Source: Candidatus Nitrosothermus koennekii (lineage in GTDB: Archaea > Thermoproteota > Nitrososphaeria > Nitrososphaerales > Nitrosocaldaceae). Taken from it: a stretch of DNA of 24,000 nucleotides. Made by a program: the position numbers and the translations under genes. How positions within the stretch are numbered: the first letter of the stretch is position 1; each line of letters starts with the position of its first letter. Below are positions 1-24,000 of this stretch, piece by piece. The stretch covers positions 35,478 to 59,477 of the forward strand of contig JACAFH010000003.1 of the NCBI GenBank assembly GCA_013538715.1, in the 5' to 3' direction. The notes under the pieces are model-generated. The model saw nothing but the letters and a program-made list of their open reading frames with translations. It searched no databases and was not told the origin of the DNA.

Positions 1-402
1 TAATAGCATACTATCCTTTTTCTCTTTAAGCATATGTTTTACAAAATCTGTAGCTGTGACTATACCTAGAAGATTATCATTCTCTACAACTGGTAATCTT
101 CTTATGCCATTCTCATACATGATCTTTGCAGCAACCTCTACTGTAGCCTCTGGACCAACAGTTATTAATGGGGTGCTCATGACATCCTTAACTTTAATAT
201 TAAGATCTCTACCTTCTGCTACTACTCTTCTTACTATATCTCTCTCTGTTATGATCCCTATGGGTTTCTTATTGTCTAAAACAACTAAACTACCTCTACC
301 CCTTTCTTTCATAATATTTGCAGCATGTTGTATGCTTAAACCTTGTTCTATTGTATCAAGAGGATATTCAGTCATTATCTCAGTAACTCGCTTTAGTTTC
401 AT
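1..402 (-). CDS. CBS-pair domain protein (C-terminal end runs off the left window edge)
   Basis: Hand translation of the minus strand from ATG at 402-400 gives MKLKRVTEIMTEYPLDTIEQGLSIQHAANIMKERGRGSLVVLDNKKPIGIITERDIVRRVVAEGRDLNIKVKDVMSTPLITVGPEATVEVAAKIMYENGIRRLPVVENDNLLGIVTATDFVKHMLKEKKDSMLL. That is 134 codons open to position 1 with no stop. It contains two classic CBS motifs (GIITERDIV, GIVTATDFV). It is absent from the ORF track because it has no stop in the window. The listed + ORF 56..448 is its antisense shadow. Confidence 0.85.
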   Translation of the reverse strand, partial: MKLKRVTEIMTEYPLDTIEQGLSIQHAANIMKERGRGSLVVLDNKKPIGIITERDIVRRVVAEGRDLNIKVKDVMSTPLITVGPEATVEVAAKIMYENGIRRLPVVENDNLLGIVTATDFVKHMLKEKKDSMLL

Positions 403-453
403 GAGATTATTGACTATAATTCATATATATATGTATAATAAAAAATAATAGGA

Positions 454-981
454 TTACATCCCAGTACTAGAACCTTCTTCATGGCCATGCTTTTCTTCTA
501 TAGCTTCGCCTAGGGAGTGAACAGTTACAGTTACTCCTGCTTCTGGTGATAATCTAACCCATTTATCACCCGTATTTATTAATGATATATCTGTTACTAT
601 CATATCATGCTCTGGTGGTAGATCTAGATGATATAAACACATCTCACCATGTTCCGAACTCTCATGTATCATATTCTTCATATTAAATTCGATTATCTCA
701 ACATCTGGGACTGAACCAATTGCTGCTGCAAGCACTCCTACACCTTCATCATCACAATCGATATGAACTGCTAGATGTCCAGATGTTATTGGATATGGTG
801 TTGTATCATAAATATGTATGAACTGCCCCGGTCTTACTCTTTGATAGCCTAATGATAACATAGTTGTATCTAATACACGAGTCTCTTGCTGTGCTATGAT
901 CGTTGATGTAGTTACATACAGCGTCGTTCCAGTAATAACTATCGATAATATTACAATTGCTAAGAGTTTATTTACTTCCAT
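454..981 (-). CDS. Hypothetical membrane-anchored His/Cys/acid-rich protein
   Basis: 175-aa ORF with an N-terminal hydrophobic anchor (LLAIVILSIVITGTTLYV) followed by a beta-rich soluble part containing HLAVHIDCDDEG, HESSEHGEMCLYHLDLPPEHDM and a C-terminal EEKHGHEEG. An AT-rich TATA-like stretch lies upstream. I recognise no family. Confidence 0.6.
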   Translation of the reverse strand: MEVNKLLAIVILSIVITGTTLYVTTSTIIAQQETRVLDTTMLSLGYQRVRPGQFIHIYDTTPYPITSGHLAVHIDCDDEGVGVLAAAIGSVPDVEIIEFNMKNMIHESSEHGEMCLYHLDLPPEHDMIVTDISLINTGDKWVRLSPEAGVTVTVHSLGEAIEEKHGHEEGSSTGM

Positions 982-1258
982 TACTTTTATTCCTTCGAAT
1001 TATATAATTATAGCTTTTGGTTTAAAGATAGAAATTAATAAATATTTTGGTACACATATCAAAATAAATAAGAATTATTAAATCACAAATCTAATCATAA
1101 CATTATATTTATAATTGCTTAATAAGAATAATGAGTGAACCGTTGTATGAGATAAAAATACACGAAATGTTTATTTTATAATGAGCCATAAAATACAATA
1201 CTCATTCTTTTTAACACAAGCACTTATATCTGTGTTAAGATTAGTATGCGTATAATTA

Positions 1259-1263
1259 GGAGG
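1259..1263 (+). promoter_or_regulatory. Shine-Dalgarno-like GGAGG upstream of dnaG
   Basis: The sequence taGGAGGttaagataaATG places GGAGG 9 nt before the ATG at 1273. Most other genes in the window lack such a motif and have very short upstream spacers, so they may be leaderless. Confidence 0.4.
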
Positions 1264-1272
1264 TTAAGATAA

Positions 1273-2397
1273 ATGCCTAACTCAACAGTTGTAAAATATC
1301 ATGTTAAGATAAAATTTGAAGTGGATGGAATAGTAGAGAAGACTGACATAATAGGAGCCTTATTTGGGCAGACTGAAGGTTTGTTAGGACCAGAAATGAA
1401 TTTGAATGAGCTACAAAAGCTATCAAAAGTAGGTAGGATAGAGGTTAATGTAAACATAAAGCAGAACAAGTCTAATGGGGATATAATAATACCTATGAGT
1501 ACTGATATAAATACAGTAGCATTGATAGCAGCTGCTGTAGAAAGCATAGATAAAGTAGGACCGTTTACAGCAAAGTTTAGTCTTGTAGCAATAGAAGATA
1601 TAAGAGAGATAAAGAAGAAGAATATAGTAGAGAGAGCAAAGAAGATCGTACAAGAATGGGCTACAAAGAGTATGAGTGAGTCTGAAGAAATGCTTAAAGA
1701 GATTTATGGTGCTACAAAAACAGGCAAGCTAGCTACTTTTGGGACAGAGAAGCTTGCTTGTGGATCTGGAATTTATGATAGTGATTGGATAATATTAGTA
1801 GAAGGGAGAGCAGATGTCATAAATCTACTTAGAGCTGGTTATGACAATGCTATAGCTATAGAAGGGGCAAAGATAGCAGATTCTGTAATAGAGTTGTGTA
1901 AGGAGAAGAAGAAGGTTATTGCGTTTTTGGATGGAGATAGAGCTGGTGATCTAATACTTAAAGAGTTAGAGAATACAGTAAAACTAGATAAGGTTGCAAG
2001 AGCTCCAGTAGGTAAAGAGGTAGAAGATTTAACACCAATAGAGATAGTAGAGATACTTGATGAAGTTACTAAAGATGTTAGAGAAAAGAAGATAGAAACA
2101 AAAGATAAGTTTGATGAAAAGATTATTGAGATATTTCCAGAGATAAATGAGACGCTTGAAGCGAGAGGATATAATGAGGAGATGAACGAGGTATTTAGAG
2201 TGCCAGTAAGTAATGTAGTAAAAGAGCTGCAAGGTCATCCTGATGTTAGATACCTAATACTTGATGGAATAATAACACAGCGTCTAATCGATACAGCAAG
2301 TGAGGTTGGTGTAAAGAGTATAGTAGCAAATAGGATAGCAGAAATCAAAAATCCACGCGAAGGTATAGTATTAAAGACATTTGATGAATATAGATGA
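1273..2397 (+). CDS. dnaG: Archaeal DnaG (TOPRIM-domain primase / exosome-associated protein)
   Basis: 374 aa. The N-terminus KYHVKIKFEVDGIVEKTDIIGALFGQTEGLLG is typical of archaeal DnaG. TOPRIM motifs are present (ILVEGRADVINLLRAGY and FLDGDRAGD). Confidence 0.9.
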   Translation: MPNSTVVKYHVKIKFEVDGIVEKTDIIGALFGQTEGLLGPEMNLNELQKLSKVGRIEVNVNIKQNKSNGDIIIPMSTDINTVALIAAAVESIDKVGPFTAKFSLVAIEDIREIKKKNIVERAKKIVQEWATKSMSESEEMLKEIYGATKTGKLATFGTEKLACGSGIYDSDWIILVEGRADVINLLRAGYDNAIAIEGAKIADSVIELCKEKKKVIAFLDGDRAGDLILKELENTVKLDKVARAPVGKEVEDLTPIEIVEILDEVTKDVREKKIETKDKFDEKIIEIFPEINETLEARGYNEEMNEVFRVPVSNVVKELQGHPDVRYLILDGIITQRLIDTASEVGVKSIVANRIAEIKNPREGIVLKTFDEYR

Positions 2398-2429
2398 TAT
2401 TTTTATAACACTTCTAACTTTTTTATTGC

Positions 2430-3095
2430 ATGGAGATAGCAATTAAGCATATTATGCTATTGGTGGAGTTGATAAAAAAGGGAGGAAGATACTCATATAT
2501 TAATATCACTACTACCGAATTGGGTGAAATATTAAACAAATCCCAACAAACAATCTCTAACAATCTTTTAGAGCTAGAAAGAAATAATTATATAGAAAGA
2601 GTAAAGGATGGAAAAGGTTTCAAGATCAAGGTAACAGAGAAATGTAACGATGAATTGTTTAAACTCTTCTTGGTGTTAAAACATGCTCTTGAGGATATTA
2701 AAGAGATAGAGATAAAAGGTATTATAACAAAAGGTATGGGCGAAGGATCTTATTATATATCCCTACCAGGGTATAAGAAACAGTTTATACAGAAGCTAGG
2801 TTTTGAACCATACAGAGGTACATTAAACATAAAACTTGAACCATATTATAGGGGTGTTAAGAGCGTATTAAAGATGCAACCTGGTATATTCATAGAAGGA
2901 TTTAATGATGGAAATAGAACATATGGTTGGGTTAAATGTTATAGAGCAAGCATAGATAGCATAGAAGGGGCTGTATTGATATTAGAGAGGACTCATCATG
3001 ACGATAGCATATTAGAGATCATAGCGCCAGTTAAAATCATGGAGAAGATGAATGTTGACTATGGTTCAACTATTACAGTTAAGATAAGATTCTAA
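2430..3095 (+). CDS. ribK: CTP-dependent riboflavin kinase fused to an N-terminal winged-HTH domain (RbkR-like bifunctional kinase/regulator)
   Basis: 221 aa. The C-terminal ~125 aa (GMGEGSYYISLPGYKKQFIQKLGFEPYRGTLNIKL...GWVKCY...LILERTHH) matches archaeal riboflavin kinase. The N-terminal ~90 aa (TTTELGEILNKSQQTISNNLLELERNNYIERV) is a wHTH domain. Confidence 0.85.
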   Translation: MEIAIKHIMLLVELIKKGGRYSYINITTTELGEILNKSQQTISNNLLELERNNYIERVKDGKGFKIKVTEKCNDELFKLFLVLKHALEDIKEIEIKGIITKGMGEGSYYISLPGYKKQFIQKLGFEPYRGTLNIKLEPYYRGVKSVLKMQPGIFIEGFNDGNRTYGWVKCYRASIDSIEGAVLILERTHHDDSILEIIAPVKIMEKMNVDYGSTITVKIRF

Positions 3096-3751
3096 AAGTT
3101 ATAGATTGATTTACCTAATACCTCTTTGATCTTAGTACTCTTAAGATCTGGTAAGGGGGAATCTAGCCTAACAACGTTTATATTTAATCCTCTCTTTTTA
3201 CATTCTTCTGCTATGAATCTTTCTTCATGAATCTGATCATAACCTAATGCTATTATATTTGGTCTTACATACTCTACGGTCTTGAATATGTCACCTTCTC
3301 TTCCCAATATAGCGGCATCTACAAATCTTAAAGAGTTTACTAGTTCACATCTCGTATTCTCATCGTGTATAGGTTTCTTACCTTTACTTTTTATAGCAGT
3401 GCTATCTCTTGCTATTATAACTATCAATATATCTCCTAACGCTTTTGCTGAGCGTAGAGTATAGATATGCCCTGGATGAATTATATCAAATACACCTCCA
3501 GTTAATACTATCTTTAAGTATTCTCTACCTTTATCAGTTAATCTTAGATCTTTACTTATAAGATCCTTTTTTGTTAATGACTCTATTCTTTCATTTAATA
3601 GTTTTTCATCGTATATCTTATCTGCTAGAGAATCATGAGGTTCTAATGATAATAACCTACAAACGTATAATATACGTAAAATACTGTTATCTATTATATC
3701 TAGCGTTTGCATAATAAATCTTCGTTGATGGGTAATAAAAATTGATAGCAA
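3092..3751 (-). CDS. ribL: FAD synthase (FMN adenylyltransferase) RibL with an N-terminal ~75-aa extension
   Basis: The C-terminal ~140 aa (GGVFDIIHPGHIYTLRSAKALGDILIVIIARDSTAIKSKGKKPI...VDAAILG...IIALGYDQ) is collinear with archaeal RibL and carries the nucleotidyltransferase HxGH motif. The start is ambiguous: ATG at 3751 or ATG at 3712 (MQTLDII...). Confidence 0.85.
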   Translation of the reverse strand: MLSIFITHQRRFIMQTLDIIDNSILRILYVCRLLSLEPHDSLADKIYDEKLLNERIESLTKKDLISKDLRLTDKGREYLKIVLTGGVFDIIHPGHIYTLRSAKALGDILIVIIARDSTAIKSKGKKPIHDENTRCELVNSLRFVDAAILGREGDIFKTVEYVRPNIIALGYDQIHEERFIAEECKKRGLNINVVRLDSPLPDLKSTKIKEVLGKSIYNF

Positions 3752-3834
3752 TATATGAAATTGACTAATTAATATTTGTTTATAATAACAAGTATTGAAC
3801 TTTAATATATCAAAACAATGTTGAGTTAGGAAGG

Positions 3835-3842
3835 TTAATAAG
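3835..3842 (+). promoter_or_regulatory. Candidate archaeal TATA box (with purine-rich BRE-like aagg just upstream) for the tRNA gene
   Basis: aaggTTAATAAG is centred about 29 nt upstream of tRNA position 1 (3867), close to the usual archaeal TATA spacing. Confidence 0.35.
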
Positions 3843-3866
3843 TTTGCTTAATGAAAGCAAGATTAC

Positions 3867-3940
3867 GCCTCGGTAGCTCAGCCTGGTAGAGCGTTTCCTT
3901 GGTAAGGAAAAGGTCGCGGGATCGAAGCCCGCCCGAGGCT
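3867..3940 (+). tRNA. tRNA-Thr (anticodon GGU), no intron, no encoded CCA
   Basis: Cloverleaf folded by hand. Acceptor GCCTCGG (3867-3873) pairs with CCGAGGC (3933-3939). D stem is GCTC/GAGC with loop AGCCTGGTA. Anticodon stem is TTTCC/GGAAA with loop TTGGTAA (anticodon GGT at 3901-3903). The variable loop is AGGTC. T stem is GCGGG/CCCGC with loop ATCGAAG. The discriminator is T at 3940. Confidence 0.9.
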
Positions 3941-4139
3941 TTATATCATGAATGCTAAAGAGAATTGATTATGTAACTATGTAAATTGATTGTAAAATAG
4001 AATATTCCCCACTAAAAACTATATTTAATATATATTAGATAGATATATACTTAAAATATACTTGTTATTAAACCCTGAGAAATGATAGTAATAATATAAA
4101 TAGAAATGGTATAAATAATGTTATTATATATAAGAATAT

Positions 4140-5027
4140 ATGCAGAGAACAAGTATTAGAGATGATCTGAGATCTTACTGGGAGGTTACAAAGCCAAAGA
4201 TATGGTATCTTCTTGTATTTACAGCTCTAATATCAACCTTTATCTCAGAGAGAGTGAATAATGTGAGTGTATCTATCATAATGTATCTACTTGTCTTTGG
4301 ATCAGTAACTGCTGGATCTGCTGCTGCTAATACTTTAACAAGCTATATAGATAGAGATATAGATGCTATTATGGAGAGAACTAAACATAGACCTATACCA
4401 TCTGGTAGAATTAAACCAAATAATGCACTCTATTATGGCTTATCTTTAACTTGCATAGCACTTATACTAGCATGGTTGATCAATGTATATGCATTTGCTC
4501 TTATGATTTTTGGTTTATTTGATAATATAATAGTCTATAGCAAATGGTTAAAGAGAAGAAGTGCTAGTAATATAATACTTGGTGGATTTTCTGGAGGAGC
4601 ACCAGCATTGATAGGATACGTTGCAGCAAGCATTCAAAACATTGAACTTGGTTTGATACTTGCAGGATTAGTATTTTTATGGACACCAACTCATATATGG
4701 AGCCTTGCGATGAGAGTAAAGGATGACTATGCAAGAGCCAAAGTTCCAATGCTCCCAGTAGTTATGAAAGAGGATATAGCTATAAGAATAATATCTATAG
4801 CAACACTCATAATGGTTGTATTCAGTATATTACCAGTATTTTGGGGTTATTTTAATATCATATACCTAGTAACATCAATAGTGTTAGGAGTAATAATAAG
4901 TGTTATGAGTATAGTATTAGTTATTAAACCAACTCCGAATAGATCATGGCAATTATTCAAATTTAGTAGTCCATACCTTACTATAATATTCATATTCATG
5001 GCAATTGATGCTGCTATTCATATGTAA
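4140..5027 (+). CDS. ctaB: Protoheme IX farnesyltransferase (heme O synthase), UbiA superfamily
   Basis: 295 aa and polytopic. It carries the hallmark CyoE/CtaB motif YIDRDIDAIMERTKHRPIPSGRI and a second motif WTPTHIWSLAMRVKDDYARAKVPMLPVV. Confidence 0.85.
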   Translation: MQRTSIRDDLRSYWEVTKPKIWYLLVFTALISTFISERVNNVSVSIIMYLLVFGSVTAGSAAANTLTSYIDRDIDAIMERTKHRPIPSGRIKPNNALYYGLSLTCIALILAWLINVYAFALMIFGLFDNIIVYSKWLKRRSASNIILGGFSGGAPALIGYVAASIQNIELGLILAGLVFLWTPTHIWSLAMRVKDDYARAKVPMLPVVMKEDIAIRIISIATLIMVVFSILPVFWGYFNIIYLVTSIVLGVIISVMSIVLVIKPTPNRSWQLFKFSSPYLTIIFIFMAIDAAIHM

Positions 5028-5036
5028 TAATATGAT

Positions 5037-6335
5037 TTAATATTTCACATAATCTTCAATTCTAATATTATCTTCATTAGGTATCTTTGCTATTTCAAAA
5101 CCTTCTCTTCTCTTATATAATGGTATAGTTGCATCTATACCCATCTTACTTGTTAATAGATGCTCTTGATCACTTGATGGATCCAAACTAGAACCTTTAG
5201 CCTTGTTTATTATGATTAGATCCTCATCTGCCTGAAATCTAGTAGCTAATGCATACTCTATAGCAACTGGATCTTCTGGATCTATGTCGTCGTCAACAAT
5301 TATAGCAAGTTTCAGTGATGGGTGTGCAGCAAATGCTGCTAATAATATGTTCTTTGGTTCACCCTCTAATCTTTTTGAGATTTGTATTACAGCATGTAAC
5401 CAATTACATCCTCCATCTGTTAATCTTACTTTCTTTACATTTGCTATACCTTTTACTGCTTGCTCTATCTTTGCCTCTATGGGTAGCCCCATAAGTAATC
5501 TATGCTCATTGTATCCTGCAAGTATATCGTGATAGATAGCATTATCTCTGTATCTAATCTTTTCAACTTCAAAGACAGGTTGTGATCTAACATGATCATA
5601 TGTTCTTAACATCTCAACCATAGATTCTTTATGATAAAGATCTTTAAGGATTCTTCCTTCTAAGATGAATTCAGCATGTGATGGAATCTCTAAATCATTT
5701 ATAGTACTAACCTTAAGATCTGTAAGTGCTGCTGCTATCTTCATCTCATTAAAATTATATGCAGCCTGATAGGCTGCAGCTATCAATACTGCTGGATGTA
5801 CACCTATAGTAATTACTACTTGTAAATCTTCACCATGTTCTTTAGCGTATTGATAACATCTATCTAAATGTCTACCCTCAACCATCCTTATTGCAAGATG
5901 CTTCTCATCTATAAGTAACATTCTATGTACTGATGCATTCTGTATCTTATTCTCATTTCTCGCAAATACTATGCTTGATGTTATAAACGGACCACTATCT
6001 TTCTCAAAATGTGTAACTATTGGTAGTATTGAGAGATCATTTGCTATATTTCTAGCCTTAATATCTTCATACAACAACTCTCTATTATTTGTAATAGCAT
6101 TAAGTATTTTAGAATGGATATCCTCACTATCTATAGCTAAACCAAACTTTTTCCTTGTATTGCATAGATTTGCAACTATTCTAAACTTGTTATCTTGTAT
6201 ATTATTAAAGAGTATGGTCTTATCTGTCTGTTTAATAAGTGCTGCCACCTCAAATTTGGTAGAGACCTCTTTATTTATCTCTATTAACTCGTTACCTTTT
6301 TTAATTATATCAATGAAAGATCTTATATCGCTCAT
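5037..6335 (-). CDS. UbiD-family (prFMN-dependent) decarboxylase
   Basis: 432 aa. The N-terminus MSDIRSFIDIIKKGNELIEINKEV...ILFNNI parallels the UbiD N-terminus (LRDFL..LE..GEL..I...V). Overall length and collinearity fit the UbiD family. The substrate is unknown. Confidence 0.85.
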   Translation of the reverse strand: MSDIRSFIDIIKKGNELIEINKEVSTKFEVAALIKQTDKTILFNNIQDNKFRIVANLCNTRKKFGLAIDSEDIHSKILNAITNNRELLYEDIKARNIANDLSILPIVTHFEKDSGPFITSSIVFARNENKIQNASVHRMLLIDEKHLAIRMVEGRHLDRCYQYAKEHGEDLQVVITIGVHPAVLIAAAYQAAYNFNEMKIAAALTDLKVSTINDLEIPSHAEFILEGRILKDLYHKESMVEMLRTYDHVRSQPVFEVEKIRYRDNAIYHDILAGYNEHRLLMGLPIEAKIEQAVKGIANVKKVRLTDGGCNWLHAVIQISKRLEGEPKNILLAAFAAHPSLKLAIIVDDDIDPEDPVAIEYALATRFQADEDLIIINKAKGSSLDPSSDQEHLLTSKMGIDATIPLYKRREGFEIAKIPNEDNIRIEDYVKY

Positions 6336-6634
6336 CTTATGTACTCCATTACACTATCAAATATCTTCTTCATATTTATAGTGTTAATCTTCTTAGCATT
6401 GACAGATACTATACATAACTTGTTTGTTATATCTGATATATGTTGAGAGAGTACCTTTGCTAATATATTATCAGTCATTAAAGGATTGCTAATATTTGGT
6501 ACTGAGATACTCAGATATCCAAGTTTGTGATCTCTTCCTTCACTTATTGAGATGAAGTAGCCGTTAACAAACTTAAAAATAAGTATAGAATATTCTATAT
6601 CTGTATTTATAGTATATTCTATGTATCTATTCAT
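6332..6634 (-). CDS. Hypothetical 100-aa protein translationally coupled to the UbiD-family gene
   Basis: Its stop overlaps the UbiD start by 4 nt (6332-6335) on the same strand. The sequence has protein-like mixed composition. I cannot assign a family with confidence. Confidence 0.55.
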   Translation of the reverse strand: MNRYIEYTINTDIEYSILIFKFVNGYFISISEGRDHKLGYLSISVPNISNPLMTDNILAKVLSQHISDITNKLCIVSVNAKKINTINMKKIFDSVMEYIR

Positions 6635-6667
6635 CGAATAAAGTATTACTATTATTAGATATTAATC

Positions 6668-6901
6668 TTAAGATCGTATCTCTATAGGTTGTGCTATAGT
6701 ACTCTTCTTTGCTCTCAGCTTAGCCTTGTACTTTAGGTTTCTTGGTTTTGTCCTTAGCCTATAACCACAGCATGGGCACCATAAACCGTCCCATTTTATA
6801 AATATCTCACATATCTGACATCTCTTTTGTCCACATGCATACCTCCCTGAACCTACTGGTTTTTGTGCTTTATATCTTGTGCATATACCTTTACATGTCA
6901 T
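6668..6901 (-). CDS. Small Cys-rich zinc-ribbon protein with a basic C-terminal tail
   Basis: 77 aa with 8 Cys, arranged C3-x3-C7 ... C23-x4-C28-x2-C31 ... C42-x-C44-C45. It is followed by RLRTKPRNLKYKAKLRAKK. It lies 33 nt upstream of the 100-aa ORF on the same strand. Confidence 0.7.
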   Translation of the reverse strand: MTCKGICTRYKAQKPVGSGRYACGQKRCQICEIFIKWDGLWCPCCGYRLRTKPRNLKYKAKLRAKKSTIAQPIEIRS

Positions 6902-7067
6902 TACTATTCACCTCTCCACCATTAATATTATCATAACATGAGTATTTAAATTTTTATTGATATTTTATTATTAATGAAGAAAATATTCAAACTTTATTCA
7001 TAATAAAAATCTATCTGTTATTCAAAAGTTTGATAAATATCCTCTATAAACTATATATTACACGAAT

Positions 7068-8162
7068 ATGCAGATAGATTTAAAGTACAATCAAGTAATC
7101 CTTGTTAAAGGACCTGCTATTGTAAGCTCTTTGTCTGATGCTTACATATTAGGTGTTAATATAAAAGATAAAATAATTAGAGTAAGAGAAAATAAGATTC
7201 TTCCAATAGAAGGTGAGGGTTCTATAACTATTACTCTTGAGGGTAATGGAAGGTATGAGATAAGAGAGATGACAGGTATTGGTACTCAAGTATGGGATGA
7301 TATAAGAGATGCTATATCGTTTAAACATGTTAAGAGTATAATAATAATTGGTGCTAATGATACTGGTAAATCTACTTTAGCAATATATCTAACTAACATG
7401 TTTCTTAATCATAAAATCAAAGTATTTTTGATAGATGCTGATGTAGGACAGGGTGATCTAGCACCTCCAGCATGTATAGGTGCCTCATGGATCAAAGAAA
7501 AGATAGTAGATCTTACCATTCCAGTAGATTTTTATGAATTCATAGGTTCATTAACTCCTGCAGAGAGAACAACATTAATAATAGATGCTATTAATAGATT
7601 ATATACAAAGAGGGGAGATACGCCAGTTATTATAAATACAGATGGTTATATAGATAGATATGGATTAGAGTACAAGATAAGACTTATTGATATGATAAAT
7701 CCAGATATGATACTCTCACTAGGGAGAGATACTTATAGTGATGTTTTACTCAATAAATATAAAGGCAAGATCTACCTTGCAGATAAACCAAAATATGTTC
7801 AAAAAGACCCAAGAGAGAGGTTATCGAATAGGTTAAGAAGATATAAACAATTTATATCAAATTGTAGTAGAAGTGTTAAGTTAGATAGAGTATGGTTATT
7901 TGGCGACGTATACCATGCTGTAATAAAAGATCGTTATATATCACTTGAACCATTTGGACCAATATTAGATATTCATACATTAAAAGATATGTATGTAGCA
8001 TTAAGCATAAATAAATATGTAGTCGGGTTTGGAGTAATTAGAGATATAAATAGTAAAGTGTCTATACAAACCTCGTATGAAGGAGAATTCGATACAATTA
8101 TGTTTAGTGAGATAAAGCTAAATCGTGATTTATCTTATGAGTATAAAATTCGCTTGGTTTGA
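7068..8162 (+). CDS. Clp1/Grc3-family polynucleotide 5'-hydroxyl kinase
   Basis: 364 aa. The P-loop is IIGANDTGKSTLAIYL. It is followed by LIDADVGQGDLAPP, the Clp1-type D-x-D-x-GQ motif. The N- and C-terminal beta-rich flanking domains match those of archaeal Clp1. Confidence 0.75.
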   Translation: MQIDLKYNQVILVKGPAIVSSLSDAYILGVNIKDKIIRVRENKILPIEGEGSITITLEGNGRYEIREMTGIGTQVWDDIRDAISFKHVKSIIIIGANDTGKSTLAIYLTNMFLNHKIKVFLIDADVGQGDLAPPACIGASWIKEKIVDLTIPVDFYEFIGSLTPAERTTLIIDAINRLYTKRGDTPVIINTDGYIDRYGLEYKIRLIDMINPDMILSLGRDTYSDVLLNKYKGKIYLADKPKYVQKDPRERLSNRLRRYKQFISNCSRSVKLDRVWLFGDVYHAVIKDRYISLEPFGPILDIHTLKDMYVALSINKYVVGFGVIRDINSKVSIQTSYEGEFDTIMFSEIKLNRDLSYEYKIRLV

Positions 8163-8685
8163 ATCTAACACCTTTTCTTAATGCTATCATTTTAGCAGAT
8201 ACTTTATCTCTTACACCCCTTCGTAAATTATCTTTTGTAGTTCCATGTTCATCAACCAATTCTATATCTACTTTTACTCTAATACTTAACTCATATGCAA
8301 TCTTAAATGCTAAAATTGGATCACCATTACCAACTCTTATAATAACTTTATCAGCATCTATCTCATCTATTAACATCTCTATGAGATCAGCTAGTTTATG
8401 AATAGATACAACTCTGCTATCTATCTCATCATAATTGTATAGTAGTGATAGACCTATCCTCTTACCTGGATCTATGCCTATTAGTAGTATATTCTTACCA
8501 TAATTTGAGGTTATGGATAGTATTTTTGCTTTTACAACAGCTATATCATCATTCAATTCATTATCAAGTAAAATATTATCATGTTTAATTAGTGTCATCT
8601 CTTCAGATGTTGTTATTATTAGTGATGAAGTAAGTGGAATATATTTTAGTTCTTCTGGTGTAAGTGATGAAAATTCTATATTCAT
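8104..8685 (-). CDS. RNase H-fold RuvX/YqgF-like nuclease-domain protein (5' end uncertain, see findings)
   Basis: 193 aa from the first ATG. LLIGIDPGKRIGLSLL resembles the RuvX/YqgF N-terminal GxDxGxxRxGxA motif. ELVDEHGTTKD resembles its C-terminal DERxTT motif. An extra ~65-aa N-terminal region is present. The frame stays open for 61 more codons upstream. Confidence 0.5.
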   Translation of the reverse strand: MNIEFSSLTPEELKYIPLTSSLIITTSEEMTLIKHDNILLDNELNDDIAVVKAKILSITSNYGKNILLIGIDPGKRIGLSLLYNYDEIDSRVVSIHKLADLIEMLIDEIDADKVIIRVGNGDPILAFKIAYELSIRVKVDIELVDEHGTTKDNLRRGVRDKVSAKMIALRKGVRFKPSEFYTHKINHDLALSH

Positions 8686-8807
8686 CTCTTTAAGCCTTTG
8701 ACTTATTTTATAATAAGCCCTACCTTTAAGAGTTGATACAATTACCCTTGGTTTATTATTTAAGGGCGTTTCATCACTTCTAACTTTGTTAGACTTATTT
8801 TTAAACT

Positions 8808-9137
8808 TTAGCCTTTCAGTATTCTTTTTAATGCTATTTCTACTGCTGTATTGAATGACTTGGTTACATTATTCTCTATTATCGCTATATTTCTTTCAGC
8901 ATCAAGTAATATCTTATTAGATTCCCCCTCTGCTTCATTTCTAGCCTTGTTAATTATATTATCTGCTTCCTTCCTAGCCTTCTCTAATAATTCAAGTCTC
9001 ATATTATCTATCTCTTTATCTACAAACAATGATAATTTTTTTCTCAATTCTTCCGTTAGAGTACTTATCTTTTCTATATCAGACTCTAATGTATTAAGTT
9101 TATTCAAGATTGATTCTACTTCTGATATCTGAGACAT
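8808..9137 (-). CDS. Coiled-coil protein, possibly A/V-type ATPase peripheral-stalk subunit H-like
   Basis: 109 aa, all-helical and charged. LLEKARKEADNIINKARNEAEGESNKILLDAERN resembles the archaeal AtpH / V-ATPase G-type repeat pattern. The family assignment is weak. Confidence 0.4.
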   Translation of the reverse strand: MSQISEVESILNKLNTLESDIEKISTLTEELRKKLSLFVDKEIDNMRLELLEKARKEADNIINKARNEAEGESNKILLDAERNIAIIENNVTKSFNTAVEIALKRILKG

Positions 9138-9175
9138 ATTATATCCTCCTTTAATGCGTTATTAAATCCTTTTCG

Positions 9176-9523
9176 TTATTTTGAAGTTAAAGTCAATATA
9201 GCACGAGCTATATCTCCTTCTGCATCTTCTAATGCTTTCTCTGCAACTTCCTTTGTTACTCCTGTTTGTTGAACTACTAACATTATGTCCTCTTCACTGA
9301 ATTTCTTAACCTCTTTAGCTACCTCTTCTATATCTTCTGCTACTATTTGATATATTGTAGAATCTTGAGCACGTATCTCTGTAACTGAAGGTTTCTTTAT
9401 GATAATATCCTTATTACTCATTTTTATTATGACCTCTTCTATATTCTCTAATGGATTCATGTTTAATCCCATCTTATCAAACATCCTTCTCATCTGTCTA
9501 TTGCTTCTAAACATATCTATCAT
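9176..9523 (-). CDS. nac: Nascent polypeptide-associated complex protein (NAC alpha homologue)
   Basis: 115 aa. The N-terminus is RQMRRMFDKMGLNM. The NAC domain is IEEVIIKMSNKDIIIKKPSVTEIRAQDSTIYQI. The C-terminal UBA-like region is SEEDIMLVVQQTGVTKEVAEKALEDAEGDIARAILTL. Confidence 0.85.
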   Translation of the reverse strand: MIDMFRSNRQMRRMFDKMGLNMNPLENIEEVIIKMSNKDIIIKKPSVTEIRAQDSTIYQIVAEDIEEVAKEVKKFSEEDIMLVVQQTGVTKEVAEKALEDAEGDIARAILTLTSK

Positions 9524-9540
9524 ATAGTATTACTATTAAT

Positions 9541-10017
9541 TTAATCGTTTATAGAATGCCTAACTCTAACTGCTGCACCTCTCTTAAATACTATAATCAT
9601 ACTATAAGGTAGTATAGCCTTTCCTACTGCTACTAATCTATCATTATCATCAAGTATTATAGCATCGCTCTCTACTTCTATGTTTCTACCACAAGATATA
9701 ACGTGCTTACAGAACACAGATCTCCCACTTTTTATAAAATCTACTACTTCCTTCTTAATTATTATACAATTCTCTTTTACTTTATTGCTCTCTAGCAAGA
9801 ATCGTGCTCCATCTAGTGTTATAGCAAAACCTCCATCAGTTCTTAACGTCGCTATAATCTTATCATCCATCATAACATGTTTTATCTTGCCAGTTCTTTT
9901 GGAAAATGTAAAATTTAGTCTATCTAATGGAATACTAGATGAGATATCTGAACAAAAGATAGAATCTAAAGTCATACAGAACTTTCTTTTTGGGTCTATT
10001 AATAATCGATTAACCAT
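9541..10017 (-). CDS. PUA-domain RNA-binding protein (pre-PUA + PUA, ArcTGT C-terminal-like)
   Basis: 158 aa. The C-terminal part VFCKHVISCGRNIEVESDAIILDDNDRLVAVGKAILPYSMI is typical of a PUA domain. An alternative start is Met15 at 9975. Confidence 0.55.
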   Translation of the reverse strand: MVNRLLIDPKRKFCMTLDSIFCSDISSSIPLDRLNFTFSKRTGKIKHVMMDDKIIATLRTDGGFAITLDGARFLLESNKVKENCIIIKKEVVDFIKSGRSVFCKHVISCGRNIEVESDAIILDDNDRLVAVGKAILPYSMIIVFKRGAAVRVRHSIND

Positions 10018-10087
10018 TTTAGTATTAGTATATATAGCATAGATATAAATTAGTATAGTTTTAATCTCTGCTTGTTCAATACTATCT

Positions 10088-10999
10088 ATGCATGCTATAA
10101 GAGATCTTAGGATAGAGAAGGATGATAGTATCGATGAGATATTTAATCAGATGCTTGAGAGTGGTGGATTTGTAGCAAAGCATATGGCCCAAGGATATGA
10201 GATATTATATGAAATGATTAAAGATAAAGATTGTACTAAATTTATCTCGTTCGTAGGAGCAATAATAGCGACTGGTTTGAGAGGTATAATAAGAGATATG
10301 GTAAGGTTAAAGATGTTTGATGCAATAGTAACTACATGTGGAGCATTAGATCATGATATAGCGAGATCATTTAAAGAATATTATCATGGAGATTTTAGAC
10401 TTGATGATGAGATATTAGCAGAGAAGAATATACATAGACTTGGGAATGTATTAGTGCCTAAAGAGAGTTATGGAATAATAATAGAGGAGAAGATGCAGGA
10501 TATACTTAAAGGATATAATCGCCAATTAGCCACATATGAACTAACAGAATTGATTGGTAAACATCTTAATGAGAGTTCATTTTTATACTGGGCTAGCAAG
10601 AATAACATACCAGTATTCGTACCTGGAATAATGGACGGTGCTGTAGGGAATCAATTGTGGCTCTATTCTCAACGTAACAAAGGCTTTGGTATAGATCTGC
10701 TGAAAGATGCTAATAAACTATCAGATATAGTATTCGATGCAAAAAGAACTGGAGCGTTAATGATTGGAGGAGGAATATCAAAACACCATACACTTTGGTG
10801 GAATCAATTTAGAGATGGTTTAGATAATGCTGTGTATATAACTACTGCAGAAGAATATGATGGCAGTTTAAGTGGTGCTTTGGTTAGGGAAGCTATATCA
10901 TGGGGTAAAGTAAAGATCAAGGCAAAACAAGTAACTATACATGGTGAGGCCACTATAGTATTACCATTTCTCTTCTCAGCGTTAATCAAGAGGCTTTAG
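10088..10999 (+). CDS. dys: Deoxyhypusine synthase
   Basis: 303 aa and collinear with DHS. Supporting motifs are ESGGF.AKH...G..IL, TTCGALDHDI, MIGGGISKHH and the catalytic-lysine motif EAISWGKVK. Confidence 0.9.
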   Translation: MHAIRDLRIEKDDSIDEIFNQMLESGGFVAKHMAQGYEILYEMIKDKDCTKFISFVGAIIATGLRGIIRDMVRLKMFDAIVTTCGALDHDIARSFKEYYHGDFRLDDEILAEKNIHRLGNVLVPKESYGIIIEEKMQDILKGYNRQLATYELTELIGKHLNESSFLYWASKNNIPVFVPGIMDGAVGNQLWLYSQRNKGFGIDLLKDANKLSDIVFDAKRTGALMIGGGISKHHTLWWNQFRDGLDNAVYITTAEEYDGSLSGALVREAISWGKVKIKAKQVTIHGEATIVLPFLFSALIKRL

Positions 11000-11681
11000 T
11001 ATAAATATACTTTATATACATCTGCACAAACCCACGTTTTATATAATACCTTAAAAGATTATCTTTTAAGAATGTCTGTAGAAAAAGATATAGATTACGC
11101 TCCCTTGAAGATAGATATGCATACCTTATTAATGACGATGCTACCCCTAACATTCTAAACTCTGGTAATATACCTAAACAATATAAGCCTAATAGACTCT
11201 TACTTGAGAGTAAAGCCATACAGCCTACTGTTTTATCCTTAATATTTGCCGTGTACAACTCTAATTCCTTAGCATGACGTAATCTATTCTCCATCTCATC
11301 TCTATAATCTTCAAATGCTACAGAGTATACATCTAACCACTCTTTTGTCTCTTTAACCCTCTCTATCCTTATATGCTCGATACCTTTGATTAGATATGGT
11401 GATTCTAGTAAGAGTGTTGAGATCTTATCATATAGTATATAACCATACCTCTCTAATTCTTTATGCTCCTTATATGCATAGAGATAGATCTTAACATTTA
11501 ACATCTTGCATATACTCTCAAATTCTTCTAAATTGAAAGCATTTGATTGAATATATGCTCTATTAAAGAATGGATCATCACTCATTACTTTATTAGCATA
11601 TATCTTTAAATTATTATCATATCTATTACTAAATAATGATACAAATTTCTCCTCATTCTCTTCCATCTCCTCATAGCTCAA
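10986..11681 (-). CDS. GNAT-family N-acetyltransferase with an extra N-terminal ~110-aa region
   Basis: The C-terminal half has GNAT motif A (LYCLGILPEFRMLGVASSLIRYA). The track start at 11681 is a TTG that overlaps the upstream stop (TTGA). The first in-frame ATG is at 11665 (MEENEEK...). Confidence 0.7.
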   Translation of the reverse strand: MSYEEMEENEEKFVSLFSNRYDNNLKIYANKVMSDDPFFNRAYIQSNAFNLEEFESICKMLNVKIYLYAYKEHKELERYGYILYDKISTLLLESPYLIKGIEHIRIERVKETKEWLDVYSVAFEDYRDEMENRLRHAKELELYTANIKDKTVGCMALLSSKSLLGLYCLGILPEFRMLGVASSLIRYAYLSSRERNLYLFLQTFLKDNLLRYYIKRGFVQMYIKYIYTKAS

Positions 11682-12712
11682 ATCTTTAAACCTATTACAT
11701 CTTCTAATATAGAACCTTTTATAGATTCTATCTTGTTTACTACCTCTTTAGAGTTGAGATTATTCATCTCAATATCAGATCCACCATATCCAATCTCTTT
11801 AACCTTTTTATGAAACATACTTATATCATCTTCTCTAAACTCCAACTCCTCTCTGTAATCTTTTGATAAGAGGTATACTCTTAATGTATTTAGACCATAT
11901 CTTAGAATAGCGTCTCTAACCAATATAGTATTATTCTTACTCTTGCCCATCTTCTCACCATTTATAGTTAATAGATTTATATGAAACCAGAATTTAGGCT
12001 CTTTATTAAATACTCTTAAAATTGCTCTTTGTGCCTCATGATGAGGATATATCAATTCTGTTGCTCCAGCATGCAAAGTATAGATATTAAAATTTGATAA
12101 CGCTATGCTAACGTCTTGTATATGCCACCATGGTAAACCCTTTCCTAACACATTACTCTTTATATAATTTGGAAACTCTTCTCTACCATTCCAAAGCATG
12201 AAATCATATAAACTCCTCTTTCCTTCGATAAGATCTACAGCCTTTAACCTAAACTCTGAGAGATAACCATAATCTTTTATCTTTGTAATATCAAAGTATA
12301 CATTTGATCTGTTTACATAAGCATATCCTTTATCTATTAATTGTAATATATTATTATGTGCTTGAGCAAGATAATCTGATGCTGATGCAAAGATTATATT
12401 TCTTAGATCTATGTTAAGCAATGAAAAATCGTATATAAATTCTCTCTTATATCTATTTATAAACTCTTTATAGTCTATATTAAGCTCTTTGGCTCTCTTA
12501 AAGATCTTTGGATCTATATCTGTTAGTACTACTAGCATCAAAGGTTTATAACCTTCGTATCTTAGATATCTAGCAAATACATCCAATAATACAAATAATC
12601 TAGCATGCCCTAGATGCATATAATCATATAATGTAGGACCGCAAATAACCATCTTTACATCTTTCTCTTTAATCTCTTCTTCCTTTCTAGATGATGTATT
12701 ATAGATCTTCAT
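11678..12712 (-). CDS. Cysteinyl-tRNA-synthetase-like class I ligase, truncated (no anticodon-binding domain), zinc-site residues altered
   Basis: 344 aa. It is collinear with the CysRS catalytic domain: KIYNTSSRKEEEI, ICGPTLYDYMHLGHAR (HIGH), TDIDPKIFKRA, WWHIQDVS (CysRS has WHIEC), HAGATELIYPHHEAQ (CysRS has HHENE), and KMGKS (KMSKS). It ends about 100-120 aa earlier than canonical CysRS. Confidence 0.8.
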   Translation of the reverse strand: MKIYNTSSRKEEEIKEKDVKMVICGPTLYDYMHLGHARLFVLLDVFARYLRYEGYKPLMLVVLTDIDPKIFKRAKELNIDYKEFINRYKREFIYDFSLLNIDLRNIIFASASDYLAQAHNNILQLIDKGYAYVNRSNVYFDITKIKDYGYLSEFRLKAVDLIEGKRSLYDFMLWNGREEFPNYIKSNVLGKGLPWWHIQDVSIALSNFNIYTLHAGATELIYPHHEAQRAILRVFNKEPKFWFHINLLTINGEKMGKSKNNTILVRDAILRYGLNTLRVYLLSKDYREELEFREDDISMFHKKVKEIGYGGSDIEMNNLNSKEVVNKIESIKGSILEDVIGLKI

Positions 12713-12746
12713 ACCTCTTTATATAATAATTCTTTATAAATATGGT

Positions 12747-12965
12747 ATGGAAGAGTCTAGTCTATATGATGAGTTAGAGAGTTTGGAGCTAGATTCAATA
12801 ATAGAGATTATAGATGAATTTAACCGTCACATATACATAACTAGAAGCGCTTATGAATTCTCTATAATGTTTGATGATAGATGGTTTTATAGTAATGATG
12901 TAAATGAAGTTATCAGAATAGTAAAAGAGAATAGTAAAGGCAAGATTAGAGTCTTACTTGATTAA
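12747..12965 (+). CDS. Hypothetical small acidic protein
   Basis: 72-aa ORF with coding-like codon usage and mixed composition. It lies only 34 nt from the divergent CysRS-like gene. Its 3' end overlaps the convergent methyltransferase by 12 nt. I recognise no family. Confidence 0.45.
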   Translation: MEESSLYDELESLELDSIIEIIDEFNRHIYITRSAYEFSIMFDDRWFYSNDVNEVIRIVKENSKGKIRVLLD

Positions 12966-13838
12966 TTTAGCTATTATAAGATCACAGAAGTAAAGAATGT
13001 AAGATCTCTTGTTAATCTTAAGTAACCATGGTATATACTCCTCTTTATCATTTTCTATCTTAAATCCATGAATCTTTAATATCTCTCTAATACCTCTTTC
13101 ATCATATAAAGGCAAAGGGTAACCTTTTGCATCTCTGAAATCATATGGATCAACCAATATAAGATATCCATCTTTCTTTATACTCTTCTTTATTGATTGT
13201 ATTACAACATCTACATCAAAGAGATCTATCACATTTATACAGCTCACGAGATCAAACTCTTTAAATGGTAATGCGAAGAGATCTGCTACGATAAATTCTC
13301 TATTCTTCTTTTTATATTTTCTTGCTCTTCTTATCATACTAAATGATTTATCTATTCCTATTGCTAGATTAGACGATACATTATTTACTATATAACCAGT
13401 CCCGCATCCTATATCTAGATAATTGTTTATAGTAAATACATTTATGGTATCTACAATCTTCTCATAAAAATCTGTATTGATTGAGAGTAAATACTTTATA
13501 TTATCTTCGATTTTACACTCGTATATCTTAAATAAATTACTATATTCTTCATACACATCCATGCTTGTCTTCTTTATATTTTTAGCATGATATCTTAGAT
13601 ATTTCTTCATACTTTCACTAGAATTAACGAATATATCGCCAAGAACTCTACTTCTACTACTAAAATACTTTGATATGTCATCTACAATTATAGCAACGCC
13701 ATCAATGATAGGATATATAGCATTACAATCACAGTGTAGGAAACCTTCTATACAATCTTCATCTCCCTTTATACACTCTAACTCCAATTTACCAGCACAG
13801 ATAATACACTTTATATATGATAGAATATCTACCAGCAT
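12954..13838 (-). CDS. Class I SAM-dependent methyltransferase with an N-terminal Trm112-like zinc ribbon
   Basis: 294 aa. The N-terminus carries C-x2-C ... C-x-C followed by YPIIDGVAIIV, which is Trm112-like. SAM-binding motif I is YLDIGCGTGY. Downstream motifs are DLVSCINVI and GYLILVDP. Confidence 0.75.
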   Translation of the reverse strand: MLVDILSYIKCIICAGKLELECIKGDEDCIEGFLHCDCNAIYPIIDGVAIIVDDISKYFSSRSRVLGDIFVNSSESMKKYLRYHAKNIKKTSMDVYEEYSNLFKIYECKIEDNIKYLLSINTDFYEKIVDTINVFTINNYLDIGCGTGYIVNNVSSNLAIGIDKSFSMIRRARKYKKKNREFIVADLFALPFKEFDLVSCINVIDLFDVDVVIQSIKKSIKKDGYLILVDPYDFRDAKGYPLPLYDERGIREILKIHGFKIENDKEEYIPWLLKINKRSYILYFCDLIIAKLIK

Positions 13839-13881
13839 AGATTATTAAAAATTAAAATAGTTATTATCCGTTTTGATAAAT

Positions 13882-16800
13882 ATGGTCCATATAAAAAAGG
13901 TTGAGATTTATGGATTTAAATCATTTGGGTTTACTAATAAAGTTATAAATTTAGAGAAAGGTATGATGTGTATAACCGGTCCTAATGGATCTGGGAAGAG
14001 CAATATACTTGATGCAATAGCATTTGCATTAGGAGAGAATAGTCCAAAATCGTTGAGGGTTGATAAACTACATTCGTTATTTCATGATGATAATAATGAG
14101 CAGAAGAGAAAGAATATAAGAGTAAGTGTAACATTTGATAATAGCGATAGAGTAATACCGGTAGATGCAAATAGTGTAACTATAACAAGAGAGATGCCAT
14201 TTGATGGTGATAGTATATACTACTTAAATGGCAAACATGTATCAAAATCTACAATAACAGACCTTTTAGACGTTGCATTGGCAACGCCAAATAGGTTAAA
14301 CAATGTACAACAAGGTATGATAATGAGGATTGCAGAATTAAACAGTGAAGAGAGGAGGAAGATATTAGAGGATATAATAGGCTTATCATATTTCGATAAG
14401 AAGAAAGAGGAAGCGCTTAAGCAATTAGATGATGCAGACAGAAAGTTAGAAGTAGCATTAGCAAGAATGAGTGAAATAAGAAAGAGGATTGATGAGTTAG
14501 AGGTTGAGAGGAATAATCAGATTAGATTTTATTATCTTGAGAAGGAGATAAAGAGATTAAATGCTATAAAACTCTCACGAATGCTTAAAGAGAGTAAGCA
14601 AAAAAGTATTGAACTCGAGAAGATAATAGAAGATAAGAGTATTGAGTATTCGTTGCATACTAAAGAGGCTGAAGAAATAAAGATCCAACTCTCTCAACTT
14701 GAAGAGGCTAGAAATAATATTATGAAAGATGTTGATATGATGACAAAGAATAAGACTGAGCTCAGTAGCAAGATCTCCTCACTTATAATGAGGAGTGAAC
14801 AGCTAAAATCTATGAAGACCGCTAGTGAACAGAGGATTAAATCAATAGGAAGTACAATATCATCTCTAATTAAAGAAGAGATAGAGATAGAAAAGAGAGT
14901 AAAAAGATTAGAGATAGAATTAGGTGAGTTAGAAAGCGAAACTAAACTATTAAACATGGATAAAGGATCTATAGCAGAAAAGATCAAAGAATTAAATGAT
15001 AAGCTTGGGATATTGAATAAAAGGTTAATAGAGCTTAGTGAAGACGAAGATAGATTGTCAAAGGTATTCAAAGAGAAAGAAGTAATTATATCTAAACTAC
15101 AATCAGAGCTAACATCAGAGAGAGAAAGACTTAAGATTATAATAGAAAATATGGAATTAAACATCAAGAGGTTAGATACTTTAAGAGAGCAGATTAGTAG
15201 AATAGAACCCCTTATAGCTGAACTTGAGAGTATAAAGATAAAAAATGATAGTAAAATTAAGAATATGAAGGAAGAGATAGTGAGATTAGAAGAATTAAGA
15301 GATATGCTTGTTAAATATACTGATGATGCAAGAGGCATATTGGATTATGCTTCAAAGATTAGTGCTAAATATGATGCAAAGATTAGTGTAGCAAAGGATG
15401 ATGAATATTATGCTGCTATGTTAAAGAAGGATTCTAGAGTAATAGGGTTGGTTAGGGAGCTGATTAATTACGATGAATATTATGCAAAAGCAGTAATAGC
15501 GGCAATACGCGAATGGATAAATGGAATAGTAGTAAGGACTGTTAGTGATGCTATTGCTATAATAGAGAAGGCAAAATCACTTAATATACCAAAGATAAGA
15601 GTTATACCATTAGATATACTTGAGAGATTAGAATTCAAGAAGAGTGATAAACATTTGTCAATGTTTGTAAAGAGTGATTATACTAATCTAACAGATTTCT
15701 TACTAGATTATTATCTGGTAAATTCTCCTTATGATGCTAGAAGACTTGCTCAAGAAGGGTATAATGTCGTAACTCTTGAAGGGCAAGTATTTAATGCTAA
15801 TCTCTCATCACTAAGATTAGAGAATGTAACGTTAAAAGATATAACAAAGATTATGATACTTACGGATTCTCTAGAAGTGTTAAAAGAAGAGATGGCTAGA
15901 TTAGATAATTTATATTTCATTAAGAAAGATCAACTCAAAAGGATTGAAGAGAAGATAGTGGAATATAATAAAGAGGTGATTAATACTCAGAGTATACTCA
16001 CAGATACAAATATACAATTAGAGAATTTGAAGAGAGAGGAGGGTAGATGTAAAGAGAGTTATACAAATCTAATGAGAAAGATAGAGGAGCAAAAGGTAAT
16101 AAGAGGAGCACTAGAAAAAGAGATAATATTAAAAGAAGAGAAGATAGCTAATCTAACTAAAGAGAAAGAAGATCTCAGAAGAGAGTTGGAGAGAATAGAT
16201 AAGAAGAGTATAGTTGATGAAATAAATATTAATAACATAAAGAAGAGAGAACTCATAAGTGCTTTAGAAGAAAAGGAGAATAGTATAAGAAAGATTTTAA
16301 CAGATTTATCAGCAAAGAAGGCTGAGTATAGCAACTCTACTAGACGCTTAGATGATATAAAAAGAGAGTTGGAGAGAATAAAGAGGGATGCTAGAGAGAG
16401 AAGAAGCATATCTATAGATGCTGACAAAGAATTGGCAAAATTAGAGAAAGAATTAAGGGATGCTAGAGAGTTGGAGCAAAAGATGATAAATACATCATCA
16501 AACTCAATATCATTACTAAAGGAGTATGATATAAAGATCAAAGAACTAATAGATAAAGAGAAGAAGATAACAAAACATCTAGCGACAATAGAAAAGGATC
16601 TCTCAATAAATATGAAGGAGAGGAATTATCTAAATACAAGTATAGAGAGGATATCCTCTGAATTATCAAATATTGGATATAAAGAAGTTGATGAAGTGAT
16701 AGATGTTGAGGATATCTTAAAAGAATTGACTAAAGAGTATGATGAGATAAAACATACAATAAATCAATTAGCAGATAAGAGTTACAAACAGTTAATAGAA

Positions 16801-17358
16801 GGATATAAGGGCATATCTACTAGAAGGAATCAATTAGAAGAAGAGAGGAATTCCATAGTACGATTCATAGAAGATATAGATAAAGAGAAAAGGAAGATAT
16901 TCATGGAGTCATTTGAGAAAGTCGATAAAGATATTAGATATATTTTCTCTACAATGACAGATAATCTAGGTTCAGCATGGCTAGAGGTAGAGGATACAGA
17001 TAATATATTTGAGAGTGGACTCTCATTAATGATCCAATTCCCTAATAAACCTGCAAGAGAGAGTACATCTCTAAGTGGGGGTGAGAAGACTATTGCTGCT
17101 ATAACATTCTTGTTGGCATTACAATCTTTAAGATCTTCTCCTTACTATCTATTTGATGAGGTAGATGCACACCTAGATGCACAGAATACTGAGAGATTAT
17201 TAAAGATATTAATAGAAAAATCTAAAGTTAGTCAGATGATCATAGTTACTTTAAAGGATATGATAGCATCTCATGCAAATCTAGTATATGGTGTATATGC
17301 TAAGAATGGTGTTTCTAATATAATCAAGTATAAGAGCAATATAGAAGTTACTGTATAG
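13882..17358 (+). CDS. smc: SMC chromosome segregation ATPase
   Basis: About 1158 aa from ATG 13882 (the track uses TTG at 13873). Walker A is GPNGSGKSN. Long coiled coils flank a hinge (GLVRELINYDEYYAKAVIAAI...IVV...IRVIPLD). The ABC signature is LSGGEKT and Walker B is YLFDEVDAHLD. Confidence 0.9.
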   Translation: MVHIKKVEIYGFKSFGFTNKVINLEKGMMCITGPNGSGKSNILDAIAFALGENSPKSLRVDKLHSLFHDDNNEQKRKNIRVSVTFDNSDRVIPVDANSVTITREMPFDGDSIYYLNGKHVSKSTITDLLDVALATPNRLNNVQQGMIMRIAELNSEERRKILEDIIGLSYFDKKKEEALKQLDDADRKLEVALARMSEIRKRIDELEVERNNQIRFYYLEKEIKRLNAIKLSRMLKESKQKSIELEKIIEDKSIEYSLHTKEAEEIKIQLSQLEEARNNIMKDVDMMTKNKTELSSKISSLIMRSEQLKSMKTASEQRIKSIGSTISSLIKEEIEIEKRVKRLEIELGELESETKLLNMDKGSIAEKIKELNDKLGILNKRLIELSEDEDRLSKVFKEKEVIISKLQSELTSERERLKIIIENMELNIKRLDTLREQISRIEPLIAELESIKIKNDSKIKNMKEEIVRLEELRDMLVKYTDDARGILDYASKISAKYDAKISVAKDDEYYAAMLKKDSRVIGLVRELINYDEYYAKAVIAAIREWINGIVVRTVSDAIAIIEKAKSLNIPKIRVIPLDILERLEFKKSDKHLSMFVKSDYTNLTDFLLDYYLVNSPYDARRLAQEGYNVVTLEGQVFNANLSSLRLENVTLKDITKIMILTDSLEVLKEEMARLDNLYFIKKDQLKRIEEKIVEYNKEVINTQSILTDTNIQLENLKREEGRCKESYTNLMRKIEEQKVIRGALEKEIILKEEKIANLTKEKEDLRRELERIDKKSIVDEININNIKKRELISALEEKENSIRKILTDLSAKKAEYSNSTRRLDDIKRELERIKRDARERRSISIDADKELAKLEKELRDARELEQKMINTSSNSISLLKEYDIKIKELIDKEKKITKHLATIEKDLSINMKERNYLNTSIERISSELSNIGYKEVDEVIDVEDILKELTKEYDEIKHTINQLADKSYKQLIEGYKGISTRRNQLEEERNSIVRFIEDIDKEKRKIFMESFEKVDKDIRYIFSTMTDNLGSAWLEVEDTDNIFESGLSLMIQFPNKPARESTSLSGGEKTIAAITFLLALQSLRSSPYYLFDEVDAHLDAQNTERLLKILIEKSKVSQMIIVTLKDMIASHANLVYGVYAKNGVSNIIKYKSNIEVTV

Positions 17359-17366
17359 TCATAAAG

Positions 17367-17386
17367 ATTAAATTGAATTAAATTGA
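17367..17386. repeat. Perfect tandem duplication 2 x ATTAAATTGA in the smc-atpF spacer
   Basis: Read directly: gATTAAATTGAATTAAATTGAtgg, ending 10 nt before the atpF ATG (17397). It may supply TATA-like elements, but its function is unknown. Confidence 0.9.
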
Positions 17387-17396
17387 TGGTGTAACT

Positions 17397-17693
17397 ATGC
17401 GTATAGTTGTAGTAGGTAGTAGAGTATTTGTAACTAGCTTTCAATTAGCTGGTATGCAAGGAGTAATAGTAGAATCTCCTATGGATGCTATAACTCATAT
17501 CAAGAGGTTGGTTAATGATAAAGATAATGGGCTGATCTTGATAAGTGATGATATATCTAAAAGTATGAGAAAAGAACTTGCAGAGCTGAGAACCAAAAAA
17601 CCCGTTCCTTTGATATTTGAATTACCATCACCTGGAAGTAAGAAAGAGAGTGTAGATTACAGAGCGTTACTTAAACAGATATTAGGTGTTTAG
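17397..17693 (+). CDS. atpF: A/V-type ATP synthase subunit F
   Basis: 98 aa. MRIVVVGSRVFVTSFQLAGM...GLILISDDIS...PLIFELP is collinear with archaeal AtpF (MKIVV.GD...V.GF.LAG......GI.LIT...A......P.I..IP). Confidence 0.85.
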   Translation: MRIVVVGSRVFVTSFQLAGMQGVIVESPMDAITHIKRLVNDKDNGLILISDDISKSMRKELAELRTKKPVPLIFELPSPGSKKESVDYRALLKQILGV

Positions 17694-17762
17694 CTTCTAT
17701 TACTGTATATGAATTTTATACTTTAGATCTATGCATAATCGAGATATATATGATCTTATAAG

Positions 17763-18998
17763 TTAATCTAATTCATTTTCTATCTTTTCTATACTATCTA
17801 CTAATATAGGTAAGAATGCCCCTACATCAGAAACTATACCAATTGCTTGCCATGTACCTCTATCCAAAAGTTTAGTAACCATTGCTTGGTTTATATCTAC
17901 TACAACGACCTTAACATTAGCATTAAGCATATTACCAACAGCTATAGAATGTAACATAGTACTTATCATTAGAACCATATCTACTCCTTTAAGTAACTCT
18001 CTGTGCCTCTTTTGTGCTTCCACAATATCAGTTATGACATCTGGAATTGGTCCATCATCTCTTAACGAAGCGGCAAGTAAAAATGGAACGTTATTCTTTA
18101 TACACTCATACATTATACCTTTAGTTAATTTACCTTGCTTTACTAGATTCTCTATAGAACCTGCCTTAAATACCTCATTTATTGCTCGCATATGATTTCT
18201 ATGACCTCTAACTGCTAACGTTCCGTCGTTAACATTCATACCCAATGAAGTTCCAAATAGAGCATACTCTATATCATGAACGGCTAAAGCGTTACCAGCC
18301 ATTAAACAATAAACATAACCTTTCCTTATCAGTTTCGCAAAGGCATCAGATACTCCAGTATGAACCGCAGCAGGACCTGCAACTATAGCTATCTTCCCGC
18401 CTTTCTTCTTTATATTATACATATCTTTAGCAATCTTTCTTATGATATGTATTGTAGGTCTCTCACTAGAAGCACTACTACTCATAAATTGAAATACATC
18501 TACCCCTTCTCTTGGTCTTTCTGGTGGCACAACCTTAACACCTTTCTCTCCAACTACTATTAGATCTCCCATCTTAACATCTCTAATAGGCTTGCAATAT
18601 GCTCTATCTGAATTAGGATCATATACTATGCATTTATCCATCATTATGTCTTCTACCTCTATCCATCTATTATTATGATAAATATACGTCCTATTATTTG
18701 TCGTGCTATAAAAGTCATCTGGCATAGTCATATCCTTCTCTGCTCTCTCTAACATAACCTCTTCAATTTTCACTGGCGATGCTCCTTCTCTATATACTTC
18801 TTCTAATATACTATCTAATTTCTCTTGGCTATCTGCTTTTACTATTAATCTAGCATAACTAAATTCATCCTTAGCCTTACCAATCTTAAAATCTAATACA
18901 GTGAATTCCCCATTTAAATCCATTATAGTATCAAATATCCTTGTTAAGATCATAGAATCTATAAGATGACCGTGAACCTCTATCTCTTGTTCGAACAT
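17763..18998 (-). CDS. TIGR00300-type protein (LOR/SDH N-terminal domain; ornithine cyclodeaminase-like archaeal enzyme family)
   Basis: 411 aa. The N-terminus EIEVHGHLIDSMILTRIFDTIMDLNGEFTVLDFKIGK matches the LOR/SDH conserved domain as I recall it. The C-terminal part is Rossmann-like (GGKIAIVAGPAAVHTG). The exact activity is not determinable here. Confidence 0.65.
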   Translation of the reverse strand: MFEQEIEVHGHLIDSMILTRIFDTIMDLNGEFTVLDFKIGKAKDEFSYARLIVKADSQEKLDSILEEVYREGASPVKIEEVMLERAEKDMTMPDDFYSTTNNRTYIYHNNRWIEVEDIMMDKCIVYDPNSDRAYCKPIRDVKMGDLIVVGEKGVKVVPPERPREGVDVFQFMSSSASSERPTIHIIRKIAKDMYNIKKKGGKIAIVAGPAAVHTGVSDAFAKLIRKGYVYCLMAGNALAVHDIEYALFGTSLGMNVNDGTLAVRGHRNHMRAINEVFKAGSIENLVKQGKLTKGIMYECIKNNVPFLLAASLRDDGPIPDVITDIVEAQKRHRELLKGVDMVLMISTMLHSIAVGNMLNANVKVVVVDINQAMVTKLLDRGTWQAIGIVSDVGAFLPILVDSIEKIENELD

Positions 18999-19020
18999 AT
19001 AATTCTTATTATAGAAAATA

Positions 19021-19683
19021 TTAATATTCTTTTTGACGTTTTATCAAAGATATTACACCCATTATAACGCCAGCAGCTCCTAGGCTTATGCCAAGTATAC
19101 CAAAGTTATATACTCTATCAAAATCACTTTGCATAGTGTTAAGTGCAGCAAGTGTATCTTGTGCTATCTTGTTTGATTCTTCAGTCTTTCTCACCGCTTG
19201 ATCTATGTTTAATTGAAGCTGGTTTAATGAAGATTGTAATTGTGATGTTATCATCTCTACTTCTTGAGAACTTGTTGTTTCAGGAAAATTTAACCTACTC
19301 TTATCTTCTACATCCTCAATAGGAAAGATTGCATCTATAGGCTTACCGTCAATAGAACCTTTAAGAATAACGCTATAACTTCCAGTTCTAGTTGGAATTA
19401 TCTCAGCACCATATTCACCTAATTTATCTAATGGTTTTAGTTCTAGTTCTTTTGTAATTCCCCCATATCTTAGAGTTATCTGTAGATCAGTAGGTTCTAT
19501 TACGAATGGTTTGTCATTCTTTGTAAATTTAAAATATACATGATTAAATTCGTTAACTAATGGAGGTTCGTCTACCCAACCTATACTCACAGTTATATCC
19601 TCAGCTTGTAGATCTGTATGAGCGTATGCACTACTTATCATTAATATAGATGCTATTATTATAATAGATATTATTCTTAACAT
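19021..19683 (-). CDS. Secreted, C-terminally membrane-anchored protein (beta-sandwich-like domain + coiled coil)
   Basis: 220 aa. The signal peptide MLRIISIIIIASILMISSAYA has an AxA site directly followed by His. A ~110-aa beta-rich domain comes next, then a Q/S/L-rich helical segment. The C-terminal TM segment is FGILGISLGAAGVIMGVISLI followed by KRQKEY. Confidence 0.65.
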   Translation of the reverse strand: MLRIISIIIIASILMISSAYAHTDLQAEDITVSIGWVDEPPLVNEFNHVYFKFTKNDKPFVIEPTDLQITLRYGGITKELELKPLDKLGEYGAEIIPTRTGSYSVILKGSIDGKPIDAIFPIEDVEDKSRLNFPETTSSQEVEMITSQLQSSLNQLQLNIDQAVRKTEESNKIAQDTLAALNTMQSDFDRVYNFGILGISLGAAGVIMGVISLIKRQKEY

Positions 19684-20672
19684 GAATTAACTCTTCTTTT
19701 TTATCTATATTAGTATTTTGGTACATTGATGAAAGTGTATAAAATACATTCCAAATAATGCTACTAATTAATGTTGTTTAGTCCTAAAATATATTACTGA
19801 AAATATGATAAGATGTTACTATCGGAGATAATGATAAGAATATGAGGAAGATTAGACAATATATTTATAATGCAATAAGAATAATCCATCCTACTATACC
19901 AGCACCTAGTGTGCCTAATCTAGTTCTATTATATAGAAAAAGATGCTAAATACACCAACAAGATACAGAATAATATCAATAAAAAGTAAAAATTTGATAA
20001 TAGAATATCGTAAATCTCACTTAATAGAAAGAGCATACCGCTAGAGCTATATATTCAATCTGATGAACCATCTTTTTATATTAATAATATTCTCAAATCT
20101 TGAGTAGGATAAGATCTTGCACATATATCTTCAATTAATTCATGTTTAATACTATTAACGGTCTAGTAATTGATGTGCTAATGGGAGGTTAATATCAATT
20201 GTGGGCATAATATAATAGGCAATCCCTCTACTAAATATCTCAATATCTAGAAAGACGCACCATCCTCTCCTACTATCATCAATGCGTTAAATAAACTTTA
20301 CAAGATGAACTCTTTAATATATCCCCGACTTTTATGACTCAAACCTCCTAGATAAATTATACCTTTACATTTGATTCATTAGTCACGTGCAAAATTTTAT
20401 GCTGCTATCTTATCTTTGCAAATCTATTCCACTCTTTCCTTCCATAGAATGGATTGATAAAATGCTATATCTACACCATTCATTAAGTAGGTCATCATAA
20501 TTAGTAGCATGTCATTTCTTTCACCTAATACACCTTTTAATGAATCTGGTCTACAAGTAATACATATTTATAATTAATCAATCGATTTACGAGATTTCTA
20601 TCTACGAATCCACTTCAGCTACTAATTTTCTTATTATTCATACACATTAAATATTTACAATTAGAATTATTA
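19684..20672. other. 989-bp ORF-free region (largest non-coding gap in the window), nature unknown
   Basis: The supplied track has no ORF of 60 aa or more on either strand here. The longest stop-free stretch I found by hand is 47 codons (minus strand, 20567-20427). C exceeds G about 2:1 on the + strand, as in neighbouring minus-strand genes. Confidence 0.7.
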
Positions 20673-21182
20673 TTACTTGATATCTTTCTTATGAGTAGCG
20701 CCAAACTCGTTTATATCAATGACATATTCTCCCTTATAATTAGGTTTTATAGATAATTGATCTGGTGTATAGATTAGATGTTCTTTTGTATATGCTGATA
20801 ATTCATAATCATCAGTCATGAATAGTGCATAAAATGGACATGCGTCTACGCATAAACCGCAGAATACACACTTACCATAATCTATCTGTGGCATTATACC
20901 TTTCTTATTTTGCTTATATTCTTTGTCTATCTTTACCATTGATATTGCTTCTGCTATACCTTCACACATTATAGAACATAACTGACATCCAGTACATTTA
21001 TCGTGAAACAATATATGCCTGCCTCTATAACCTGCTATTCCTACACCCTCCTTTGGATCGAATTGATATCCATCCCCTACAAATTTGAGTTTCTGCTCTG
21101 GATAGAAGAGAGTAAATCTCTTAATTAAAACATGTTTACTACCTGCTTCTAATGCTTTAAACATACCTTCTATTGAACTCAT
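20673..21182 (-). CDS. nuoI: NADH:quinone oxidoreductase subunit I (2x[4Fe-4S] ferredoxin subunit)
   Basis: 169 aa with two cluster motifs, CTGCQLCSIMC and CVFCGLCVDACP. It sits immediately downstream of nuoH. Confidence 0.9.
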   Translation of the reverse strand: MSSIEGMFKALEAGSKHVLIKRFTLFYPEQKLKFVGDGYQFDPKEGVGIAGYRGRHILFHDKCTGCQLCSIMCEGIAEAISMVKIDKEYKQNKKGIMPQIDYGKCVFCGLCVDACPFYALFMTDDYELSAYTKEHLIYTPDQLSIKPNYKGEYVIDINEFGATHKKDIK

Positions 21183-21188
21183 ATCCTA

Positions 21189-22442
21189 TTATACTACTCC
21201 TGTATATATTAATGCTACAGCTATGAATATATTTATGAATGAGATTGCTATTAATTTAGCCCAACCAGTTCTTAATAGTATATCCATTCTTATTCTAGGA
21301 TTTATTCCTCTTGGTAGTATCATTAGAACTGCTACACCAAATGTCTTTATACTAAACCATAGAAATGAACTAAGCTCTTCACCACTAAATACTAGAGAGT
21401 CAAAGATGTATATACTATCAAATATAGTGGGACCGCTCCATCCTCCCATAAAAAGAGTAACAAATATGGCAGCTAATGCGTATAATTTAACATAATTTGC
21501 TAATTGTATCAAACCATATGCCATTCCAGAATACTCTGTTAACCAGCCAGCAACTATCTCACTCTCTGCCTCTGGTATATCAAATGGAATCCTCTCCAAC
21601 TCTGCTAAGGCTGTTATGAAGAATATGAATGCCCCTATTGGAAGCAAGAATAGAAACCATATATCTGATTGTGCATTAACTACTCCAGTAAGGTTTAATG
21701 TTCCTGCAAGTATGACAACACCTAGGATAGATAAGAATAATGGTATCTCATATGATACTAATTGATGCAAAGCTCTTAAGCCTCCTATGAATGGATACTT
21801 GCTATTACTAGCCCATGATCCTAGCAAAGCAGTCAATGGGAAGAATCCTAATAACGCAAATATTACAAGCAAACCTACATCTATATCTGCTACAACCCAA
21901 TTTTCTCCAACTGGTATTAGAGATACTAAACCTGCTGACGCTACTACCATTGTTACTGGAGCTGCAAGAAAGATTATCTTATCTGCTGACGCTGGTATTA
22001 TTATCTCTTTACCTATAAGTTTTAGAAGATCTGCTATGAGTTGAGGAAATCCACCAAATTGTCTTATCCACCATAATGCTTCTTTCCCTGCATAATGAGG
22101 TCCAACTCTAATCTGCATCTTTGCCAACAGCTTCCTTTCTGTAAATATTAAGAGAGTAGCAAATATAGATGCAAACCCAAATCCAGGAAATACAGCTACT
22201 TTAAAGAAATCACTCTCTAATGTTGCTCTTATTAATGGAGCACCGACTTGAGGATTAGTTATCATTGTAAGTAAGAGATATGGAGTTATCTTCATACCAG
22301 CTATCTCAGGAGGTTCGACATAGAATAAGAGTATAAAAAGAATAGGTATACCTATTAATGATACAACTGTTAATATCCAGAATGCTAGCCATAATACACT
22401 TTTAATAAAGTTTGCAAATGAGAACTCTTCTATTGTCATCAT
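21189..22442 (-). CDS. nuoH: NADH:quinone oxidoreductase subunit H (membrane subunit)
   Basis: 417 aa and polytopic. It carries the signature TERKLLAKMQIRVGP ... QLIADLLKLIGKE. Its start overlaps the nuoD stop by 4 nt. Confidence 0.9.
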   Translation of the reverse strand: MMTIEEFSFANFIKSVLWLAFWILTVVSLIGIPILFILLFYVEPPEIAGMKITPYLLLTMITNPQVGAPLIRATLESDFFKVAVFPGFGFASIFATLLIFTERKLLAKMQIRVGPHYAGKEALWWIRQFGGFPQLIADLLKLIGKEIIIPASADKIIFLAAPVTMVVASAGLVSLIPVGENWVVADIDVGLLVIFALLGFFPLTALLGSWASNSKYPFIGGLRALHQLVSYEIPLFLSILGVVILAGTLNLTGVVNAQSDIWFLFLLPIGAFIFFITALAELERIPFDIPEAESEIVAGWLTEYSGMAYGLIQLANYVKLYALAAIFVTLFMGGWSGPTIFDSIYIFDSLVFSGEELSSFLWFSIKTFGVAVLMILPRGINPRIRMDILLRTGWAKLIAISFINIFIAVALIYTGVV

Positions 22443-23590
22443 CTATCAGCCTCTACTGGCCAATAATTTAATCCCCAATATATTGCTGGCATATCTGCTA
22501 ATCTTGCGCCTATAAGGAGTTTCCTCATAGCTGGTATAGCTCTAAATGATGGAACGCTTAACTTTACTCTATATGGCTTTTGTGTGCCATCGCTAATTAC
22601 ATAATATGCGAGTTCCCCTCTACCAGCTTCTACTCTCTTAAATACTTCTCCTACCTTACCTTTGGGATTTGGAGGCAGTTTTGCTCTTACTGGACCATCA
22701 GGCATCTTCTCTAATGCTTGTAGAATTAGATCTACACTCTCATACATCTCTAGATATGGGACGTATGCTCTAGCAAAACAATCACCGTCCTTCATATATT
22801 TTACGTCAAAATTTAACTCATCATAAACATCATAAGGTTCTACTTTTCTTATATCATATGGAACATTAGAACCTCTCAATACTGGTCCAGTAACTCCTAA
22901 ATTTATGGCATCTTCTCTACTCAATATCCCTACGCCCTTTGTCCTATCTATGAATAATGGATTCTCATAAAATACCTTACTATACTCATTTAACCTATTT
23001 CTAAAGTATTTCAATTGTCTAACTGCTCTATCTTTGAATATATCAGGAAGATCGTTTCTTACACCACCTGGAACGAAATATGCATGTGTAACCCTTGCTC
23101 CTGATGCTAACTCTGCTAGATCTATCAACAATTCTCTATCAGCCATTGGCCACATAAACATTGTAGAATGTCCTAGAAATATACCATATATGCCTAACCA
23201 ATAAAGTTCAAAGATCATCTTATTTATCTCAGACATTATAACTCTGATGAATTTGGCTCTTCTTGGTGCTTCTATATTTAACAACTCTTCAATTGCTAAG
23301 CAATATGGATATAATATACTACAAGAATCTGCTATTACTGGCCTCTCAAGATGTGGAATATTTTGCATGAAATTCCTATACTCACACATCTTCTCTTCTC
23401 CTCTATGAACATATCCAGGATCGGGCTCAGCATCTACTATTATATCCCCATCAACTTTTATAATCAGTCTGAAATGACCAGAACCTGGGTGTTGAGGTCC
23501 TACACTTAATGTAAGTATACCTTTCTCTCTACTCTCTTCTACACTTAGAGAGTTAGGCAACATAGAGTTTAATCTCTCAATATCGCTCAT
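22439..23590 (-). CDS. nuoD: NADH:quinone oxidoreductase subunit D (49-kDa subunit)
   Basis: 383 aa. LSVGPQHPGSGHFRLIIKVDGDIIVDAEPDPGYVHRGEEK is the typical NuoD N-terminal signature. The C-terminus is GLNYWPVEADR. Confidence 0.9.
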   Translation of the reverse strand: MSDIERLNSMLPNSLSVEESREKGILTLSVGPQHPGSGHFRLIIKVDGDIIVDAEPDPGYVHRGEEKMCEYRNFMQNIPHLERPVIADSCSILYPYCLAIEELLNIEAPRRAKFIRVIMSEINKMIFELYWLGIYGIFLGHSTMFMWPMADRELLIDLAELASGARVTHAYFVPGGVRNDLPDIFKDRAVRQLKYFRNRLNEYSKVFYENPLFIDRTKGVGILSREDAINLGVTGPVLRGSNVPYDIRKVEPYDVYDELNFDVKYMKDGDCFARAYVPYLEMYESVDLILQALEKMPDGPVRAKLPPNPKGKVGEVFKRVEAGRGELAYYVISDGTQKPYRVKLSVPSFRAIPAMRKLLIGARLADMPAIYWGLNYWPVEADR

Positions 23591-23591
23591 A

Positions 23592-24000
23592 TCATCTCCC
23601 TTTTATCTGAAAATCTTTCCTTAATGGTGGTATATCTGCCCAATCTTCTGGCAATAGTAATCTATCAAGCTTTCTATGATCTTTAAATACCACTCCAAGC
23701 ATCTCAAAAGTTTCCCTTTCATGATATTCAACTCCTTTATATATATTCATTAGCGTTGGCATTATTGGTTCGTCCCTTGCAAGCCTTACAGCTATTGTTA
23801 ACACTATGCCAAAATATGATTCGTTAGAGCATGAGTCAATATGATATGTTACTTCAATCTTACCATCTTTAGGATAATCTGTTCCTGCAACAGAGATTGG
23901 GTGATCAAAACCCATATCCTTAACGAATTTTGCAAACTCTATAATATCATCCTTACTAACCTCAAATTTTATTCGCTTTGTATTAATATAATTTGTCTTT
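23592..24000 (-). CDS. nuoC: NADH:quinone oxidoreductase subunit C (30-kDa subunit), N-terminus beyond right window edge
   Basis: The track lists 23592..23915 from an internal Met. By hand the frame stays open to position 24000 (..KTNYINTKRIKFEVSKDDIIEFAKFVKDMGFDHP..). The NuoC signature is VEYHERETFEMLGVVFKDHRKLDRLLLPEDW. Confidence 0.8.
   Translation of the reverse strand, partial: KTNYINTKRIKFEVSKDDIIEFAKFVKDMGFDHPISVAGTDYPKDGKIEVTYHIDSCSNESYFGIVLTIAVRLARDEPIMPTLMNIYKGVEYHERETFEMLGVVFKDHRKLDRLLLPEDWADIPPLRKDFQIKGR

Follow-up and report, generated by a model that had tools for sequence, protein, structure and literature searches.

Gene layout of the locus

We analysed a 24,000-nt stretch of the genome of Candidatus Nitrosothermus koennekii (GCA_013538715.1, contig JACAFH010000003.1, positions 35,478-59,477 of the forward strand), hereafter the window. 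It holds a gene for a ligase derived from cysteinyl-tRNA synthetase (CysRS) and, directly downstream, a gene for a tandem-GNAT protein (Table 1). The ligase stop codon (TGA, 11680-11678) and a GNAT start codon (TTG, 11681-11679) overlap by 4 nt as TTGA. This overlap had been recognised in an earlier, sequence-only reading of the window, which misplaced the alternative ATG at 11665, 12 nt after the stop; the earliest in-frame ATG occupies 11666-11664, 11 nt beyond it. Judged from archaeal promoter geometry, the TATA-like box TTTATAAA is likely the promoter of a leaderless transcript carrying both genes. Compared with a 97%-identical relative (L104), the two genes have the same lengths and zero frameshifts, with a dN/dS of 0.15 in the ligase gene and 0.07 in the GNAT gene. 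We conclude that both are genuine genes under purifying selection.

Genes around the pair relate to translation (NAC, deoxyhypusine synthase and a PUA protein), and tRNA-Thr is the sole tRNA gene within the 24-kb window. The upstream methyltransferase and 72-aa ORF were considered as pathway members and set aside, being kept only in near relatives of the window. In the mycothiol synthesis of actinobacteria, MshC ligates Cys to GlcN-Ins, and MshA and MshB also belong to the pathway. No MshA- or MshB-like acceptor-making genes were identified and none lies within the 24-kb window, nor does a gene for inositol-1-phosphate synthase (Ino1).

Table 1. Positions of the ligase and GNAT genes and of their motifs, in window coordinates
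Feature	Position	Strand	Remarks
CysRS-derived ligase gene, 344 aa	11678..12712	-	PF01406 E 6e-66; dN/dS 0.15
Tandem-GNAT gene	10986..11681	-	231 aa from TTG, or 226 aa from ATG at 11666
TATA-like box TTTATAAA	12733..12740	-	20 nt before ligase ATG; read from sequence
ICGPT loop	12632..12646	-	C24 (zinc ligand, equivalent to E. coli C28); G25 and T27 (amino-group binding)
HIGH motif (HLGH, residues 33-36)	12605..12616	-	alignment to CysRS
WHIQD, residues 196-200	12113..12127	-	W196 and H197 kept; E208 to Q, C209 to D
HHEAQ, residues 224-228	12029..12043	-	H234 kept; E238 to Q
KMSKS motif (KMGKS, residues 254-258)	11939..11953	-	alignment to CysRS
Acetyl-CoA pyrophosphate-binding motif R-x-x-G-x-A (RMLGVA, residues 176-181)	11139..11156	-	C-terminal GNAT half

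The ligase is a CysRS core without an anticodon-binding domain

Residues 12-298 of the ligase match PF01406, the CysRS catalytic domain, and the HIGH and KMSKS motifs noted in the sequence-only reading are indeed retained. The AlphaFold2 model (pLDDT 92.6) comprises a Rossmann core, CP insertion, SC fold and shortened helical bundle, without an anticodon-binding domain (ABD). At 344 aa, the protein falls 117 aa short of E. coli CysRS. The entire C-terminal ABD (~60-70 aa) is gone, the helical domain is ~35-40 aa smaller than in 386-aa relatives, and the chain ends at an '..IGLKI' boundary. When all six frames were searched with an ABD profile, neither the window nor any other short-form locus (the loci of ABD-less relatives) gave a match; matches were confined to full-length genes, which rules out an ABD supplied by a separate nearby gene. 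The earlier description of a truncated CysRS homologue tightly coupled to a GNAT is therefore upheld.

Two comparisons carried little information. The ligase model matches CysRS and MshC structures equally well (TM 0.83-0.87, both ~0.85), so the fold does not discriminate between them. Conserved basic residues could not show whether tRNA binding had been lost, because MshC keeps most of them too. By profile, the window ligase scores 242 bits against TIGR00435 (cysS), under the curated cut-off of 340, and a Nitrosopumilaceae relative scores 299. A basal short form reaches 419 bits, above the cut-off; the basal forms have a complete canonical active site and carry the NCBI name cysteine--tRNA ligase.

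The cysteine pocket is retained in part

Residues were numbered by alignment to E. coli CysRS 1li5 and compared across 71 short forms and a full-length set of 118 CysRS (102 representatives and 16 related archaeal sequences). The ICGPT loop, whose residues have zinc- and amino-group-binding roles according to PMC9736012, which describes MshC and CysRS structures, is invariant in 71/71 short forms and 118/118 full-length CysRS. In the window ligase, C28 (C24) and H234 (H224) are kept, together with W196 and T64, whereas C209 is replaced by D200 and E238 by Q228. Equivalents of C28, G29, T31, T68, D69, W205, H206 and H234 are 99-100% conserved among the 71 short forms.

Asp at position 209 occurs in 41 of the 118 full-length CysRS (25/102 representatives and 16/16 related archaeal), and being common there it gives no sign of new function. 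E238, by contrast, is kept in 118/118 full-length CysRS and 10/10 basal short forms. It is S in MshC, Q in the window, and H, L, V, I or Y in other lineages of ammonia-oxidising archaea (AOA); the His found in most AOA could itself bind zinc. At five positions (K185, R202, G204, E208 and E238), conservation is 98-100% across full-length CysRS, and the 16 related archaeal sequences show no variation. All five are replaced in AOA, and four are retained even in MshC. Within the short clade, Q at 208 is found only in AOA, whereas D at 209 is common to full-length archaeal CysRS. In this alignment the only derived changes are E238Q and, across AOA, K185N, R202(I/V/L), G204W and E208Q. N66, otherwise 100% conserved, is altered only in the window clade (N66V in the window). 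The altered zinc site reported earlier is thus confirmed as to its residues, with C28 and H234 kept and C209 and E238 changed; D209 does not mark a paralogue or a new function, and only the change at E238 is derived.

The partner protein is predicted to be a tandem GNAT

Pfam matches to GNAT cover residues 119-221 of the partner protein, and its AlphaFold2 model (pLDDT 93) has two GNAT-like halves. The top Foldseek matches are tandem GNATs, and the matches include MshD (2c27 and 1ozp) and a glucosamine N-acetyltransferase (5kf1). MshD 2c27 ranks 14 among the fold matches (E 1.3e-9, TMq 0.64, 13% identity). The tandem architecture of the model is that of MshD, in line with the MshD-like logic suggested earlier. 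Tandem GNATs that use aminoacyl-tRNA (MprF, FemX and Sba18/Sbb17) also match (E ~1e-7, TM ~0.5), well beneath the acetyl-CoA-dependent ones. The acetyl-CoA loop is conserved: G179 is invariant in alignments A2 (21 members) and A3 (19 members), R176 is at least 90% conserved in both, and A181 is at least 90% conserved in A2 and not among the conserved positions of A3. A C-terminal Tyr is also conserved, and the family has an N-terminal motif of its own, DDPFFN. We found this GNAT family only in Thaumarchaeota (26 matches), and no NCBIfam family matched it at E up to 0.01.

GNAT coupling accompanies ABD loss

Adjacency in relatives, which the sequence-only reading had put forward for checking, proved to be conserved. 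In 59/71 short-form loci a GNAT gene follows the ligase gene immediately on the same strand, with a median overlap of 4 nt; the same is true of 0/16 full-length CysRS loci. The coupled loci span Nitrosopumilaceae, Nitrosotalea, Nitrososphaera, Gagatemarchaeaceae and groundwater lineages; a Nitrosopolaris-type subclade has the ligase with no adjacent GNAT. The ABD is absent from every short form. ABD loss and GNAT coupling therefore appear together, and gene order suggests that an ABD-less CysRS is co-expressed with a two-domain acetyltransferase in nearly all AOA relatives sampled.

The ligase looks like a descendant of the lineage's own CysRS

The short forms make up one clade, whose immediate sister is full-length archaeal CysRS carrying WHIED. 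The window ligase clusters with archaeal CysRS, and a phmmer search of the PDB gave 207 bits to archaeal CysRS 8qhp vs 94 to MshC. It looks, on this evidence, like a vertical descendant of full-length archaeal CysRS (WHIED) and not an extra copy. No assembly carried both short and full-length forms among the best 80 loci of a species-genome scan and eleven further NCBI assemblies located through exact protein matches, and no second CysRS was found for any sampled genome with a short form. Among the best 120 relatives of one full-length Nitrososphaeria CysRS, none was AOA-named. Of two candidates for a second copy, the Nitrososphaeraceae subclades were rejected as in-genome paralogues, as no assembly occurs twice among the best 80 loci. 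The best canonical (WHIEC) match (P0168), considered as a hidden thaumarchaeal CysRS, sits on an archaeal contig of 50.7% GC and was a dead end.

Gene order points the same way. A DnaG primase gene is found within ~10 kb both of the short gene and of the L050-group full-length CysRS, and Ino1 occurs 8 kb from the latter and, in relatives of the window, close to the short gene. With a single descending clade, shared neighbours and no sampled assembly with both forms, the label of paralogue given earlier is not supported. We set aside Ino1 adjacency as a sign of an inositol-linked product: across the 71 loci, SMC (34) and DHS (33) are about as frequent neighbours as Ino1 (38). Since Ino1 also accompanies full-length CysRS in the L050 group, its nearness is probably inherited gene order and not pathway evidence, and the inositol link, for which the window itself offers no Ino1, is not supported.

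The chances are about even that the ligase is the genome's only CysRS homologue, and equally balanced that it still charges tRNA-Cys. SepRS has been reported only for a non-AOA thaumarchaeal group (PMC5424206), so the ligase may have to make Cys-tRNA. Short forms share 41-44% identity between AOA families, whereas the neighbouring Ino1 and DHS share 65-70% and 60-66%, and full-length CysRS are 49-55% identical between phyla. Evolution is thus faster in the short family than in full-length CysRS.

Discussion

The reading we favour, with a probability of roughly 0.45, is that of a cysteine-activating ligase and an N-acetyltransferase working like MshC and MshD. The ligase would bind cysteine at a zinc site formed by C24, D200 and H224, convert it to cysteinyl-AMP by means of its HIGH and KMGKS motifs, and pass the cysteinyl group to an amine acceptor other than tRNA. 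The co-translated tandem GNAT would then use acetyl-CoA to acetylate the alpha-amino group left free on the ligated cysteine. The product would be an N-acetylcysteinyl compound, possibly a low-molecular-weight thiol. Such a pathway would have arisen when the full-length CysRS (WHIED) of the thaumarchaeal lineage itself lost its ABD, at the same evolutionary point at which the GNAT joined it. More tentatively, Thaumarchaeota including AOA may make an unrecognised N-acetylcysteine-type molecule, possibly a thiol, by means of a dedicated tandem GNAT and a ligase that arose separately from MshC, out of their own CysRS. At its boldest, this proposal would make the same ABD-less enzyme the sole CysRS as well, serving both translation and a small-molecule pathway.

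Alternatively, the ligase could be simply the organism's only CysRS, a minimal enzyme charging tRNA-Cys without an ABD, and the GNAT either a functionally separate operon neighbour (e.g. a protein acetyltransferase in a region rich in translation genes) or an accessory subunit aiding tRNA binding. Several observations are consistent with this: the single vertical clade, with DnaG (and, in relatives, Ino1) neighbours shared with the L050 full-length CysRS; the lack of any sampled assembly with both forms and of AOA-named full-length CysRS among the best 120 relatives; the retention of HIGH, KMSKS and the cysteine pocket residues; the basal short forms, above the cysS cut-off and named cysteine--tRNA ligase; and the translation-related genes nearby. 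In addition, the ABD-less CysRS* of Desulfobacterales still charges a tRNA, SelC* (PMC9437257), so that ABD loss alone does not end tRNA charging. We nevertheless consider this alternative less likely than our favoured reading, because ABD loss coincides with the gain of a GNAT whose translational coupling is maintained across the class, and because the short forms of AOA differ from one another more than full-length CysRS of different phyla do. It also leaves the replacement of K185, R202, G204, E208 and E238 in AOA, four of them kept even by MshC, on the other side of the balance. Nor is the GNAT likely to be a passive subunit, as its structural neighbours include small-molecule amine acetylases (MshD and glucosamine N-acetyltransferase) and its acetyl-CoA motif is kept.

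A single CysRS and a functional GNAT link would be reconciled if the ligase charged tRNA-Cys and the GNAT acted on Cys-tRNA, either N-acetylating the bound cysteine or transferring the cysteinyl group elsewhere, like Fem, MprF or Sbb17. The MprF, FemX and Sba18/Sbb17 folds do occur among the Foldseek matches, but their low rank relative to acetyl-CoA-dependent tandem GNATs and the conserved R-x-x-G-x-A loop make this improbable. Least probable of all, and very much so, is that the remodelled pocket of the AOA ligases (G204W, E208Q, R202L, E238Q and N66V in the window) activates an amino acid other than cysteine: several positions around the substrate pocket, conserved at 98-100% in full-length CysRS, are replaced and N66 is changed in the window clade alone, but the thiol-selecting zinc ligands C28 and H234, residue 209, W205, T68 and D69 are all kept, and His at 238 in most AOA could bind zinc.

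AOA are among Earth's most abundant microbes and are sensitive to oxidative and nitrosative stress, yet their thiol chemistry is poorly known. Reviews credit AOA with genes for ergothioneine and gamma-glutamylcysteine alone, and describe archaea as lacking both mycothiol and the genes for it. Our full-text literature search found no published account of the ligase-GNAT pair or of the thaumarchaeal CysRS oddity. If the pair is a cysteine ligase and N-acetylase, it represents a second, independent invention of this route to a protective thiol. If the ligase is instead only the CysRS, a whole archaeal class reads cysteine codons with a remodelled, fast-evolving, ABD-less enzyme with an Asp/His-type zinc site.

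Comparison with known systems

Full-length archaeal CysRS with WHIED/HHEAE, found in Desulfurococcales, Sulfolobales, Bathyarchaeia and hot-spring Nitrososphaeria, form the sister group of the short forms. They share Asp at 209 and 38-48% identity with them but keep K/R185, R202, G204, E208 and E238. CysRS* of Desulfobacterales is likewise a natural ABD-less CysRS; however, it exists alongside a normal CysRS as a genuine additional copy, genetically tied to SelB*/SelC* homologues, whereas the partner of the window ligase is a GNAT and no SelB*/SelC* homologues lie beside it within the 24-kb window. Among small-molecule tandem GNATs, 3frm, VipF, 5kf1 and PamZ have the same two GNAT-like halves with an acetyl-CoA motif in the C-terminal half, at a sequence identity to the window GNAT of merely 10-18%.

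The closest functional parallel proposed is with MshC and MshD, and here the earlier suggestion of an MshC/MshD-like logic stands for the C-terminal end of the ligase and the tandem GNAT, not for family membership. Like MshC, the ligase has a CysRS core and a helical bundle without an ABD, and the chains end alike: the '..LG[LIV]xx' end of the short forms corresponds to that of M. smegmatis MshC ('...ALLGVDL' in 3c8z vs '...DVIGLKI' in the window). The ligase keeps pocket residues for zinc and for the amino group of cysteine, and E238 as a zinc ligand is lost both in MshC and in AOA short forms. The GNAT model shares with MshD a predicted tandem fold and an acetyl-CoA motif in the C-terminal half. 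The differences are equally clear. MshC holds zinc with C43, C231 and H256, whereas the ligase has Asp (D200) at the C231 equivalent; MshC keeps R202, G204 and E208, which are changed in AOA short forms. The ligase scores 133 bits against TIGR03447, with a cut-off of 485, and is not a family member, and the GNAT has no NCBIfam membership. The ligase and GNAT genes are translationally coupled in the window, with no known MshA/MshB partners. As the ligase is nearer to archaeal CysRS (8qhp) than to MshC, its origin is independent of MshC, and any likeness to mycothiol chemistry would have arisen independently.

A CysRS homologue without an anticodon-binding domain is coupled to a GNAT gene

The window is an archaeal chromosome segment (GC 31%) whose housekeeping genes encode a DnaG-type primase, riboflavin kinase, UbiA, UbiD, a Clp1-type kinase, NAC, a PUA protein, deoxyhypusine synthase (DHS), SMC, ATP synthase subunit F and NADH dehydrogenase subunits. 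It also carries a short CysRS homologue (the ligase) followed by a GNAT acetyltransferase gene. The TTG start of the GNAT overlaps the ligase stop as TTGA, as the sequence-only reading had it; the first ATG, put there at 11665 and 12 nt past the stop, is found at 11666 and 11 nt. The TTTATAAA box lies so close to the ligase ATG that the pair is likely a leaderless two-gene transcript, judging from box position. Neither gene differs in length from its counterpart in a 97%-identical relative, and dN/dS is 0.15 (ligase) and 0.07 (GNAT). Together with the PF01406 match and the overlap, these values confirm a truncated CysRS homologue joined to a GNAT gene.

Features of the window around the ligase–GNAT pair
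Feature	Position	Strand	Remarks
Riboflavin kinase, CTP-dependent, HTH-fused	2430-3095	+	Convergent with next gene; 4-nt overlap
Cytidylyltransferase-like gene	3092-3751	-	
tRNA-Thr(GGU)	3867-3940		After cytidylyltransferase-like gene
GNAT	10986-11681	-	Downstream of ligase
GNAT/DHS 3' overlap	10986-10999	-/+	Convergent; 14 nt
Ligase	11678-12712	-	344 aa; PF01406 (CysRS catalytic domain), E 6e-66
TTTATAAA box	20 nt upstream of ligase ATG		
72-aa ORF	12747-12965	+	Divergent, between methyltransferase and ligase; overlaps 3' end of methyltransferase gene
SAM-dependent methyltransferase	12954-13838	-	Directly upstream of ligase; N-terminal Trm112-like zinc-ribbon segment (residues 3-49 match NCBIfam Trm112_arch)
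LOR/SDH (N-terminal) and ArgZ-like (C-terminal) protein	17763-18998	-	411 aa; arginine dihydrolase-like; adjoins ATP synthase F subunit gene

The convergent GNAT/DHS pairing recurs in 33/71 related loci. The methyltransferase is also found upstream of the ligase in relatives' loci L001, L011 and L104, an arrangement not shared by most other lineages. The 72-aa ORF has no family match; it is 45-55% identical in near relatives (L001-L003), weakly conserved in L009 and L011, and has a dN/dS of 0.22 against L104.

Distribution and origin of the short form

The closest relatives of the ligase are 344-355 aa long and 50-58% identical, with one near-identical at 97%; a very large family of 374-393 aa follows at ~40%. 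Named hosts are Thaumarchaeota, Nitrosopumilaceae, Nitrosotalea, Nitrosopolaris, Nitrososphaeraceae and Gagatemarchaeaceae. Relatives of the GNAT are exclusively thaumarchaeal, the nearest named being Nitrosocaldaceae.

A scan of species-representative genomes, using patterns blind to bacterial-type CysRS with 'YVCG...FPHHE', yielded at least 80 loci in two classes. Short forms (337-441 aa) carry WH[IM]QD in ammonia-oxidising archaea (AOA); in the basal lineages outside the AOA they have WHIED/HHEAEIA. The hosts of full-length forms (456-498 aa, WHIED/HHEAE) are Desulfurococcales, Sulfolobales, Zestosphaera, Bathyarchaeota and Thermoplasmata, together with three MAGs from hot springs that bear the label Nitrososphaerales or Nitrososphaeria. 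In one short-form locus (L011, 7695-9185) the ORF is listed at 496 aa; its extra length is N-terminal only and most likely an artefact of starting at the earliest available codon rather than a genuine extension.

Coupling was counted in the listed scan loci plus loci fetched through protein look-up (71 short-form, 16 full-length). A same-strand GNAT lies directly downstream in 59/71 short-form loci, with a median overlap of 4 nt, and in 0/16 full-length loci, so the adjacency noticed in the window extends to relatives. The short-form loci that lack it belong to a Nitrosopolaris-type subclade, whose neighbour genes are unrelated, or, in a few cases, lie at contig ends. This Nitrosopolaris/Nitrososphaera subclade (L014, L016, L017, L019, L021, L022, L024, L036, L042, L045) has ligases of 378-382 aa with L, V or I at position 238 (E. 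coli numbering throughout), next to an ABC ATPase, PAP2, histidine kinase or aldo-keto reductase.

In a neighbour-joining tree, all short forms, the ligase included, make one clade whose sister group is the full-length WHIED enzymes and whose branching order tracks thaumarchaeal taxonomy. No assembly is represented twice among the 80 loci listed, and eleven more NCBI assemblies (3 short-form, 8 full-length; exact protein look-up) showed no overlap between forms. The full-length Nitrososphaeria CysRS gene (L050 group) has Ino1 (inositol-1-phosphate synthase) 8 kb upstream and, 3 kb downstream, a DnaG primase 57% identical to that of the window, where the DnaG gene and the short gene are 9 kb apart. 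Because of the single clade, the lack of sampled assemblies with both forms and the shared DnaG/Ino1 neighbourhood, the short gene looks like a vertical descendant of the lineage's CysRS, and the term "paralogue" used in the sequence-only reading is not supported. Among the 120 top-ranking relatives of one full-length CysRS from Nitrososphaeria, the host names are Nitrososphaerales (hot-spring MAGs), Methylarchaceae, Bathyarchaeota and Aenigmarchaeota, and no AOA genus is named. AOA may nevertheless hold a foreign second CysRS, because the patterns would miss a bacterial-type enzyme and the search covered listed loci rather than whole genomes.

Proximity to Ino1 is older than the truncation. 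It is therefore no evidence for an inositol-containing product, a candidate that we dropped since the full-length gene has the same neighbour.

Changes in the ligase protein

Short proteins terminate at '..LG[LIV]xx', where the ~60-aa anticodon-binding domain of full-length enzymes starts and where M. smegmatis MshC, the cysteine ligase of mycothiol synthesis, ends exactly. No separate copy of the domain was found near short genes in the short-form loci.

Alignment to E. coli CysRS bears out the earlier motif reading: the ligase retains C28, H234, HIGH and KMSKS and has Asp for C209 and Gln for E238. Asp209 is common among full-length CysRS, occurring in 25/102 representatives and in 16/16 related archaeal enzymes. 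This makes it an ordinary variant and no sign of new function, and "altered zinc site" is not an apt label. WHIED, usually with HHEAE or HHECE, is widespread in archaeal full-length CysRS; it occurs in 41/118 full-length enzymes, including Desulfurococcales and Sulfolobales (seen among L010-L089 and P0157-P0305). The Cys of HHECE, two residues ahead of E238, might be a substitute zinc ligand.

The comparison used positions whose conservation reached 90% or more across 118 full-length CysRS. Basal short forms (383-437 aa, with GNAT) have all canonical active-site residues intact, and the cysS model gives 419 bits for L048, a member of this group. AOA short forms replace residues 98-100% conserved in full-length CysRS: K185 by N, R202 by I/V/L, G204 by W, E208 by Q, F232 by Y, E238 by H, Q, L, V, I or Y, and also D72/K73. 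The window clade adds N66V and a helical domain ~35-40 aa shorter. Divergence of short forms is unusually fast, at 41-44% identity between AOA families, compared with 65-70% for Ino1 and 60-66% for DHS in the same loci and 49-55% for full-length CysRS between phyla.

Some Nitrososphaeraceae short forms (L013, L015, L045, P0013, P0023, P0113) have KMSNS, losing the second lysine of KMSKS, and WHIQD becomes WNIQD in L001 and WNTSD in L055. Such core-motif variation is unusual for a housekeeping synthetase.

The GNAT partner

The predicted GNAT structure (pLDDT 93) has two GNAT-like halves, the C-terminal one with an R-x-x-G-x-A acetyl-CoA loop and a conserved Tyr, the N-terminal one with its own conserved motif, DDPFFN. 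Foldseek ranks tandem GNATs highest (3frm, VipF, 4ius, MAB_4324); a glucosamine N-acetyltransferase is among the best, and MshD, the tandem-GNAT acetylase of mycothiol synthesis, also appears (2c27 at rank 14, TMq 0.64; 1ozp). No NCBIfam model matched the protein, which places it, by profile, outside the MshD family.

Functional interpretation

The ligase is best described as a descendant of the CysRS of its own lineage that lacks the anticodon-binding domain, shows active-site remodelling specific to AOA and has a tandem GNAT as its coupled partner. This uncharacterised feature is genuine and conserved over deep divergences. Our tentative reading, at a probability of about 0.45, is a ligase plus N-acetylase module working on a putative acceptor, with about even odds that the ligase also charges tRNA-Cys. 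The pair would act on activated cysteine by MshC/MshD logic, independently arrived at. The coincidence of domain loss with GNAT gain, the conserved translational coupling, the tandem-GNAT partner, the MshC-like build, the accelerated evolution and the remodelled active site all point this way.

A less likely reading is that the enzyme is simply a minimal CysRS, its GNAT being unrelated or accessory, though several observations suit an enzyme that is still a CysRS: vertical descent, neighbour genes common to short-form and full-length loci, and mutual exclusion of the two forms in sampled genomes. Moreover, AOA are not among reported SepRS carriers (PMC5424206), and CysRS*, which also lacks the anticodon-binding domain, charges tRNA (PMC9437257). 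It is the joint domain loss and GNAT gain, the conserved coupling and the active-site changes that speak against it. Action of the GNAT on Cys-tRNA is improbable; the aminoacyl-tRNA-dependent transferases MprF, FemX and Sbb17 ranked lower in Foldseek. Least probable is a changed amino-acid substrate: equivalents of C28, G29, T31, T68, D69, W205, H206, H234 and H235 are retained in 99-100% of 71 short forms, and the cysteine pocket (residue roles in PMC9736012) appears preserved.

Comparison with known systems

Glycosyltransferase genes occur near both forms: GT4, GT2 and epimerase genes between Ino1 and full-length CysRS in an L050-type genome (L094, 5154-9541), and GT4 and GT2 genes upstream of a short ligase (L007, 90-3223). 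MshA belongs to GT4; these could equally be surface-glycan genes. A Methanosarcina aSelB-like homologue reportedly binds Cys-tRNA-Cys, to judge from one paper's title. Thaumarchaeota encode an aSelB-like elongation-factor homologue (PMC3037878), and a link to unusual Cys-tRNA handling there is possible.

In the literature searched, MshC and CysRS* are the only CysRS-derived proteins described, and archaea are reported to lack mycothiol and its genes. No description of the ligase–GNAT module was found, many subscription papers lying outside the search. The proposed MshC/MshD parallel stands for the tandem GNAT and the shared C-terminal boundary and fails for family membership: the ligase reaches 133 bits on the MshC model, whose cut-off (485) lies far above, and 242 bits on cysS (cut-off 340). 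Four positions that AOA short forms replace are conserved or nearly so in MshC, which retains R202, G204 and E208 and carries R at position 185; K73, F181 and E238 have been lost from MshC itself. By profile, phylogeny and zinc ligands the pair thus falls outside the MshC and MshD families, and the likeness would be one of working. The ligase stands closest to the family of full-length archaeal WHIED CysRS; what sets it apart is the domain loss, the GNAT partner and, in AOA, the active-site changes.
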